The translations under genes were made by a program, and so were the position numbers. Of a stretch of 64,000 nucleotides of DNA, positions 1-64,000 are shown piece by piece (positions within the stretch are counted from its first letter, which is position 1; each line of letters opens with the position of its first letter). Where the stretch lies: NCBI GenBank assembly GCA_964616075.1, contig CAZTRA010000001.1, positions 49,599 to 113,598 of the forward strand, in the 5' to 3' direction. The notes beneath the pieces were generated by a model. It did no database searches, was not told the DNA's origin, and was given only the letters and a program-made list of their open reading frames with translations. This DNA is from an uncultured Candidatus Saccharibacteria bacterium (GTDB lineage Bacteria > Patescibacteriota > Minisyncoccia > Phycocordibacterales > DSPV01).

Positions 1-7
1 TCCCTCA

Positions 8-1393
8 TTGGAACAGAAAAAACTCGACGTCGTATCGCTCACGCGATTACTGTCGCAACAACACCACTCGCATAAGTTTGCCGTGTTATTATCATCCCAT
101 CATATTCAAAAGATTTTCCTTGGCTCTATTGCTATTATTTTTTTCTTATCACTCGACACACACGCACAAACAAGTACTTCAACAACGGTTGTAACCGAAA
201 CCCTTGAAACACAGATCGACCAGCGGCGTGCGGAAATTGAAAATCTTGAAAAAGAGATCACAAAAGATCGTGAAGAAATAAACAGACTAGGAACGCAACA
301 AAAAACACTTAATGGTGAAATTAAGTTGCTTGACGTCACAAGAACAAAACTAAATAAAGAGATTTCTATAACGACGAATCGTATCGCAATCACTGATGCT
401 GAGCTTATAGACCTTGAAAATAGTATTGCAGAAAAAGAACGAAAAAAGGATCGCGCCATGCAAACAATAAGTGAAACAATACGACTCCTCCAACAGTACG
501 ATGACCAAACATTTACCGAATCTTTTCTTTCATCTGCATCTTTCTCAGACGCGTGGGAAGATATTGATATGGTCCGATCGTTGCAAGGCGCACTCAAAAA
601 ACATGTTACATCTATCACGATTATTAAAAATGATCTAGAGGGAAAACGGAGTCAGACATCAATAAAACGTGAACAACTTGCCGAACAAAAAGCAACGCTG
701 GCTGACCAAAAATCAGTTGTTGATTACACAACTAAAGAAAAAAATAATTTACTAAAAACAGTAAAAAATAAAGAATCTCAATATCAAAAATTATTACGGG
801 AGAAACTTGCAAAAAAAGAAGCGTTTGAGCGTGAATTGTTACAATTTGAAGCGGAACTCCGTTTTATTACCGACCCTTCAGCTATACCCGCACCACGACC
901 AGGCATGCTGCAATGGCCACTCTCTTCTGTAAAAATTACTCAACAATTTGGAGATACCGCCTTCGCCCGAGCTCATACCAATGTATATAACGGCAAAGGA
1001 CATAACGGTATTGATTTAGGAGCGCCTATTGGTACACCGATCCTTGCCGCAGAAGATGGTGTTATCGAATCCATCGGTGACACTGACGCAGTATGCCCAG
1101 GTGCTTCATACGGAAAATGGGTACTCATACGCCACAAAAACGGTCTCTCTAGTTTATACGCACATCTCTCTATAATAAAAGTAACAACTAATGATACTAT
1201 TTCAGCAGGGCAGACTATCGGATACATTGGCATGACTGGCTACACCACAGGTCCTCACCTTCATTTCACTGTATACGCAACAGAAGGTGTGAAAGTGATG
1301 GATCGACAAAGTAAGGTATGTGGTGGAAGTTATCGCATGCCTATTGCCGACTTACGCGCATACTTAAATCCACTTTTATATTTGCCCACCTAA
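8..1393 (+). CDS. M23 family peptidoglycan metalloendopeptidase with N-terminal coiled-coil (EnvC/NlpD-like). ORF begins at window edge with a TTG; true start uncertain.
   Basis: HNGIDLGAPIGTPI and GPHLHFTVY motifs (M23 HxxxD / HxH); long K/E/L-rich coiled-coil; hydrophobic signal-like segment near residues 35-50. Confidence 0.8.
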   Translation: MEQKKLDVVSLTRLLSQQHHSHKFAVLLSSHHIQKIFLGSIAIIFFLSLDTHAQTSTSTTVVTETLETQIDQRRAEIENLEKEITKDREEINRLGTQQKTLNGEIKLLDVTRTKLNKEISITTNRIAITDAELIDLENSIAEKERKKDRAMQTISETIRLLQQYDDQTFTESFLSSASFSDAWEDIDMVRSLQGALKKHVTSITIIKNDLEGKRSQTSIKREQLAEQKATLADQKSVVDYTTKEKNNLLKTVKNKESQYQKLLREKLAKKEAFERELLQFEAELRFITDPSAIPAPRPGMLQWPLSSVKITQQFGDTAFARAHTNVYNGKGHNGIDLGAPIGTPILAAEDGVIESIGDTDAVCPGASYGKWVLIRHKNGLSSLYAHLSIIKVTTNDTISAGQTIGYIGMTGYTTGPHLHFTVYATEGVKVMDRQSKVCGGSYRMPIADLRAYLNPLLYLPT

Positions 1394-1433
1394 TAAAAAT
1401 AAAAGGACTTTACTTGATTTTTTAAAGTAAAAC

Positions 1434-1751
1434 ATGCTCCACAACAACATGAAAGAAGGCCAGCGCGGTTTTATAAAACTCCTTGTGATCATTGTTATTG
1501 CTATTGGCGCGCTGTGGTATTTCAAAATTGATGTACGAGGAATTGTTGGCATCGAATCTGCATATCGGTACAAATACGTCTGGCGTGCACATATCGATAA
1601 TTTTTGGTACGGAATCCAAGTATGGTACGAACATCAATCGAAAAGCAGTAAACCACTCCAATGGTTTCAAGAACGTGTGAATGATGTCATACGGTCACGA
1701 GAAGGAACACCCATACTCATACGCGACACATCATCGACAAACAAAATATAA
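1434..1751 (+). CDS. hypothetical small membrane protein
   Basis: ORF with N-terminal TM helix (LLVIIVIAIGALWYF); no recognisable family. Confidence 0.3.
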   Translation: MLHNNMKEGQRGFIKLLVIIVIAIGALWYFKIDVRGIVGIESAYRYKYVWRAHIDNFWYGIQVWYEHQSKSSKPLQWFQERVNDVIRSREGTPILIRDTSSTNKI

Positions 1752-1871
1752 AATAAAAGCTCCCGCACGCTTTATATACTATACATGTCGCAAAAGATAT
1801 ATTGTGCGACGTTAAGATATATGTTTATTCCCGCCAAGTGTGAATTCCCTCTTCATTCCATTCATTGCCCA

Positions 1872-1916
<45 letters not shown>

Positions 1917-1982
1917 TTTTGACCGCCTGCGGCGGAATTCAAGGGATCAAAAGACCCAGGAATTCAAGACCTCAGGGATCGA

Positions 1983-2870
1983 TTACTGCGGGAGGAAGGC
2001 CGACGAGGAACCGCACTCGCCGTAGGTATGGTTTAACCAGCAGGCGTCGAACTTCACCAGGTCGGCGCCGAAGCTGAAGAGCGGCGTGGCCGCGAAGTTG
2101 CCAACGGCCTCCGGAGCGTATTCGTCACCGGCGCAGTTGATGTAGAGATCGTCGCAGTGCATCAGACGCTCAGGGTGAGTGAGCAACATGATCCCAACCG
2201 CGAAGGCGCCGAGTCCGAACTCGTTGGACACGAAGACCTCGCGAGCACGGCGAACGGAGCGTCCCCGATGACGGATGCCGAACTGGGCAGCCACCACGAG
2301 GATGTCGTGATCCTTCTGCTCGTCGCCGAGCGTCTGGAACATCTTCTCCGCCCGAGTCGACTGCTTGAGCCAATCGGGGCCGAGTTCGCCTTCGCACCTG
2401 TTCTTGAACTTGCCGTTGCGCGTCTCACTGATCTTCGCGAGCACCTTCTCCACGGCTCCACCGTAGGTCAAGGCGATCTTTTGCCACTTCGGGATGGCGA
2501 ACCACCCTTCGGCATTCGTCGGGACCGGCCGTTCGGCCAGCTTCTCGTCGGCGAAACCGACGCTCGGGAACAGTTGCCGCAGGATGTTCGTCTGCTCGGT
2601 GATGCCCTTCGGCTTGTAACCGGACAGGTATCTGTAGGTGGATTGCACTTCCTCGTTCTTGAACTTGTCGGAGACCGACAGGTCCTTCAGCGAGGTGATG
2701 GCGGCCGTGCGGATGGCCTCGGCGAATTCGTCGCCGTGTTCGATGACGCGTTGTGCGCCGAATTTGTCGAGGCCGAGCTCAGCGAGAACCTTCTCAATGG
2801 TGTCGGAACCGAACCGGTTGATCTGCTTGACCTGACCGGTCGTTGCTGCTGTCTGAGTAATCGCGTTCAT
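1983..2870 (-). CDS. hypothetical protein encoded on a ~60 % GC segment (foreign-composition insert)
   Basis: 295-aa ORF with diverse composition; RBS ggaga 7 nt upstream of ATG; terminator downstream; plus-strand ORF 2157..2897 is an Arg/Leu/Ala-rich antisense artefact. Confidence 0.6.
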   Translation of the reverse strand: MNAITQTAATTGQVKQINRFGSDTIEKVLAELGLDKFGAQRVIEHGDEFAEAIRTAAITSLKDLSVSDKFKNEEVQSTYRYLSGYKPKGITEQTNILRQLFPSVGFADEKLAERPVPTNAEGWFAIPKWQKIALTYGGAVEKVLAKISETRNGKFKNRCEGELGPDWLKQSTRAEKMFQTLGDEQKDHDILVVAAQFGIRHRGRSVRRAREVFVSNEFGLGAFAVGIMLLTHPERLMHCDDLYINCAGDEYAPEAVGNFAATPLFSFGADLVKFDACWLNHTYGECGSSSAFLPQ

Positions 2871-3075
2871 TGCGTTATCTCCTTTTGGATTTCCTGAACC
2901 GCTCAGGTAACGGATTGCCTCACCGCTTCCTTAATTCAAAGAGCGTTCTTTAGCAGTAGAACAAACTCATAGGGACTTGTCAAGTAGTAGGTTTCGTGCC
3001 TAATGCCCTAATTACAATCTGGAATTCCATCAATTTTGCGTGCTCCTTTCTCGTTGTTTTTTTGAATCGTCCCTA

Positions 3076-3116
3076 TAATATAAACAAACCCCCGCAACAT
3101 AAGCGGAGGTTTGTTT
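3076..3116. repeat. long near-perfect hairpin (16-bp stem, 1 mismatch) ataaacaaacccccgc / gcggaggtttgtttat
   Basis: inverted repeat read directly; no adjacent T-run so not a classical terminator. Confidence 0.5.
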
Positions 3117-3164
3117 ATATAGGGACCATGGTCGCAAGATCCTTTTCCGTAATCGAAAAAAAGA

Positions 3165-3686
3165 TTAACTCTGATCTGCCCAGCAATGCTGAGAAGCTTT
3201 CCATGGCTTAGAACCTTGTATCTCGTACAAGTAACGGGCGTAGGCCATATTTCCTCGAATCGAATAAATATCAAATCCAAGTTGTGTAGCCCGTTCACTG
3301 TGATATCGTTCGTTGATTTGCATCACACCAACATCACCTGTATTTACTTTGCCGCGTAGAACACTCCCATCTTTGTTATGATGTCTGTAAGAAGACTCAC
3401 AGAAGGCAATCGCAGCAAGCACAGGCGTATCCTCAAAATATGTTTCAACATATTCTTTTCGGAGAGAGAACGGTTTATTTGTATCAAGCGTTGCCACAGA
3501 AACAAATGAGATCTGCTCCTCCGTATCTCGTGATAACTCACGACCATCACCGACAACTTCTACCACACCAAGATCCGCAACCAACGTCGTCGTGCCAACC
3601 ATTAGAGGCATCGCATACGGTGCGGTAGTTGATGCAGACGACGCCACAAACGCGAGACCAACAAACAAATCTTTTATAAAATTCAT
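3165..3686 (-). CDS. secreted lytic transglycosylase-like protein (SLT domain)
   Basis: signal peptide; CESSYR ... GVMQINERYH ... AYARYL pattern resembling SLT family E-S / G-MQ / AYN motifs. Confidence 0.55.
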   Translation of the reverse strand: MNFIKDLFVGLAFVASSASTTAPYAMPLMVGTTTLVADLGVVEVVGDGRELSRDTEEQISFVSVATLDTNKPFSLRKEYVETYFEDTPVLAAIAFCESSYRHHNKDGSVLRGKVNTGDVGVMQINERYHSERATQLGFDIYSIRGNMAYARYLYEIQGSKPWKASQHCWADQS

Positions 3687-3808
3687 AGTATAAAGGTGAT
3701 TAACAAGCGAGAAAGCTTCCGATACCTATAAACGAAAAACCAGAGCCTTGACTCTGATTTACATCTTCAGTATAGCATTTTAAATAAATACTGTCAATAC
3801 TTTTGAGA

Positions 3809-3851
3809 CAAAAAAAAGCATTTATATGCTCTTGTAGAGCCATATAAATGC
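3809..3851 (-). terminator. rho-independent terminator for gene 3907..4701
   Basis: 11-bp stem gcatttatatg/catataaatgc with A-run on plus side (T-run on minus). Confidence 0.5.
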
Positions 3852-3906
3852 ACACAAAAAAATACCTTTTGTGAAGAGTCGGAAAGGGAGTCTTCTTCCT
3901 TACCCT

Positions 3907-4701
3907 CTATATCGACCGAAAGAGAATCTCAAATTGCTTCCCTTCTCCTTCTGCAAGAGAAAAATCGATGGGACTAAACAAAACGTGTTGATCCGTTACT
4001 GGTAGTGGTTGCAATATATATCGCCCCGGAGGCAAACTGACTTTAAAAACACCGTTTTCTGTTGACTCAACTGTTTTAACGATTGTGTTATCCTGAAAAA
4101 CTCCAAACAAAGCACTGTACGGACGCACACAATCAGACACCCTACCCTCTTGCCTTTTTTCAGCTTCTTCACATGAAACCGTGAGCAACGTAACCCCACT
4201 CACACTTGAAAAAGAATTTCCCTCTTCATATTGGTTAATTAAACTGAGACTGGCAACTTTCTCTTTTTCAAAAAAACTACGGATACCAAACGTATTGGTA
4301 GTATACGCCAAAGCACACACCAACAGAGTCAATATGGCATACAATACGAGTATTTGTGTATTGATACGATGTCGGACAATAATCATTTGGTCGCCATACA
4401 ACCGTTCCCACATTCGAACACCTTGTACTGCACCGACAATAACGCCTAAAGCGACAAAAATAATGTACACATAATCGAATGGATCATTTGAGTTATATAC
4501 GTACCCCAAACCATCAGGTATACCTCCTATGAGAGAGTCAGCTTCAAGAATAGATAAATATGCCAACTCAGCGGACCATGCCACCATTCCGCTAATAATC
4601 ACACTAAGACCAATAAAAAGAAGTATGTAGAGACTTTTTTTCATGAATACTATAGTACCACACAACGATATTTCTTTTTTTACTGAAGAGAACCAAAACA
4701 T
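3907..4701 (-). CDS. hypothetical membrane-anchored protein with C-terminal beta-rich domain
   Basis: two N-terminal TM segments; no family recognised. Confidence 0.45.
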   Translation of the reverse strand: MFWFSSVKKEISLCGTIVFMKKSLYILLFIGLSVIISGMVAWSAELAYLSILEADSLIGGIPDGLGYVYNSNDPFDYVYIIFVALGVIVGAVQGVRMWERLYGDQMIIVRHRINTQILVLYAILTLLVCALAYTTNTFGIRSFFEKEKVASLSLINQYEEGNSFSSVSGVTLLTVSCEEAEKRQEGRVSDCVRPYSALFGVFQDNTIVKTVESTENGVFKVSLPPGRYILQPLPVTDQHVLFSPIDFSLAEGEGKQFEILFRSI

Positions 4702-5192
4702 GCGGCAGATCGTACATATCCTGCCGACTGAGCTGCCGCCTCTGACATAAAAGTAACTCGATTTTCAGGCTTAATCCGACGAACTTGGGCACACCACGGT
4801 AAATAATAAGTCGTCCCCTTTTTGCTCGCCACAACACCCTGATTCTCCACACTGACCGATGAGGTATATACATTAGCGATAAACTCACTATCAGGTGACC
4901 TAGTGACTACTCCCTCCGAAAGAGAGGGTATCGAAAATACTACACGAGCATAATTATCTCGTGCCGAAAGATGTCCCAAGAAAAAAGAGGCAAGTCCTGT
5001 ACCAAGCACTAAAAAAATCATATACCCACGGCCATGAATAGCATTTTTTATTATAAAACCGATAGTCTTGCGCTCTCCATATTCATCATGTATACTCACA
5101 ATACTGTCATTATAGCAAGCAAAACAATACTTCTTCCATGGCATCAACAAAATCCGGCGGAACAGCCAAAAACCTAAACGATTCAAACCCAA
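4680..5192 (-). CDS. hypothetical protein; start probably internal, since the listed ORF overlaps its neighbour
   Basis: ORF only; TM segment MIFLVLGTGLASFFLG. Confidence 0.35.
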   Translation of the reverse strand: MGLNRLGFWLFRRILLMPWKKYCFACYNDSIVSIHDEYGERKTIGFIIKNAIHGRGYMIFLVLGTGLASFFLGHLSARDNYARVVFSIPSLSEGVVTRSPDSEFIANVYTSSVSVENQGVVASKKGTTYYLPWCAQVRRIKPENRVTFMSEAAAQSAGYVRSAACFGSLQ

Positions 5193-5500
5193 AATACTTG
5201 GGTATTAAACTATACGATGGCGAATTTGCTAGCGTTGGATCTGTTATTGTTCGACAACGCGGCACGCGTATTTTGCCTGGTAAAAATGTTGGGATGGGCA
5301 AAGACCATACACTGTTTGCCCTTAACCAAGGAATCATCGCGTATGGCCAAAAACGAATGACTCGTTTTGATAACACCACATCAATAAAACGAGTAGTACA
5401 CATAGTTGATGTTGAGGCAAAAAACAAACAAGAAAAGCAAGCTGCAAAAAAACAATCAGAAAAAATTGTTAAACCAACAAAACGTTCCGTTACCTCGTAA
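5138..5500 (+). CDS. rpmA: 50S ribosomal protein L27 (with C-terminal extension)
   Basis: N-terminus MASTKSGGTAKNLNDSNPKYLGIKLYDGE ... VRQRGT...G.NVG.GKDHTLFA matches the L27 signature. Confidence 0.9.
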   Translation: MASTKSGGTAKNLNDSNPKYLGIKLYDGEFASVGSVIVRQRGTRILPGKNVGMGKDHTLFALNQGIIAYGQKRMTRFDNTTSIKRVVHIVDVEAKNKQEKQAAKKQSEKIVKPTKRSVTS

Positions 5501-5540
5501 CTAAACAAAAAACACCGACTCGTCGGTGCTTTTTGTTTAG
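5501..5540. terminator. bidirectional hairpin terminator after rpmA
   Basis: palindrome ctaaacaaaaaacaccgactcgtcggtgctttttgtttag. Confidence 0.6.
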
Positions 5541-5721
5541 TTACATTGCGATATAATATTTCCCTTCTTCTGAGCAGGTAACAGAGCTTCTAAATCTTCA
5601 TATGTTACATCAGCTGACACAACCGCAATAGAAAAACCTTCCTGCTGCAATAAGTGAGCAAGTGAATCTGTTGGTTCTTTTCTCTGTAGTATACCCTCCT
5701 CCATAACACAATAACTCTAAC

Positions 5722-6168
5722 CTACGTGCGTGCGTTAACCTTAATCGTTATCGCACCCTTCTTGCCAGCGACGCTTATATGAATACGATATTCACCAACC
5801 GACTTAATCGGCGTTTCAATAACAATATGTCGCGGCTCAAAGACAACCTTATATATTGAAGCAATTGCGTCAACAATATCCTGCTCATGAACTGCAGCAA
5901 AAAGATGACCTTGCTCATTTGCCTGACGTTCAAGTACCACTTCCTCCCCATTCACTTTTGAGACTTCCTTGGCCACAAGTACTTCAGCAGCTGCACGTTT
6001 TGCCTCATTCTCAGCACGTGCACGCTCAACACGTGCCACAGCAGATGGTGTCGCTGCAATAGCTGCTCCTTGAGGAATAAGTGCATTTAAAGCATATCCA
6101 TCAGCAACTTCTTTAATGTCATGTTTACGACCAACTTTTGCAATATCGTGCATCAATATAACTTTCAT
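5722..6168 (-). CDS. rplI: 50S ribosomal protein L9
   Basis: MKVILMHDIAKVGRKHDIKEVADGYALNALIPQGAA resembles the L9 N-domain. Confidence 0.85.
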   Translation of the reverse strand: MKVILMHDIAKVGRKHDIKEVADGYALNALIPQGAAIAATPSAVARVERARAENEAKRAAAEVLVAKEVSKVNGEEVVLERQANEQGHLFAAVHEQDIVDAIASIYKVVFEPRHIVIETPIKSVGEYRIHISVAGKKGAITIKVNART

Positions 6169-6243
6169 ACTGTTTGAAATAACAATTTTCTAACGTATAA
6201 CAGGCTCATCGTAACCCATTTTCAAAGGCTCTACAAATAGTGT

Positions 6244-7539
6244 CTATTTTAAAGGTGTCGTATTCACTGTTTTTGGAATAATACCTTTTTTCAAAAAATC
6301 CACGGCGGCCTCCATTTGAGCGTCAAAACGTTTATCAATATCTTCTTTAGTAAGAGGTATCTCATAATCAGGAACAAGGCCGTTTCCACTAATGGAAACT
6401 CCATTTGGTGTCAACCAACGAGCAATAGTGAGTTTAAGAGCAGTATCTGGAGTGATAGATATTAACTCCTGAACGGACCCCTTGCCAAAAGTTCTAGTTC
6501 CAATAAGTTTTGCTCGACCATGATCACGAAGCGCACCTGCAAAAATTTCAGATGCGGAAGCTGAACCACCATCAACCAATACGACTATCTTTATCGAATC
6601 ACCAAATGCATCATACCCTTTACTCCTGAATATTTCAGCTGTTCCCTTCCCACCACGGTCTTCAGAAACAACCACAGCCCCTTGCGGCAAAAACCAACTT
6701 GCCATTTCAATCGCCGCTTCAAGATACCCTCCAGGATTAGAACGGAGATCAATCACCAACTTATCACTACCAGAGACAATAAAATCACGAAGTGCTTCAC
6801 GGAATTGATCGAGTACCACCCCTGAAAAATTATAAATTCGTATCACAAACACCTTATCATCCCTCAACATACCCTCAACAGTGGGCACTGAAATAGTGTC
6901 GCGTACAATTGAAACTTCAAATGGGTCTTTAATACCTTCACGATACACAGTTAAGCGAACTATCGTACCCTTCTTTCCTCTAATACGCCTGACAGCTTCG
7001 TCTACGGACATACCAGCAGTGACGGTATCATCAATTTTAAGAATTTTATCACCCGTCCTCATTCCCGCTCGCTCAGCTGGATTACCTTTAAGTGGTGCCA
7101 CAACTGTCACAATCGCATCCTTCATGCCAACCTCCATACCTACACCCTCAAACTGACCACTTACCTGTTCTTCAAAATCTTTCTTTTCTACAGGTGGAAA
7201 AAACACGGTATACGGATCATGTAGAGACGCAGCGAGACCCGCAATCGCACCGTACACCTTCTCTTGATCACTCGTTGTTGTAGCGGTAACAACAAATCGA
7301 TCATTGATAACATTCCATGCTTTCCAAAACGCTTCAAAATCAACTACCCCTTCTACGGGCCCATCTTTGTTAATAAGCCCAGAAATAGTATCCTTTTCTG
7401 ATCGAACAGATTTTTGTCCAAATGAATACCCAAGAGCTCCAACGCCAAACAACACACAAAGCGTAATCAATACGAGAGGCAACGTTCGTCCTATCCGAGC
7501 ATGAGAGTCTGTGGCAAAAAACATACGCATAGAGAACAT
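6244..7539 (-). CDS. S41 family C-terminal processing peptidase with PDZ domain
   Basis: N-terminal TM; PDZ-like segment; GGSASASEIFAGAL S41 catalytic-region pattern. Confidence 0.85.
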   Translation of the reverse strand: MFSMRMFFATDSHARIGRTLPLVLITLCVLFGVGALGYSFGQKSVRSEKDTISGLINKDGPVEGVVDFEAFWKAWNVINDRFVVTATTTSDQEKVYGAIAGLAASLHDPYTVFFPPVEKKDFEEQVSGQFEGVGMEVGMKDAIVTVVAPLKGNPAERAGMRTGDKILKIDDTVTAGMSVDEAVRRIRGKKGTIVRLTVYREGIKDPFEVSIVRDTISVPTVEGMLRDDKVFVIRIYNFSGVVLDQFREALRDFIVSGSDKLVIDLRSNPGGYLEAAIEMASWFLPQGAVVVSEDRGGKGTAEIFRSKGYDAFGDSIKIVVLVDGGSASASEIFAGALRDHGRAKLIGTRTFGKGSVQELISITPDTALKLTIARWLTPNGVSISGNGLVPDYEIPLTKEDIDKRFDAQMEAAVDFLKKGIIPKTVNTTPLK

Positions 7540-7597
7540 TATCGCAGGTAGTAACTTGTCTGGTCAATAAAACGACATATGACGCGTGGTATAATGA

Positions 7598-8530
7598 GTG
7601 TACAATTTACACCATATGGTTCACCGTCGTACCTATAAAGACATCGTGTGGATTGATCTGGAATCCCCGACCGCATCTGAAGTGCGGCCGCTCATTAAGA
7701 CTTACAACATTCATCCACTCGTCGCTGATGAACTCATACGTCCCTCACTAAAACCAAAGGTTGATTTCTATGGCGAACACATTTACTGCATCTTGCACTT
7801 CCCAGCTCTCAAGCACAGCCACAATGGATCTCCTGATCAAGAAATTGATTTTGTCATTGGTAAAAATTTTCTCATTACTACCCACTACGACACGATCGAC
7901 CCTTTACACAAATTCTCAAAAATATTTGAAGTAAATTCAACCCTCGACAAAAACACTATGGGTGATCACGCAGGTTACATCTTCTACTACATGCTTAAAC
8001 GTTTGTACCGTTCCGCACACCACGAACTTGAGCGTATCAATACGACACTTCGTTCAATTGAAGAAGCAATATTTAAAGGAAAAGAACGTGACATGGTTAT
8101 TGAGCTATCAAAAATAGCACGTGACATGCTCACGATAAAACGCACACTGGCACTCCATCAAAACGTACTGGCATCACTCCACCAACCGTGCAATATACTT
8201 TTTGGTGCAGAATATGACTTTTACCTTCGTGATATGGAAAGTGAATATACCAAAGTCAATTATGCACTCAATAGCGAATCAGAATTTTTATACGAACTAC
8301 GCAGTACAAATGATTCACTTCTTTCAACAAAACAAAATGAAATAACTAAAACTCTCACACTAATAGCACTTATGGTACTCCCCGCATCCCTCATCGCGAC
8401 AATTTTTTCTATGCGGACAGAGCACCTCCCTATTGTGGGAACCCCCTATGATTTTGTATTAATACTTGGTGTTATGATTGCCGCTGGACTCAGCGCCTTC
8501 CTCATCTTTAAACAAAAAAAATGGCTCTAA
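7598..8530 (+). CDS. CorA-family divalent cation transporter homolog with a variant (SMR) in place of the GMN motif
   Basis: N-terminal CorA-like domain; C-terminal two TM helices ending FKQKKWL as in CorA; motif position reads ATIFSMRTE instead of AGIYGMNFE. Confidence 0.6.
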   Translation: MYNLHHMVHRRTYKDIVWIDLESPTASEVRPLIKTYNIHPLVADELIRPSLKPKVDFYGEHIYCILHFPALKHSHNGSPDQEIDFVIGKNFLITTHYDTIDPLHKFSKIFEVNSTLDKNTMGDHAGYIFYYMLKRLYRSAHHELERINTTLRSIEEAIFKGKERDMVIELSKIARDMLTIKRTLALHQNVLASLHQPCNILFGAEYDFYLRDMESEYTKVNYALNSESEFLYELRSTNDSLLSTKQNEITKTLTLIALMVLPASLIATIFSMRTEHLPIVGTPYDFVLILGVMIAAGLSAFLIFKQKKWL

Positions 8531-10002
8531 TAGACTTTTTTACTGGTAAAAAGACGTTCAAAAGAGAACCGCCTCGAGGAGATGTGCGGCTCTATAACAC
8601 CAAAACAGGACAAAAGGAACCAGTCTCTGTACTTACGCCACCTACCGTCCGCATGTACAACTGCGGACCGACTGTATATGCGCAGGCACACATTGGAAAC
8701 TTACGGGCCTATGTCTTCGCTGACATCCTAAAACGGACATTACTACAAGCTGGTTTTACTATTGATCAGGTCATAAACATTACCGATGTCGGTCATCTAA
8801 CGTCAGACAACGACGAGGGAGCTGACAAAATGGAAGAGGGTGCAAAAAAGGCTGGAAAATCAGCACGCGAAATTGCCCATACCTACACTGACCTCTTCAT
8901 GAAAGATCTTTCGGCACTCAATATTCTTACTGAGGACATTTCATTTCCAAAAGCAACAGACCATATTGGCGAACAAATCGCCCTCATACAAACTTTAGTT
9001 GAAAAAGGATATACATACAAAACATCAGACGGCATATACTTCGACTCTTCCCTTTTTAAAACATACGGATCACTAGGAGGTATTAATCTCACAGGCATCA
9101 AAGAAGGCGCCCGCGTGGAGAAAAACCCAGAAAAAAAACATCCGACTGATTTTGCGTTGTGGAAATTTTCTACCCCAGAAGAAAAACGTCAACAAGAATG
9201 GTTGTCACCATGGGGTGTTGGATTCCCCGGGTGGCACATCGAATGTTCAGCTATGGCAATGAAATATTTAGGCTCAACATTAGACATACATACCGGCGGT
9301 ATCGATCATATTCCAGTGCACCACAACAATGAGATTGCCCAATCAGAGGCAGCAACAGGCCGTACCTTTGCTCGTTTCTGGCTTCATAGTGAACACCTAA
9401 TGATTGAAGGAAGAAAAATCAGTAAATCGCTTGGAAATACTATTACTATCGACCAACTTATAGATCGAGGTATAAGTCCGCTCGCCTACCGCTACTTCCT
9501 TCTCACCGGACATTACCGCTCAAAAATGAACTTCACATGGGAGGCCCTTGAGGGAAGCGCCGCTGCACTATTTCGCTTACGTAAATACTTTGTCGAACAA
9601 CTTAGTAAGGCAAAAAAACACGCCGAAGTAGACAAAAAAGCCCTAACCACCTTCACGACCTACATGAATGATGACCTAGACACACCTAAAGCAGTAGCTT
9701 TCATGTGGGAGTATGTAAAAAATAACACAATTGACCCCGCAACAAAACGGGCAACACTCTCTACCATGGATGAATGGCTTGGCCTAGGTATCCTTGAGTC
9801 TGATGTCATACTCTCCACAATGCACAACAGCACTGTCCCTACCGAGCAAGACGAGGAAATAAAAACACTCCTGGAAAAACGGGAAACGGCACGCAAGAAC
9901 AAAGACTGGAAAGAGGCCGATAGAATCCGCACATTCATTAATGCAAAAGGCTTTGAGATTATTGATAGTCCGCACGGACAAACACTCGAACCCAAAAAAT
10001 AG
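8521..10002 (+). CDS. cysS: cysteinyl-tRNA synthetase
   Basis: HIGH motif region (YNCGPTVYAQAHIGN) and KMSKS (KISKSLGN). Confidence 0.95.
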   Translation: MALIDFFTGKKTFKREPPRGDVRLYNTKTGQKEPVSVLTPPTVRMYNCGPTVYAQAHIGNLRAYVFADILKRTLLQAGFTIDQVINITDVGHLTSDNDEGADKMEEGAKKAGKSAREIAHTYTDLFMKDLSALNILTEDISFPKATDHIGEQIALIQTLVEKGYTYKTSDGIYFDSSLFKTYGSLGGINLTGIKEGARVEKNPEKKHPTDFALWKFSTPEEKRQQEWLSPWGVGFPGWHIECSAMAMKYLGSTLDIHTGGIDHIPVHHNNEIAQSEAATGRTFARFWLHSEHLMIEGRKISKSLGNTITIDQLIDRGISPLAYRYFLLTGHYRSKMNFTWEALEGSAAALFRLRKYFVEQLSKAKKHAEVDKKALTTFTTYMNDDLDTPKAVAFMWEYVKNNTIDPATKRATLSTMDEWLGLGILESDVILSTMHNSTVPTEQDEEIKTLLEKRETARKNKDWKEADRIRTFINAKGFEIIDSPHGQTLEPKK

Positions 10003-10092
10003 ACTCTTCCACATGTTGGTCACACGTTTTGCACCAAACTCAACCTTCACGCAAGAGACAGGTACGCAGAGCATTGTTACAATACGCAGACG

Positions 10093-11496
10093 ATGAAGGA
10101 AAAAACGCGTCCCATGCTCCGTCTGCCACCACAGTCACTTGAGAGCGAACAAGCATTGCTCGGTTCAATCATGTTACGCCCTGATGCGGCGCTCGACATT
10201 ATGCCGAGCGTTCCACCAGACGCATTCTACGCTGAACGAAACCGACTGATTTATCAGACTATGATTGAACTAGCAGATCAACACTCGCCTATTGATTTAA
10301 TTTCTCTGGCGACAAAATTGTCAGAAAAAAAACTTCTTGAATCCGTCGGGGGGCGAGCCTACCTCGCTGACCTACTAGGTACAGTTCCTTCAGCAGCAAA
10401 CATTGAATACTACGCAGAGATTGTAGCCGGCAAATACCTGCTACGACGACTTATCGAGGCCTCAGAGCGCGTGGGACAACTAGGATACAGCGAGGATCGC
10501 AATGTTTCTGAACTCATAGACGAAGCGCAGCGAGTGATTTTTGACGTAGCTAACGCGTCGTCTCATGGCGTTAAATTTGTTGAATTAAGACACGCACTTG
10601 GAGAAGCGTGGAATCGAATCGACACCTTACACAAAAATAAACACGAGCTCCGTGGTGTTCCTACCGGCTTTAAGAAACTTGACGGACTACTTGCTGGTCT
10701 ACAAAAATCAGACCTTGTGATCCTCGCCGCACGCCCTTCTGTTGGTAAAACATCACTAGCACTTGATATTGCTCGCAACTCTGCCATTAAACACGGAACA
10801 CCAGTTGCTATTTTCTCTCTTGAAATGAGCTCGCAACAGCTTGTTGATCGTATGTTGGCGGCTCAATCGCAAGTAAACGCCTGGCGCATGCGCACTGGGT
10901 CACTCTCAACAGAAGATGAGTTTGGCCGTATCCGTGATGCACTTGATACCCTCTCCACCGCCCCTATATACATCAACGACGAACCGGGTATTACCGCTAT
11001 GAAGATGCGATCAGTTGCTCGACGACTGATGACAGAAAAAACACTCGGACTCATTGTTGTAGACTACTTACAACTCATGATGCCAATGCACACACGATCA
11101 TCTGATTCACTTGTACAACAAGTAACTGAAATTAGCCGCTCACTCAAACACCTTGCCCGTGAACTAAACGTACCAGTATTAGCACTCTCCCAGCTCTCCC
11201 GTGATGTTGAAAAACGTGGTGGTAAGCCGAGACTCTCTGACCTGCGTGACTCTGGTTCTATTGAACAAGATGCCGACGTTGTCATGTTTATTCATCGACC
11301 TGATCGATTTAACGAAAGTTCTGATCGCGCCAGTATCGCGGAAATACATGTCGAAAAACATCGCAACGGCCCGACAGGTAAAATTGACCTCTACTTTGAC
11401 GATCAACGAGCAACCTTCCTCGATCTTGAGAAAGATGATTTCGGAGCGCTTGCTAGTGGCATGACTAATACAACAGATAGCCCCAATGATTTCTAG
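10093..11496 (+). CDS. dnaB: replicative DNA helicase DnaB
   Basis: DnaB N-domain; Walker A ARPSVGKTSLALDIA; RecA-like C-domain motifs. Confidence 0.9.
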   Translation: MKEKTRPMLRLPPQSLESEQALLGSIMLRPDAALDIMPSVPPDAFYAERNRLIYQTMIELADQHSPIDLISLATKLSEKKLLESVGGRAYLADLLGTVPSAANIEYYAEIVAGKYLLRRLIEASERVGQLGYSEDRNVSELIDEAQRVIFDVANASSHGVKFVELRHALGEAWNRIDTLHKNKHELRGVPTGFKKLDGLLAGLQKSDLVILAARPSVGKTSLALDIARNSAIKHGTPVAIFSLEMSSQQLVDRMLAAQSQVNAWRMRTGSLSTEDEFGRIRDALDTLSTAPIYINDEPGITAMKMRSVARRLMTEKTLGLIVVDYLQLMMPMHTRSSDSLVQQVTEISRSLKHLARELNVPVLALSQLSRDVEKRGGKPRLSDLRDSGSIEQDADVVMFIHRPDRFNESSDRASIAEIHVEKHRNGPTGKIDLYFDDQRATFLDLEKDDFGALASGMTNTTDSPNDF

Positions 11497-11510
11497 TACA
11501 ATACAGCTAT

Positions 11511-12140
11511 ATGAAGCCAATAGATGAACTCACGGAATTATTTAAAACATTTCCTAGCGTCGGACCACGACAAGCGAAACGTTTTGTATATCATCTACTC
11601 ACCACCCAAAAAGATACATCTACCCGTATTGCTACCCTCATAAAGACAATACGCGAGAACACCGTCACATGTACAACATGCCAACGATTTTTCCCAAAAC
11701 AAAATCATGGATACACCACTTGTGAAGAATGCCGTGACACACAGAGAGACCCTTCTATACTTGCAATCGTGCCTCGAGACACAGATAGAGATGCTATTGA
11801 AAAAAGTAAAACATTCAAAGGGTACTACTTTGTACTTGGTGGTACAGTCCCTATACTGGGAGAACATCCTGAAAAAAGAATCCGTCTACCACTCTTACTA
11901 CGCACTATCACGCAACATGCTAAAAATGGTTTAAAAGAACTTATTATTGCCATGGACGCCAATCCTGAGGGGGATCATACGGCTGAATATCTCGTAAAAA
12001 CATTACAACCAATCACCGCAGAATACGCATTGATTACAACTGTACTAGGACGCGGATTCTCAACGGGTACCGAGCTTGAATATGCGGATCCGGAAACCAT
12101 ACAAAACGCACTCTTAAACCGATCAAAAATTACTTCATAA
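11511..12140 (+). CDS. recR: recombination protein RecR
   Basis: HhH at N-terminus (FPSVGPRQAKRFVYHLL); C4 zinc finger (CTTC..CEEC); Toprim-like C-domain. Confidence 0.85.
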   Translation: MKPIDELTELFKTFPSVGPRQAKRFVYHLLTTQKDTSTRIATLIKTIRENTVTCTTCQRFFPKQNHGYTTCEECRDTQRDPSILAIVPRDTDRDAIEKSKTFKGYYFVLGGTVPILGEHPEKRIRLPLLLRTITQHAKNGLKELIIAMDANPEGDHTAEYLVKTLQPITAEYALITTVLGRGFSTGTELEYADPETIQNALLNRSKITS

Positions 12141-12190
12141 AAAAATACAATCGCAAGACGATCAACGTACCACCACACAAAGACTATCAG

Positions 12191-12240
12191 CAAAAACTGC
12201 ATCTTCGGTAGAGACCTCGATGCAGTTTTTTACTTTTTTT
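12191..12240. terminator. bidirectional terminator between recR (+) and rplU (-)
   Basis: stem aaaactgcatc / gatgcagtttt flanked by an A-run and a T-run. Confidence 0.6.
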
Positions 12241-12592
12241 ATTTAATAGCTGTAATTGAAACCTCAACAAATGGTTGACGGTGGCCATTGCGCTTCATGT
12301 AACGACTTTTTTGCTTATATTTCACAACCATAATTTTAGAAGCACGGCCTTCTTTTGTGATTGTACCAGAGACAGAAGCCCCTGTAATATAGGGAGTACC
12401 AATAGTTGCTGCAGAGCCATCATCTACCAAAAGAACCTTATCAAAAACAACCGCGTCACCAACGCTCTTACCAGGAAGACGCTCAATCTTTATCGTGTCA
12501 CCCGCGATCACACCATACTGCTTACCACCGGTCTCAATGACGGCATAGGTGGTTGCATCACTCTTGTTTGTAGCGGTTTTTTTGGCAGGCAT
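12239..12592 (-). CDS. rplU: 50S ribosomal protein L21
   Basis: YAVIETGGKQYGVIAGDTIKIERL matches the L21 N-terminal signature. Confidence 0.85.
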   Translation of the reverse strand: MPAKKTATNKSDATTYAVIETGGKQYGVIAGDTIKIERLPGKSVGDAVVFDKVLLVDDGSAATIGTPYITGASVSGTITKEGRASKIMVVKYKQKSRYMKRNGHRQPFVEVSITAIK

Positions 12593-12640
12593 GTCAGTGA
12601 CTGTGTATTCTACCTAAATTTATATAATGTGCAAGGGTTT

Positions 12641-13714
12641 CTATGCCTCAGTATCCGGACGCTCCAGTGTCACTGTTTCAAGTTCCGGGGCAGTCCCTGC
12701 AATACGCAACACATCTTTATCAAGCTGTTTAAAGGCTTTACCAGAAGCATTGTAGTGGTTGACCACAGTCGAAAGCGCATTTCCAAGCTTTCCATGGTAC
12801 TCTTCGTAGCCCTTTAAATGCTTTCCTAGCTCTTCTACACGCTTACGTATCTCTTTGGCTGTTTCTTCTATTTGGAGGGCTTTCAGACCCTGTAATACGG
12901 TCTGGAGATAGGCAAGAAAAGAGGTTGGTGACACGATAATCACCCGGTACTTACCAGCCGCCCGCTGCACCAGATTTTCCGTATCATCCGTAACCGCCCC
13001 GACCTTGTTGACGAGCAAATCGTAGTAAATAGCCTCGTGCGGAATAAACATAAACGCAAAGTCGGTTGTTCCCTGCTCTGGCTGAATATATTTACTTGTT
13101 TCAACAATACGACTCTTTAAGTCGTTGGTAAAAATCTTCTGAAGCCGATCTTTTTCAGTGGGATCTTTTGCCTCAACCAAACGATTGTAATTTTCCAATG
13201 AAAACTTTGAATCAATGGGAATGATTTTTTCTTTCACAAACACAGCGGCATCAACAATCGTGCCATCAGGAAACACATACTGCATGGCAAAACTTCCCGG
13301 CGGCAACGTGTTTTTAAGAAGGGTTTCCAAATAATACTCGCCGAGTACGCCACGCTGTTTTGGATTTTTAAGCAAATCACCAAGACTCTGCAGTTCAGAA
13401 GCAAACCCAACCATCTGTTTTCCTGTTTCCTCAACACGCGTCACCTTTTCGGTCATTGCCGTCACTTCACGCAAAAACTTATCCACGAGCTTCTGCGATT
13501 CTCCAAACTGCGAGCGCATCGCATCGTGCATGAACTTGTTTGTCTCACCGATTTTCTCATCAACTGTTCGGGAAAGGCTATTCATCTGATCCAAAAGCAA
13601 ACGGAGCGATGTATCATCTTGCGGTATGGGCTTTTGCCTACGTACCAATAACATAATCACAGCGACCAATAGTGCGGTAATAATCGCAAGAAAACCAATT
13701 AATCCTGTGTCCAT
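12641..13714 (-). CDS. rmuC: DNA recombination protein RmuC
   Basis: N-terminal TM then long coiled-coil and a C-terminal RmuC-like domain. Confidence 0.75.
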   Translation of the reverse strand: MDTGLIGFLAIITALLVAVIMLLVRRQKPIPQDDTSLRLLLDQMNSLSRTVDEKIGETNKFMHDAMRSQFGESQKLVDKFLREVTAMTEKVTRVEETGKQMVGFASELQSLGDLLKNPKQRGVLGEYYLETLLKNTLPPGSFAMQYVFPDGTIVDAAVFVKEKIIPIDSKFSLENYNRLVEAKDPTEKDRLQKIFTNDLKSRIVETSKYIQPEQGTTDFAFMFIPHEAIYYDLLVNKVGAVTDDTENLVQRAAGKYRVIIVSPTSFLAYLQTVLQGLKALQIEETAKEIRKRVEELGKHLKGYEEYHGKLGNALSTVVNHYNASGKAFKQLDKDVLRIAGTAPELETVTLERPDTEA

Positions 13715-13841
13715 AACATGTATTGTAGCATGGTGAAACCGAGCTCCTCGTCATAAGGAATCCTATGTTTGACTAAATAAAAAATAAGTGCTAATATATT
13801 TTTAGAAAACGTACTTCAAAACATCAACTGAAAGGATTTGC

Positions 13842-14426
13842 GTGAATTTCTATATCGCCGACATCCACCTCTTCGCGTGGATTGGAGCCGCACTCGCAAT
13901 ACTTGCATTCATCATCCTTGGGCACGGCATCTCCCAATCGAAAATAACTCAAAATATCCTCACCTGGGGACTCTGGGCTATTCTCGACATGGTGGCATTC
14001 GTGTCAGTGCTCGTACAAGGAGGAAACTCCTTACTAATTGCAATCTTCGTGTTGGGTAATGCCAGCATCACCGTGCTGATATACAGCACAGGTGGCGTGA
14101 TCACCTGGACGTGGTTTGAAAAAACCATTCTCCTTTTAATTGCGCTATGCATGATGATCTGGTACCTCTCGGGCCCTCAAGGAGCGACTATTGCGAGTAC
14201 CATAGCGGTATGCCTTGCCGGCGTACCACAACTCAAAGACGTTGCCAAAAACCCAAACACGGCACCGCTCTCACTATGGGTACTCAGTTTCCTCGCCAAT
14301 GGTATAACAACCGCCGGCGGCAAGAACTGGTCCATCGAGGAGCGCCTCTACCCTGCCGCAAGCACGGCGTACTGCCTGATCCTTGTTCTGTTGACCCTGC
14401 GACGCTACACCTATAAACAGGCATAG
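13842..14426 (+). CDS. hypothetical multi-pass membrane protein
   Basis: 5-6 predicted TM helices; no recognisable family. Confidence 0.4.
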   Translation: MNFYIADIHLFAWIGAALAILAFIILGHGISQSKITQNILTWGLWAILDMVAFVSVLVQGGNSLLIAIFVLGNASITVLIYSTGGVITWTWFEKTILLLIALCMMIWYLSGPQGATIASTIAVCLAGVPQLKDVAKNPNTAPLSLWVLSFLANGITTAGGKNWSIEERLYPAASTAYCLILVLLTLRRYTYKQA

Positions 14427-14523
14427 CGCACAACCACTCCGTACATGGTCGGAGTGGTTTTCTATTACTGGCTTTTCACAGTCTGTAGTCGTACACTATA
14501 CCTACGAGCTAATCTATATACTC

Positions 14524-14973
14524 ATGTCACTTGCACAAGATATTAAGCAATTAGTAAAAGAAGCGCTCCTCAAGAAAGATGAGGTGCGCCTGACCGTCCT
14601 GCGATCTATCCAAGCAGCTATTACCAATGAGATCATTGCCAAAAAAGTTACCGAGTTGACCGATGATGACGTGCTAACCCTCATCAGACGGTCGGTCAAG
14701 CAGCACAAAGACTCAATCGATCAATTTACCAAAGGTGGACGCACCGATCTCGTACACAGCGAGCAAGCGGAACTCACTATTCTTGAAGAATTTTTGCCGA
14801 CTATGATGGACAAAACGGAAATAAAAAAGATTGCGGAAGCAAAAATGAAAGAACTCGGTGTGACTAATAAAACAAAAGCCGGTATGCTCACCGGTGCACT
14901 CATGAAAGAATTGAAAGGACAAGCAGACGGCTCAGATGTGAAAGCGGTAGTTGATCAACTCCTCACTACCTAA
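14524..14973 (+). CDS. GatB/YqeY domain-containing protein
   Basis: MSLAQDIKQLVKEALLKKDEVRLTVLRSIQAAITNEII is characteristic of the YqeY family. Confidence 0.8.
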   Translation: MSLAQDIKQLVKEALLKKDEVRLTVLRSIQAAITNEIIAKKVTELTDDDVLTLIRRSVKQHKDSIDQFTKGGRTDLVHSEQAELTILEEFLPTMMDKTEIKKIAEAKMKELGVTNKTKAGMLTGALMKELKGQADGSDVKAVVDQLLTT

Positions 14974-14980
14974 CCAAAGA

Positions 14981-15016
14981 AAACCCCCATCCTGCAAGCA
15001 GGATGGGGGTTTTTCA
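14981..15016 (+). terminator. rho-independent terminator after the GatB/YqeY gene
   Basis: acccccatcctgc aag gcaggatgggggt followed by TTTTT. Confidence 0.7.
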
Positions 15017-15047
15017 TTCAGACATATTACACCTTATTCCCCATATA

Positions 15048-15076
15048 TTGACAATAGCACTGTTTTTATACATAAT
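15048..15076 (+). promoter_or_regulatory. sigma70-like promoter (TTGACA-17-CATAAT) for a small transcription unit
   Basis: read directly; RBS gagagg and ATG follow about 18 nt later. Confidence 0.45.
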
Positions 15077-15093
15077 GGCACGAGAGGTACTTT

Positions 15094-15303
15094 ATGCCCA
15101 CACGTATCATACCGCACAGGCCAATCCAGAAAGCACAGTGGTGGTTTGAGCAAATGAGGCGGGCCGCCTCACAAGCTCAAGACGACCCTCCCACCACCAC
15201 GAAAGCCCCCGCACCTACCGTACATAGGGGCATACAACCACCACCAAATAACCAGAAAAAACAAAGCTGGTTGAAGCAGTGGGAGGAAGAAAACGACCGA
15301 TGA
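15094..15303 (+). CDS. candidate small basic Pro/Gln-rich protein (69 aa) with its own promoter, RBS and terminator
   Basis: promoter at 15048-15076, RBS GAGAGG, stop at 15301-15303, hairpin and T-run at 15316-15347. Confidence 0.35.
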   Translation: MPTRIIPHRPIQKAQWWFEQMRRAASQAQDDPPTTTKAPAPTVHRGIQPPPNNQKKQSWLKQWEEENDR

Positions 15304-15315
15304 ATGACATGCCGT

Positions 15316-15347
15316 AGCGTCCACACGACAATGTGTGGACGTTTTTC
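15316..15347 (+). terminator. rho-independent terminator ending the small unit
   Basis: cgtccacac gacaat gtgtggacg followed by TTTTT. Confidence 0.55.
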
Positions 15348-15351
15348 ATGT

Positions 15352-15573
15352 TCACATTTCTGCAGAATCCTCCTGCAATACCGCTTCGACAAACGAAAGG
15401 CGACTGTCAGCATGACGCCACTCATTCTGTTTTTCTTGCGCCAGAAGAGTGCCCAGGGCGGACACATCACCCTCAGGAAGCGTCTCTAAAGAACTTAGTA
15501 ATTGTTTCTTTAGATCATCACTAAATAACGCGCTATGTTGTATGAGTACCGCAAGAGCTTCACGTTTGGTCAT
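15352..15573 (-). CDS. hypothetical small protein, translationally coupled to the upstream gene (ATGA overlap)
   Basis: 4-nt start/stop overlap with 15570..16223. Confidence 0.35.
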   Translation of the reverse strand: MTKREALAVLIQHSALFSDDLKKQLLSSLETLPEGDVSALGTLLAQEKQNEWRHADSRLSFVEAVLQEDSAEM

Positions 15574-16223
15574 ATATCTTTTTGTATATCTCCTGGCTTA
15601 AAAACTGCTACTGCCTTCTCAACCACATCTTTATGACGCATATGCGATTCCCTACGTATACGAAGTATCTCTCTGATAGCACGATATGCCTCATACAACG
15701 CTTCCTTATCATGACCAAAGAACTGGTGTAATGTTTCATACGCATGGGTCGGTGCAACACCGAGCGTTCCCACCTCAGCTAATTCAGTACCAATCGCCCC
15801 TTTTAGCGGTACGTGCGGCGTTAAAAAATCAAGTTTCTTAAACCATTTGAGTTTTGCAAGAACTTTCATAGCATCAGCGCTCGTGGAGCCACCCTCAGTC
15901 AAGGGAAAAGTGTCGAGCGCAACAATGCCGAGGTTTGCCATTGTACGCAGAAGTGCCTTCATTCCCTCTTTCACTGAAGGATCTCTCGCGAGCATGTGCC
16001 ACGCACTAGAGACGTCTACATACTCACCCACAAATTGTGGCGATAACTCTGCTGTCTCCATAGACTCAGGCACAATGTCAGGAATGTTCTTGGTATCCGC
16101 TAACACAGGCTCACCCACAAGCTCTGGTTTCTTTTGTATTTCAACATTCTCGGGGGTGATAACGCCGGCAGTATTCTGTTCCAACGATTCAGGTACCCCT
16201 TCAAAACCTTTTGATTCCTTCAT
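15570..16223 (-). CDS. hypothetical protein
   Basis: ORF with diverse composition; no recognised family. Confidence 0.5.
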   Translation of the reverse strand: MKESKGFEGVPESLEQNTAGVITPENVEIQKKPELVGEPVLADTKNIPDIVPESMETAELSPQFVGEYVDVSSAWHMLARDPSVKEGMKALLRTMANLGIVALDTFPLTEGGSTSADAMKVLAKLKWFKKLDFLTPHVPLKGAIGTELAEVGTLGVAPTHAYETLHQFFGHDKEALYEAYRAIREILRIRRESHMRHKDVVEKAVAVFKPGDIQKDI

Positions 16224-16337
16224 ATGCCCATGATATCAAAAAAAAACGAATCATTAAAAACAAATGCCCTGCAACAATGTAGATTGTGATGTAATTGCAT
16301 CATGTATATTCACTTCCGACCAAGAAGTTTCAATTTG

Positions 16338-16409
16338 TGACCCTACGGGGAGTTGAACCCCGGTTTCACCCGTGAGAGGGGTGCGTCCTAGCCACTAGAC
16401 GATAGGGCC
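16338..16409 (-). tRNA. tRNA-Glu (anticodon CUC); CCA not encoded
   Basis: manual cloverleaf: acceptor GGCCCTA/TAGGGTC, D-arm GTCT..GGAC, anticodon stem CACCC/GGGTG with loop CTCTCAC, T-arm CGGGG TTCAACT CCCCG. Confidence 0.85.
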
Positions 16410-16587
16410 ATGCCTAGATAAAAAATAGTATCCCAAAATAAAACCTATATCAAGCCAATATTGACTTATATATATCTATAATTCATAATATAGAGAGATA
16501 TGTAAACAACATGACACTAGCTATACAGATGGAACTGTGTGGCCATGGACCAAAAATGTCATGATGTGCATACGCTAGGAGTCTCAC

Positions 16588-17106
16588 ATGAGTACTGATA
16601 GCCTCACGGAGGGGTGTGCGATGGTCGCACATTTCCTCCGAAAGAAAGAGTACGTCCCCCAGCCAGGGGAAGTAAAGAAGATATACGAAAAAATATATTA
16701 CACTCGGGAGCTGTACACCAGCTTCTTAAGATTGATGATTCCAACTGTCCTTTTTTTGACAGAAAAAATTATCAAAAATTACACCTTTCCCCATCAAGAA
16801 ATAGTAACGGGAGGGATAGTTGTAATGGCTATAGTGGTAGCTATATACTACCTATGCCGCATGGCTGATATGGTCATTAAGATGCCGGACTTGAATGGGC
16901 CGGCAACGGGCGCTGAAGACATGGCCCGAGAAATAGAGAAAAAAATAAACGAATTCCGGCAACTCATGGGAAAATATCCCCAGGACATGGGGAGAGAGAA
17001 AATTAGAAATTTCTTGACAAGAGAAGCTAAAAAGCCAAAAGCAGCCCGACTTGAAGAAATTTTCACAGTCGCACAAGAGCTTGTGCGACTAGACTCACAC
17101 AGATAG
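16588..17106 (+). CDS. hypothetical protein
   Basis: ORF with one TM; a possible promoter TTGACT-17-CATAAT lies near 16464-16492. Confidence 0.4.
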   Translation: MSTDSLTEGCAMVAHFLRKKEYVPQPGEVKKIYEKIYYTRELYTSFLRLMIPTVLFLTEKIIKNYTFPHQEIVTGGIVVMAIVVAIYYLCRMADMVIKMPDLNGPATGAEDMAREIEKKINEFRQLMGKYPQDMGREKIRNFLTREAKKPKAARLEEIFTVAQELVRLDSHR

Positions 17107-17127
17107 TGCCCCCGCAACGGTGACCAA

Positions 17128-17153
17128 CCCCACTCACATCGAGTGGGGTTTTT
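17128..17153 (+). terminator. rho-independent terminator
   Basis: ccccactc acatc gagtgggg followed by TTTTT. Confidence 0.65.
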
Positions 17154-17157
17154 ATAC

Positions 17158-18462
17158 CTACCGCTTTTGCCATTCCTCATCTTGTCGAACCAGCACATCA
17201 ATCGAGTGTGCGGTCTGATCAAGTAACGCTGCCGATACACGTTCCATGCGCATTCCTTGAGAACCTTTTACCAAAACTATATCTCTCGCTTCAAGGATGT
17301 GTGACAGATACAGTGCTGCTTTTTTTGATTCCGCAAATGAAAAGATAGTGCGTGCATCTTTCCCTGCTCGCACAGCCGCTTGCGCTACATCACGAGATCG
17401 TGGACCAACTGTGACCAGCACATCTACAAACGCCACCTCCTTACCAATAGCCTCATGTTCTGTGACCGAGTATTTACCAAGTTCAAGCATGTCACCTAAC
17501 ACAGCAATCTTCCTTCCTGCACACTGCAACGACAAGAGAGTACGCACTGCCTCAAGCGTTGCAATGGGAGACGAATTATACGTATCATCAATAATCACAC
17601 TTTCATGAATCCCTTTGAGTAATCGCATACGGCCCGGAGGAGATTGATGTGTAGCTAATACAGGCACCGCTTTGGCTGGATCAAAACCGGCAGCTTTCAC
17701 AACACACAACGCTGCAAGTACCGGATACACATGTTGTACCCCTAAACACCCAGAAAGCTCAAAACGAAATGGTGTTTGATTCCCTACTATGGATACTGAA
17801 AAAGAAATACCTGATGGAACTTTTCTCTGATCATCTTTTTGATACGTTATTTCATATTCACTCGCTCGCACGTACACACCCTCTGAAAAACCATATGTAA
17901 TGGCGGTGAGCGCACGACGTTTCACTTGGTCGAGAATGATCGGATCATCACCATTCGCAACCACACTGCCAGATATACGCAACGCCTCAGCAAGAGTCAT
18001 TTTTTCGGCAATCACTTCCTGCGGCGAAGAAAAATGCTCCACGTGTACCGGTACATCAGGCAGACGTGTCAACACCGCAATGTGGGGCCTCACCCATGAG
18101 GCCGTACTCTTGATATCTCCCGGACGATCAGCACCCACTTCAAGTACCAACCATGACGGATATGAATCTCGCTTTATAAGTTGCCATGCACCAAACAGTA
18201 GATTTTTTATCCATACAAACGGATTATTCCAACCATTAGCCAAACCTAGTACCGTCAGTGGCACCCCAATCTCACTATTGAATGATTTTTCACTTTTACG
18301 AACAGTTGTAACGGCTGCAAGTGCTGTAAAAATAGCATCTTTTGTTGTTGTTTTTCCCACACTGCCAGTCACCGCAACAATCGAGGGCTCATGGCGCCGC
18401 AACATTGCGTGTGCCTCTTTCTGCAACAAAAAAATAATAATCTTTTTAAGACAATTTTTCAT
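17158..18462 (-). CDS. murF: UDP-N-acetylmuramoyl-tripeptide--D-alanyl-D-alanine ligase
   Basis: Mur ligase P-loop VAVTGSVGKTTTKD; IDDTYNSSP motif typical of MurF; dcw cluster context. Confidence 0.75.
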   Translation of the reverse strand: MKNCLKKIIIFLLQKEAHAMLRRHEPSIVAVTGSVGKTTTKDAIFTALAAVTTVRKSEKSFNSEIGVPLTVLGLANGWNNPFVWIKNLLFGAWQLIKRDSYPSWLVLEVGADRPGDIKSTASWVRPHIAVLTRLPDVPVHVEHFSSPQEVIAEKMTLAEALRISGSVVANGDDPIILDQVKRRALTAITYGFSEGVYVRASEYEITYQKDDQRKVPSGISFSVSIVGNQTPFRFELSGCLGVQHVYPVLAALCVVKAAGFDPAKAVPVLATHQSPPGRMRLLKGIHESVIIDDTYNSSPIATLEAVRTLLSLQCAGRKIAVLGDMLELGKYSVTEHEAIGKEVAFVDVLVTVGPRSRDVAQAAVRAGKDARTIFSFAESKKAALYLSHILEARDIVLVKGSQGMRMERVSAALLDQTAHSIDVLVRQDEEWQKR

Positions 18463-18548
18463 TAAAAAATACGGGCGAGTGCCACATCGTAGATATTACT
18501 ATATACCCAAACTACCACAGATGCATGGGGAAAATTTTACCCATGCAT

Positions 18549-20261
18549 CTACCGATCAGGTGGCACGCTGTAGTAGGAAAGAAGAAAACGCGTCATGTCC
18601 ATGAACGGCCCTGTTAATGTCTCTGATGCATACGTGGCACCTTTGGGATGCACCGCGTATAAAAAAACAAGAAACTTTGGATCATGCGCTGGGAAATAAC
18701 CAAAAAATGAGTTAAGGTACCGATCATCATAGTACCCACCCGCGGGATTGGCGATCTGCGCAGTTCCTGTCTTTGCAGCCACCGTATAGCGAGATAATTT
18801 TGCTTTACCATGCAACAACGCTTCATCAACCACCAACACAAGCATGCGAGTAATTGTGTCTGATGTCTCCTTTGAAATCACCCGTTTAGTCGAACTATAA
18901 TCTGGACGCCGTACTGAACCATCTTCATACTGAATCTCTTTGATCACGTGCGGATTGACTAGCATACCACCATTACCAAGTGCTGCGAGCGCGCGAACCA
19001 TCATTATAGGTGTTACCGCGATCCCTTGCCCATACGATGCAGTCGCTACATTTACATCTCGCTTAGAATTCAGATTAGCAATGAGTCCAGGTAATTCATT
19101 TGGCAAATCAATACCTGTCTCCTCACCAATACCAAATGAACGCAGACCTTCCACAAACCGATCTGCTCCAAGTGCAAGCGCCACGTGTGCGGCACCTGTG
19201 TTTAAAGATTTATTAAGCACCTCTTGCATACCAACTACCCCCCTACCCTTACCATCAAAATTACGTATTGTCTTACCATCAAGTTCAAGGAACCCTTTAT
19301 CTGTATACGTACTCGTAGTTGTCACTACACCCGCATCAAGACCAAGCGCCAGCGTGATAGGCTTCATAATCGAACCCATTTCATACACATGTTCGACAAG
19401 CGGATTAGTAAAAAGACCGACATCTTTCACACGTGCATACGTATTAGGATCAAACGATGGAATTGAGGCAAGAGCTAACACTTCTCCCGTCTGCGGATCA
19501 AGCACCACCCCTCCACCCTCACCAATACTCCATTGATCATTAATAGCAGTCAGTGTCTTTTCTAATTCCACCTGTACTGTTGGTTCAATAGATACCACAA
19601 TCGAACCAGGAACATCACTTGATGAGGATGCTTGTTTTGTGGGTGCATCAAATAAGCCAGTGAAAATAGTCTTTTTTGCAGTATTTGATCCTCGTCGCAA
19701 TACATGTTCATAATAACGCTCCAACCCATACTGACCGACCAGATGATCACCATCCCATCCGACAAAACCAATTGTATGAGCCGCCATATCAAGAGCTGGA
19801 TACATACGCCAGCGATCTTCATTCACTATCACACCAGGAATGCGTAAGGCTTTGATACGCTGACCATCTTCTTCACTTACCCGCCGTGCAACTTCACGAT
19901 ACGTGTCAGATGATCGCCTAAGCGCATCAAAAAAAACATTAGTATCTAAAGAAATAATTTCCGTAAGTTGAGCAAACGTACTTGATGCTTGCAAGGCAAC
20001 AATTTTTGGATTAATAGCGATCACCACACCGGTGGCGAGAGTTGCAACACCAATTTTTCTTCCAGTTTTTTCAACAAAATAAATAGAACCTCGATCAAAT
20101 AACTCCCCCACACCTCTTTGATACTGCTGATCAGCAGCTTGACGATAGGTTTCTCCATAGACCACCGTCACCACATACAACTTACCAATCAACACGCACC
20201 CAAACAGAAAAACCATCAAACCAACGAATCGAAGCCGGAGAGACGTATTACTTGACGACAT
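18549..20261 (-). CDS. ftsI: penicillin-binding protein, class B transpeptidase (FtsI-like)
   Basis: N-terminal TM; SxxK (GSIMKP); KTGTAQI; dcw context. Confidence 0.8.
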   Translation of the reverse strand: MSSSNTSLRLRFVGLMVFLFGCVLIGKLYVVTVVYGETYRQAADQQYQRGVGELFDRGSIYFVEKTGRKIGVATLATGVVIAINPKIVALQASSTFAQLTEIISLDTNVFFDALRRSSDTYREVARRVSEEDGQRIKALRIPGVIVNEDRWRMYPALDMAAHTIGFVGWDGDHLVGQYGLERYYEHVLRRGSNTAKKTIFTGLFDAPTKQASSSSDVPGSIVVSIEPTVQVELEKTLTAINDQWSIGEGGGVVLDPQTGEVLALASIPSFDPNTYARVKDVGLFTNPLVEHVYEMGSIMKPITLALGLDAGVVTTTSTYTDKGFLELDGKTIRNFDGKGRGVVGMQEVLNKSLNTGAAHVALALGADRFVEGLRSFGIGEETGIDLPNELPGLIANLNSKRDVNVATASYGQGIAVTPIMMVRALAALGNGGMLVNPHVIKEIQYEDGSVRRPDYSSTKRVISKETSDTITRMLVLVVDEALLHGKAKLSRYTVAAKTGTAQIANPAGGYYDDRYLNSFFGYFPAHDPKFLVFLYAVHPKGATYASETLTGPFMDMTRFLLSYYSVPPDR

Positions 20262-20613
20262 GCACTAAAGAAAAACTTTTTGCAATAGAACTACGGACCA
20301 CAAAAGTTGGATCCATGGGCACAAAGCCACGAGCGACTATTTCTTTTTTGTTTACTTCCGTAAGTAATGCAAGATACTGAGCCTCTTCCTTTGCTGTGAT
20401 AGTGGTCAGCTCATGAATAGCGACTATTGCTGTTCGCCGCTCAGCAGCCGAGACAGTCGTACCAATCAAACATGTAACATACGCAATAGAAGCACACGCA
20501 ACAATACCACATAGTCCGTAGCCAATAGCACGCCTCACAGAACCAACTACATGTACCGCACTGACGGCAGCCTTCAAAAAATTTTGAGAAATGGTTGGTA
20601 ATAATACAGTCAT
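20248..20613 (-). CDS. FtsL-like small cell-division membrane protein
   Basis: single-TM ~120-aa protein between rsmH and ftsI. Confidence 0.4.
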   Translation of the reverse strand: MTVLLPTISQNFLKAAVSAVHVVGSVRRAIGYGLCGIVACASIAYVTCLIGTTVSAAERRTAIVAIHELTTITAKEEAQYLALLTEVNKKEIVARGFVPMDPTFVVRSSIAKSFSLVHVVK

Positions 20614-20617
20614 AAAA

Positions 20618-21544
20618 TTATATATGCAGTGTTATACGCTCTAATGCTCGTAATTTTGCGCTCCGACTTCGTGGATTATTCTTTATTTCTTCAAATGTTG
20701 CCGTTATTGGTTTCTTGGTAAGCGCAATTGCTTCCTTTGCTTTCACCCGTTCTTTGATAAAACGTTTTACAATACCGTCTTCCCCACTATGAAAAGAAAT
20801 AACCGCGAGACGGCCACCAGGACGAACCATGCCCCACAGACCAGAGAGTGCATCAGTGAGTGCACCATACTCATCATTGACGGCAATACGAAGCGCCTGA
20901 AATGTCCTTGTTGCAGGATGAATACGCCCACGTCGGTAGGATGCAGGAACACTTGTCTCAATAATAGAAACTAGTGTAGATGTTCGTTCAATACTCTGAT
21001 GAACACGAGCGGCAACAATTGCCGCAGCAATACGACGAGCATAGCGTTCTCCCCCATAACCAAATAACACATTTGCAATATCATCCTCGTCCCAATCATT
21101 CACAATCCGACGCGCAGTCAACGCATCTGGCACAGGAACATCTGAAAGTGTCATTAAAAGTGGTTCATCTCTGAGAAATGAAAACCCCCTACCGCTCGTC
21201 TCAAGCTGATCGGAACGCATACCAACATCGAGCAACACCTTATCAACATACGACACGCCAGCAGCTCTAAGTGCATCAGGTGCCATGCGCGCGTTCATGT
21301 GATAAAAACGGACATTCGCACACTGAGCAGCCGCAATTGTGTCCCGAGCGACATCAAGCGCCGCTTGATCAACATCAAAACAATGCATTTGTATGTCTCC
21401 TGAAACTGATGCCGCAATTGCAGAGGCGTGTCCTCCACTTCCTACCGTACCATCAACAAACACATCCCCTTTGTGTGGTGCCAGCACCTGAAGTGTCTCA
21501 GTAAGTAACACAGAAACATGTACAGAAGACGTGTTCATAGTCAT
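20618..21544 (-). CDS. rsmH: 16S rRNA (cytosine1402-N4)-methyltransferase RsmH (MraW)
   Basis: VFVDGTVGSGGHASAIA SAM-binding motif; position after mraZ. Confidence 0.9.
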   Translation of the reverse strand: MTMNTSSVHVSVLLTETLQVLAPHKGDVFVDGTVGSGGHASAIAASVSGDIQMHCFDVDQAALDVARDTIAAAQCANVRFYHMNARMAPDALRAAGVSYVDKVLLDVGMRSDQLETSGRGFSFLRDEPLLMTLSDVPVPDALTARRIVNDWDEDDIANVLFGYGGERYARRIAAAIVAARVHQSIERTSTLVSIIETSVPASYRRGRIHPATRTFQALRIAVNDEYGALTDALSGLWGMVRPGGRLAVISFHSGEDGIVKRFIKERVKAKEAIALTKKPITATFEEIKNNPRSRSAKLRALERITLHI

Positions 21545-21979
21545 CTAAATAAAACCAACATCACCAAGTTTTTGAGCGAGTGTATCGCCCTGCTGTTCAA
21601 TCCGTGTTTTATATGTTTGCCAACTTTGTTCATTCCAAATTTCCACACGTTCTTGTACCCCAACAAACACCGCGTTTGCGTCAATTTTTGCAAACGAACG
21701 AAGAAAATCTGGTATTAAAATTCGTCCCGCAGAATCTACCTCGAGCTCTGCCGCGCCACCAAAAATAAATCTTGAAAAACCTCGCGACTCAAGACTTCCC
21801 ATTGAAAGTTCAGACAGTTTCGTAGAAAGTCGCTCCCATGACTTGGCAGAATACAAAAACAGACACGCATCTAAACCGCGCGTCACCACAATTTTTTTTC
21901 CAATTTCATTGCGAAATTTTACCGGCAATGAAATCCTTTTTTTGTCATCAAATGAATGTATATATTCTCCAATAAGCAT
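21545..21979 (-). CDS. mraZ: transcriptional regulator MraZ (start taken at internal MLIGEY, preceded by RBS aggaag)
   Basis: MLIGEY...DKKRISLP and second repeat GRILIP are the duplicated MraZ motifs. Confidence 0.85.
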   Translation of the reverse strand: MLIGEYIHSFDDKKRISLPVKFRNEIGKKIVVTRGLDACLFLYSAKSWERLSTKLSELSMGSLESRGFSRFIFGGAAELEVDSAGRILIPDFLRSFAKIDANAVFVGVQERVEIWNEQSWQTYKTRIEQQGDTLAQKLGDVGFI

Positions 21980-22067
21980 AATAACAACTTCCTGTTGGCA
22001 TCCCGTTCCTTGCCGTCCGTTCAACGCAAAGAACAGGATGCACACACAGTAAAGAGCGGTGAATATT

Positions 22068-22093
22068 TACCACTATTTCCCACTCATTCCCAA
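22068..22093 (-). promoter_or_regulatory. putative MraZ operator: three TGGGA/TGGTA boxes at exact 10-bp spacing upstream of mraZ
   Basis: minus-strand TGGGAATGAG TGGGAAATAG TGGTAAAT. Confidence 0.45.
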
Positions 22094-22206
22094 TTTTATA
22101 ACACTTCATCCCACCACCCTACCCTGTTATCCCCAAAACATAGCCACAACACAAGTTAAAACCGCTCGCAACATTTATTATATGCAAGCGGTCTGTTCAC
22201 AAAAAA

Positions 22207-23670
22207 TTATATATGCTTCTTTAATCGTAGGAGCGGAAACAGCTGCGTTTCTCGAATTGGCTTATGTGCTAAAAAAGAAAACAATCGTTCTCCAAAACCG
22301 TACCCGCACGTCGGAGGCATACCGTACTCAAGCATTTCAACAAACTCATAATCAGGCATCATAGCTTCCTCATCCCCCGAGGCAAGTAACTGCTGCTGTA
22401 TCTCAAAACGCGCACGTTGATCAATCGGGTCATTGAGCTCAGAATATCCTCGCCCCATCTCACTACCCGCAATAATAGGCTGAAACATTTCTACAGTATG
22501 TGTCTTATCTTTCTGCGCTTTAGCAAGTGGTGCCACAAGTACTGGGTGACCAACTAGAAACGCTGGGCCTGAAATTTTTTTTCTACAATATTTCCACAAT
22601 GTATCAGTAAGGCGCTCTTTATTATCTCCTTCATACGTAACTCCTAAACGATCTAGTGTTTTCTTCATATCTTCAACTGAATCGTGTATCACATCAATCC
22701 CTGTCATAGTTTTAATTTCGGACAAGTAATCAATTTCTTTCCATTCAGCCCCAAGATCAAACATATGGCCATGAACCTCAAACTGAGTCGTCCCGAAGAC
22801 TTCTCGTGCAATTGTTTGATACAAATCTTTTACAAGATTCATGCCAGCACGAAAATCAGTATACGCTGCATAAAACTCTACATTCGTAAACTCCTGAAGA
22901 TGCTCGGGACTTGTCCCTTCGTTACGAAACACACGCCCAATCTCAAACGTCTTTTCAAAACCCGCCGCCATCAAGCGCTTCTGCCACAACTCTCCCACAG
23001 AAATACGGAGAAATACATCCATATCGAAATCATTATGGTGGGTTTTAAATGGTCGAGCTTCAGCACCACCAGTCGTCGTCTCAAGGTACGGAGTTTCAAC
23101 TTCAAGAAAACCTCTCTTGTTGAAATACTCCCGTATAACTTGCCAAAACTTTGCTTTTTTCTTAAATAATTCGCGTTCCTCAGGTCGTGTTAATAGATCA
23201 AGATATCGTAAACGTAATCGCTCATCGGCATCTTGAAGACCATGCCACTTTTCAGGAAGTGGAAGCAGTGACTTTGTTGCCATACACCAAGTAGACACTT
23301 GTATTGTCTTCTCTCCTCGCTTAGTGGTAAACAATATTCCCGTAAAAGAAATAAAATCACCAATATCAACAGCTTGTGTAAACAAATCAAACAATTGTCC
23401 CGTCATATCATCCTTCTTCAAAAACGCCTGAAATGATGCTGTCCCATCAGTAAACGTCACAAACGTAAGCACTCCTTGAGCGCGTATAGCCATAATACGC
23501 CCTGTCAGAGAAATAACAGTCTTTTCTGTGACAAAAGTATCAAAACGATCAACGACATCTCTTACAGACATGGTACGCGGCACAAAAGAAGGGTATGGTT
23601 CCATACCCGCATCTTTGAGTATGCGTACTTTTTGAAGACGCCCTGTCCTAATTTCTTCTTGAGATGCCAT
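22207..23670 (-). CDS. lysS: lysyl-tRNA synthetase, class II (start taken at MASQEE)
   Basis: OB-fold anticodon-binding N-domain; class II motifs (FRNEG, GGAEARPF). Confidence 0.9.
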   Translation of the reverse strand: MASQEEIRTGRLQKVRILKDAGMEPYPSFVPRTMSVRDVVDRFDTFVTEKTVISLTGRIMAIRAQGVLTFVTFTDGTASFQAFLKKDDMTGQLFDLFTQAVDIGDFISFTGILFTTKRGEKTIQVSTWCMATKSLLPLPEKWHGLQDADERLRLRYLDLLTRPEERELFKKKAKFWQVIREYFNKRGFLEVETPYLETTTGGAEARPFKTHHNDFDMDVFLRISVGELWQKRLMAAGFEKTFEIGRVFRNEGTSPEHLQEFTNVEFYAAYTDFRAGMNLVKDLYQTIAREVFGTTQFEVHGHMFDLGAEWKEIDYLSEIKTMTGIDVIHDSVEDMKKTLDRLGVTYEGDNKERLTDTLWKYCRKKISGPAFLVGHPVLVAPLAKAQKDKTHTVEMFQPIIAGSEMGRGYSELNDPIDQRARFEIQQQLLASGDEEAMMPDYEFVEMLEYGMPPTCGYGFGERLFSFLAHKPIRETQLFPLLRLKKHI

Positions 23671-23687
23671 ACACGAGAGTCGAACAA

Positions 23688-24149
23688 CTATCCAATTGAG
23701 ACAATTTTCGCAGTCATCATCCCAGCGGGAGTTCGCCACTCTATGGTATCACCTTTTTTCTTTCCGACGAGTGCTTCACCAATTGGTGAATTCGCAGAAA
23801 TTTTTCCTTTTGCTACGTCAACTTCTTCGCTACCAACAATATGGTATACACGTTTTACACCATTTTGAGTGACTGTAACCTGTGAACCAATACCGACGGC
23901 AGACGTATCGTGCCCATTGATAATTGATGCCGCCTTGAGTAATTCTTCGAGTTTTGAAATCCGATCCTCAGTACTTGCTTGCAACTCTCGAGCCTCGTGA
24001 TACTCAGCATTTTCAGACAAATCACCAAGCGATTTAGCATACTCCAAATTTTCAGCGACCTCTTTACGCTTAATGGTCTTTAATTCTTCGAGTTCTTTTT
24101 GCAACTCTTGATACTTTTCTTTGGTGAGATATTCAGTATTTTGTGTCAT
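23688..24149 (-). CDS. greA: transcription elongation factor GreA
   Basis: coiled-coil N-domain and C-terminal FKBP-like domain typical of GreA/B. Confidence 0.85.
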   Translation of the reverse strand: MTQNTEYLTKEKYQELQKELEELKTIKRKEVAENLEYAKSLGDLSENAEYHEARELQASTEDRISKLEELLKAASIINGHDTSAVGIGSQVTVTQNGVKRVYHIVGSEEVDVAKGKISANSPIGEALVGKKKGDTIEWRTPAGMMTAKIVSIG

Positions 24150-24269
24150 AAATGTGACCGCCACGGATAATAGCCTTTCGTTGCAAGCAATTGTAGCACG
24201 AAAGTACACATCGTCAACAACACACTACCGTAGTAAATACCATACACACAAAATTTCCTACATACCACC

Positions 24270-25970
24270 CTACTGAGAAACAGAGAGATACGCGGGAGTA
24301 TGCTCTTTCATCCATTCAACAACCTCTCGCATAGCCACCACCGCACCATAAAGATTTGCTCGGGGACCGCGCTCCATGAGTAACACAAACGCGTAACGAG
24401 GTTTTTCATAAGGGAAATAACCCATAACCCATGAATTAACTTCCTCTTTTTTTGCACCCAACTCAGCAGTTCCCGTCTTTGCCGCAATCATCGTACCAGA
24501 TATATTCAACGCAGCTGCGGTACCATGAAGAACACCCTGACGCATTCCCTCCCTTACTATCCGTAAATCACCCGATGGAATAGTAATCAAGGTTGAACTA
24601 CCAACCCGAAAATCATTCCCATGAAGCACAATGGTTGGCGAGAGCAATGTACCGCTATTAGCCAAGGCTGCAACCGCACGCACTGCTTGTACAGGAGTCA
24701 CTTGAAAATCAAATTGACCGATGGCTGTATTATATGTATCACCAAGGCGCCACGGCTCATCAGGAAACGCGGTCGCTTTCCATGTCGGATCAGGTACCAC
24801 ACCCTCTTCTCCTGCAAAGAAATCGCCCGGAACTTCAAAACCAAAACCAAAACGTTTCAGATAATATGCAATCTTCTCGATACCAAGTCCCTTTTGATCT
24901 TCAAAGCCTCCACCTATAGTAAAAAAATATACGTTACTCGATACAGCGATTGCATCACGCATAGCAACATACCCGTGTGCTTTCCAATCACGAAATACAG
25001 TCGGCAAATCAGGATTGTACGGGTTAGGGATGGTCAATGCCCCCGTTGAAAGAATCTCTTTTTCTGGGGAAATAATTTTTTCTGCAAGTGCCCCGAGTGC
25101 CAAAAAAGGTTTCACAATAGACCCCGGTGTGTACAACCCTTTCACCGCTCGGTTTAAAAAAGGAGAACGTTTATCATTCTGATACTGCATAATACGTGCC
25201 GTATTAGTTGCCCCAGATAAAATTGATTGATCAAATTCAGGGTAATTAGTCAGTGCGATAATCTCTCCGTTTGTAACATCCATCATAACTCCCGCCCCGC
25301 CACGAAACCCGACTCGTTCCGCAAGATCATGAATAGCTTGATGCATCTTATGTGTAAGTTCAGCATCAATAGAGAGCATAATAGACCTCCCCTCAACAGG
25401 TTCTTTAGATACCCCTTCTGAGACAAGATTTCCATGCACGTCTGTCTCGACCATCTTATTTCCATTCTTTCCTGTTAAAAGAGAGTCAAAAAATTGTTCA
25501 GCCCCAGCCGCACCACTATACGTAGCACTATAATATTGCCCAGAAGTATCACGCTGAGGTAACTTTGCATACCCTACAATATGAGCTAACCCAGACACAT
25601 CGCTATATAAACGAGGCGGAACAGGATTAAACGCAGAAGGAAGACCATTCCATGCGAGCGGTACACCATGCCTATCGAACAATGTGCCACGATTTGCAAA
25701 CACAATGTACTCTTTGAAACGATTATTATCACTCAACGTCGCAAAGGCTTCACCTTTATAAACCTGTAAGTAAAACAAACGTGCCGTACACACGACAATC
25801 ACCAAAAAAATAAAAATACCACACCCAAGAATGGCTTGTTTTGAAATAGGTTTTTCTAAACGTCCCTCAAATCGCTCGGTCTCAAATTCAGGCAAATTAC
25901 GAGCATCAATCAACACTTCGTCTGGATCAATTTCACCACTTATTCTCCGCTTTTTATAATAAGAAAACAT
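24270..25970 (-). CDS. mrdA: penicillin-binding protein 2 (elongasome transpeptidase)
   Basis: SxxK GSIVKP; KTGTAEL; located after mreBCD. Confidence 0.8.
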   Translation of the reverse strand: MFSYYKKRRISGEIDPDEVLIDARNLPEFETERFEGRLEKPISKQAILGCGIFIFLVIVVCTARLFYLQVYKGEAFATLSDNNRFKEYIVFANRGTLFDRHGVPLAWNGLPSAFNPVPPRLYSDVSGLAHIVGYAKLPQRDTSGQYYSATYSGAAGAEQFFDSLLTGKNGNKMVETDVHGNLVSEGVSKEPVEGRSIMLSIDAELTHKMHQAIHDLAERVGFRGGAGVMMDVTNGEIIALTNYPEFDQSILSGATNTARIMQYQNDKRSPFLNRAVKGLYTPGSIVKPFLALGALAEKIISPEKEILSTGALTIPNPYNPDLPTVFRDWKAHGYVAMRDAIAVSSNVYFFTIGGGFEDQKGLGIEKIAYYLKRFGFGFEVPGDFFAGEEGVVPDPTWKATAFPDEPWRLGDTYNTAIGQFDFQVTPVQAVRAVAALANSGTLLSPTIVLHGNDFRVGSSTLITIPSGDLRIVREGMRQGVLHGTAAALNISGTMIAAKTGTAELGAKKEEVNSWVMGYFPYEKPRYAFVLLMERGPRANLYGAVVAMREVVEWMKEHTPAYLSVSQ

Positions 25971-25976
25971 ATTACT

Positions 25977-26264
25977 TTAACGGGCATAATGACGAATATA
26001 TAACCCCACCGTAACCACAACCAATACAAGCAATGTTTCGACAAATACGTACCCAAAAAATCGATCTTCAGGTATAGCAAAAACAATGTCATGCAATAAC
26101 CCCCCAATCAGTGGTTCAGTAACCCACCCACGCCACAAAACCCAAACAAAACCAAAAAAAATGAGCATCCACCATGGTAATAGTAACGAAACAGCACAAA
26201 AAAATAATATACCTGCAATTCGGTACACGAATACTTCTTGTAAAGTAGTTATAGTACCACTCAT
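25977..26264 (-). CDS. mreD: putative rod shape-determining protein MreD (short)
   Basis: small polytopic membrane protein between mreC and mrdA. Confidence 0.4.
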   Translation of the reverse strand: MSGTITTLQEVFVYRIAGILFFCAVSLLLPWWMLIFFGFVWVLWRGWVTEPLIGGLLHDIVFAIPEDRFFGYVFVETLLVLVVVTVGLYIRHYAR

Positions 26265-27088
26265 AGCGAGGACGAGGTTGTTGCCACTAATTTCTTAAAA
26301 GGCATAATCGCCACAAAACCAATTTCTTGCATATTCACCATGGGCGCAATACCGAGCACTTTAAGCGAACCTGCGGAAGCAACACCAAGCGCCGCAATCG
26401 TACCTACGGGAGTTGCACGATTTTCTGACAAAACAACAACGTCCCCAACATCCACATCCATACCTCTGGGTACCACGGCCTGCATCATACCCCCACCAAC
26501 ACCAGACACCACAATCGGTACATTTTTCTTATGCAATACAAACGTATGTGATTCACCGGAACTTGAAAAGAAACGAATACGCGCTGTTTTTCCAAATACG
26601 GCATCAACAAAACCAATCACCGCACCCCCCGCTACCGCAACATAATCACCCACTTCTACAAACGAAGATTCTTTAATCGCAACAAACGCGGTGTCATACA
26701 GCGACACCGGTGGTCGAGAAATAATTGGAGCAACAATCTTTGCATCAACATCTGTAAAGCCAAAGGCAAGATCCTCCAAATCACTACGCAGGATATCAAT
26801 CAATACGTCTTTTCCTCCTTCCTCAGCTAATTGACGCTTTAATTCACGATTCTCAATGATAAGTGATGATTTTGTTTTAATAAGTGCCAATAGACCAAAA
26901 AAAGATTCTTTCACAACCCCTTGCTCCTTTAAAATAGGCTTGGTGACAGTAAGCATCACAGGAGTCGCAAGGTACTGCACGTGTACATATGAAAGTATGG
27001 ATAACACAGAGATAATAACGACCCCTTTGAAAAGAATCGTTGGTTTTGACACACCACCACCATAACTAAAACGATTGTTCTTCGTCAT
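26261..27088 (-). CDS. mreC: rod shape-determining protein MreC
   Basis: N-terminal TM, coiled-coil and beta-rich C-domain; mreB-adjacent. Confidence 0.7.
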   Translation of the reverse strand: MTKNNRFSYGGGVSKPTILFKGVVIISVLSILSYVHVQYLATPVMLTVTKPILKEQGVVKESFFGLLALIKTKSSLIIENRELKRQLAEEGGKDVLIDILRSDLEDLAFGFTDVDAKIVAPIISRPPVSLYDTAFVAIKESSFVEVGDYVAVAGGAVIGFVDAVFGKTARIRFFSSSGESHTFVLHKKNVPIVVSGVGGGMMQAVVPRGMDVDVGDVVVLSENRATPVGTIAALGVASAGSLKVLGIAPMVNMQEIGFVAIMPFKKLVATTSSSL

Positions 27089-28124
27089 TCAAAATCAATA
27101 TATCTTTATATCGAGTCAAATCTTCAAGAATAACGCCTGTCCCGCGCGCCACAGCCGTCAAAGGCTCTTCAGTGATATGTACCGGAATATGCGTATATTC
27201 TTGAATCGCCCGATCAATACCTCGCAAAAGCGCACCGCCACCAGTCAAATGCATACCGCGCTGCATCACATCGGCAACAACCTCAGGAGGAGCAGTCTCC
27301 ACCACCTCTTTTACCGATTCAAGAAACACTTCAATTGAAGGACCAATTGCTTCACGAATATCCGAATCAGTAATAACAACCTCACGAGGCAGCCCCGTGA
27401 CCAAATCCCGGCCTTTCATTGTCGCCTCAATAGGATCATCTCCCGGTAGCACAGATCCAAGTGCAAGTTTCATATCTTCTGCTGTTTTTTCTCCAACTAA
27501 AATTTTAAACTCGCTACGGATATATGACATGATATCTGCATTCAAACGATCCCCGGCAATTTTTAAATTTTTTGAACGCACGATACCCCCCAACGAAATA
27601 ATAGCAATATCTGTCGTGCCCCCACCAATATCAATAATCATGCTACCAACCGGTTCGTGTACCGGCAATCGGATACCAATTGCAGCTGCCATTGGCTCCT
27701 CAACAATGTGCACCTCTCGAGCACCAGTGTTCCTTGTCGCATCACAAACTGCACGAACCTCGACATTTGTCACCCCACACGGCACACCAACCACCACACG
27801 TGGACCAAACATGCGCTTATTCTTCTCTTGAGCACGTCGCATCAAATAGGCAATCATTTCTTCCGTAACTTCAAAATCAGAAATAACCCCATCGACCACC
27901 GGTCGCACAGCACGAATGTGTCCCGGAGTCCGACCGAGCATATCTTTTGCTTGTTTACCAACCGCTACCACCTGGCCCGTCTTATCATTCACGGCAACAA
28001 CCGATGGTTCATTCACCACAATACCTTGCCCTTTTACATAGACGAGTGTATTGGCCGTACCAAGATCGATACCAATATCACTAGACCATAATTCATTTAT
28101 TTTTTTCTTTAAACGATTGATCAT
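27066..28124 (-). CDS. mreB: rod shape-determining protein MreB
   Basis: IGIDLGTANTLVYVKGQGIVVNEPSVVAV actin-fold phosphate-1 motif; DIGGGTTD. Confidence 0.9.
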   Translation of the reverse strand: MINRLKKKINELWSSDIGIDLGTANTLVYVKGQGIVVNEPSVVAVNDKTGQVVAVGKQAKDMLGRTPGHIRAVRPVVDGVISDFEVTEEMIAYLMRRAQEKNKRMFGPRVVVGVPCGVTNVEVRAVCDATRNTGAREVHIVEEPMAAAIGIRLPVHEPVGSMIIDIGGGTTDIAIISLGGIVRSKNLKIAGDRLNADIMSYIRSEFKILVGEKTAEDMKLALGSVLPGDDPIEATMKGRDLVTGLPREVVITDSDIREAIGPSIEVFLESVKEVVETAPPEVVADVMQRGMHLTGGGALLRGIDRAIQEYTHIPVHITEEPLTAVARGTGVILEDLTRYKDILILNDEEQSF

Positions 28125-28133
28125 GGGAAATGA

Positions 28134-29405
28134 TTACCACAAAGTAGCATACTGTTGGCTCACAAACGCGGACACCTGCTCAATTGATACAAGAAATACT
28201 TCATTATTCTTCCTTACACGTATCTCCGCTTGACGATCTTTGAGTGTCTTTTGACTCACAACAACCTGAAGCGGCATACCAAGTAAATCAGCATCGGCAA
28301 ATTTTTCTCCTGGTCGACTAAATCGATCATCCAGTAGTACCGAAATTCCCTTCTGTGATAACAATGTATACAAAAACTCCGCCTCTCGCATCACCCCCTG
28401 ATCATCAGCTTGAAGCGCTAAAAGATGCACCGTAAACGGCGCGATCGCCTTAGGCCACACTAACCCCTTTGAATCACCAAATGTCTCAACAATCGTGCCC
28501 ATGATACGTCCTGGCCCAATACCGTAACTTCCCATAATCACCGCGTGTTCCTTGCCAAATTCGTCTTTATACTTCAAATCCAATGCCTTAGAAAAGCGTA
28601 CGCCGAGTGAGAAAATATTTCCTACTTCAACCGCCTTCTTCTCAACAAGCTCACCTCGCGCTACACCAATATCGGAAAGCACTTCGTCAATCAATACCTC
28701 TTTATTGACCGCAAGCTTTTTAGCCTCATGCACATAAATCACATCCTCACCTGCAGTAGACACCGTTTGAAACTCGTGACTATACTTACTGAAAGATCCG
28801 CCAGACGCAAAAGTAATATACGTGGTGTCACCCAACCCTACACGTGAAAAAATACGCGCATACGCCTGTTTTGCTTTCTCGTAAAAGACAGCATGTTCTT
28901 CTTCTGTTTTCGAGAACGAATACAAATCCTTCATAAGAAATTCGCGTCCACGCATGACACCGCTCTTGGCTCGTTCTTCGTTACGAAACTTCGTCTGAAA
29001 CTGATAGACATAGCGTGGCAGATCACGGTAGCTACTGATATGATCACGCATCATATTCGTGATCGGCTCTTCGTGCGTAAAGCTAAGTCCGATATCTCCC
29101 CCAACTTTAAGTTTTGTTTTAAACCAAATATCAACCGCTTTATCATCCCAGCGATTGCTTGCTCTCCATACATCAGGGTTCTGCAACGCGGTCATTACAA
29201 GCTCACTACCTCCAATAGCATTCATTTCTTCACGAATAATAGACACGATCGCATTGAGTACACTAATTCCGAGTGGTAAATATGCGTACACTCCCGCCAT
29301 TTCCTTGTGCACATAACCAGCACGAATCAACAACTGTGCATTTTTCGCGACTTCATCAGACGGTGCTTCTCTTCGTGTTTTGGTGAAAAGTTGTGATTGT
29401 CTCAT
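28134..29405 (-). CDS. proS: prolyl-tRNA synthetase, short bacterial-type lacking the INS editing insertion
   Basis: N-terminus MRQSQLFTKTRREAPSDEVAKNAQLLIRAGYV; class II motifs; 423-aa length implies no INS domain. Confidence 0.8.
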   Translation of the reverse strand: MRQSQLFTKTRREAPSDEVAKNAQLLIRAGYVHKEMAGVYAYLPLGISVLNAIVSIIREEMNAIGGSELVMTALQNPDVWRASNRWDDKAVDIWFKTKLKVGGDIGLSFTHEEPITNMMRDHISSYRDLPRYVYQFQTKFRNEERAKSGVMRGREFLMKDLYSFSKTEEEHAVFYEKAKQAYARIFSRVGLGDTTYITFASGGSFSKYSHEFQTVSTAGEDVIYVHEAKKLAVNKEVLIDEVLSDIGVARGELVEKKAVEVGNIFSLGVRFSKALDLKYKDEFGKEHAVIMGSYGIGPGRIMGTIVETFGDSKGLVWPKAIAPFTVHLLALQADDQGVMREAEFLYTLLSQKGISVLLDDRFSRPGEKFADADLLGMPLQVVVSQKTLKDRQAEIRVRKNNEVFLVSIEQVSAFVSQQYATLW

Positions 29406-29539
29406 AAAAATATATAAAAATGACGGTCATGTACACCAATAACGGCTTAATATTACAGTAAAAAAGAAGTCAATGATATGTATTGACATACATCATTAAA
29501 TAGTGATATTATAAATTTAGATACGTCAATATTAAAGTT

Positions 29540-29698
29540 ATGAAAAAAGACTCTTGTATTGGGGACATTGTAGGTGCGCTTTTATTCATGTTCGCGGTCA
29601 TATCACTGCCCCTAATACGGGGATATCAGTATGCACGTTCTTCTTCGACCACTAATGCAAATCAAGTAACCAACAACATCCCGATCGTGCCGAAATAA
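29540..29698 (+). CDS. candidate small (52 aa) hydrophobic peptide ORF followed by a terminator
   Basis: ATG after aaagtt; hydrophobic helix GDIVGALLFMFAVISLPLI; terminator at 29704-29741. Confidence 0.2.
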   Translation: MKKDSCIGDIVGALLFMFAVISLPLIRGYQYARSSSTTNANQVTNNIPIVPK

Positions 29699-29703
29699 TA
29701 GAA

Positions 29704-29741
29704 CCGCCAAACATCATGCTATGATCTTTGGCGGTTTTTTA
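29704..29741 (+). terminator. rho-independent terminator
   Basis: ccgccaaa ... tttggcgg followed by TTTTTT. Confidence 0.6.
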
Positions 29742-29744
29742 TAT

Positions 29745-30017
29745 CTACACTTTATAGATAGCTACTTCTATCGTATCGAGCGTTCCATCTGGATCACGTT
29801 CATATTGCCTAAATGTCTCAGGGTGCTTACGTACATATTCATCAAATACAACACCAAACTGATCAATCCATGAAGTCATTTTCACACTATCTGGATCAAA
29901 ACCAGATTGTCGGGCACATAATTTCAATGCCATTTGATTACGTAATACACCACACTCCTCGATAGATACTTCGTGCTCAAGTGTAGTATCTACATATGTA
30001 AACCGTTCAGAATGCAT
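29745..30017 (-). CDS. hypothetical small acidic protein (start taken at MHSERF to avoid overlap with rseP)
   Basis: ORF only. Confidence 0.4.
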   Translation of the reverse strand: MHSERFTYVDTTLEHEVSIEECGVLRNQMALKLCARQSGFDPDSVKMTSWIDQFGVVFDEYVRKHPETFRQYERDPDGTLDTIEVAIYKV

Positions 30018-30021
30018 ATAC

Positions 30022-31149
30022 TCACATAAGACGAGCAACATCACGAAACGTAACTACTACCATAAGCACCATCAGTAACAAAAATCCAGTAACATTGAAA
30101 CTTTGAGCAATCTTTACTGGAATACGACGTCGTGTCACTGACTCAATAAACACAAAAAGTAACCTTCCACCATCCAGTGCCGGAAATGGTAATACATTCA
30201 ACACTGCCAAATTTACGGAAATAAACGCGGTAAAAGTGACGAGATACGCCCACCCTAATTCACGTACTTCACCAACAACACTTGCAATACCAACCGGACC
30301 AGACACAGCAGAAAAATCAGCTTTCCCACGTATAACCTGAGAGAGGAATTGTGACATACCAATCACAATCTCACGAGTCATCACATACGTCGCGCGCGCA
30401 CCCTCAACAAGTGCAAGATGTACTGGAAGTTTCAAGATACCCACCGTATCGAGTGATATACCCACAACTGCTCGCGGAGCTGCACGGCCCGAAACATTTT
30501 CACTGACAAGCACACTACCCTCTTCTGCAACCGCACTCACTGTCACCCGCTCAGCACCACGCTTCATAAGAAACGTAATCTGTTTGTTAGCACGCGGTGC
30601 AATAAAATCTGATACATCACGAGACATCAAAGGAATCACGCCCTGCCCATCACTCGATCCTACATACAGGATTTCATCTCCAGGCAAGAGTCCAGCACGT
30701 ACGGCAGGTGAATCAGGTCGAACGCTTGTCACAATCACACGCGCGTCTTGTACCCGCTCACCATACTTTGTTCCCTCGACCGAAGCAGGTAATCCCGAAA
30801 CAAATCCAGCGGAAAGTAGTACCCACGCAAACACCACATTCATAATAATGCCCGCCGCAAACACGAGCGCTTGCGCGGCACGATTCTTATGCGCCAAACT
30901 CCGTGCACTGTCTGCACCAGTATCCTTCTCATCATACTGTTCACCGTGAATCGAAACGTAGCCACCAAACGGTATCAGATTGATCGCGTAGTCAGTATCA
31001 CCAACTTTTTTTCCAACCAAGCGAGGCGGGAATCCGATGGCAAATTTATCAACCCGAGCACCCACTGCCTTAGCTGCAAGAAAATGCCCAAGCTCGTGTA
31101 CAAACACAAGTATGGCAAGAATGATAATAAATGTAATAGTTGTTTCCAT
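30022..31149 (-). CDS. rseP: RIP metalloprotease RseP (site-2 protease, M50) with PDZ domain
   Basis: HELGHFLAAK HExxH in first TM; PDZ segment; LDGG motif. Confidence 0.85.
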   Translation of the reverse strand: METTITFIIILAILVFVHELGHFLAAKAVGARVDKFAIGFPPRLVGKKVGDTDYAINLIPFGGYVSIHGEQYDEKDTGADSARSLAHKNRAAQALVFAAGIIMNVVFAWVLLSAGFVSGLPASVEGTKYGERVQDARVIVTSVRPDSPAVRAGLLPGDEILYVGSSDGQGVIPLMSRDVSDFIAPRANKQITFLMKRGAERVTVSAVAEEGSVLVSENVSGRAAPRAVVGISLDTVGILKLPVHLALVEGARATYVMTREIVIGMSQFLSQVIRGKADFSAVSGPVGIASVVGEVRELGWAYLVTFTAFISVNLAVLNVLPFPALDGGRLLFVFIESVTRRRIPVKIAQSFNVTGFLLLMVLMVVVTFRDVARLM

Positions 31150-31161
31150 GAGATATGAACA

Positions 31162-31713
31162 CTATTCGGCAATCTCCTTTTCCTTACGATCAAACAGGGC
31201 CTGTAACGCATCCTGCGCTTTCTGAGTCAATTTTTCCATCTCCTCTTTCAAACGAAATTTCTCATCTTCACTCATACCCCCCTTCTTCTCTTTTTCCTGT
31301 ATATCTTTCCATGATTCATCACGCGCTGCACGTACCTGCTTACGAGCATCTTCAAGTTTTTCTTTCGCGACTTTTATCAACATCGTACGACGCTCCGCGG
31401 TAAGTTGTGGAAATGTAACCCGTACCCCTTTTTCATCAACCGCAACTGCTAATCCTGTCCCTGCATTAGTAATCGCGGTGGCAATATCTTTACTTTGCGT
31501 CGCGTCCCACGGACTGATACGGAGCGTACGTGCGTCCTCAACAGAAATAGCCGCCAACTCTCGAATCTGCATGAGAGTACCGTATACCTGCACCGACACC
31601 GTATCGAGTACCGCAGGAGTTGCTCGTCCTGTGCGAATCGATCCAAACTCTCGCAAGAGCCACTCTTCAGCAGATTTTGTTTTTACAGAAAATGGTTTCC
31701 AATCGTACGCCAT
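31162..31713 (-). CDS. frr: ribosome recycling factor
   Basis: full-length RRF-like sequence including the conserved arginine-rich helix (TAERRTMLIKVAKE). Confidence 0.9.
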   Translation of the reverse strand: MAYDWKPFSVKTKSAEEWLLREFGSIRTGRATPAVLDTVSVQVYGTLMQIRELAAISVEDARTLRISPWDATQSKDIATAITNAGTGLAVAVDEKGVRVTFPQLTAERRTMLIKVAKEKLEDARKQVRAARDESWKDIQEKEKKGGMSEDEKFRLKEEMEKLTQKAQDALQALFDRKEKEIAE

Positions 31714-31797
31714 GATACTAAAAAATTAGTAGTATGTGTCTATTGTATCAAAAGTAGCCATAACAGAAAGGTAAAAGAAAAATATAGAATAAAAAAA

Positions 31798-32499
31798 CTA
31801 ACATCCTACCAAATGCTCCAAAAGCATTTTAACCGACGACGATCGATCCATCACATATATTTTCACCAATCGTACCGCTTCCAAAAAACGAACACTATCT
31901 GTGGTATTCTCTTTTATAGCCATACGCTCGTACGTCAATCGCTCAAGATGAGCTATAAAACGAACCACGTCTGCTTTCGTCCTTTGACCATCAGACACGT
32001 CAGCAGCAATATCACGAACGATCTTTAATCGATCAACAATCAAAGCAGATAAGAACTTCTCGGCAACATAGAACATTGGATCTTGGAGAGTATCTGGTTC
32101 AGTTAAATGAATAAATACACGCGACCGAATTGTCGGCAAGAGACTATCATCAGTTGGCATAATAAAAAAGAAATGCACACCCATGATTGGCTCCTCCAGT
32201 GTTTTGAGTAACGCATTTTGAGCTTCTCTAGTTACACTATTCGCTTCAATAATGAAAAATCGACGACTCCCCAGTGGAGTAATGCGTGCGTGTTCACTAA
32301 TCATACGACCATCATCAACCCCCACAACATCAAACGTGAATGAAGTCACATCCGGATTACCAACAACCGGCACCCCGAGCGTATCATTAAAATATGTCAC
32401 TAATGCTCCTTTTAGCACTTCACGATCACCAACAAGTACGTGCGCATGGTGAAGTCCCGCTGATTCACCAATAACCGCTCGAAGATTCGGTCTGTTCAT
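31798..32499 (-). CDS. holB: DNA polymerase III delta-prime subunit-like (clamp loader, P-loop degenerate)
   Basis: SRC-like motif LLPTIRSRVF; AAA+ fold without a functional Walker A. Confidence 0.55.
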   Translation of the reverse strand: MNRPNLRAVIGESAGLHHAHVLVGDREVLKGALVTYFNDTLGVPVVGNPDVTSFTFDVVGVDDGRMISEHARITPLGSRRFFIIEANSVTREAQNALLKTLEEPIMGVHFFFIMPTDDSLLPTIRSRVFIHLTEPDTLQDPMFYVAEKFLSALIVDRLKIVRDIAADVSDGQRTKADVVRFIAHLERLTYERMAIKENTTDSVRFLEAVRLVKIYVMDRSSSVKMLLEHLVGC

Positions 32500-32544
32500 A
32501 TGTACTGATTATACGTTGGATAATTACAAGCGCTACATAATATT

Positions 32545-33312
32545 TTATGTTCTTCGTAGTGCACCTATATGTTTTTTGCTCCAGTCATACAATACAACCG
32601 TCGTTGCTGCGGCAGCATTCAAAGATTCACATTGCGGATGAATCGGAATAGACAATATAATATCGCACGCTTCTTTTGTTTTTTCTCGTAGGCCATCAGC
32701 CTCATTTCCCACCACAAATACGGTTGGCGTATTAAAAGCTTCTTCGTGAAGTGACTGCGTCCCCTCACCAGCAAGTCCGTATATCCAAAACCCTCGTTCC
32801 TTGAGATCCCGCAGTGTCGTGTTTACATTACCAATCGATACCAAGGGAACCGTAAACGCCATGCCAGCAGAAACCTTGACCACCGCCCCTGTCACTGGAG
32901 CTTGGTTGTGCTCAGGAATCAATACTCCTCCTATACCGAATGCTGCCGCTGACCGAATAATAGCGCCCACATTCTGAGGATCTTGCACTTCACCAAGTAC
33001 CACGAGAGCGGTATCCGCTGTCACCGGCACACTCTTTATAAACGCATCATATGGACGAACCAATGTCTCAACTGCAAGAACACCAATGGCTCCCTGGTGA
33101 GAAGCTTCTTCCGCTACGTCACGTACATCTTTATCGCTCCCCAGTGATGAAACCGACACGGCAGAAGCGCGGACCACATCCATAAAAGCGCTATCTTTTT
33201 GCACCTCAGACGAAAGAAAAACTTTCTTGATCGAATCAGGACGATGCTTCAGTGCCTCACCAAGTGCATGCTTACCGTATATGTACACCTTTGAATCAAC
33301 TTTTGTTTTCAT
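32545..33312 (-). CDS. TrmH/SpoU-family RNA 2'-O-methyltransferase (RlmB-like)
   Basis: N-terminal substrate-binding domain plus SPOUT motifs (VLGNEADGL, GxESLNAA). Confidence 0.75.
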   Translation of the reverse strand: MKTKVDSKVYIYGKHALGEALKHRPDSIKKVFLSSEVQKDSAFMDVVRASAVSVSSLGSDKDVRDVAEEASHQGAIGVLAVETLVRPYDAFIKSVPVTADTALVVLGEVQDPQNVGAIIRSAAAFGIGGVLIPEHNQAPVTGAVVKVSAGMAFTVPLVSIGNVNTTLRDLKERGFWIYGLAGEGTQSLHEEAFNTPTVFVVGNEADGLREKTKEACDIILSIPIHPQCESLNAAAATTVVLYDWSKKHIGALRRT

Positions 33313-33358
33313 AAAAAAAGTCTACTACAAGCAATAGAAAAGGCCTATTTCTAATTCT

Positions 33359-33392
33359 AAAAAAAACCGCTCGCTAACACTTCAGCGAGCGG
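33359..33392 (-). terminator. rho-independent terminator for the mreB paralog
   Basis: ccgctcgct / agcgagcgg stem with an A-run on plus (T-run on minus). Confidence 0.6.
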
Positions 33393-33496
33393 TGTAACAA
33401 TCTAACCCATACCTTGGTGAATCATCAAAATAAAGCAGTTTTAATTTTATTTCTAAAAATTTAAAAACAGTAAATCATTTTTAAAGTGGTCAGGTT

Positions 33497-34510
33497 TTAT
33501 CTTTTTGCCAAAATTGCTTTTTTATAGGTTGAAAGATGTTGCAAAGCAATACCGGTACCCCGGGCTACACACAAGAGCGGGTCTTTAGCGAGTTGTGCCT
33601 TCACACCGGTCCGCCGAAACACGAGCTCAGGAAAATTGCGGAGCAACGCGGAACCGCCCGTCATGGTAATGCCTCGATCAATAATATCAGCCGCGAGCTC
33701 TGGCGGTGTTTCCTGCAAGACATCTTTGATTGCTTTAATCATTTCTCGTAGCTCTTTAGTAAGCGCTTTCACAATTTCATTGGTCTTCACTTCGGCTGTA
33801 CGTGGTAAGCCGGTCAAAAAATCACGCCCTTTAATAATTACCGAGAGTTCTTCTTCAATGGGTATCGCAGAACCAACCTCAACTTTTATCCGCTCGGCCA
33901 TCGAATCACCAATCGCCAGATTAAATGTCTTTTTGATGTAATCAGTGATAGCTGCATCCATCTTGTTCCCAGCACACTTCACTGACTTTGAAGAGACAAT
34001 GCCGCCAAGTGAAATGACCGCTACATCAGTCGTACCCCCGCCAATATCCACGACCATATGCCCCACCGCTTCGTGAATCGGAATACCGGCGCCAATCGCC
34101 GCGAGTACCGGCTCTTTAACAACATACGCGTTCTTCGCTCCGGCACGAATCGCCGCCTCGATAACTGCACGACGTTCAGTCGAAGTAATACCTGCCGGCA
34201 CCGACACCATCACATCAGGGCGCCACACATTCCACCGACCAAGCGCTTTATTGATAAAATAACGCAACATTGCTTCAGTAACCCGATAATCAGCAATCAC
34301 CCCATCTTTCATAGGACGATACGCGATAATATTCTCGGGCGTACGACCAATCATCGCTTTCGCTTCACTTCCAACAGCAACAATACGCTTATCTTGTTCA
34401 GACACAGCGACAACAGTCGGCTCAGCCAACACAATCCCCTTTTTTGGCACAAAAACAAGCGTATTTGCAGTTCCCAGATCAATACCAATTTTTTGAGGAA
34501 ATAGCGACAT
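33497..34510 (-). CDS. second MreB-family actin homolog (MreB/Mbl paralog)
   Basis: IGIDLGTANTLVFVPKKGIVLAEPTVVAV; DIGGGTTD. Confidence 0.85.
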   Translation of the reverse strand: MSLFPQKIGIDLGTANTLVFVPKKGIVLAEPTVVAVSEQDKRIVAVGSEAKAMIGRTPENIIAYRPMKDGVIADYRVTEAMLRYFINKALGRWNVWRPDVMVSVPAGITSTERRAVIEAAIRAGAKNAYVVKEPVLAAIGAGIPIHEAVGHMVVDIGGGTTDVAVISLGGIVSSKSVKCAGNKMDAAITDYIKKTFNLAIGDSMAERIKVEVGSAIPIEEELSVIIKGRDFLTGLPRTAEVKTNEIVKALTKELREMIKAIKDVLQETPPELAADIIDRGITMTGGSALLRNFPELVFRRTGVKAQLAKDPLLCVARGTGIALQHLSTYKKAILAKR

Positions 34511-34659
34511 ACAGATGCTGTTAGCTTACTGGTGAAAAGCACCTTTGCCAATGGTTCATGCGATATTTTGACTAAAAAATTATTACGTGTTCTTATAAAA
34601 TAAATAACAAACAAAATGTGCTACGGGGTTTCATACACCATACACGCAAAAATCCTTAA

Positions 34660-35967
34660 TTAAGATTCACACACTTCAGATACTCGGGTAATAGGAACCC
34701 CGATTGCGCGCAAACGCTCTTCAATACGTTCGTACCCTCGATCAATATTGTAGGCATTACCAACTCTTGTCTCCCCTTCAGCAATAATACCAGCCATAAT
34801 GTACGCCAAACCTGCACGCAAATCAGGACCTTCCAATTCCTTGCCACGTAACGGTGTAGGGCCTTTGATGATAGCATGCTGCGAATCGTACATTTTGATA
34901 TCAGCTCCCATACGCACAAGATCTTGAGTGTACGATAAACGACCTTCAAAAATTGTTTCAAAGAGCGTACTCTCGCCATGAGACTGAGTCAAAAAAACTA
35001 CCATTGGTGCCTGCACATCAGTCGGAAATCCCGGATACTCATGTGTGCGCAAAGAAAGTGGCTTAAACACGGTTCCTGGTTTTGGTGCTCTAATACGAAT
35101 AAAATCGGAGCCAACCTCAAGTGGTACTCCCACATAACGAAGAGATTCAATTAACGACTCACAATGAGTCGGGTCACACGAAGCAATCGTTACATCTTTT
35201 GCAGCAAGCGCTGCCAATAATATAAAACTACCAGCCTCAATACGATCCGGCATCGTCTCATACGGACGTACTGCTTTCAGCCGTCCGCCACCAACGATTG
35301 TAATAGTTGAAGTGCCAGCTCCAGTGATATGAGCACCTGAATCATTCAAAAATGTAGCAAGATGTGCGATTTCAGGCTCCATCGCACAATTCTTAAGCAC
35401 CGTTGTACCAACTGCCTGGGTTGCTGCCATCATAAAGGTCTCAGTAGCGGTCACTGATTGCGTACGAAAAAAGATAGTTGCGGCCTGTAGTTTACCACCA
35501 CGCGCAGTGATAATAAAACGCTCATCTTGTTCCTCAACTGTGGCTCCCATTTTTTCATAACCTTCCAAAAAAAGATCAATGGGGCGTGTACCAATAACAC
35601 ACCCACCTGGGTACGGGAACGATACTTTTCCAAATCGTGCAAGTATCGGACCAGTCACCACTACAGACGCACGCATTCGTTTAGCAAGCACACGATCAAA
35701 TTCACACGAATGAAAAGCACTCGCATCAAGAGATAATGCCCCTGTACCGCGCTCAATATGTGCTCCTAATTTCTCTATCAATTCACAGACACGAAACACA
35801 TCCTCAATATGTGGCACACGTGTGTAAGAAACATGTCCATCAAATAAAGGCGCAGCAGCCAGCGCCTTAAGTACTGCATTTTTAGCACCACCGACAGTAA
35901 TAACTCCTTCAAGCATTCGCTGCCCTGCCAATCCTTCGACAATAAAAGTTCCTTTTGCGGTGTACAT
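34660..35967 (-). CDS. murA: UDP-N-acetylglucosamine 1-carboxyvinyltransferase
   Basis: EPSP-synthase-fold MurA signature including the catalytic Cys region (PGGCVIGTRPID). Confidence 0.9.
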   Translation of the reverse strand: MYTAKGTFIVEGLAGQRMLEGVITVGGAKNAVLKALAAAPLFDGHVSYTRVPHIEDVFRVCELIEKLGAHIERGTGALSLDASAFHSCEFDRVLAKRMRASVVVTGPILARFGKVSFPYPGGCVIGTRPIDLFLEGYEKMGATVEEQDERFIITARGGKLQAATIFFRTQSVTATETFMMAATQAVGTTVLKNCAMEPEIAHLATFLNDSGAHITGAGTSTITIVGGGRLKAVRPYETMPDRIEAGSFILLAALAAKDVTIASCDPTHCESLIESLRYVGVPLEVGSDFIRIRAPKPGTVFKPLSLRTHEYPGFPTDVQAPMVVFLTQSHGESTLFETIFEGRLSYTQDLVRMGADIKMYDSQHAIIKGPTPLRGKELEGPDLRAGLAYIMAGIIAEGETRVGNAYNIDRGYERIEERLRAIGVPITRVSEVCES

Positions 35968-36916
35968 GAGAGTCCTATTGTACTTGAAAACTTGTCACAA
36001 AAACAAGGCACAGTCACAAAAAATAAAGAAACTTACTGTGATACTCAATAGCCAAACTCGTCAAGAGCGCGAATACCATAATTTTGCTACAGTAATACTT
36101 ATGAACATACGAACACTTCTATACACGGGTATTAGTATTGTGCTTGTTATTTTAGCGATTAGTATTTTTTCATTTCATGAAAAAGGCTACCGGATTTCTA
36201 TCTCGCCATTCTCTATCGTTAAACCTGCAACACTCACAATAATAAACGTTAAAGTCGGTGATGTGCTCCTTATTGGAGAGGAACCTCACCCGCTCGCAAT
36301 CGTAAATGGTGTAGCTACCCTATCCATCCCTCAAGGTGAACACGATGTAGTTATTGCTCGCACGGGAACATTCCCATATCGAAAAATAGTGACACTATCT
36401 AGCAATACCTCACATACCCTATATCCCCTCCTCCTCCCCACAACACCAACCGCTCGTATCATCAAAGAAGACGAAGAAAGTCAGGCACTTGAAACACTCA
36501 TACAAGAACGCCTTGCCCCAACAAAAGAGTACCCCCGAAAGGCTGCGTATACATCAAATCCAAACGAAACCATTTCTCTACATATAGAAAACACTTCAAT
36601 CATTGCAACATGGCATGGGGCACTCACCGCCGCACCACCACCATTTTGCACACCCGAATGCGCACCATCGTTTACCGTCACCACGATTAACACACCGATA
36701 AGAAATGTTGAGTTCTACCCAGGACGTGCCGACGTGGCCATCTTCTCAACAGAAGGAAATATCTACGCAATAGAGCTCGATAAAAGCCCCATTCAAAACT
36801 TTCAACCTATTTTTATGGGAGGAGCGGTTGAAACTCCCTTTATCACCGTACCAGACCGAAACGGTCTCTTTGTGATCGGCACATCATCAATCTTCAGTAT
36901 GGAGCTGCCGCTGTAG
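35960..36916 (+). CDS. hypothetical membrane-anchored protein with PEGA-like beta domain (start probably at MNIRTLLY, about 36104)
   Basis: TM helix then SIPQGEHDVVIARTGTFPYRKIVTL PEGA-like pattern. Confidence 0.4.
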   Translation: MYMRVLLYLKTCHKNKAQSQKIKKLTVILNSQTRQEREYHNFATVILMNIRTLLYTGISIVLVILAISIFSFHEKGYRISISPFSIVKPATLTIINVKVGDVLLIGEEPHPLAIVNGVATLSIPQGEHDVVIARTGTFPYRKIVTLSSNTSHTLYPLLLPTTPTARIIKEDEESQALETLIQERLAPTKEYPRKAAYTSNPNETISLHIENTSIIATWHGALTAAPPPFCTPECAPSFTVTTINTPIRNVEFYPGRADVAIFSTEGNIYAIELDKSPIQNFQPIFMGGAVETPFITVPDRNGLFVIGTSSIFSMELPL

Positions 36917-36922
36917 CTTCTT

Positions 36923-38896
36923 ATGTACATCATCGACGTTCTTCCCATCTCAAAAACGGCCCCGCTAGACACGCTCACCTATTTCTCTGCCCAACACATA
37001 GCGCCAGGAACACTAGTAACTATTCCTCTCAAAAACAAACAACCCTTCGGTTTAGTGGTTCGTGCCAGAAACGCTGCTGATGAAAAATCAGCACTGCGTA
37101 CAGCTGATTTTTCTTTAAAAAAAATCACAAATATTCTTGCCCCTTTCGCTTTCCCAAAATCGTTCCTCGATGCCGTTACAGAAACAGCTCACTATTTTGT
37201 TGGATCAATTGGCGCGACATTAAAATCACTCGTGCCACGTGTTGCCTTTGAAGAGTTACAGAGCAAAAAACAAACACCGCTCACTCCAGAAACCACGACA
37301 GAACAAGTTCCTCTTGAAGAAAAAACAGAGCGCCAGCAAAAAACCACACCGGAACGAATGGCCATGCAGGCAGGCGAAGTAGAACGATTTGCCCACTATC
37401 GAAGCATGGTTCGCAGCGAGTTTGCCAAAAAACGATCAGTCATCATTATCTTACCCACCATTGAAGAAGCGTGTCGAACAAAACTCGTCCTTGAAAAAGG
37501 AATCGAGTCGTACGTTGAAATTTTTCATAGCTCCATACAAAAGAAAAAACTGATGGATATATGGAAACGCATAAAGACGTCGCCCCACCCGCTCCTCATC
37601 ATCGGAACCTACCACGCGCTCTCCGCTCCACGAGAAGACCTCGGCATTATTATTGTTGAACGCGAAAGCTCTGCCCTATATAAACTGCAGCATGCTCCGT
37701 ACGTGGATGTACGCTTCTTTGCAGAGCGCCTTGCGTATCAAGCGCGTGCGGTATTTGTGTTGGGAGATATTTTACTACGCGTAGAAACAGCAGAGCGTGT
37801 ATTCTCTGGTGAATTATCTGAACTCGCACCGCTGCAGTGGCGCGCCCTTACCTCGGCAGCGATGCATATTAGCAACATGCACACACATACTGATCCCTCC
37901 CTCCAACCACACCAACGTGAGAAAAAACAGTTTCGTAGCATTGGCAAAGATCTTGCCACACTGGTAGAAAAAACGCACGAAGAAAATGCTCGCATGATCG
38001 TATTTGCAGGCAGAAAAGGTCTCGCTCCAACCACCACCTGCAACGACTGTAATAGTGTGGTGACATGTACCAATTGTAGTGCACCCGTACTACTCAAGCG
38101 CGGTGCCATCAACGAAAGTGGCGAGCAATCTGAAAACTATTTTTTATGTAACAAATGTGGGGAACGCCGAAGTGCACTTGAACGATGTAAAACGTGCGAT
38201 GGGTGGCGTCTCACACCGCTTGGCATCGGCATTGAACTTGTTGAACAGGAATTACGGACAACATTTCCCCATGTTCCTGTATTCAGGATTGATAAGGACC
38301 ATACCAAAAATGAAGCTGTTGCGGAAAAGTCAGCATCCGCATTTTATGCTACTCCAGGCGCCATCTTACTCATGACCGAGCTTGGATTTCTATATACAAC
38401 AGAACAAGTTGAATATACCGCCGTTGCATCAATAGACTCACTTTTTGCACTCCCTGATTTTAGAATTGCAGAAAAAGCATTTTCAACCCTTATACGTCTA
38501 CGAACCTTGGCAACTCGAGGATTTTTGGTACAAACACGAATGGCAGACCTCCCAATTTTTGACTATGCCAAAGCGGGAAGCTTGATCGATTTTTATCGCC
38601 ACGAACGTGCCGAAAGAAAAACCTTCCACTACCCACCAGACACCTTGCTTATTAAAATCTCAATCGAAGGAGATCGTGAAAAGACGTACGAGGCAATGAC
38701 CCGTTTAAAAGAAATACTGTCTCCCCATGAATTTGAAATTTACCCCGCCTTTATAAAAACTGTAAGAAATAAATTTATATTACACGGTCTCCTGCGGCTC
38801 CCATCAAAAGAGTGGCCTAACGAAAAGCTCCGGCATACCCTCCATTCACTCCAAAAACCTTTTTTCGTACGCGTTGATCCTGAAAGCCTATTGTAG
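36923..38896 (+). CDS. priA: PriA-like primosomal protein N' homolog lacking helicase Walker A/B motifs
   Basis: PriA-like N-terminus; Cys-rich zinc-binding module (CNDCNSVVTCTNC ... CNKCG ... CKTCDG); C-terminal domain. No GxGKT found; DEEH position reads ERES. Confidence 0.65.
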   Translation: MYIIDVLPISKTAPLDTLTYFSAQHIAPGTLVTIPLKNKQPFGLVVRARNAADEKSALRTADFSLKKITNILAPFAFPKSFLDAVTETAHYFVGSIGATLKSLVPRVAFEELQSKKQTPLTPETTTEQVPLEEKTERQQKTTPERMAMQAGEVERFAHYRSMVRSEFAKKRSVIIILPTIEEACRTKLVLEKGIESYVEIFHSSIQKKKLMDIWKRIKTSPHPLLIIGTYHALSAPREDLGIIIVERESSALYKLQHAPYVDVRFFAERLAYQARAVFVLGDILLRVETAERVFSGELSELAPLQWRALTSAAMHISNMHTHTDPSLQPHQREKKQFRSIGKDLATLVEKTHEENARMIVFAGRKGLAPTTTCNDCNSVVTCTNCSAPVLLKRGAINESGEQSENYFLCNKCGERRSALERCKTCDGWRLTPLGIGIELVEQELRTTFPHVPVFRIDKDHTKNEAVAEKSASAFYATPGAILLMTELGFLYTTEQVEYTAVASIDSLFALPDFRIAEKAFSTLIRLRTLATRGFLVQTRMADLPIFDYAKAGSLIDFYRHERAERKTFHYPPDTLLIKISIEGDREKTYEAMTRLKEILSPHEFEIYPAFIKTVRNKFILHGLLRLPSKEWPNEKLRHTLHSLQKPFFVRVDPESLL

Positions 38897-38919
38897 AAAT
38901 ATTCGACCACTTCATTTTT

Positions 38920-39507
38920 TTGGCTATAATGAGCTCCATGCAAAGAAAACTTCCCCCCTCCCCCGTTCCGATCCTCCAGCAAGACAACCCCCTATTACGG
39001 CATATCGCCCGACCAATTGAAGCAGCTGAGTTTAGTACACCATCCTTGCAACAGATCGTCATACGCATGAATGCCGCACTCGACAGCCAAGAGGACGGTG
39101 TTGCCATCGCCGCACCACAAATTGGCGAATCTGTTCGTCTATTTATTGTTGCAAAAAAAGCATTTTCTATTGACGAAGCGGTCGGCACGGAAACACCTGC
39201 GACAAAAAAACGAATCATAGTACCAAAGGAAAATATTGTATTTATCAATCCCACCATTACGCGCTCATCAAAAAAAACACAAAGGATGGATGAGGGGTGC
39301 CTTTCGGTCCGCTTCTTATACGGCTCGGTACAACGAGCAGAAAAAGTAACAGTCGAAGCGTATGATATGACGGGTAAAAAATTTACTTACCACGGCTCTG
39401 GCCTTATTGCAGAAATTTTTCAACATGAAATAGACCATCTAAACGGCATTCTCTTTATTGATAAAGCAACGCACGTTCGAGAACTACCTCCGGAAACCTA
39501 TGCATAA
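38920..39507 (+). CDS. def: peptide deformylase
   Basis: GVAIAAPQIG, EGCLSV and QHEIDHLNG, the three PDF motifs. Confidence 0.9.
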   Translation: MAIMSSMQRKLPPSPVPILQQDNPLLRHIARPIEAAEFSTPSLQQIVIRMNAALDSQEDGVAIAAPQIGESVRLFIVAKKAFSIDEAVGTETPATKKRIIVPKENIVFINPTITRSSKKTQRMDEGCLSVRFLYGSVQRAEKVTVEAYDMTGKKFTYHGSGLIAEIFQHEIDHLNGILFIDKATHVRELPPETYA

Positions 39508-40372
39508 TCACACACCAACCGTTGTATTCTGGGGCACATCAGAATTTTCTGTCATTACATTTGATACCCTTCTCTCTCTCGGAATACGACCACTATTCCT
39601 CGTCACCACACTAGACAAACCTCAAGGTCGCCATCTCAAACTCACTCCTTCTCCGGCAAAACAGTGGGCGGAAAAAAATAACATTACGGTGTTGCAACCA
39701 GACAAACTAAAAAATCCTCCGTTTGCAAACATACTCGCATCACATGCACCAACACAGGGCTACGACATCTTTATCGTATCCTCATACGGAAAAATAATCC
39801 CTCCTGATGTACTACGCTTGCCAAAAAAAGGCGTACTTAATATTCATCCGTCACTACTCCCCAAGTACCGTGGTCCCTCACCAATACAAAGTGCTATTCT
39901 TGCAGATGATGCCCACACAGGTGTCACGATTATGTGTATGGATGAAGAAATGGACCATGGACCAATTATCGCGCAGAAAGAAGTTTCTATTCACCCATGG
40001 CCACAATCCACACGCGCACTCAAAAAAATACTAGGAACAGAAGGGGCAACAATGCTCGGTGCACTTTTACCCACATGGATAGAAGGCACAATACAACCGA
40101 CTCCGCAAAACCATAGCGAGGCAACCTACACAAAAAAATTCGAAAAATCACATGGCGAGATTACTGCAACAGATACCCCATACCAGCGATATCTCAAGTT
40201 TCAAGCATTCCATGATTCAATTGGAATATATTACTTTGATACCGCCCGAGGAAAACCAGTGCGTGTAAAAATAACTGAGGCTGTCTACGAATCTAACACT
40301 TTTATAATAAAAAAAGTTATTCCAGAAGGAAAAAAAGAAATGCCATACGATACATACATGCGCACCACATAA
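39500..40372 (+). CDS. fmt: methionyl-tRNA formyltransferase (start taken at MHNHTP)
   Basis: formyltransferase N-domain (NIHPSLLPKYRGPSPIQSAIL) and C-terminal tRNA-binding domain; def-fmt synteny. Confidence 0.85.
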   Translation: MHNHTPTVVFWGTSEFSVITFDTLLSLGIRPLFLVTTLDKPQGRHLKLTPSPAKQWAEKNNITVLQPDKLKNPPFANILASHAPTQGYDIFIVSSYGKIIPPDVLRLPKKGVLNIHPSLLPKYRGPSPIQSAILADDAHTGVTIMCMDEEMDHGPIIAQKEVSIHPWPQSTRALKKILGTEGATMLGALLPTWIEGTIQPTPQNHSEATYTKKFEKSHGEITATDTPYQRYLKFQAFHDSIGIYYFDTARGKPVRVKITEAVYESNTFIIKKVIPEGKKEMPYDTYMRTT

Positions 40373-40422
40373 CAACACAGCCCCGCGTACCGGGGTTGTG
40401 TTGTTATATATCAGAATATTTT

Positions 40423-41088
40423 TTAGTACAGAAGAATACGGTCTATAGTAATCGGCTGCACGGGAATATCTCTTGATTTTGTTTTTGATACAGCAATCGC
40501 CATGACGACATCCATACCGCCAATCACCGTACCAAACGCAGTGTGTTTTCCTTGTAGCCACGGAGTAGACTCTGCTGTAATAACAAAAAACTGACTGCCA
40601 TTTGTATCGGGACCACGATTTGCCATTGCTAACACACCCTTTACTAACGGCAGTGAGCTAATTTCATCATCAAACACATATCCAGGACCACCCGTTCCGT
40701 ACACCAACTCATCATCACCCTTAGTCAACGGATCTCCTCCTTGAATCATGAAGTCTTTAATAACCCGATGAAACTTTGTTCCGTCATAAAAACCATTTTC
40801 AACTAACGTAACAAAATTTCGTATAGTGGTTGTTGCGTGTCCCGAAAGAAAGGAAACCGTAAAAGTACCTTTGCTTGTTACAAACTTCGCATTGTTATAT
40901 TGCCTCACTACTGCTTGCATAGAAAAAAAATGTTCTTCATAACTCTCAGCAATAAGTAATGCTTTATTTGCCATATAAAATACAAGAGCAGAAAAAACGG
41001 TCAACCCTAACAAAATAAGGGCTGATACATTCCGATCAAAACGCCGATTTAATACAGCGTAAATACTTTGATTACTTACCATAGACAC
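40423..41088 (-). CDS. membrane-anchored cyclophilin-type peptidyl-prolyl cis-trans isomerase
   Basis: [18 protein letters not shown] ... GTGG cyclophilin signature; N-terminal TM. Confidence 0.85.
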
Positions 41089-41328
41089 TATGCACGAACG
41101 CCGAATGAACTATCAAAATCCTCATACTGAATAACAAGTAAATCATTATTAAATTTCGTGTAGAGACCCGCAACCGCAATAGTTAACGCGAGCAAAAAAA
41201 GCGCAGACTCATTTGTGCCGAAGCGATACAAAAACAGTCTTTTAAAATTTTTATCTTTCATACCTCAATCGTATAAAACTAGTAAAAACTACATTGGTAG
41301 TATACCCCACATCATAACTGGTTTACGA

Positions 41329-41706
41329 TCATTTTCTCCACAAGCCTTTAACCATTGCTTTTACCACGGCCGCCCCACGCCGAGCCAACGCAATACGCTT
41401 GCCCTTATGACGAGCAAGTTCATTCACTAGTTGATCTTTAGCATCATCAATGGCTGCATGTAAATCCTCTTGTTCCGAAACCGAACGAAAATGTTTCCCT
41501 TCAATATGCACGTTCAATTCAGCTCGGAACACAAAACCACTACGATGATGCTCGGTTGTACGACCAACCTCCACGTCAATAAGGACTGCATCAGGTTCTG
41601 CAAATATAAACTTTTCAATACTATCTAATCGACGACGCAAATATTCAGCAGATTCGGCAGGAAGCGTCATGTCAGTCACTTTTATATTAGTTCTCATACG
41701 CTTCAT
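41329..41706 (-). CDS. hpf: ribosome hibernation promoting factor (HPF/RaiA family)
   Basis: IKVTDMTLP..SAEYLRRRLDSIEKF and the later beta-alpha pattern typical of sigma54-modulation/HPF proteins. Confidence 0.7.
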   Translation of the reverse strand: MKRMRTNIKVTDMTLPAESAEYLRRRLDSIEKFIFAEPDAVLIDVEVGRTTEHHRSGFVFRAELNVHIEGKHFRSVSEQEDLHAAIDDAKDQLVNELARHKGKRIALARRGAAVVKAMVKGLWRK

Positions 41707-41765
41707 TATAACGCCAACAAAAATATAATACGAGCAAAAACAATTCTTACATACGCATATACATG

Positions 41766-43040
41766 TCACCGTATACGGGCAATATCACGCGGAAAAAAAA
41801 GATTAATAGTCCACTCTGTAGCAACACGAAAACGCTTTCTCCAGGAAGGAAAATTAAACAAATACACTGTTCGCCAAAACCACCACGCACTTTTACCGTA
41901 AAAACGAATACCAAGTACATCCGCAGCAGCATTCCATTGACCTAATGAAAGTAACAATCCTTTAATTCGATACGAGAATGTCGGCAAAGTTTTACCAAAA
42001 TATATTGCCTCTATTGATGAAGCGACTACTTTTGCCTGACGTACTGCAACTTGTGCAAGACTAGGCAGCGGACGATCGTCATGCTGCCCTCCATAAGAAG
42101 CGGCAACGTCACCAATAGCGAAGATACGCTCAACACCTTGTACCCGTAAAGACTGGTCAACCCTAATACGACCATCTTTACTTTTTTGTATAGCACCAAG
42201 AATAGGAGGCAGTGCTGGTATGACTCCAGCACTCCATACAACAAGTGACGCCGGGAGCATATGTGTATCATCTAAAACTACCATATGGTCTTTTATAGAA
42301 GACACTGGTAATCCAAGCATGAGACGAATTCCTTTTTTCCGTAACACGTCCACAACATATTCACGCACAGTTGGATGAAACTGCGATACAACATCGACAC
42401 TACTACCCACAAGTGTTATTGAGACATCATCACTCTGTATACCCGCATCTTTAAAATAGGCACATAAGGCAATACGAGTAAAGTCAGCAATCTCTGCAAC
42501 CGTTTCAACACCAGTCGGGCCCGCGCCAACAACAACAAATGAAAGTGCTTTCTTTCGCTCATGTCGAGTCGGTAGAGCAACAGCTTTTTCAAATTGTTCG
42601 ATGAGCGCATTACGAATCGTGCGTGCATCGGCAAGACTTTTTAACATATGTACCCATGTCGCTGCATGAGCAACAAAAGAAGGTACGTACGTGCTCGCGC
42701 CTGTAGCTACGACGACATAATCGTACGAATACGTTCCACGTTCTCCGTATACCACACGATCATTTACACCAATCCGCACTACTTGATCCTCAACCACAGA
42801 TACTCCAGTGCCACGCAAAACTTCTCTCAATGGCTCAACAACACTCTCGGGAGATAAGCCGCCTGTCGCAACTTCATGTAAAAGTGGTGTAAACAAAAAA
42901 TGATTTTCTCTGCTAATGAGCGTAACAGTAACAAAGCCTCTCCGAATTAACGGCACGAGATACTTTGCTGTATATACACCACCAAACCCACCACCAACAA
43001 TAACAATACGAAGAGGTATCTTTGTATTACGTGTTCTCAC
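41766..43040 (-). CDS. ndh: type II NADH dehydrogenase (NDH-2)
   Basis: two dinucleotide-binding motifs (IVIVGGGFGGVYTA; FVVVGAGPTGVE). Confidence 0.8.
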   Translation of the reverse strand: MRTRNTKIPLRIVIVGGGFGGVYTAKYLVPLIRRGFVTVTLISRENHFLFTPLLHEVATGGLSPESVVEPLREVLRGTGVSVVEDQVVRIGVNDRVVYGERGTYSYDYVVVATGASTYVPSFVAHAATWVHMLKSLADARTIRNALIEQFEKAVALPTRHERKKALSFVVVGAGPTGVETVAEIADFTRIALCAYFKDAGIQSDDVSITLVGSSVDVVSQFHPTVREYVVDVLRKKGIRLMLGLPVSSIKDHMVVLDDTHMLPASLVVWSAGVIPALPPILGAIQKSKDGRIRVDQSLRVQGVERIFAIGDVAASYGGQHDDRPLPSLAQVAVRQAKVVASSIEAIYFGKTLPTFSYRIKGLLLSLGQWNAAADVLGIRFYGKSAWWFWRTVYLFNFPSWRKRFRVATEWTINLFFPRDIARIR

Positions 43041-43148
43041 GCCATATACTTTACTATATAAAACAATTAGATACTACAAGCACAAAAATCCATTCGCGTA
43101 ATAATTCTATAAGACGTAAACCCACTATCCCTTACAACACATCGCACA

Positions 43149-44525
43149 TCAACGACGAGCAGGATCAAACAATGACGATGGTACGACCTCGCCTTTCAAA
43201 TACTGCGAAATACGTAACGCTCCAAAAATTGAGGGCAGTATCCCTACCCCGTTACATCCAAGATTGTACAAGAGTGCTGAATTGAGCGGTTCAGGTCCGA
43301 TGCGACGTATACCATCCGACGTGTACCCCATAAGTCCGTGCCACGAAAAAATATGATCGGCACCCTCACGTGGATATGTACGATAGTTATCCTGTAAAAA
43401 TCGTGTAATCGCGATACGCGTGTCTTCTGCATAGACTGCATCCTGAGAATAATCAGCACCGTTTGGAAGCACACGCTCAGGACCACCCACACATGTCAGA
43501 TTGTAAGAATTGTTTCCTTCATGCTCGTGCGGTCGACGAGTCAAATAAAAATAACTTTCACCAGTCGGGTCATTATTTTCATTATGTGCCTTTGGAAGAT
43601 AACTAATAGCAGTTGGCGGGCGGTTCAACGGCTCAACATAACCAGACATATACCCAATACGTCCTGCGACTGACTGATGGAATGAAGTATCAATATCGGG
43701 TCCACCTTCATGCATAATCGAAAAGTGTTCAAACCCGTTTGTACACAACACAACTTTTGCCGCGCATACTTCATGACTAAGCACCTCAAGTACTGCCCCA
43801 TCTTTACACAAACGCACCGTCTTCATCGGACTTTCCTCAAAGAAAGAAAACCGATCAGCATACGTTGTAATTAAATACCCAATAAGTTCCTCTGAAAAAA
43901 GAGCACTATTCATACACCCCTTTTGAGAAGCAAGTGCTCCAACATAATCTACATTGTGTGTTTCAAGCAACGACAGAATATCTCGTTGTGGCGCAACCGT
44001 GTAAAGGGATGCATACCCATCAGGAATACTTTTGAGACCATCCCACTCTTCTGCAAGCACAATTGATTCAGGAAGAAGTCCCCCAGCAACACGATATCGG
44101 TTGTCCTCCAAGTGTTGCAACACATGTTCCATGCGAGAAAGACCAGCATAACCAGTAAACCGATACAAAGGTGTCTGCAAGTGAGCCTCTGCCACAATCT
44201 GATCAATCAATGACCATGCTGACTCAACCGATCGTTGTGCATCAATCGCGCGCTCCAAACCATACGTCGCAACAAGATCAGATAATGATCGCTCAAAATA
44301 ACTTGCAATCTGTCCAGCATTGTGACCAGTCGCCCCATGTGCAATTTTACCCGCTTCAATAAGTACAACCTTTTTATCAGTGTGCCGCAAAGTGAAAAAA
44401 GCAGTAGTCACGCCCGCAATGCCACCACCTACAATAGCGACGTCAGTAGTAACATCAGTAGCAAGTGGCACAACTGGCCGCGTTCTTTTAAGTTGTTTAA
44501 TCCAAGGGGAATTATTAGGAATCAT
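43149..44525 (-). CDS. FAD-dependent oxidoreductase (DAO-like)
   Basis: VAIVGGGIAGVTTAF GxGxxG at N-terminus. Confidence 0.65.
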   Translation of the reverse strand: MIPNNSPWIKQLKRTRPVVPLATDVTTDVAIVGGGIAGVTTAFFTLRHTDKKVVLIEAGKIAHGATGHNAGQIASYFERSLSDLVATYGLERAIDAQRSVESAWSLIDQIVAEAHLQTPLYRFTGYAGLSRMEHVLQHLEDNRYRVAGGLLPESIVLAEEWDGLKSIPDGYASLYTVAPQRDILSLLETHNVDYVGALASQKGCMNSALFSEELIGYLITTYADRFSFFEESPMKTVRLCKDGAVLEVLSHEVCAAKVVLCTNGFEHFSIMHEGGPDIDTSFHQSVAGRIGYMSGYVEPLNRPPTAISYLPKAHNENNDPTGESYFYLTRRPHEHEGNNSYNLTCVGGPERVLPNGADYSQDAVYAEDTRIAITRFLQDNYRTYPREGADHIFSWHGLMGYTSDGIRRIGPEPLNSALLYNLGCNGVGILPSIFGALRISQYLKGEVVPSSLFDPARR

Positions 44526-44616
44526 AGCTCATAAATATATTACTTCTCTAAATTGTACACGGTTCCTTTTATAGATAAAAGAAAACCACCTGAGGTCTCA
44601 CGCCCCAGGTGATATA

Positions 44617-44856
44617 TTAACGATTCTCAACAACAATGATAGTGCCACGGGGCCCGGGTACCATAACCCGTCCCAAAAATAACCCCGACAAGCGCAACCC
44701 GAGTATAATTGCTTTGTCACCATGAAATCCGTGATAACTCAAACTCCCTCTGATACCAGCTTCGGAGTAACATGTTTGAAGGATACGTTGGATTATATCG
44801 CGTGCTTCATCCTCACTCAGATCCAGAAAACGCTTAGGCAAGTTCCTACTATTCAT
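44617..44856 (-). CDS. hypothetical small protein (start at MNSRNLP with RBS aggat)
   Basis: consensus promoter immediately upstream (44891-44919). Confidence 0.4.
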   Translation of the reverse strand: MNSRNLPKRFLDLSEDEARDIIQRILQTCYSEAGIRGSLSYHGFHGDKAIILGLRLSGLFLGRVMVPGPRGTIIVVENR

Positions 44857-44890
44857 TATGATCCTTTCGTTATAATGAAAAACTATGTGA

Positions 44891-44919
44891 AGTATAGCAT
44901 ATAAATCAATATGTGTCAA
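44891..44919 (-). promoter_or_regulatory. sigma70-like promoter TTGACA-17-TATACT
   Basis: read directly on minus strand: ttgaca catattgatttatatgc tatact. Confidence 0.5.
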
Positions 44920-44941
44920 TTAGCATGAGACAGCTCATTTA

Positions 44942-44972
44942 TTGACAACATAACTATGTCATTATTATAAGG
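44942..44972 (+). promoter_or_regulatory. divergent sigma70-like promoter TTGACA-17-TTATAA with no obvious downstream ORF
   Basis: read directly; points antisense into the 3' end of 45066..45746. Confidence 0.3.
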
Positions 44973-45010
44973 TACCAAACTTTTACTCCACATATTCATC
45001 TGCTGCCACT

Positions 45011-45043
45011 TTTTATTAAAAAACCTCGTACCAGAGTACGAGG
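45011..45043 (-). terminator. rho-independent terminator for 45066..45746
   Basis: cctcgtac caga gtacgagg with an A-run on plus. Confidence 0.55.
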
Positions 45044-45065
45044 TGTGTAATAGAGGCACTTTGAC

Positions 45066-45746
45066 TTACATTACTGCGTAATAGAAGTCTTGTTGCCCAA
45101 GGGAGTCGGTCCAAATCACGTCTGGTTTATACCGTTCACCATCATGGTACATACCACGGACAACATCTCCGCCAGTGTTGTGTTTAAAGACGGTACCCTC
45201 GAAAAAAATATGAGGGGTATGACCCTCCATACGTTTCCATGAATCAGGGATGAGGTACGGATGAGCCAGCAGGTAGTCCAAAACCTGGGCCGGAAGAGGA
45301 CTGCTCGACTTCTTCTTATCTGTCGTCGGCACGCACCTGACAAGCCTACTGTTGATATATAGACCATCACCCTCGCGGTATATTATGCTCGAATGAGAGG
45401 AATACATACGAGAACTTTGAATAGCCCACCCTTCTGGCAAAAATGGATCTACCCCAAGATTGATATTGAACCGAACAGGCTCAATACGTCCGTATCCCCG
45501 CAACAAGCCCTTAAATTCCTTCAACCTGTCAACCGAAATCCCTGCTACCTCTGCCGAGCTAAAACCAGCATCAAAGAATGCATCAGCAAGATTTTCCGCT
45601 AATTGAAAAGCGAAGCTGCACTTGAAGCGGACTCGGTTAATATCCATGTCGGATGCTTGTGCTGTTGGTACGTCTTGTCTGTCCCCTTGTGCCTCTATAT
45701 TGCTCGGTATTTCATTGCTCGGTATTTCCAATGTATCAGTATTCAT
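45066..45746 (-). CDS. hypothetical protein (contains a 15-bp tandem duplication encoding EIPSN-EIPSN)
   Basis: ORF; no family recognised. Confidence 0.5.
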   Translation of the reverse strand: MNTDTLEIPSNEIPSNIEAQGDRQDVPTAQASDMDINRVRFKCSFAFQLAENLADAFFDAGFSSAEVAGISVDRLKEFKGLLRGYGRIEPVRFNINLGVDPFLPEGWAIQSSRMYSSHSSIIYREGDGLYINSRLVRCVPTTDKKKSSSPLPAQVLDYLLAHPYLIPDSWKRMEGHTPHIFFEGTVFKHNTGGDVVRGMYHDGERYKPDVIWTDSLGQQDFYYAVM

Positions 45747-46034
45747 AACATTATTCTCCTTCTGTCTATTGATTGTGGATTCTTTCTTACACGAGTTGTG
45801 TACCGTTGGGCTCTAGTTTTGCCACAACAGAAAATTGTCTCGCAAGTAAACCGCTTTCTGCTGTGGCAAATGCACCTCAACATATCAAAGAACGTACAAA
45901 AACATATTACTATTCTAATACCGTTATGTCAATAGACAATCTACACCTCAGTATGGTCTTCTATTTCAAATTAAAAACCAATCAAGTTCTTTGTATAACT
46001 CTCCAACCTCTACCCCGCCCTCGTGAAAAAAACG

Positions 46035-46190
46035 AACCAGTTTCAATTTGAATTGTTCAGAAGAGCTACTATTTTAAGGCATGAAACTACTTCCACCGAA
46101 CTCACATTCAGCCGTCAGGACAAACCCTGCGGACTTACCAAAAACTTCTTTACACTCAATCGCTTTAGGTGCTTTCTAGCCACCCAGAAA
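46035..46190 (-). pseudogene. decayed fragment paralogous to the PhnB/VOC-family gene at 47544..48050
   Basis: about 150 nt of clear nucleotide similarity to 47770-47940; frame disrupted by stops. Confidence 0.45.
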
Positions 46191-46284
46191 CTCTCACAGA
46201 GAAATTTTTTTTAATTATTATTAAATAATGTAAACATAAAAAACGCACGAACCGATGGATTCGTGCGTGTGTGAGACGACATGT

Positions 46285-46932
46285 TCAGTTGGTGAATGAA
46301 GATATCTTTGTTGAATCGTTTTTACTAAAGCAATCTACTACACATTCTACAATAGCAAAAACTAGTGGCAACAAGGAAATGAGCACGGCCGTAACAATAC
46401 CGGCAGTTATTCCTATGCCGACTGCGCCAAAGAGCAATTCTATATAGAACTCTGTAAAAAACAAAGCATGGCTGACACCAAAAATCGTGCTGACTACCGC
46501 CCCAATCGTCACTCCCATTACTGTTGCGCTCGTACTTTCAAACAATATTCCAATAATTGTGGCGACAGCTGTCCCACAAAGTATCCCATACATCGGAACA
46601 TCTATGTTGGTAATCATTCCGACAAGTATTCCCATAAACCCCCCAAAAATGACCCCGAAGAGTAACCCTGTTCTCGCTTCCTTTGGATCTTGACAAACCA
46701 CCCCCCACAAATACCTAGTGGTAAATGCGGTAATGGGACCCAAGACAATCCACCCCTCGCTGCCAATAAATGGCACAGTGAATGAAGTAAACATTTTACC
46801 CCATCGAACCTGATATCCTCCAGGTGTTAGAGGAGGCACAGATGCAAAAAGAGAAAAAATCCCATAACAGACAAGGCTAACGAAAAACACCACTACTGCC
46901 CAGTCCAATGCTGACCGTCTAACTGATCTCAT
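46285..46932 (-). CDS. hypothetical polytopic membrane protein (glycine-zipper-rich)
   Basis: about 6 TM segments; GxxxG repeats. Confidence 0.5.
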   Translation of the reverse strand: MRSVRRSALDWAVVVFFVSLVCYGIFSLFASVPPLTPGGYQVRWGKMFTSFTVPFIGSEGWIVLGPITAFTTRYLWGVVCQDPKEARTGLLFGVIFGGFMGILVGMITNIDVPMYGILCGTAVATIIGILFESTSATVMGVTIGAVVSTIFGVSHALFFTEFYIELLFGAVGIGITAGIVTAVLISLLPLVFAIVECVVDCFSKNDSTKISSFTN

Positions 46933-47183
46933 AGATATCCTTTCATGTATTGAGGTACTAGAAAACTATACTCTAACAAAAATGTAATCATAATATAAAT
47001 ATCGTGTCAATGGCTTAATCAGTACACTATCAATTCTTTGTTCCCCTACCAGAGAAAATGAGGACTGTTTTGCTACCGTATAAAAGTGATTTTCTACCCA
47101 AATCTCGCTTTCTTGGTCTGTGGAGTATGGTATGTCAAAATCAGAGGGGATTTTTTATAAATATATTATGCAGACCTACAAGC

Positions 47184-47525
47184 TCATGGTCTACGCCAGT
47201 GTCTACTCAAGAGGTAGTACACTGCTGAGGCGAGGATTGTCCAATAGCACACAAGATACATACCAATAAATGGTGGAGGTGGCTCTTCTTTCAAGATATC
47301 AACAGAGGGTAGTGCCAGAGGGCCCAATAAAATAATTTTTATTGGCAAAACAATAATCGCAACAGCACGTTTCCAAGCAACTGGTGAGTCAATACCAAGA
47401 AGCGAATCGGGTGCTTTAGGAAAACCTCGAAACCCCGTCGATCCCAAGAGTGAACTTGTGACAAACAGAAACGCAAAACCATACGCAATAAATAGTATGA
47501 CAAACTTGTTCCTTGAGATGTGCAT
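47184..47525 (-). CDS. hypothetical small membrane protein
   Basis: 3 TM segments. Confidence 0.4.
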   Translation of the reverse strand: MHISRNKFVILFIAYGFAFLFVTSSLLGSTGFRGFPKAPDSLLGIDSPVAWKRAVAIIVLPIKIILLGPLALPSVDILKEEPPPPFIGMYLVCYWTILASAVYYLLSRHWRRP

Positions 47526-47543
47526 CTTTCCTAGCGGTCCAGC

Positions 47544-48050
47544 CTATTGGCCGGCTTTTTTGATTTTTTCAAGATCAATTTTCTTCATTGGCATAAATGC
47601 CGTAGTGACTGCGTCTGCTTTTTGAGGATCTCGCATCATTTCATCCAGAATTCTTGGAACCACTTGCCACGTAACGCCAAATTTATCTTTGCACCATCCG
47701 CACTGTTCAGCTTCAGGCACCGCTGAAAGTTTCTCCCAGAAGAAATCAATTTCTTCTTGTGTTTCGCATTCAATGATAAACGAGGTAGACCCATTAAGTT
47801 TGAACTGCTCAAACGGGCCGCCGTTTAAAGCCATAAAGCTACTTCCATCGAGCTCACATTCAGCTGTCAGAACAGACCCCTCGGGCCTACCGGACACTTC
47901 TTTAAATTCAGGAGCTTTAGGCGCTCTCGTAATATCGCCAAGTGTCGCTTCATGATGACCAGGAGCTGATCTAAACGTATCTACATAATATCGTACTGCC
48001 TCTTCTCCATCATTATTAATAAACCAGATGCACGTAATTAATTTGCTCAT
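47544..48050 (-). CDS. PhnB-like / VOC (glyoxalase-fold) family protein
   Basis: MSKLITCIWFINNDGEEAV ... FGVTWQVVP pattern typical of the PhnB/3-demethylubiquinone methyltransferase-like DUF. Confidence 0.65.
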   Translation of the reverse strand: MSKLITCIWFINNDGEEAVRYYVDTFRSAPGHHEATLGDITRAPKAPEFKEVSGRPEGSVLTAECELDGSSFMALNGGPFEQFKLNGSTSFIIECETQEEIDFFWEKLSAVPEAEQCGWCKDKFGVTWQVVPRILDEMMRDPQKADAVTTAFMPMKKIDLEKIKKAGQ

Positions 48051-48188
48051 TCCTTTTATTATACAGCATTAACTGATACATAATCCGGTTAGATTCACTA
48101 CTATTTGGGAAATGCAAAAAACCTACTCGCTTTACAGCTTTCAGCCTTTCGAGATTTTTACAATTTTTCCAAACCTACTACTTCAGAA

Positions 48189-48836
48189 CTAATTTGTAAG
48201 TTTATTCCATATAAAATCAATATGAGGATTCTCTTTCCATAATTCTAAAATTTGATTTCTCAATTCTTGATGTTGAGGGTATCCAGTATCTTCAATACCT
48301 TCTGGTAATAAGTGATTACACTCTATATTAAGTAAAACAGTTAAAGCTTCTTTAATATCATTATATTTTTCTGGGCCAATTCTTTCTTGTTCATCTGCTC
48401 CAAACTTATACCAAGTATAGAAGTGCCACAATTCGTGCATGACTGTTTGCAATGCAGAGTTATTAGACAAGCAAACAAAAAATAAATTCTCTTTTAAGGA
48501 ATAAGGACATCTGTTATTGATTGTTAGATATACTGTAATATCTTCTAGTAGAGATACTCCAAAAACTTTCTCTGCAATATTTTGAAATTCATCCGAAATA
48601 TCTTCAAAATCTTTTTGATACTCTTTAATTCTTTTATTTATATCAATCTTGTTGTCTGCGATATATGTATCTATAAATTTAGAAGTAGACCTTTCATCAG
48701 GATTTTTTCCTGCAAAGTTAATTAGTTGTTCATATGCTTTTGTTGGATTGGGAGAGTTATTAGAGCTTTTACCTTTATTTAACAAACACCAAATATCCTC
48801 ATCTTTTTTGTAAGTAAAATTTAATTGCATATACAA
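48189..48836 (-). CDS. hypothetical HExxH-motif protein on a markedly AT-rich segment
   Basis: VMHELWHFY; GC visibly lower than neighbours. Confidence 0.45.
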   Translation of the reverse strand: MYMQLNFTYKKDEDIWCLLNKGKSSNNSPNPTKAYEQLINFAGKNPDERSTSKFIDTYIADNKIDINKRIKEYQKDFEDISDEFQNIAEKVFGVSLLEDITVYLTINNRCPYSLKENLFFVCLSNNSALQTVMHELWHFYTWYKFGADEQERIGPEKYNDIKEALTVLLNIECNHLLPEGIEDTGYPQHQELRNQILELWKENPHIDFIWNKLTN

Positions 48837-48961
48837 ATTTTATCAAGAAAAGAAAGATAAAAACACTTTACTTTGCCTTACTTTACATTGGCTCCGCTTG
48901 TTGGATACGTTCAAAACTATTAACTGGGTGCGAGTGCAGATGGAATTGAGTGGGTTGAGTT

Positions 48962-48998
48962 TTATATAAAAGAAAACCCGCCTTCAGACGACGGGTTT
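48962..48998 (-). terminator. rho-independent terminator for 49020..49439
   Basis: aaacccg ... cgggttt with a T-rich run on minus. Confidence 0.45.
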
Positions 48999-49019
48999 CG
49001 TGTCTGGAAGCGGGTCAAA

Positions 49020-49439
49020 CTAATTCTTGATGGCACCGACCACTACTTGAGTTGCCCTTCTGATGGCATTGTAGGTAGCGTTGCGTTTGGCGGCATTGAT
49101 AAGCGACATACCAACCTTTGCGGGCAGGTACATGTCATGCCTAACCAACGTGGCGAGCCAGTGGACGGGGCCAACTGAAGTTCCACCATAGGAACAGCCG
49201 TCACGTATAACCGGCGTGTACTTTCCTTGGTCGTCTATTTCATCTTCAAGAACAACAAACGGATATGCTTTGTTCATGTCCTCCGGGCTCAAACATTGTT
49301 TCCCCTTGAGCTCCAGAATGTTATTCACTGCCTCCACCACCTCCGTTGCCCTGTGCCAACCCCAGGTGCTTTCTCTCGGGTAATCCGGGATGTAGAACCT
49401 GTAGATTGGAGGCATTACCATCTTAGACTGATGCGTCAT
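49020..49439 (-). CDS. hypothetical protein
   Basis: ORF with own terminator. Confidence 0.5.
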   Translation of the reverse strand: MTHQSKMVMPPIYRFYIPDYPRESTWGWHRATEVVEAVNNILELKGKQCLSPEDMNKAYPFVVLEDEIDDQGKYTPVIRDGCSYGGTSVGPVHWLATLVRHDMYLPAKVGMSLINAAKRNATYNAIRRATQVVVGAIKN

Positions 49440-49516
49440 TTTCTCTCCTTACCGCCTACGTGGCGATTGTGTAGGAAGTCCTGTTGTGCATAATGACTTG
49501 GCCACAGTGGTTTCGT

Positions 49517-49565
49517 CATAGCAGAGAAAAGCCAAGGGTTGGCTCCTCTCTGCCATGACGAATAT
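49517..49565. other. compound hairpin (13-bp outer stem with 1 mismatch enclosing an inner 6-bp stem-loop)
   Basis: cgtcatagcagag aaa agccaa ggg ttggct cct ctctgccatgacg. Confidence 0.4.
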
Positions 49566-49627
49566 ATCAAGGTTCCAATCCGATATAATAATAACATACT
49601 ATAAGGTATGTTGTCAACTGCTAGCTC

Positions 49628-49695
49628 CGGTGGATTACTAAGGATGTTTATCACAAAAAGCATCACAAGAGTACCAAGACCAAATACAAACTACT
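49628..49695 (+). repeat. left copy of about 70-bp imperfect direct repeat bounding the island (lies in a recombinase-like 3' fragment ...WITKDVYHKKH...)
   Basis: cggtggattactaaggatgtttatCacaaaaagcatcaCaagagtaccaagac... matches 57660-57756. Confidence 0.7.
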
Positions 49696-49748
49696 GAAAA
49701 CAGAAAACCGCCATCTCACGACAGTGGGTAACTGTGTTGAGATGGTGG

Positions 49749-49898
49749 TCAAGGATGGGTTGTAAGTATGATCCCACAAACGCCTCCAATCAAGGCAATC
49801 AGACCGAGAACGGTGTTGGTAATAGGGGTTTTTGATTTCACTGACCCTCCTACCATACAAGCTCCGATCAATATGCAAGCTAAGGCGACATATTTCAT
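49749..49898 (-). CDS. candidate 49-aa small hydrophobic protein (MKYVALACILIGACMVGGSVKS...) at the island edge
   Basis: ORF found by reading the minus strand; no good SD; speculative. Confidence 0.2.
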   Translation of the reverse strand: MKYVALACILIGACMVGGSVKSKTPITNTVLGLIALIGGVCGIILTTHP

Positions 49899-50086
49899 TA
49901 GTATAATTTGGTGTATTGTTTTGGCACACCTGGGTTCCTCCTGAAACCACTAGCCGTGTAAAAGAACATGTTAACATACTAACACGCTATATATATTTAG
50001 TCAAATTTGCTCCACATCGTGAACGAAGTTATAACCTATTTTAAGACCACGGATCAATACCATTACATCCCGAGTTTTAACTAAAA

Positions 50087-52903
50087 CTACTCAGAGATAC
50101 GGTATTTCAACTGGCGCTGCTTAAATGCCTCAGACCCTCCCTCTAAGACTTTTATTGCATGGGTGTATATTTCAGGATTTTCAATAGACCCAGCATTGTA
50201 AGAAATCTCCCCATCTTTTCTATTAGCAATGATTATTTGCTCAGAATCACTATTAATAACCACATTACCGTTATTTGAGGCAAGAATAACCTGTCTGTAT
50301 TGCTTTGCTTGTCTAATAGCCTTCACAAGTTCATCCATAATAAATTCGTTATCAAGGTGATCGTCGTGAGAATCAATAATAATAGGTTTATCTCCCTGGG
50401 CAAGATAGATTTTCATAAGTACTGTAGCCTTTTGTCCGAGTGAGAGTTTCTGTAATTGAGTACCCTTATATTTAACAGTGGGCGCAACGGAATAATAATC
50501 TCCGTAAACAAGATCATAAAATGACGTAGTGGAAATACCTTGTGAATTTTTTATCTTGTCTTTGTAGTCTGAAACAACTGAGTTGTTTTGTTTGATAATT
50601 TCACCTATTTTTTTATCATCTCCATTTACATATTCCTGATTAATTGAAAACAGACTTGCAAAAATTGACTCCTCGTCTTTTGAATGAGAAACTTTTACTT
50701 TTCTCTGATCGAGAATATCTTCCGCACCTTGTTCAAACTTTGATTGGTTGTAATTAATTTTTGCGCTAAAACTTAAATCACTAAGCACGTCATCTTTGTT
50801 AGTTGAAAAGACTGAGATAATTTCCTCATACTTTTTCTTAAGTAGAAATGTGTCATTCAATAATTTTGAGTAAAGGTCCTCTCTGTTTTTCAGTTCTTTT
50901 TTAAGAGTTTCCTGATCCTTGTTTAAGTCGGCTTCTTTCTTTTCAAGTTTTACTAAGTCCTGAGCAAGTTCTTTTTGTTTATCCAATAATTTAGCGTGAT
51001 TTTTTACACCAACCTCTAAGGACTCAATATCTTTTTGAGCCTTTTCTAGTTCTTTAACTATTTTTGTGAGTTCTGTTTGTATTTCTGTGCTAATACTTCC
51101 AAGGTCATCCTTACTACTATAAGCAAGTGCGGATAACTGTTTTTTATTACCATGTTTCTTTAATAAAGCATTGATTGAATCTACTGTGGTATTGAATACC
51201 ACTAGATCATTCGATACAAAATCCGCAGCATCCCTTAAATAACCCTGAATACTTAACAACTCATCCTTCTTTTCTTTGAGCCTAGTAACTATCCCTTGTT
51301 TACTTTGTGCTACTAGTTTGTTTTCAAGAGTTTGTGCTTTTTCTGATTCCACAACTCTATTAGAAATATCCTTAATTTCTGCCTCAAGTTTATTTTTATC
51401 TGCGAGAACTGATTTTGTATTGGTTGCACTCGTAGATTCTTCAAGTTTTGCTATCAGTGCATTTTTTTGTTTAATACTCTTTTTACTAAGAGTTATCTCG
51501 CTTTGTAGTTGCTCAAACTCAAAACTTTTCTCTGTATCTTTTATTACAGGACTATCAAAAATAAGGCTATTAATGTAGTCATCCAAATCTGAGTCATCGC
51601 TAATATATTCCTCAAGTTCACCTTGGGCTATGTAGACAACTTCACTATGTTCAAAAAAATTTCCATCAGTTAGTTTTTTTGAAAAAGTTGTTCCGTCTTT
51701 GAACGTGAGTTCAACCTCGATGTCTGGGGTCTGATCAGATGTTATTCTCCTTACAAAAGAATTTGGGTCTTTAATGTTGGACCTATCTTTGTAACAATTT
51801 GCTAGTAAATCAACAAAAGCAGTTTTTCCGCTCCCTTTTCCTCCAGTAACAGATACTAGTGCGGGATTTAGTTCAATTTCAGTTGCATTTATTTTTAACT
51901 CACTCCCAATCACAGAATCACTAATTTTGATTTTCTGAATAGTATAATTACTTTTTACTGGAGTAGGGTCTTTTTCTTGAATTTTAACTCGGTCAGCAGG
52001 CTCATATGATAATTGTTTTAGTCCATCAAAAGTTGGGTCCGATTTAATCCAACAAAAGCGCATATCGCAATTAAGTGGTGTCTTTGTGCAATCATGACTT
52101 GTCTTGCCTCGATTTGCACAAGGTTTACAGATACTTTCAAGATCATGTGAATCAGATCCATGAATACACGCCTTAAGGCTTCCATACTTCCTTTTGATTT
52201 CGTCGACTGAGTCAGTGCCATTACCTAAAAAATAATCTCTATCTGATGGATTTCCCGATAGAATGAAATGAGACAACCTGTAAATCTCTTCGCGAGTAGC
52301 AGCCATACTGGAATGCTGGATTCCCGAATTACCATCATTACTGTTATTTGAGACAGCCAAAACTACGTTTTCTGCTAGACGTTTATCTTGTAGTATTTCT
52401 CTTAACTGATTGTGGCTGGTTTTGAATTGTTCAACACCTGCCTTATATGCAGCAACATCGTCTAAGGTTTGATCATTTTTGTAAGCCTTACCCAGGCTTA
52501 TCAAATCAGACTTAATACATTTGTATTTTTGTGCTTTGTAATTGTATTCCAAACTTGAGAATAATTTTGATTCCAACTCATTAACAATTTCAGGGTTTAT
52601 TATTAAATGAATGTTGATAGGTTTTTCAGTTGATGTAACTGGTAATATCCTAAGTTCGACATTTGGAACAATTAAATCAAAATTAGTGAGTTTTCCTTCG
52701 GTAATCACTTTTTGATATCCCTCAATTGAAAAGTAGTCAGTTATTCCAATTACGGACACACCTGTAATTGTTTTTAATTTTGCAAAAAAGTTGGTCCATT
52801 TTTCTTCCGTGGTCGCACCCTCAAACAAAGTATTATTTAATACTGATGCTGGACTGTGTACGTGTAGGTCCCATTTTCTCCAAATTGATCCTTGTGTCGA
52901 CAT
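50087..52903 (-). CDS. PHP-domain phosphoesterase fused to SbcC/Rad50-like coiled-coil ABC ATPase (938 aa); fourth gene of the defence operon
   Basis: N-terminal WRKWDLHVHSPAS PHP motif I; Walker A VTGGKGSGKTAFVDLL; about 300-aa K/E/L-rich coiled-coil; ABC signature-like LSLGQKATVL; Walker B / D-loop PIIIDSHDDHLD. Confidence 0.75.
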   Translation of the reverse strand: MSTQGSIWRKWDLHVHSPASVLNNTLFEGATTEEKWTNFFAKLKTITGVSVIGITDYFSIEGYQKVITEGKLTNFDLIVPNVELRILPVTSTEKPINIHLIINPEIVNELESKLFSSLEYNYKAQKYKCIKSDLISLGKAYKNDQTLDDVAAYKAGVEQFKTSHNQLREILQDKRLAENVVLAVSNNSNDGNSGIQHSSMAATREEIYRLSHFILSGNPSDRDYFLGNGTDSVDEIKRKYGSLKACIHGSDSHDLESICKPCANRGKTSHDCTKTPLNCDMRFCWIKSDPTFDGLKQLSYEPADRVKIQEKDPTPVKSNYTIQKIKISDSVIGSELKINATEIELNPALVSVTGGKGSGKTAFVDLLANCYKDRSNIKDPNSFVRRITSDQTPDIEVELTFKDGTTFSKKLTDGNFFEHSEVVYIAQGELEEYISDDSDLDDYINSLIFDSPVIKDTEKSFEFEQLQSEITLSKKSIKQKNALIAKLEESTSATNTKSVLADKNKLEAEIKDISNRVVESEKAQTLENKLVAQSKQGIVTRLKEKKDELLSIQGYLRDAADFVSNDLVVFNTTVDSINALLKKHGNKKQLSALAYSSKDDLGSISTEIQTELTKIVKELEKAQKDIESLEVGVKNHAKLLDKQKELAQDLVKLEKKEADLNKDQETLKKELKNREDLYSKLLNDTFLLKKKYEEIISVFSTNKDDVLSDLSFSAKINYNQSKFEQGAEDILDQRKVKVSHSKDEESIFASLFSINQEYVNGDDKKIGEIIKQNNSVVSDYKDKIKNSQGISTTSFYDLVYGDYYSVAPTVKYKGTQLQKLSLGQKATVLMKIYLAQGDKPIIIDSHDDHLDNEFIMDELVKAIRQAKQYRQVILASNNGNVVINSDSEQIIIANRKDGEISYNAGSIENPEIYTHAIKVLEGGSEAFKQRQLKYRISE

Positions 52904-52906
52904 AAA

Positions 52907-55588
52907 TTAATTCGATAGTTTACTTGCAAATGTTTGATAACTATCGACCTCTTGGTAGTTAACATGAATCACTTCAAAGTGTTTCTTTGCTGATTCTATT
53001 TTTGCTTTTTCGGTTGGGCGTAAGTTGTTTACGTCGCCCTTTGTTTCAACAACAAAGTAAACCTTTTCACTTTCATTGCCTTTAAGATCACGCTTTGCAG
53101 TAACAATAGCCCAGTCAGGATTGTAGCCACCAACAGGTGTCTCAACTTTGTACCAGTTAGGCATTTTAATAAACAATTTAATACGCTCGTCTTGCTCGAG
53201 GTTCAATGCAAAGTTCTTTTCAACGTCAGAGTCGTGAACAATAGCATCATAAATGGACCGAGTAACTGCCAAAGTAGAGTCCTTATAACTTTCAAGTGCT
53301 TTGAATTCTTCTGCCTTGTAAGCATCAGAAATAACCTCATAACTTACTTGCTCAACGTAAGTCTTTACGAGTTCTTGTTTTATGATTTTACTAGCCTCAA
53401 CTACAAAGCGATCAGGGTTGTTAAAGAAAGCCTCCCAGTTATTTGCCTCAAGAACAATTTCAGCGATTGTAGAGCGAGTGAGTCGGGTATGTGCCTTGAT
53501 TTCAGAAATACAATCCATCGTTCGAGTTTGTGTTGCCCCCGTGTCGCCTGATTCAGCCCCCAGGACGAGAGATTTGATACCTTTCGCAGAGATATCGATA
53601 CCTGCACGCTCAACACGAATGTGGGGCTTTTGTAGCCGAATTTCAGATATAGCCTTTGCGGAGTTGGTTATAAGCGACTCGGTGTTTACTTTTACGAGGT
53701 AACGAGTCTTCTTTGAAATGCGGCCCCACAACTCTTTGAAGTTCTCGTCTTTTTGGAATCCAGGCTTGAGTGCGATCTTACTTCGCTGTTTTGCATTGTG
53801 AGGTAATTGAGGTGTTTTGTAGATACCATCCTCTTGGAATTCTGCTTGTAGGCTTGCAACGTAGTCGGCATAACTTATGTTTGCAACCACTGAAAGCAAA
53901 TTGATTCGTCTATCAAAAATACGATCACCTTCTTGATTAACACAAAGACGCATACCACGACCAATCTCTTGGCGCTTTTTCATTGAGGAAGTTGTCTCAT
54001 TCAAAGTACAGATATTAAACACGTTCGGATTGTCCCAACCTTCACGGAGTGCAGAGTGAGAGAAAATAAATTCAACAGGTTCAGAGAAAGACAAAAGACG
54101 CTCCTTATCTTTCATAATAAGTTCATAAGCCTCGTCATTCTTTTCAATAGCAGAGTCTTGCTCAACAAAACTACCGTCTTTCTTTTTTGCAAAGTATCCA
54201 GTGTGAAGTGAGTCGATAGAATTTTGCCCCAGGGCAAATTCATTTTTAACTCTTGATAACTCCTCGGTAAATATCTTGCGTATCATTCCATCCGCACCAG
54301 CATAATTTGCAACCTTATCGATAAAGAAAAGGCTCAAGACTTTAATATCAAAATCCTTGTGCTTTTGTTTTTTCTCAATGTGAAGTCTGATAGTCTCAGA
54401 TATTTGTCTACGCCAAATATCCTCCTTGTTTTGATTAATAGCAGTTCCTCGAGAAAGAATAAAACCATTGGTAAAGTGAACCTTGCCCTCAGCGCCAAAC
54501 TCAGGTGCGTCCGCATCGATATTTGAAACCACATAGCCGTCATAGGCTTTGTTACCCGTAAGTTCAGATAGGTTGTCGTTCTTTTTTACATTGGTTGCTT
54601 TTACCTTTCTATTTCCATCGCTATCCATAAAAGCGAGTTCAACTTTTGCTTTAATACCACTGGCAGTCTTTGCTGGTTTTGCCTCAACAAAAACCATGTG
54701 AGGGACCGAAGTACCACTATCGTCATCAGTTACTGAAAAGACTTCTATTTTTTTAACAAGCCCAAGTTGGTAAGCATCGTAAGGTGTGAGTTGGTGTACA
54801 AGGTTGTATGGATTCTTGTGAGTAGCAGAATAGCGGAGGCGGAATAGTGCATTGAAATTCTCAAGCGCTTTTCTTGTAGCATCACCTTCCATATTTTGTG
54901 GCTCGTCGAGGATAAGAATAGGGTTTGTCTTTTTAATAAACTCAATTGGTTGTTCACCCTGCATTTGATCACGAGCACCATAAAGAACGTTAGCGTCTTT
55001 GTTAAAAGCACCAACGGTCATAACCATGATATTTATCACGCTACTGTCGGCAAAGTGTCGAACCTGGGTGATATTTTTTGATTTGTATTCGTAAAATCTG
55101 AAAGGAGTGTTTGCATACAATTCTTTGAAGTGGTCCTCGGTGATTTTCAGGGTCTTAATAACACCCTCGCGAATAGCAACAGACGGGACTAAAATAATAA
55201 ACTTTTTCCAGCCGTACTTTTGATTGAGTTCAAAAATGGTACGCAAGTAAACATACGTTTTACCTGTACCCGTTTCCATTTCAACTGAGATGTCTTTCCA
55301 TCCTACATACTCGCCATTAAAAGTATAATCAGGGTCGTCATAAGTAACTCCTGGTTCGTTGAATTTAATACTGCTTTTTATTTCCTCTAAGTTGTTTTGA
55401 GATTTAATTCTTTTGATATTTTCTTTTACTTCCTCAGGGGACAAAGTAAGTACATTTGGATAGATACCAAACAATCCCAAACCAGCCACAGTCTGTGCTG
55501 TAGTTTTTTCTTGTCCCTCAAAACAATCAACCACTGAGTTGACTGCTTGAAGTTGGTATTCTTGATTTGGATCAAACTTAAATTTCAT
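52907..55588 (-). CDS. res: Type III restriction enzyme Res-like subunit (SF2 helicase plus C-terminal PD..ExK endonuclease)
   Basis: helicase motif I TGTGKTYVY, motif II LILDEPQNM; C-terminal YNPDWAIV ... FVVETKG. Confidence 0.85.
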   Translation of the reverse strand: MKFKFDPNQEYQLQAVNSVVDCFEGQEKTTAQTVAGLGLFGIYPNVLTLSPEEVKENIKRIKSQNNLEEIKSSIKFNEPGVTYDDPDYTFNGEYVGWKDISVEMETGTGKTYVYLRTIFELNQKYGWKKFIILVPSVAIREGVIKTLKITEDHFKELYANTPFRFYEYKSKNITQVRHFADSSVINIMVMTVGAFNKDANVLYGARDQMQGEQPIEFIKKTNPILILDEPQNMEGDATRKALENFNALFRLRYSATHKNPYNLVHQLTPYDAYQLGLVKKIEVFSVTDDDSGTSVPHMVFVEAKPAKTASGIKAKVELAFMDSDGNRKVKATNVKKNDNLSELTGNKAYDGYVVSNIDADAPEFGAEGKVHFTNGFILSRGTAINQNKEDIWRRQISETIRLHIEKKQKHKDFDIKVLSLFFIDKVANYAGADGMIRKIFTEELSRVKNEFALGQNSIDSLHTGYFAKKKDGSFVEQDSAIEKNDEAYELIMKDKERLLSFSEPVEFIFSHSALREGWDNPNVFNICTLNETTSSMKKRQEIGRGMRLCVNQEGDRIFDRRINLLSVVANISYADYVASLQAEFQEDGIYKTPQLPHNAKQRSKIALKPGFQKDENFKELWGRISKKTRYLVKVNTESLITNSAKAISEIRLQKPHIRVERAGIDISAKGIKSLVLGAESGDTGATQTRTMDCISEIKAHTRLTRSTIAEIVLEANNWEAFFNNPDRFVVEASKIIKQELVKTYVEQVSYEVISDAYKAEEFKALESYKDSTLAVTRSIYDAIVHDSDVEKNFALNLEQDERIKLFIKMPNWYKVETPVGGYNPDWAIVTAKRDLKGNESEKVYFVVETKGDVNNLRPTEKAKIESAKKHFEVIHVNYQEVDSYQTFASKLSN

Positions 55589-55593
55589 AATTG

Positions 55594-57378
55594 TTAAATT
55601 GTTTTCAAATCAAGGTTAAGGGACAGATTGGCGGCAGTAGTGTCGTCGAGACTACTCTCGAGACAAATAAATAATTTACCTTTGTGAGACTTATCAGTAA
55701 GTTCTTTTACAGTTTCAGACGCAAGTTTATTTTCAAGACAAACAAGTAATTGCTGTTCGCCGTCGGATACTTTGTGAACTTTATTTTTGCCGATAGTAAT
55801 TGTTTCGACTTTACTATTTAGCGACAAGCCTTCTTTAACGATATTTTCATAAACAACATTCATATCGTCCTCTTTATCAAAAAGTTGGCTTTGCTTTGCT
55901 TTATGTAAGTAAGCAACAAATGCTTGCTGGTTTTCTTCGGATGATTTCTCGGGATTAAATACAAAAGTATTTTCAGGATAGTTTGATTCAGAGAGTGTAA
56001 ACACTTTGAATCCCGCATCAATAGGCTGAGGATTCTCGCCATAACCTTTTATTACACGTCGAATACGCTCTTTTGCAATATCAGCAATAGTTTTGTATCC
56101 AGCATTAAATCCGTCGGATCCTTCTTCGAGTTTTTCAGGAAGTTGCACACAAATAAATTTTCTATTGCCACCATCTTCTTGATTTTGTTTGAAAACAGCA
56201 TGAGCAGTTGTACCAGAGCCCGCAAAGAAATCTAAGATAATATCTTCTTGATTTGTTGATATTTTTAGCATTTCTTGAATATAAGGAATTGGTTTCGGGG
56301 TATCGAAAATTATTCCACCGAAAATAGATTTAATCTCATCGGATGCATTTGCGGCGTTTGAGGTATTATCCCAAATTGTCTCAGGAATTTTTCCCTTATT
56401 TTCGTCGATAAACAACTTACGGTAGAGATTATCTCCTCTAACAATAAGTTTATTTTCATTGTCTAATTTTTGTAAATTTTCTTTACTGAACAACCAAAGT
56501 CTTTCCTTAAAGTATTGTCCTTCTTTATTTGTAAAATCATATTTAACACCACCTTGAGTTCCTCTAGCCCAAACGGCAAGCATTCTGTAATCGCCTCTAG
56601 GATCGTTGTCGGGGTTCTTGTAAGCCTCCTTTGTCCCTTCATCAAGATCAAGATAATTTGTATTGAATTGTTGCAGGTCTTTAGCAAAGACCAATAAGTA
56701 CTCGTGTGATTTACTAAACCATCTCGCAGAATTATCACGCCCACGTTTTCTTTTCCAAATAACATTTGCAACAAAATTTTCTTCACCAAAAATCTCATCA
56801 AGTACTAGTCTTAAATTATGAACCTCATTATCGTCGATAGATACAAAAATAGCCCCATCTTCACGAAGTAAATTCCAAGCCAATTTAAGACGAGGATACA
56901 TCATAGAAAGCCAGTCGCTATGGTAACGCCCATTGGTTTCTTTGTTTGTGGTAGTACTTTCACCAGCCTCAGTTTTTTGACCTGTTTGCTTTAAGTAGTT
57001 ATCAAGAGGGGCGCTAAAATTATCGTTGTATACAAAATCATGACCCGTGTTATAAGGCGGATCAATGTAAATCATTTTCACTTTCTCAAAGTAAGCCTTT
57101 TGTAAAAGTTTCAAAACTTCTAAGTTATCGCCCTCAATAAAAAGGTTTTCGGATTCATCCCATTTAATGCTTTGCTTAGGTTCAGGATTGAGAGTTAGTT
57201 TGCTAGGGACCAACACACTTTTAATAGCGTTACTTTTACCAGCCCAAGTAAAAGAAAACTTATCAGACAAATTGACTGCCTGTGAACTTAAATCCTCTAT
57301 GTATTTTTGTAAGTTCAAAGACTTCTCAAAGAGTGAGTCATCCGATGTTAAATTAATTTTTGTGGGTTTTTTATTCAT
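55594..57378 (-). CDS. mod: Type III Mod-like N6-adenine DNA methyltransferase (beta class: motif IV before motif I)
   Basis: IYIDPPYNTG (motif IV DPPY) at about residue 95-105; FFAGSGTTAHAV (motif I) at about residue 380. Confidence 0.9.
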   Translation of the reverse strand: MNKKPTKINLTSDDSLFEKSLNLQKYIEDLSSQAVNLSDKFSFTWAGKSNAIKSVLVPSKLTLNPEPKQSIKWDESENLFIEGDNLEVLKLLQKAYFEKVKMIYIDPPYNTGHDFVYNDNFSAPLDNYLKQTGQKTEAGESTTTNKETNGRYHSDWLSMMYPRLKLAWNLLREDGAIFVSIDDNEVHNLRLVLDEIFGEENFVANVIWKRKRGRDNSARWFSKSHEYLLVFAKDLQQFNTNYLDLDEGTKEAYKNPDNDPRGDYRMLAVWARGTQGGVKYDFTNKEGQYFKERLWLFSKENLQKLDNENKLIVRGDNLYRKLFIDENKGKIPETIWDNTSNAANASDEIKSIFGGIIFDTPKPIPYIQEMLKISTNQEDIILDFFAGSGTTAHAVFKQNQEDGGNRKFICVQLPEKLEEGSDGFNAGYKTIADIAKERIRRVIKGYGENPQPIDAGFKVFTLSESNYPENTFVFNPEKSSEENQQAFVAYLHKAKQSQLFDKEDDMNVVYENIVKEGLSLNSKVETITIGKNKVHKVSDGEQQLLVCLENKLASETVKELTDKSHKGKLFICLESSLDDTTAANLSLNLDLKTI

Positions 57379-57380
57379 AA

Positions 57381-57578
57381 TTATTTCTTCTTTTTCTTAG
57401 GAGGCTTTACATTAGAGGATTGCTCAAGGAACTGTCGCAGGTCGTCCTCGCTTATTCGCCAATATCCGACCTTTGAGGCTTTTAATTTGCCGTCGTGAAT
57501 GTAGCGAAAGATAGACCTTTCACTGACACGTAACGCTTCGGCTACTTCTTTAACGCTGAGAAATTTTGTGTTAGTCAT
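57381..57578 (-). CDS. excisionase-family helix-turn-helix DNA-binding protein (65 aa, Lys-rich tail); first gene of the operon, possible controller
   Basis: LSVKEVAEALRVSERSIFRYIHDGKLKASKVG.WRI matches the excisionase/MerR-like HTH pattern. Confidence 0.8.
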   Translation of the reverse strand: MTNTKFLSVKEVAEALRVSERSIFRYIHDGKLKASKVGYWRISEDDLRQFLEQSSNVKPPKKKKK

Positions 57579-57598
57579 AATTATTTTCTCCTTTTTAC

Positions 57599-57627
57599 AT
57601 TTTACTCCTTCAAAAACCCTGTGTCAA
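57599..57627 (-). promoter_or_regulatory. sigma70-like promoter TTGACA-17-TAAAAT with RBS AAGGAG for the HTH-mod-res-ATPase operon
   Basis: minus-strand ttgaca cagggtttttgaaggag taaaat gtaaaaaggagaaaataatt ATG. Confidence 0.55.
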
Positions 57628-57636
57628 AGTGTGTCA
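57620..57636. promoter_or_regulatory. direct repeat TGTGTCA-n3-TGTGTCA overlapping the -35, a candidate operator
   Basis: read directly. Confidence 0.3.
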
Positions 57637-57659
57637 TGTTGTTTCTTGATTAAATTATA

Positions 57660-57756
57660 CGGTGGATTACTAAGGATGTTTATGACAAAAAGCATCAATT
57701 ACTAAGGATGTTTATGACAAAAAGCATCAAGAGTATCAGGACAAAATACAGGTACT
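57660..57756 (+). repeat. right copy of the island-bounding direct repeat, containing a perfect 32-bp tandem duplication (57667-57698 / 57699-57730)
   Basis: ttactaaggatgtttatgacaaaaagcatcaa x2; matches 49628-49695. Confidence 0.8.
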
Positions 57757-57946
57757 TAAAATTGAACTTTCGGAACACAGAAAAGCAGACTACGATTACC
57801 AAACAACCATTGCTACAGTCATTTCCGTAGCACGCAGAGCAAGAAGTATGTTTGATAACAGTTCTAAACCTGCTGAAAAAAGAGCGTTCTTGAACTACCT
57901 ACTTCAGAACCCGACTATAAACGGAAAAAGCTATATTTTTCAATAG
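57662..57946 (+). pseudogene. 3' fragment of a recombinase-like gene (frame broken by the 32-bp duplication; no start codon)
   Basis: translation ...YDKKHQEYQDKIQVLKIELSEHRKADYDYQTTIATVISVARRARSMFDNSSKPAEKRAFLNYLLQNPTINGKSYIFQ* resembles the C-terminal tail of large serine recombinases; identity is inferred. Confidence 0.35.
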
Positions 57947-57990
57947 CTTCTCCGTTCAATCTGGTACTAGAACTAGCTGGTTGTCCTAAC

Positions 57991-58066
57991 TGGCTCCGCG
58001 GCCTGGGCTCGAACCAGGGACCCTCCCGTTAACAGCGGGACGCTCTACCGACTGAGCTACCGCGGA
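57991..58066 (-). tRNA. tRNA-Asn (anticodon GUU), CCA encoded
   Basis: manual cloverleaf: acceptor TCCGCGG/CCGCGGA, anticodon stem TCCCG/CGGGA with loop CTGTTAA, T-arm CCTGG TTCGAGC CCAGG, 3' GCCA. Confidence 0.85.
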
Positions 58067-58158
58067 ATATCAGGATAGTACCAAATCTAATGAAAAACGT
58101 GAAGCACTCCTATGGCCCCTTCACAAAAAATAATTTTAGACTTCTATCCACATTGCAC

Positions 58159-58815
58159 TTACGATGCCTCCTCTTTGGCATATTTCTTCAAAAAAATGAG
58201 CCGCAGAAACAAACAAACACTAAAGAACAATATACCTGCGAGAACATATTTTTCTATCTTTGAAATAAGAGTAATGTATGCCACATACATTACTCCCACG
58301 TACCAACCTGTCATACCCAACATGGCCGCACGAACAAATGCGCCAACAAAAGTTACTATGACAAATGTGTGTACCGGATACCGCACAATCCCACAAAAAC
58401 CAGATATTGCTACACCCGGGACAACAGGCAAGGCACGTAAAAAAAGTAGCGTAATTTCATCACCTCTTCCATGAATGATTTTCTGCTCCATTTTCTCAAT
58501 ATCTCGCCAATCTAAACCAAGCCATCTTTTTGTTTTTTCAATCATTGGTTTGCCACCCCAATACCCAAGCCCATACACCACCAACGACCCTATAACCACA
58601 CCAAACGCGATTGGGAGGGCAATAATAAAAACTGTTTGCCCAATAATTGCCACAACACTATCACTTTCCGATAGAAGAAAAAAACCTGCGGTAAGCGGCA
58701 CTAACGGTGAAGGAATAGGTGCAATTATTTCTTCAAGTAATGTAGCCAGAAAAACACCCCACACGCCATACTGTTCAATAATTGGTTGTATGTACGCAGT
58801 AACTTGTTCGATCAT
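58159..58815 (-). CDS. DedA/TVP38-family membrane protein
   Basis: LFLRALPVVPGVAISGFCGIVRYPVHTF resembles the DedA reentrant-loop motif. Confidence 0.6.
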   Translation of the reverse strand: MIEQVTAYIQPIIEQYGVWGVFLATLLEEIIAPIPSPLVPLTAGFFLLSESDSVVAIIGQTVFIIALPIAFGVVIGSLVVYGLGYWGGKPMIEKTKRWLGLDWRDIEKMEQKIIHGRGDEITLLFLRALPVVPGVAISGFCGIVRYPVHTFVIVTFVGAFVRAAMLGMTGWYVGVMYVAYITLISKIEKYVLAGILFFSVCLFLRLIFLKKYAKEEAS

Positions 58816-58832
58816 ATGTCACGCATATCCCA

Positions 58833-59624
58833 CTACACTTCTTTTGATTCCTTTTTATGCTGCGCAAACCCCGTAAATGCTTTCATCACCTCAAGCGGCA
58901 CGGTAAAAACAACCGTATTTGATTCATCTGATGAAATATCATTAATTGATTGCAATGTACGTAAATGCAACGCACCCTCAGATGCAGCCAGAATCTTCGC
59001 AGCTTCTGAAATATTCTGTGCAGCCCCAAGTTCACCCTCAGAGTTGATAATCACCGCGCGCTTCTCGCGCTCAGCCTCAGCCTGCTTTGCAATCGTACGT
59101 TCCATGGTTTCTGGTAACGAAACATCTTTAAGTTCAACATTGTTAACTTTGATACCCCAGGGATCAGTCTCCTTATCCACAATGTCACGAATACGATCAG
59201 CGATCTTATCACGGCTACCAAGTAAATCATCAAGCGTCACCTCACCGACAATATTACGCATCGTTGTTTGTGCGTACTGAGAAATCGCGTACTGAAAATT
59301 TTCAACCTCAAGCACTGCCTTATCCGCAGCTGATACGCGATAGTAAATAACAGCATTTACTGTGACGGGCACATTATCTTTAGTAATCGCCCGCTGATCT
59401 GGTACATCTACTGCCTTAATACGCATATCTACTTTCATATACGACTGAATGATAGGCACCACCAGTCGCCATCCAGGATTCATGATGGCGGTAAATCGCC
59501 CAAACGTAAAACGCACACCACGCTCGTACTGATTAATTTGTCGAATACTCACCACCAAGATAACTGTCACAATCGTCACCAAAGGAAGCATTGCATCACT
59601 GATACCCATAACTAGAAAGGTCAT
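58833..59624 (-). CDS. SPFH/band-7 (stomatin/prohibitin-like) membrane protein
   Basis: N-terminal TM then ERGVRFTFGRF...VPVTVNAVIYYRV SPFH core and a C-terminal coiled-coil. Confidence 0.8.
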   Translation of the reverse strand: MTFLVMGISDAMLPLVTIVTVILVVSIRQINQYERGVRFTFGRFTAIMNPGWRLVVPIIQSYMKVDMRIKAVDVPDQRAITKDNVPVTVNAVIYYRVSAADKAVLEVENFQYAISQYAQTTMRNIVGEVTLDDLLGSRDKIADRIRDIVDKETDPWGIKVNNVELKDVSLPETMERTIAKQAEAEREKRAVIINSEGELGAAQNISEAAKILAASEGALHLRTLQSINDISSDESNTVVFTVPLEVMKAFTGFAQHKKESKEV

Positions 59625-59732
59625 TGAATAATACTGCTAGTGTATCAACACTACACCATGATGCAATGCGTCACCGCACCCACGCACTACACACACCTCT
59701 GTACACGACCAAAAGTGATATACTATACACAC

Positions 59733-60701
59733 ATGGAAAACAAACCAAAGACAACGCCTAGGGACTTCTTTTTACACCTTGGTGCTATCGCCGCCCTCTA
59801 TGTGAGCGCCGCGAGTTTTATCGGACTTATCTTTCAACTTATCAACCGTCTCTTCCCGGACCCGACGACCTACTATTATGACTATGGAAATTACTATTCT
59901 TCGGGTATCCGTCTTGCGATTGCTGCACTCATCATCGCGGTCCCACTCTACCTCTACCTAACTCGCATGATTAATAGAGACATGGCAGCACGGCCAGAAC
60001 ATGCTGAGCTATCAGTTCGTAAGTGGCTCACCTACCTCACACTCTTTGCTGCCGGACTTACTGTCGCGATTGACCTTATCGTGGTTATCAACTCATTTCT
60101 AGCAGGCGAACTCACCCTACGTTTTATTCTAAAAATTATTACTGTCCTCGCGGTAGCAGCAGCCATATTCTCTTATTACCATTTTGATTTGAGGCGCGAT
60201 AAAACCATACTCCAACCACGACTCAGGATTATTGCCTGGGCTACCATCGCTGTGGTAGCACTCTCAATCATCGGCAGCTTCTTGGTGATTGGGTCACCAC
60301 TCAACGCTCGCAACGCAAAGCTCGACGACAATCGTATCTCTGATCTCCAAAACATCCAATGGCAGATTGTTGAATTTTGGCAAAAAAAAGAAAAGCTCCC
60401 AGCAACTCTAGACGAGCTTAATGACCCTATTTCGGGTTACGTAACACCGAAAGACCCGGCCAATGAAGCGGCCTATGAGTACAAAACAACGGGTCCGCGT
60501 TCATTTGAACTATGTGCTACCTTTTCTTCCAAAACAAAAACAGATAATAAAACATTCCCAATAAACGCTGACCCCTATACGAAAAGTAATGAAAACTGGA
60601 TACACGAAGAAGGCCGTTACTGCTTCGCACGTACTATTGATCCTGAACGTTATCCTCCGTACAAAACCACCGAGTCACCAAACACACGGCCAATCTTTTA
60701 G
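59733..60701 (+). CDS. hypothetical polytopic membrane protein with C-terminal pseudopilin (GspG/type IV pilin-like) motif (start taken at MENKPK)
   Basis: 5 TM helices; C-terminus LPATLDELNDPISGYVTPKDPANEAAYEYKTTGPRSFELCATF resembles the GspG C-terminal pattern. Confidence 0.4.
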   Translation: MENKPKTTPRDFFLHLGAIAALYVSAASFIGLIFQLINRLFPDPTTYYYDYGNYYSSGIRLAIAALIIAVPLYLYLTRMINRDMAARPEHAELSVRKWLTYLTLFAAGLTVAIDLIVVINSFLAGELTLRFILKIITVLAVAAAIFSYYHFDLRRDKTILQPRLRIIAWATIAVVALSIIGSFLVIGSPLNARNAKLDDNRISDLQNIQWQIVEFWQKKEKLPATLDELNDPISGYVTPKDPANEAAYEYKTTGPRSFELCATFSSKTKTDNKTFPINADPYTKSNENWIHEEGRYCFARTIDPERYPPYKTTESPNTRPIF

Positions 60702-60812
60702 TCTGCCAAAATCATACGTGCGCATGGATACAAAGATGCATATCAAAATCACAAACTAGGCAAAGCAAAAGCGGACATGTGTATGTCCGCTTTTCTAAAC
60801 CTTAATAAACCT

Positions 60813-61337
60813 TTACACGATCCCTTGAAACATTTTTGCCGCAATAATACCAACCATGAGTGCCACGCCACCTACCGCTACCATACGCAAAGCACTCTTC
60901 AATACACTTACATTAGACAATCGGGCATTTCCTGCACCAAGCAAAAATAACCCACAAAAAGATATACCGATTGACGCCCAAAACGCTTGCGCGACCGAAA
61001 ACAGTAGATACGGCACAAGCACCAAAAAACCAGCAATAAAATAGGCAAGGAACATCACTATACTATTTAGCAACGGCCCACTCACGTGAACACCATGAGG
61101 TTTTTCATAATCTTCAGCAGATGATTCAGAAAGAAATTCACCAGCCCCCATTGAAAACGCCTCAACAAAAATAAGGACTACACCAGACAGAATCACCGCA
61201 TTCCGAGGCATATCACCTATCGCGACACCTGAAAGTAATCCCACTGTTGAAACTATACTGTCTTCAACACCAAACACAAATGCTCGTATCAATGAAGCTC
61301 TAACGCTGCGAGACCATTTTAAAAAAGACATAGACAC
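60813..61337 (-). CDS. VIT1/CCC1-family (iron/manganese transporter-like) membrane protein
   Basis: GVEDSIVSTVGLLSGVAIG ... AFSMGAGEFLSESSAEDYEK. Confidence 0.55.
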   Translation of the reverse strand: MSMSFLKWSRSVRASLIRAFVFGVEDSIVSTVGLLSGVAIGDMPRNAVILSGVVLIFVEAFSMGAGEFLSESSAEDYEKPHGVHVSGPLLNSIVMFLAYFIAGFLVLVPYLLFSVAQAFWASIGISFCGLFLLGAGNARLSNVSVLKSALRMVAVGGVALMVGIIAAKMFQGIV

Positions 61338-61413
61338 CCTGTAGTATACAACTACCCATCCATACCGTTATACACAAAAAATCTAGGTTTTCTTAATAAA
61401 CATGAGATGTTGT

Positions 61414-61998
61414 TCAAGCGACATTATTTTTCTGTCGTCGAGACTCTTTGTATCGAAAAAACATAGTACCCAGATAGCCAGTACAAAAACCAATGAGTGC
61501 CCCACCTACAATATCAGTCGGATAATGTACCCCGGCTATCACGCGTGCGATACCAACCATCACAGAAAAAAACGCGAGAATTGCAGCAGCATTCCGATTA
61601 AAACGATACGCTGCTCCCACAAGTGCAAACAGTACAACCGCATGACCTGATGGAAACGACCATGCCGGAACTGTAAACAAATAGGGCGTATCGAGTGTTA
61701 CATACGGACGCGCACGCTCAAACGCGCCTTGCAAAACAAATACCACCGCACGCGCCAACACCACAGCCACACATGCAATCTTTAACGCCTCCACTTCTGC
61801 CAAACCAAGATTCAATACCTCAAGCCCGTTTGTTTTCCTATAGAGTGAAACGCCTACCACCACCAAAAAAAGAAGACCGATGAGTACTGGCAAGGCTGAA
61901 GCAGTAAACACAATAAAGTTATCACCAAAAAACGAACGCCCGACAAAGCCGTTCAGATAAGAAAAAATGACAACGTCCAATGCGTACAACACACTCAC
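61414..61998 (-). CDS. PAP2-family phosphatase (undecaprenyl-diphosphatase/phosphatidic acid phosphatase-like)
   Basis: KIACVAVVLARAVVF...R, SFPSGHA and GVHYPTDIVGGA, the three PAP2 motifs. Confidence 0.75.
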   Translation of the reverse strand: MSVLYALDVVIFSYLNGFVGRSFFGDNFIVFTASALPVLIGLLFLVVVGVSLYRKTNGLEVLNLGLAEVEALKIACVAVVLARAVVFVLQGAFERARPYVTLDTPYLFTVPAWSFPSGHAVVLFALVGAAYRFNRNAAAILAFFSVMVGIARVIAGVHYPTDIVGGALIGFCTGYLGTMFFRYKESRRQKNNVA

Positions 61999-62019
61999 TA
62001 GTATACCCGAAATAAAAAA

Positions 62020-62880
62020 TTACAAATGCAATTTACGTAAGTAGGCTCGAAATGCAGGGCCCGTCTCAGGATGAGCTAGCCCATGCGCAACCGTCGCCTC
62101 AAGCAATCCAAGCTTACTTCCGCAATCAAATCGTGTCCCCTCAAATTCGTACGCATACACCTCTCCCCCCTTCCGTACATACGCATCAAACGCATTCGCC
62201 AAACGAATCTCTCCTTTTACTTTCACATGTCGCAGTGTCTCCATTATTTCTGGAGTAACGATATACTTACCTACCGCCGCTAATCGTGATGATGTACGCT
62301 CAGGGGCGGGCTTCTCTATAAATGACGTGACTTTAGTGATCCGTGCCGCAACTTTTTTCCCTGCCATAATACCGTATTGCGACACATCTTTTTTGGGAAC
62401 CGGCCACGCGGCAATCACAGGAGCACGATACTGTTCGTACACATCCATCAGCTGTCGCAGACAAGGTATTTTTGATACAACCAAATCATCACCAAACATG
62501 ATCGCACACGGCTCATCGCCAATAAGATGAGCTGCTGAAAGAATTGCATCACCATCACCCCGCGGCTCTTTCTGTCGCACATACGAGAACTTTGCGGCAT
62601 CACTGATCGCGCGCACCTTGGCGACCTCATCATGCTTACCCTTCGCACGCAGCGCCGCCTCAAGCTCAGGGGCATAATCAAAATGGTCTTCAAGCGCACG
62701 CTTATTCTTGCCAGTAATGAAAATAATCTCCTCGATACCAGATGCAACCGCCTCCTCCACGAGAAGCTGTACTACCGGTTTATCAACGACAGGCAACATT
62801 TCCTTCGGCTGTGCCTTCACGGCCGGCAAGAAACGAGTACCAAGTCCTGCAACCGGAAATAATGCCTTTCGTATGCGCAT
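62020..62880 (-). CDS. galU: UTP--glucose-1-phosphate uridylyltransferase
   Basis: RKALFPVAGLGTRFLPAVKAQPKEMLPVVDKPVVQ. Confidence 0.85.
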   Translation of the reverse strand: MRIRKALFPVAGLGTRFLPAVKAQPKEMLPVVDKPVVQLLVEEAVASGIEEIIFITGKNKRALEDHFDYAPELEAALRAKGKHDEVAKVRAISDAAKFSYVRQKEPRGDGDAILSAAHLIGDEPCAIMFGDDLVVSKIPCLRQLMDVYEQYRAPVIAAWPVPKKDVSQYGIMAGKKVAARITKVTSFIEKPAPERTSSRLAAVGKYIVTPEIMETLRHVKVKGEIRLANAFDAYVRKGGEVYAYEFEGTRFDCGSKLGLLEATVAHGLAHPETGPAFRAYLRKLHL

Positions 62881-62886
62881 TGAAAA

Positions 62887-63186
62887 TTATTTTACAACAG
62901 CGGACTTCTTGTCTTCTTTTGGAGCCTTCGGATATGCGCCGTGAGTTGCTGCGGGAGCAGTCATTTTGCGTTCCTTCTTTTCGGGAGCCTTTACTACCCC
63001 CAACGGATAAAGAAAATCAAAACGCGACATATGAGAACTGACAACCATCGCTCGTGCCACAATCTTTTCTTTTTCCTGTTCTGACGCAGCTACCTTATAC
63101 GAGGCACGTAATTTTGCTAATTTAGCACGCGTACGATGACCTTTTTTAATATTTGACGCACGTTTCGTGTCACTCACTTTACTCAT
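62887..63186 (-). CDS. hypothetical small Lys-rich basic protein (start taken at MSKVSD)
   Basis: ORF only. Confidence 0.3.
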   Translation of the reverse strand: MSKVSDTKRASNIKKGHRTRAKLAKLRASYKVAASEQEKEKIVARAMVVSSHMSRFDFLYPLGVVKAPEKKERKMTAPAATHGAYPKAPKEDKKSAVVK

Positions 63187-63381
63187 AGAAATATTGCAAT
63201 TAATTGATAGCGCTATTCTATCCTGATCACAAAAAAAAGGATATTGACCATATACAGAAATAGTCGTCAAAAAGGTTTAACGTAGCCGCGATATTTCTAC
63301 CTATACATACATAAAAATAACCTTATGCTAGATGCTTCTTTTTTCTTATTCTTCTTATTTTGTGCTATCGTGTGAACGCGA

Positions 63382-63452
63382 CGGGCTGTAGTATAGTGGT
63401 AGTATATGCCCATGGGGTGGGTAAGGTCCGGGTTCGATTCCCGGCAGCCCGA
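63382..63452 (+). tRNA. tRNA-Pro (anticodon GGG), CCA not encoded
   Basis: manual cloverleaf: acceptor CGGGCTG/CAGCCCG, D-arm GTAT..GTAT, anticodon stem TGCCC/GGGTA with loop ATGGGGT, T-arm CCGGG TTCGATT CCCGG. Confidence 0.75.
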
Positions 63453-63506
63453 CATGTCGTCGCTTCCTCCTAAAGGATAAAACTATCTGTTTCCTTCACG
63501 GCGTTT

Positions 63507-64000
63507 TTAATCATGCCTGTATAAAAACTTGTCCTGACCATTGAGATACCCTGTACCCAGGGTAAACACGAGGAGCCCACACAATACCACCAGTGCCGCA
63601 GACAAGAGCGCGACCGACGGTCCAACAAACTGCCACACAAACCCTCCCGCAATACCGGCAAGCATTGCCCCTACTCCAATAGCTGCATTAAAATATCCAA
63701 ATGCTGCTCCTCGATGATCAGGGTCGGTATGTATTGCGGTGTAGGCACGCTGCACACCACCTGTGAGTGCTGCAAAAAATCCAAGAACCAAAAAACCAAA
63801 AAATACAGCGGACGGCGTTTCCACAACACCGATAATAAGGTATGCAATCAACAAAATAATATATCCCGCCACAATCACCTTTTCTGGTCCAATTCGATCA
63901 GCCACCTTCCCTGCCGGCATACTCAATAATGCGTAAGAAAGATTATATACGGTATAGACGAGCGGAATAAACGCAATGGACATGCCAGTTGCAGGTACCG
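63507..64000 (-). CDS. MFS transporter, C-terminal part (gene continues beyond the window end)
   Basis: six TM helices with an MFS-like loop PAGKVADRIGPEK. Confidence 0.55.
   Translation of the reverse strand, partial: VPATGMSIAFIPLVYTVYNLSYALLSMPAGKVADRIGPEKVIVAGYIILLIAYLIIGVVETPSAVFFGFLVLGFFAALTGGVQRAYTAIHTDPDHRGAAFGYFNAAIGVGAMLAGIAGGFVWQFVGPSVALLSAALVVLCGLLVFTLGTGYLNGQDKFLYRHD

Follow-up and report, generated by a model that had tools for sequence, protein, structure and literature searches.

The anti-phage system Ppl was reportedly named by Gao et al. in Science in 2020. It consists of a single gene whose product carries an ATPase and a PHP domain in one protein and protects against T7 (PMC11482910), and a 2026 review describes it as a 3′-5′ ssDNA exonuclease that is inhibited by NTPs and senses 3′-OH ends (PMC12904381). 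Another described protein of this kind is TrlF of Photorhabdus laumondii, encoded in the trlR-trlF-trlG locus, from which the TrlF family takes its name. The Photorhabdus TRL paper is the only literature found under the name TrlF, and in it TrlF has no phenotype of its own (PMC7554251), which counts against reading its relatives as defence proteins.

We analysed a TrlF-family gene in the window, a stretch of DNA of 64,000 nucleotides. The first-pass annotation had placed an ORF at 50087-52903, and these coordinates are exact; it gave no strand, which is minus, and it overlooked this strand as well as the R-M operon context, the non-canonical ATP site and the lack of a Rad50-type zinc hook. Along the protein, the PHP domain is followed by a Cys/His cluster, the N-lobe of an ABC head, a coiled coil and the C-lobe of the head:

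50087..52903, minus strand: TrlF-family ORF, ATG-to-stop, 938 aa plus stop
52139..52903, minus strand: PHP phosphoesterase domain, residues about 1-255
52049..52129, minus strand: Cys/His cluster CKPCANRGKTSHDCTKTPLNCDMRFCW that separates PHP domain and ATPase, residues 259-285
51533..51946, minus strand: N-terminal lobe of the ABC ATPase head, residues about 320-457
51821-51844, minus strand: Walker A GGKGSGKT, in the N-terminal lobe
51617-51634, minus strand: Q-loop YIAQGE, in the N-terminal lobe
50801..51532, minus strand: antiparallel coiled-coil arm, residues 458-701
50090..50800, minus strand: C-terminal lobe of the ABC head, residues 702-938
50429-50446, minus strand: signature LSLGQK, in the C-terminal lobe
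50351-50383, minus strand: Walker B/D-loop IIIDSHDDHLD, in the C-terminal lobe
50264-50278, minus strand: SNNGN replacing the H-loop, in the C-terminal lobe

All the motifs quoted in the first pass are found in the translation (WDLHVHSPAS at residues 11-20, GGKGSGKT at 354-361, LSLGQKATVL at 820-829 and IIIDSHDDHLD at 841-851). They do not arise by chance, since the key residues are invariant across 40 homologues of 42-83% identity, in the PHP part (W11, D12, H14, H16, E83, H99, H197, D251 and H253) as in the ATPase part (K360, T361, Q427, S821-K825, D844 and D851). A Pfam scan of the protein itself gave no family at E ≤ 0.01 and a PHROGs search gave zero matches. PDB sequence searches, with either the protein or the 40-sequence profile, returned nothing below E 0.02, and a close relative with a solved structure is therefore absent. 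An AF2 model of the 938-aa protein has a pLDDT of 84.3.

The top 15 Foldseek matches of the N-terminal region are all Pol III PHP domains, which, together with the invariant ligands, bears out the earlier assignment of a PHP phosphoesterase. The region combines the distorted (beta/alpha)7 barrel fold with the HxH, E, H, (H) and DxH ligands of the PHP superfamily, carried here by DLHVHS (H14 and H16), ITDY (D56), PNVE (E83), NIH (H99), H197 and GSDSH (D251 and H253). Among the 40 homologues, Pfam matched PHP_C weakly in 24 and PHP in 4. The His of the canonical ITDH motif is replaced by Tyr57, and the metal site may consequently differ from the canonical one. The nearest structural neighbours include the RNA-acting RNase AM and the lesion-specific EndoQ, so that any substrate or polarity assigned to the predicted nuclease is tentative.

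The SMC/Rad50-like character of the ATPase was also recognized correctly: Foldseek matches of the head comprise MukB, JetC, SMC, Rad50, RecN and RecF (E 6e-9 to 1e-4), with the LmuB and AriA heads also among them, and the Walker A, Q-loop and signature are invariant. In the AF2 model, the coiled coil is formed by two antiparallel arms, residues 458-583 and 598-701, that meet at an apex at ~584-597. Its heptad character, proposed in the first pass, is real, with a hydrophobic periodicity of 3.5 residues (z = 7.3) that none of 500 shuffles reached and that has no comparable counterpart in the PHP and C-terminal regions under the same test, but the arm spans ~244 residues instead of the ~300 proposed. 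The apex carries no CxxC zinc hook, and residues 560-620 are devoid of Cys.

The window protein belongs to the TrlF family over its full length. It scores 501.3 bits with the NCBIfam model NF045780 (cutoff 350), residues 5-935 aligning with positions 2-944 of the 944 in the model, and hhalign against the Pfam-PHP-positive TrlF clade gives a probability of 99.9 and an E of 1.8e-33 over 832 columns. In public data, the family amounts to 8,416 clusters (50% identity, E ≤ 1e-3) and has roughly 2,200 strong members. Relatives are patchily distributed over more than 12 phyla, and one family member is encoded by a P2-like Yersinia phage, in the variable region between gpA (replication) and gpQ (portal). 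The PHP-ABC fusion, initially described as unusual, is thus already catalogued and not new, as the architecture both of this curated family and of an anti-phage system, Ppl (PMC11482910). The Ppl model NF042955 matches residues 278-930 with 93.8 bits, below its cutoff of 1000, and the PADLOC Ppl model matches only the C-terminal region, with 75.5 bits; the C-terminal lobe is also the part that matches the Ppl and Spaf_1101 models most strongly. Judged by these scores, Ppl is a distant relative that belongs to a separate family.

From its motifs, the window protein is a member of a derived TrlF subclade in which a Cys/His cluster follows the PHP domain. The ATP site of the window protein reads DSHDD at Walker B and SNN at the H-loop, where the majority clade has DQPE[DE] and THN; the majority motifs are typical of TrlF and lie outside the curated membership criterion. 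The position following the Walker B Asp D844 is thus S845 instead of the catalytic Glu, and the H-loop is S876-N877, with His replaced by Asn. Both residue pairs are invariant in the subclade, and 112-115 of 119 close homologues carry DSHDD together with SNN. The best PDB match of the TrlF profile is the 1l2t chain of MJ0796 (31.7 bits), whose Walker B reads LADQP; a second MJ0796 chain, 1f3o, scores 28.5 bits. The ATP site of the window protein looks degenerate by comparison of these motifs, although D847 could yet act as the catalytic base. The Cys/His cluster is present in 103 of the 119 close homologues and in none of 118 members of the DQPE clade. Four of its residues (C262, H270, C272 and C279) are invariant in the 40-homologue alignment, and six of the eight Cys of the protein lie within residues 246-284, consistent with a putative Zn-binding insert. 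The DSHDD subclade is a minority of TrlF, with ~14-16 of 117 full-length representatives.

The TrlF gene is the last of a four-gene operon, HTH-Mod-Res-TrlF, that forms a low-GC island of ~8 kb bracketed by upstream and downstream copies of a 38-nt direct repeat:

52907..55588, minus strand: type III Res, 893 aa (Pfam ResIII, DEAD and RE_endonuc; PADLOC REase_III, 779 bits)
55594..57378, minus strand: type III Mod methyltransferase, 594 aa (Pfam N6_N4_Mtase; PADLOC MTase_III, 568 bits)
57381..57578, minus strand: small HTH protein, 65 aa (excisionase / HTH_17 / Mad1-like)
57599..57627, minus strand: sigma-70-like promoter match TTGACA-17-TAAAAT (11 of 12 positions, consensus match only)
57660..57729, no strand: direct repeat on the upstream side, a 38-nt copy and a partial copy that overlaps it
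49628..49665, no strand: downstream copy of the direct repeat, 38 nt (37 of 38 identical, similarity reaching ~66 nt)
57991..58066, minus strand: tRNA-Asn(GTT), immediately outside the cassette

The Res and TrlF genes are joined by TAA-TTT-ATG, that is, by a 3-nt spacer between the Res stop and the TrlF start. The first gene, encoding the 65-aa HTH protein, is a probable controller, and the promoter listed is the best sigma-70-like match upstream of the operon. The tRNA-Asn(GTT) gene is a likely integration hotspot. At another locus, L042, the same four-gene cassette is found within different flanks, its TrlF being 83% identical, and the DNA common to both starts at the inner edge of the upstream repeat, at 57663. 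The L042 cassette lacks the 38-nt repeat, which may consequently be a feature of the insertion site or of local regulation and not of the cassette. Two ORFs downstream of TrlF, of 104 aa (49663-49977) and 76 aa (49436-49666), were rejected as genes: they are uncalled in the public record, overlap the repeat and promoter region, and have neither family matches nor homologues in the related loci beyond the public record of the window itself (L001). No Mre11/SbcD metallophosphatase gene was matched among the neighbours, which are the HTH, Mod and Res genes and ORFs without family match.

Taken as a PHP domain joined to an SMC/Rad50-like ABC head with a coiled coil, the window protein is most likely a nuclease of the Ppl kind, acting against phages and foreign DNA; it is probably a defence nuclease. 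The single-chain, end-processing nuclease-ATPase proposed in the first pass is a plausible description, by analogy with the review account of Ppl. In the mechanism that we propose, two chains would pair through their ABC heads and sandwich the nucleotide between the Walker A of one and the LSLGQK of the other. With Ser standing in for the catalytic Glu (DSHDD) and Asn for the H-loop His (SNNGN), this site would probably bind NTP and hydrolyse it slowly or not at all, and could thus serve as a sensor of nucleotide levels or a conformational latch, not as a motor. The PHP nuclease would be kept off while NTP is bound; a drop in nucleotide pools in infection, or the appearance of free DNA ends, would release it to degrade nucleic acid from the end. 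With trlF presumably linked translationally to the type III Res on a mobile cassette, the ends that it meets plausibly include those made by restriction.

The neighbourhoods of relatives bear on how tight this coupling to restriction may be. In the subclade of the window protein, type I, II or III R-M genes were linked to TrlF in ~10 of the ~29 loci inspected (a raw count), and the neighbours found comprise R-M systems of these three types, Wadjet, an OLD-family nuclease, Mrr-STAND or serine recombinases. At L021, TrlF lies between hsdM and hsdS (4-nt overlap and 9-nt gap), with a similar arrangement at L007; in Brocadia, it follows hsdR-hsdM-hsdS after a gap of 24 nt; at L004 and L028, it precedes a type II MTase and REase, and at P0042 the order is TrlF-Mod-Mod-Res. 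A tblastn search of the 29 loci with the window Res and Mod had retrieved L008 alone and suggested no R-M linkage; this result was overturned when the neighbouring genes were annotated with Pfam and PADLOC, which showed linkage to R-M systems of different types. At six Chloroflexota loci, the genes around TrlF have housekeeping functions (copper ATPase, amidase, UvrA) and not defence functions.

One alternative is that TrlF does not defend on its own but always serves the restriction system, as an obligate accessory or guard, either finishing the DNA cut by Res in place of a RecBCD-type degradation or being triggered by anti-restriction inhibition of R-M. PrrC/EcoprrI and PARIS are triggered in this way, when anti-restriction proteins inhibit the R-M complex. 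This reading overlaps with the preferred one and differs from it in holding the coupling to R-M essential. The R-M-embedded loci just described, the 3-nt spacer between Res and TrlF, and the maintenance of the cassette as a unit at L042 speak in its favour. About two-thirds of the loci nevertheless have no adjacent R-M system, the three DQPE-clade chromosomal loci inspected carry TrlF as a stand-alone gene, the partners come from three R-M types that differ in mechanism, a diversity that speaks against a specific protein-protein interaction, and defence islands commonly carry R-M genes anyway. We consider an essential coupling rather unlikely.

A second alternative concerns the substrate. The PHP domain might act on RNA or small nucleotides instead of DNA, as an RNase AM-like 5′-3′ exoribonuclease or a pAp / cyclic-nucleotide phosphatase, making TrlF an effector that degrades RNA or a signal. 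The DQPE-clade profile matches two chains of RNase AM, 7ug9 and 9etk (E ~4e-4), and the Yersinia phage homologue weakly matches RNase RNM and 3′,5′-bisphosphate phosphatase models. All the top structural matches, however, have the SMC-like head and coiled coil as a DNA-associated module, TrlF is linked to DNA-cutting restriction systems, and Ppl is reported as an ssDNA exonuclease (PMC12904381), so that we regard this possibility as distinctly unlikely. Housekeeping repair of double-strand breaks, with TrlF as a single-chain SbcCD/Mre11-Rad50 analogue that processes ends for recombination, is the reading implied by the comparison drawn in the first-pass annotation. It finds some basis in the SMC/Rad50-like head with its coiled coil, in the proofreading and end-processing exonuclease role of PHP domains in Pol III, PolC and PolX, and in the synteny near UvrA conserved in Chloroflexota, but the low-GC mobile cassette, the patchy phylum distribution, the defence-island neighbours, the simultaneous lack of zinc hook, catalytic Glu and H-loop His, and the anti-phage role of the related Ppl make it very improbable. 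Finally, a module for growth arrest in the manner of the Photorhabdus Temperature Restricting Locus, unconnected with phage defence, is hardly credible despite the shared family name and an operon with a small HTH gene in first place and a helicase-domain Res, since the Photorhabdus suppressor mutations all fall in trlG and none in trlF (PMC7554251), no RecG-like trlG gene was annotated by Pfam or NCBIfam beside TrlF in the window, and the helicase there is a genuine type III Res accompanied by its Mod.

The Ppl-kind defence nuclease therefore remains our preferred reading; the distance from Ppl, the ITDY motif, the RNase AM and EndoQ neighbours, D847 and the six Chloroflexota housekeeping loci count against it. 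The fusion itself, belonging to a catalogued family, changes nothing, and the value of the locus lies in a clean, well-delimited example of HTH-Mod-Res-TrlF, whose nearest named homologues suggest that it probably comes from a CPR (candidate phyla radiation) bacterium. Two testable ideas follow: PHP-ABC nucleases of the TrlF/Ppl kind may be wired recurrently into R-M operons of all three classes, and the loss of Glu and His with the gain of the Cys/His cluster in the subclade would fit a nucleotide-sensing latch, not a motor. If confirmed, they would broaden the emerging view of how bacterial immunity senses nucleotide pools and DNA ends, and would add to the backup effectors carried on restriction systems. 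PrrC and RloC are ABC-ATPase and nuclease modules embedded in or linked to restriction loci. More speculatively, and with considerable doubt, the DSHDD/SNN/Cys-cluster subclade as a whole could be a restriction-coupled nuclease inside type I-III R-M operons, with the ABC site as a non-hydrolysing sensor, that destroys restriction-made ends or is set off by a block of restriction. Such a role would represent a general second stage of restriction, so far undescribed, and the destruction of ends would be of consequence in CPR bacteria with their small genomes, provided that RecBCD/AddAB is missing from them.

Compared with known systems, the window protein resembles Rad50-Mre11 and SbcC-SbcD in its ABC head, which contains an inserted antiparallel coiled coil and is tied to a metal-dependent nuclease. 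It differs in that this nuclease is a PHP domain fused in cis, whereas Mre11 and SbcD are separate and calcineurin-like, in its arm of ~110-125 residues per strand without a CxxC zinc hook, and in lacking the canonical Walker B Glu and H-loop His. With OLD/GajA, PARIS AriA-AriB, Septu/retron PtuA-PtuB, Lamassu LmuB-LmuA, PrrC and RloC, it has in common the pairing of an SMC-like ATPase sensor with a nuclease effector; the effectors there are TOPRIM, HNH, Cap4 or anticodon nucleases, and here an N-terminal PHP domain on the same chain. At the sequence level, no relation to these modules was found beyond the generic ABC head, and the C-terminal TOPRIM nuclease domain characteristic of OLD and Gabija GajA was not matched in the protein by Pfam, NCBIfam or PADLOC. 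The PHP nucleases Pol III alpha/PolC, RNase AM (YciV/TrpH) and archaeal EndoQ are stand-alone or polymerase-attached, none of them with an ABC head, and the window protein differs from them further by the Tyr in place of one canonical His ligand (ITDH). In the Photorhabdus TRL, the partner is the trlG helicase, whereas a type III R-M operon surrounds TrlF in the window. Ppl likewise combines PHP and an ABC-type NTPase on one polypeptide, with homology over the ATPase and coiled-coil part, but it is a single-gene system and the window gene is operon-linked to R-M. The TrlF majority shares the domain order (PHP, ABC head, coiled coil), with ITDH, DQPE[DE] and THN where the window protein has ITDY, DSHDD and SNN and the added Cys/His cluster.

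The interval 50087-52903 is a single open reading frame running from ATG to stop over 938 codons on the minus strand, a strand that the first-pass annotation had not named; the plus strand translates into nothing but stops. The motifs on which the first-pass annotation had based its reading are all found in the protein: WDLHVHSPAS (residues 11-20), GGKGSGKT (354-361), LSLGQKATVL (820-829) and IIIDSHDDHLD (841-851). Residue conservation was scored in an alignment of 40 homologues (42-83% identity), in which the putative PHP ligands W11, D12, H14, H16, E83, H99, H197, D251 and H253 are invariant, as are the ATPase positions (Walker A G354-T361, Q427, signature S821-K825, D844 and D851).

We then modeled the whole protein with AlphaFold2 from this alignment (pLDDT 84.3, pTM 0.65). 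The model displays, in order, an N-terminal alpha/beta domain, the N-lobe of an ABC head, helical arms and the C-lobe of the head, the arms being long, antiparallel (458-583 and 598-701) and linked by a short apex. Foldseek against the PDB retrieved the heads of MukB, JetC, SMC, Rad50, RecN, RecF, LmuB and AriA (E 6e-9 to 1e-4), and with a separate model of residues 1-320 (pLDDT 85.6, pTM 0.87) the top 15 matches were all PHP domains of Pol III alpha and nothing else (best E 1.9e-5); from these matches, the initial assignment of a PHP domain and an SMC/Rad50-like ABC ATPase is correct in both parts. The coiled-coil arm proposed alongside them is shorter than the claimed ~300 residues, at 244 (458-701), but its heptad-type periodicity is real: the 3.5-residue hydrophobic period over 458-701 stands 7.3 sd above 500 shuffles, and the same test gave no such signal in the flanking globular parts.

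A Pfam scan of the protein itself returned no family. In NCBIfam its full length matches NF045780, 'TrlF family AAA-like ATPase', scoring 501 bits where the cutoff is 350; two sibling models match weakly, Spaf_1101 at 98 bits and Ppl at 94 bits, far from the Ppl cutoff of 1000. The family is a large one: a word-indexed search retrieved 2,359 proteins (E<=1e-5), and an exhaustive profile search gave 8,416 clusters (50% identity) at E<=1e-3, 6,463 at 1e-10 and 2,211 at 1e-30. Members occur in Patescibacteria, Elusimicrobiota, Planctomycetota, Chloroflexota, Bacteroidota, Acidobacteriota, Proteobacteria and other phyla, the closest named homologues being from CPR/Patescibacteria (Pacebacteria, Microgenomates). 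The P2-like Yersinia phage vB_YenM_42.18 carries a representative of a second clade, a gene of 872 aa (L031:1751-4369). NCBIfam assigns the product of this gene to TrlF as well (465 bits), and its precomputed Pfam matches are to PHP, SMC_N and AAA_21; a profile-profile alignment of the two clades spans 832 columns, with probability 99.9 and E 1.8e-33. In the phage, gpA (replication) and gpQ (portal) flank the variable region that holds the gene, a region known as a defence hotspot. The gene carries the annotation 'chromosome partition protein Smc', which is likely wrong. The fusion had been called unusual, a view that does not hold, because a PHP domain in cis with an SMC-like ATPase is already catalogued, both in this large curated family and in Ppl, a one-gene anti-phage system that combines an ATPase with a PHP domain (PMC11482910).

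We compared motif states between 119 close relatives of the window protein and 118 Yersinia-type proteins.

Motif states in the two clades (window relatives; Yersinia-type)
Walker B region: DSHDDHLD in 106/119 (112 with near variants); DQPED[NH]LD in 116/118
H-loop position: SNNGN in 115/119; THN in 116/118
PHP motif: ITDY in 103/119; ITDH in 115/118
Cys/His cluster C-x5-9-H-x-C-x5-8-C-x3-5-CW: 103/119; 0/118

Among the 117 full-length representatives nearest to the window profile, DQPE[DE] with TH is the majority state, and DSHDD with SN occurs together with the Cys cluster in only 14-16. The window protein thus belongs to a derived minority subclade; it is a new member of a known family. Canonical ABC ATPases carry the catalytic Glu directly after the Walker B Asp; this position is Gln in most of the TrlF family and Ser in the window protein. 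The best PDB match of the family profile is the 1l2t chain of MJ0796 (Walker B LADQP, 31.7 bits; the 1f3o chain of this protein scores 28.5). The 1l2t chain is the E171Q mutant, which is deficient in hydrolysis and has served to trap dimers with ATP bound. Degenerate ABC sites are known, as in CFTR NBD1, with LLDSP and no H-loop His. Judging from these residues, the head probably binds nucleotide with little hydrolysis and would act as a sensor or latch, although D847, which aligns to the DQPE Glu, might serve as a base. Six of the eight cysteines lie within residues 246-284, which suggests a putative structural Zn site there.

The TrlF gene is the last of a same-strand array:

57381-57578, minus strand, HTH gene, excisionase/Mad1-like
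55594-57378, minus strand, type III Mod
52907-55588, minus strand, type III Res
50087-52903, minus strand, TrlF

Only TTT separates the Res stop from the TrlF start. The operon (50-58 kb) forms a low-GC island, at 0.34-0.42 against ~0.43-0.46 around it, with a minimum of 0.31 at 48-49 kb just past it and AT skew reversed over the block; a tRNA-Asn(GTT) (57991-58066, minus strand) lies directly outside, and no integrase gene is found inside the cassette. A 38-nt direct repeat, CGGTGGATTACTAAGGATGTTTAT[C/G]ACAAAAAGCATCA, brackets exactly HTH-Mod-Res-TrlF, with copies at 57660-57697 upstream and 49628-49665 downstream that are 37/38 identical, with similarity out to ~66 nt, and an overlapping partial third copy upstream (57692-57729). 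The region's two best promoter-like matches (57627-57599 and 49617-49588) each lie ~10-35 nt downstream of a copy. Candidate roles for the repeats are insertion scars of the att type or operators bound by the HTH protein. Comparison with the metagenomic locus L042, whose TrlF is 83% identical, shows that the four genes move as one unit: L042 keeps their order, and its DNA is similar to the window between 57663, where the upstream repeat has its inner edge, and 50017, with an unrelated upstream flank and no copy of the 38-nt repeat.

Several other features were observed in the window. The 650-nt gap past TrlF contains a 49-aa ORF, MKYVALACILIGACMVGGSVKSKTPITNTVLGLIALIGGVCGIILTTHP (49749-49898, minus strand), which looks like a small protein of two hydrophobic helices. 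A 139-aa ORF (49020-49439, minus strand; local GC ~0.46, unlike the cassette) comes with a separate promoter-like site and a terminator (48999-48973), both strong; Pfam, NCBIfam and PHROG gave no match and PADLOC only a weak one to the SspE N-terminus (E 1.8e-4), and no counterpart of the ORF was found beside TrlF at other loci. A 215-aa ORF (48189-48836, minus strand), within the lowest-GC kilobase (0.31), matched no family in any library searched, and its HELWH could be a zinc-metallopeptidase HExxH. Also downstream of the cassette are a 135-nt direct repeat (46042-46176 and 47794-47928, 75% identity, 1.75 kb apart) and, within a 226-aa ORF (45066-45746), a perfect 15-nt tandem duplication, ATTGCTCGGTATTTC twice, at 45699-45728. 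Far from it, GC rises to 0.587 in one kilobase (2001-3000, ~0.43 elsewhere) that holds overlapping opposite-strand ORFs, 1983-2870 (minus) and 2157-2897 (plus).

We surveyed the neighbourhoods of ~29 loci of the window's subclade.

Genes beside TrlF
Type III R-M: the window and L001, its public record GCA_013565695.1, contig JACCDT011346198.1; L008; the P0042 locus as TrlF-Mod-Mod-Res
Type I R-M, hsdR-hsdM-TrlF-hsdS: L007 and L021
Type I R-M, hsdR-hsdMS-orf-TrlF: L002
Type I R-M, hsdR-hsdM-hsdS-TrlF: Brocadia L038
hsdS-TrlF kept without hsdR-hsdM: a second Brocadia assembly, L039
Type II R-M, TrlF-MTase-REase: L004 and L028
Other defence or mobility genes: Wadjet JetA/JetC, OLD-TOPRIM protein, PD-(D/E)XK, 1,520-aa SF1 helicase, Mrr-STAND, serine recombinases

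Linkage to R-M is recurrent, at about one third of the loci as a raw share, and not universal. In two Patescibacteria loci (L021:5650-11033 and L007:8466-14255), TrlF separates hsdM from hsdS; in L021 it overlaps its upstream neighbour by 4 nt and is followed after 9 nt by the next gene, so that it lies inside the restriction operon and not beside it.

The best-supported reading is that the window TrlF is probably a Ppl-like defence nuclease. The ABC heads would dimerise head-to-head around bound NTP and keep the PHP nuclease inactive; a fall in nucleotide pools or the appearance of DNA ends would release the nuclease, which would then degrade DNA exonucleolytically, and the ends met in the window operon could come from the cuts of the type III enzyme. 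Anatomy, family placement and context are directly established for this protein; nuclease activity, polarity, regulation and coupling we infer. An obligate R-M accessory or guard, which overlaps with this reading, is a less likely alternative given the restriction operons described here; against it, TrlF looks stand-alone in the three loci inspected from the Yersinia-type clade. That the PHP domain acts on RNA or a nucleotide is unlikely. Six Chloroflexota loci have common housekeeping-like neighbours instead, and a housekeeping role in double-strand-break repair is more doubtful still. The family is named after the Photorhabdus Temperature Restricting Locus, trlR-trlF-trlG, where the annotation of TrlF was histidinol phosphatase and trlF yielded no mutations (PMC7554251); a TRL-like growth arrest module is hardly credible here.

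The features that most merit further work are the degenerate ATP site, the Cys cluster and the recurrence of TrlF within restriction operons. The protein differs from Rad50 in having no zinc hook, since no cysteine is found in its sequence at the coiled-coil apex. Ppl is described in a 2026 review as a 3'-5' ssDNA exonuclease, inhibited by NTPs on both its PHP and NTPase domains and activated by the 3'-OH ends that phage generates (PMC12904381), and a poorly hydrolysing sensor or latch in the window TrlF would fit the NTP inhibition reported there.
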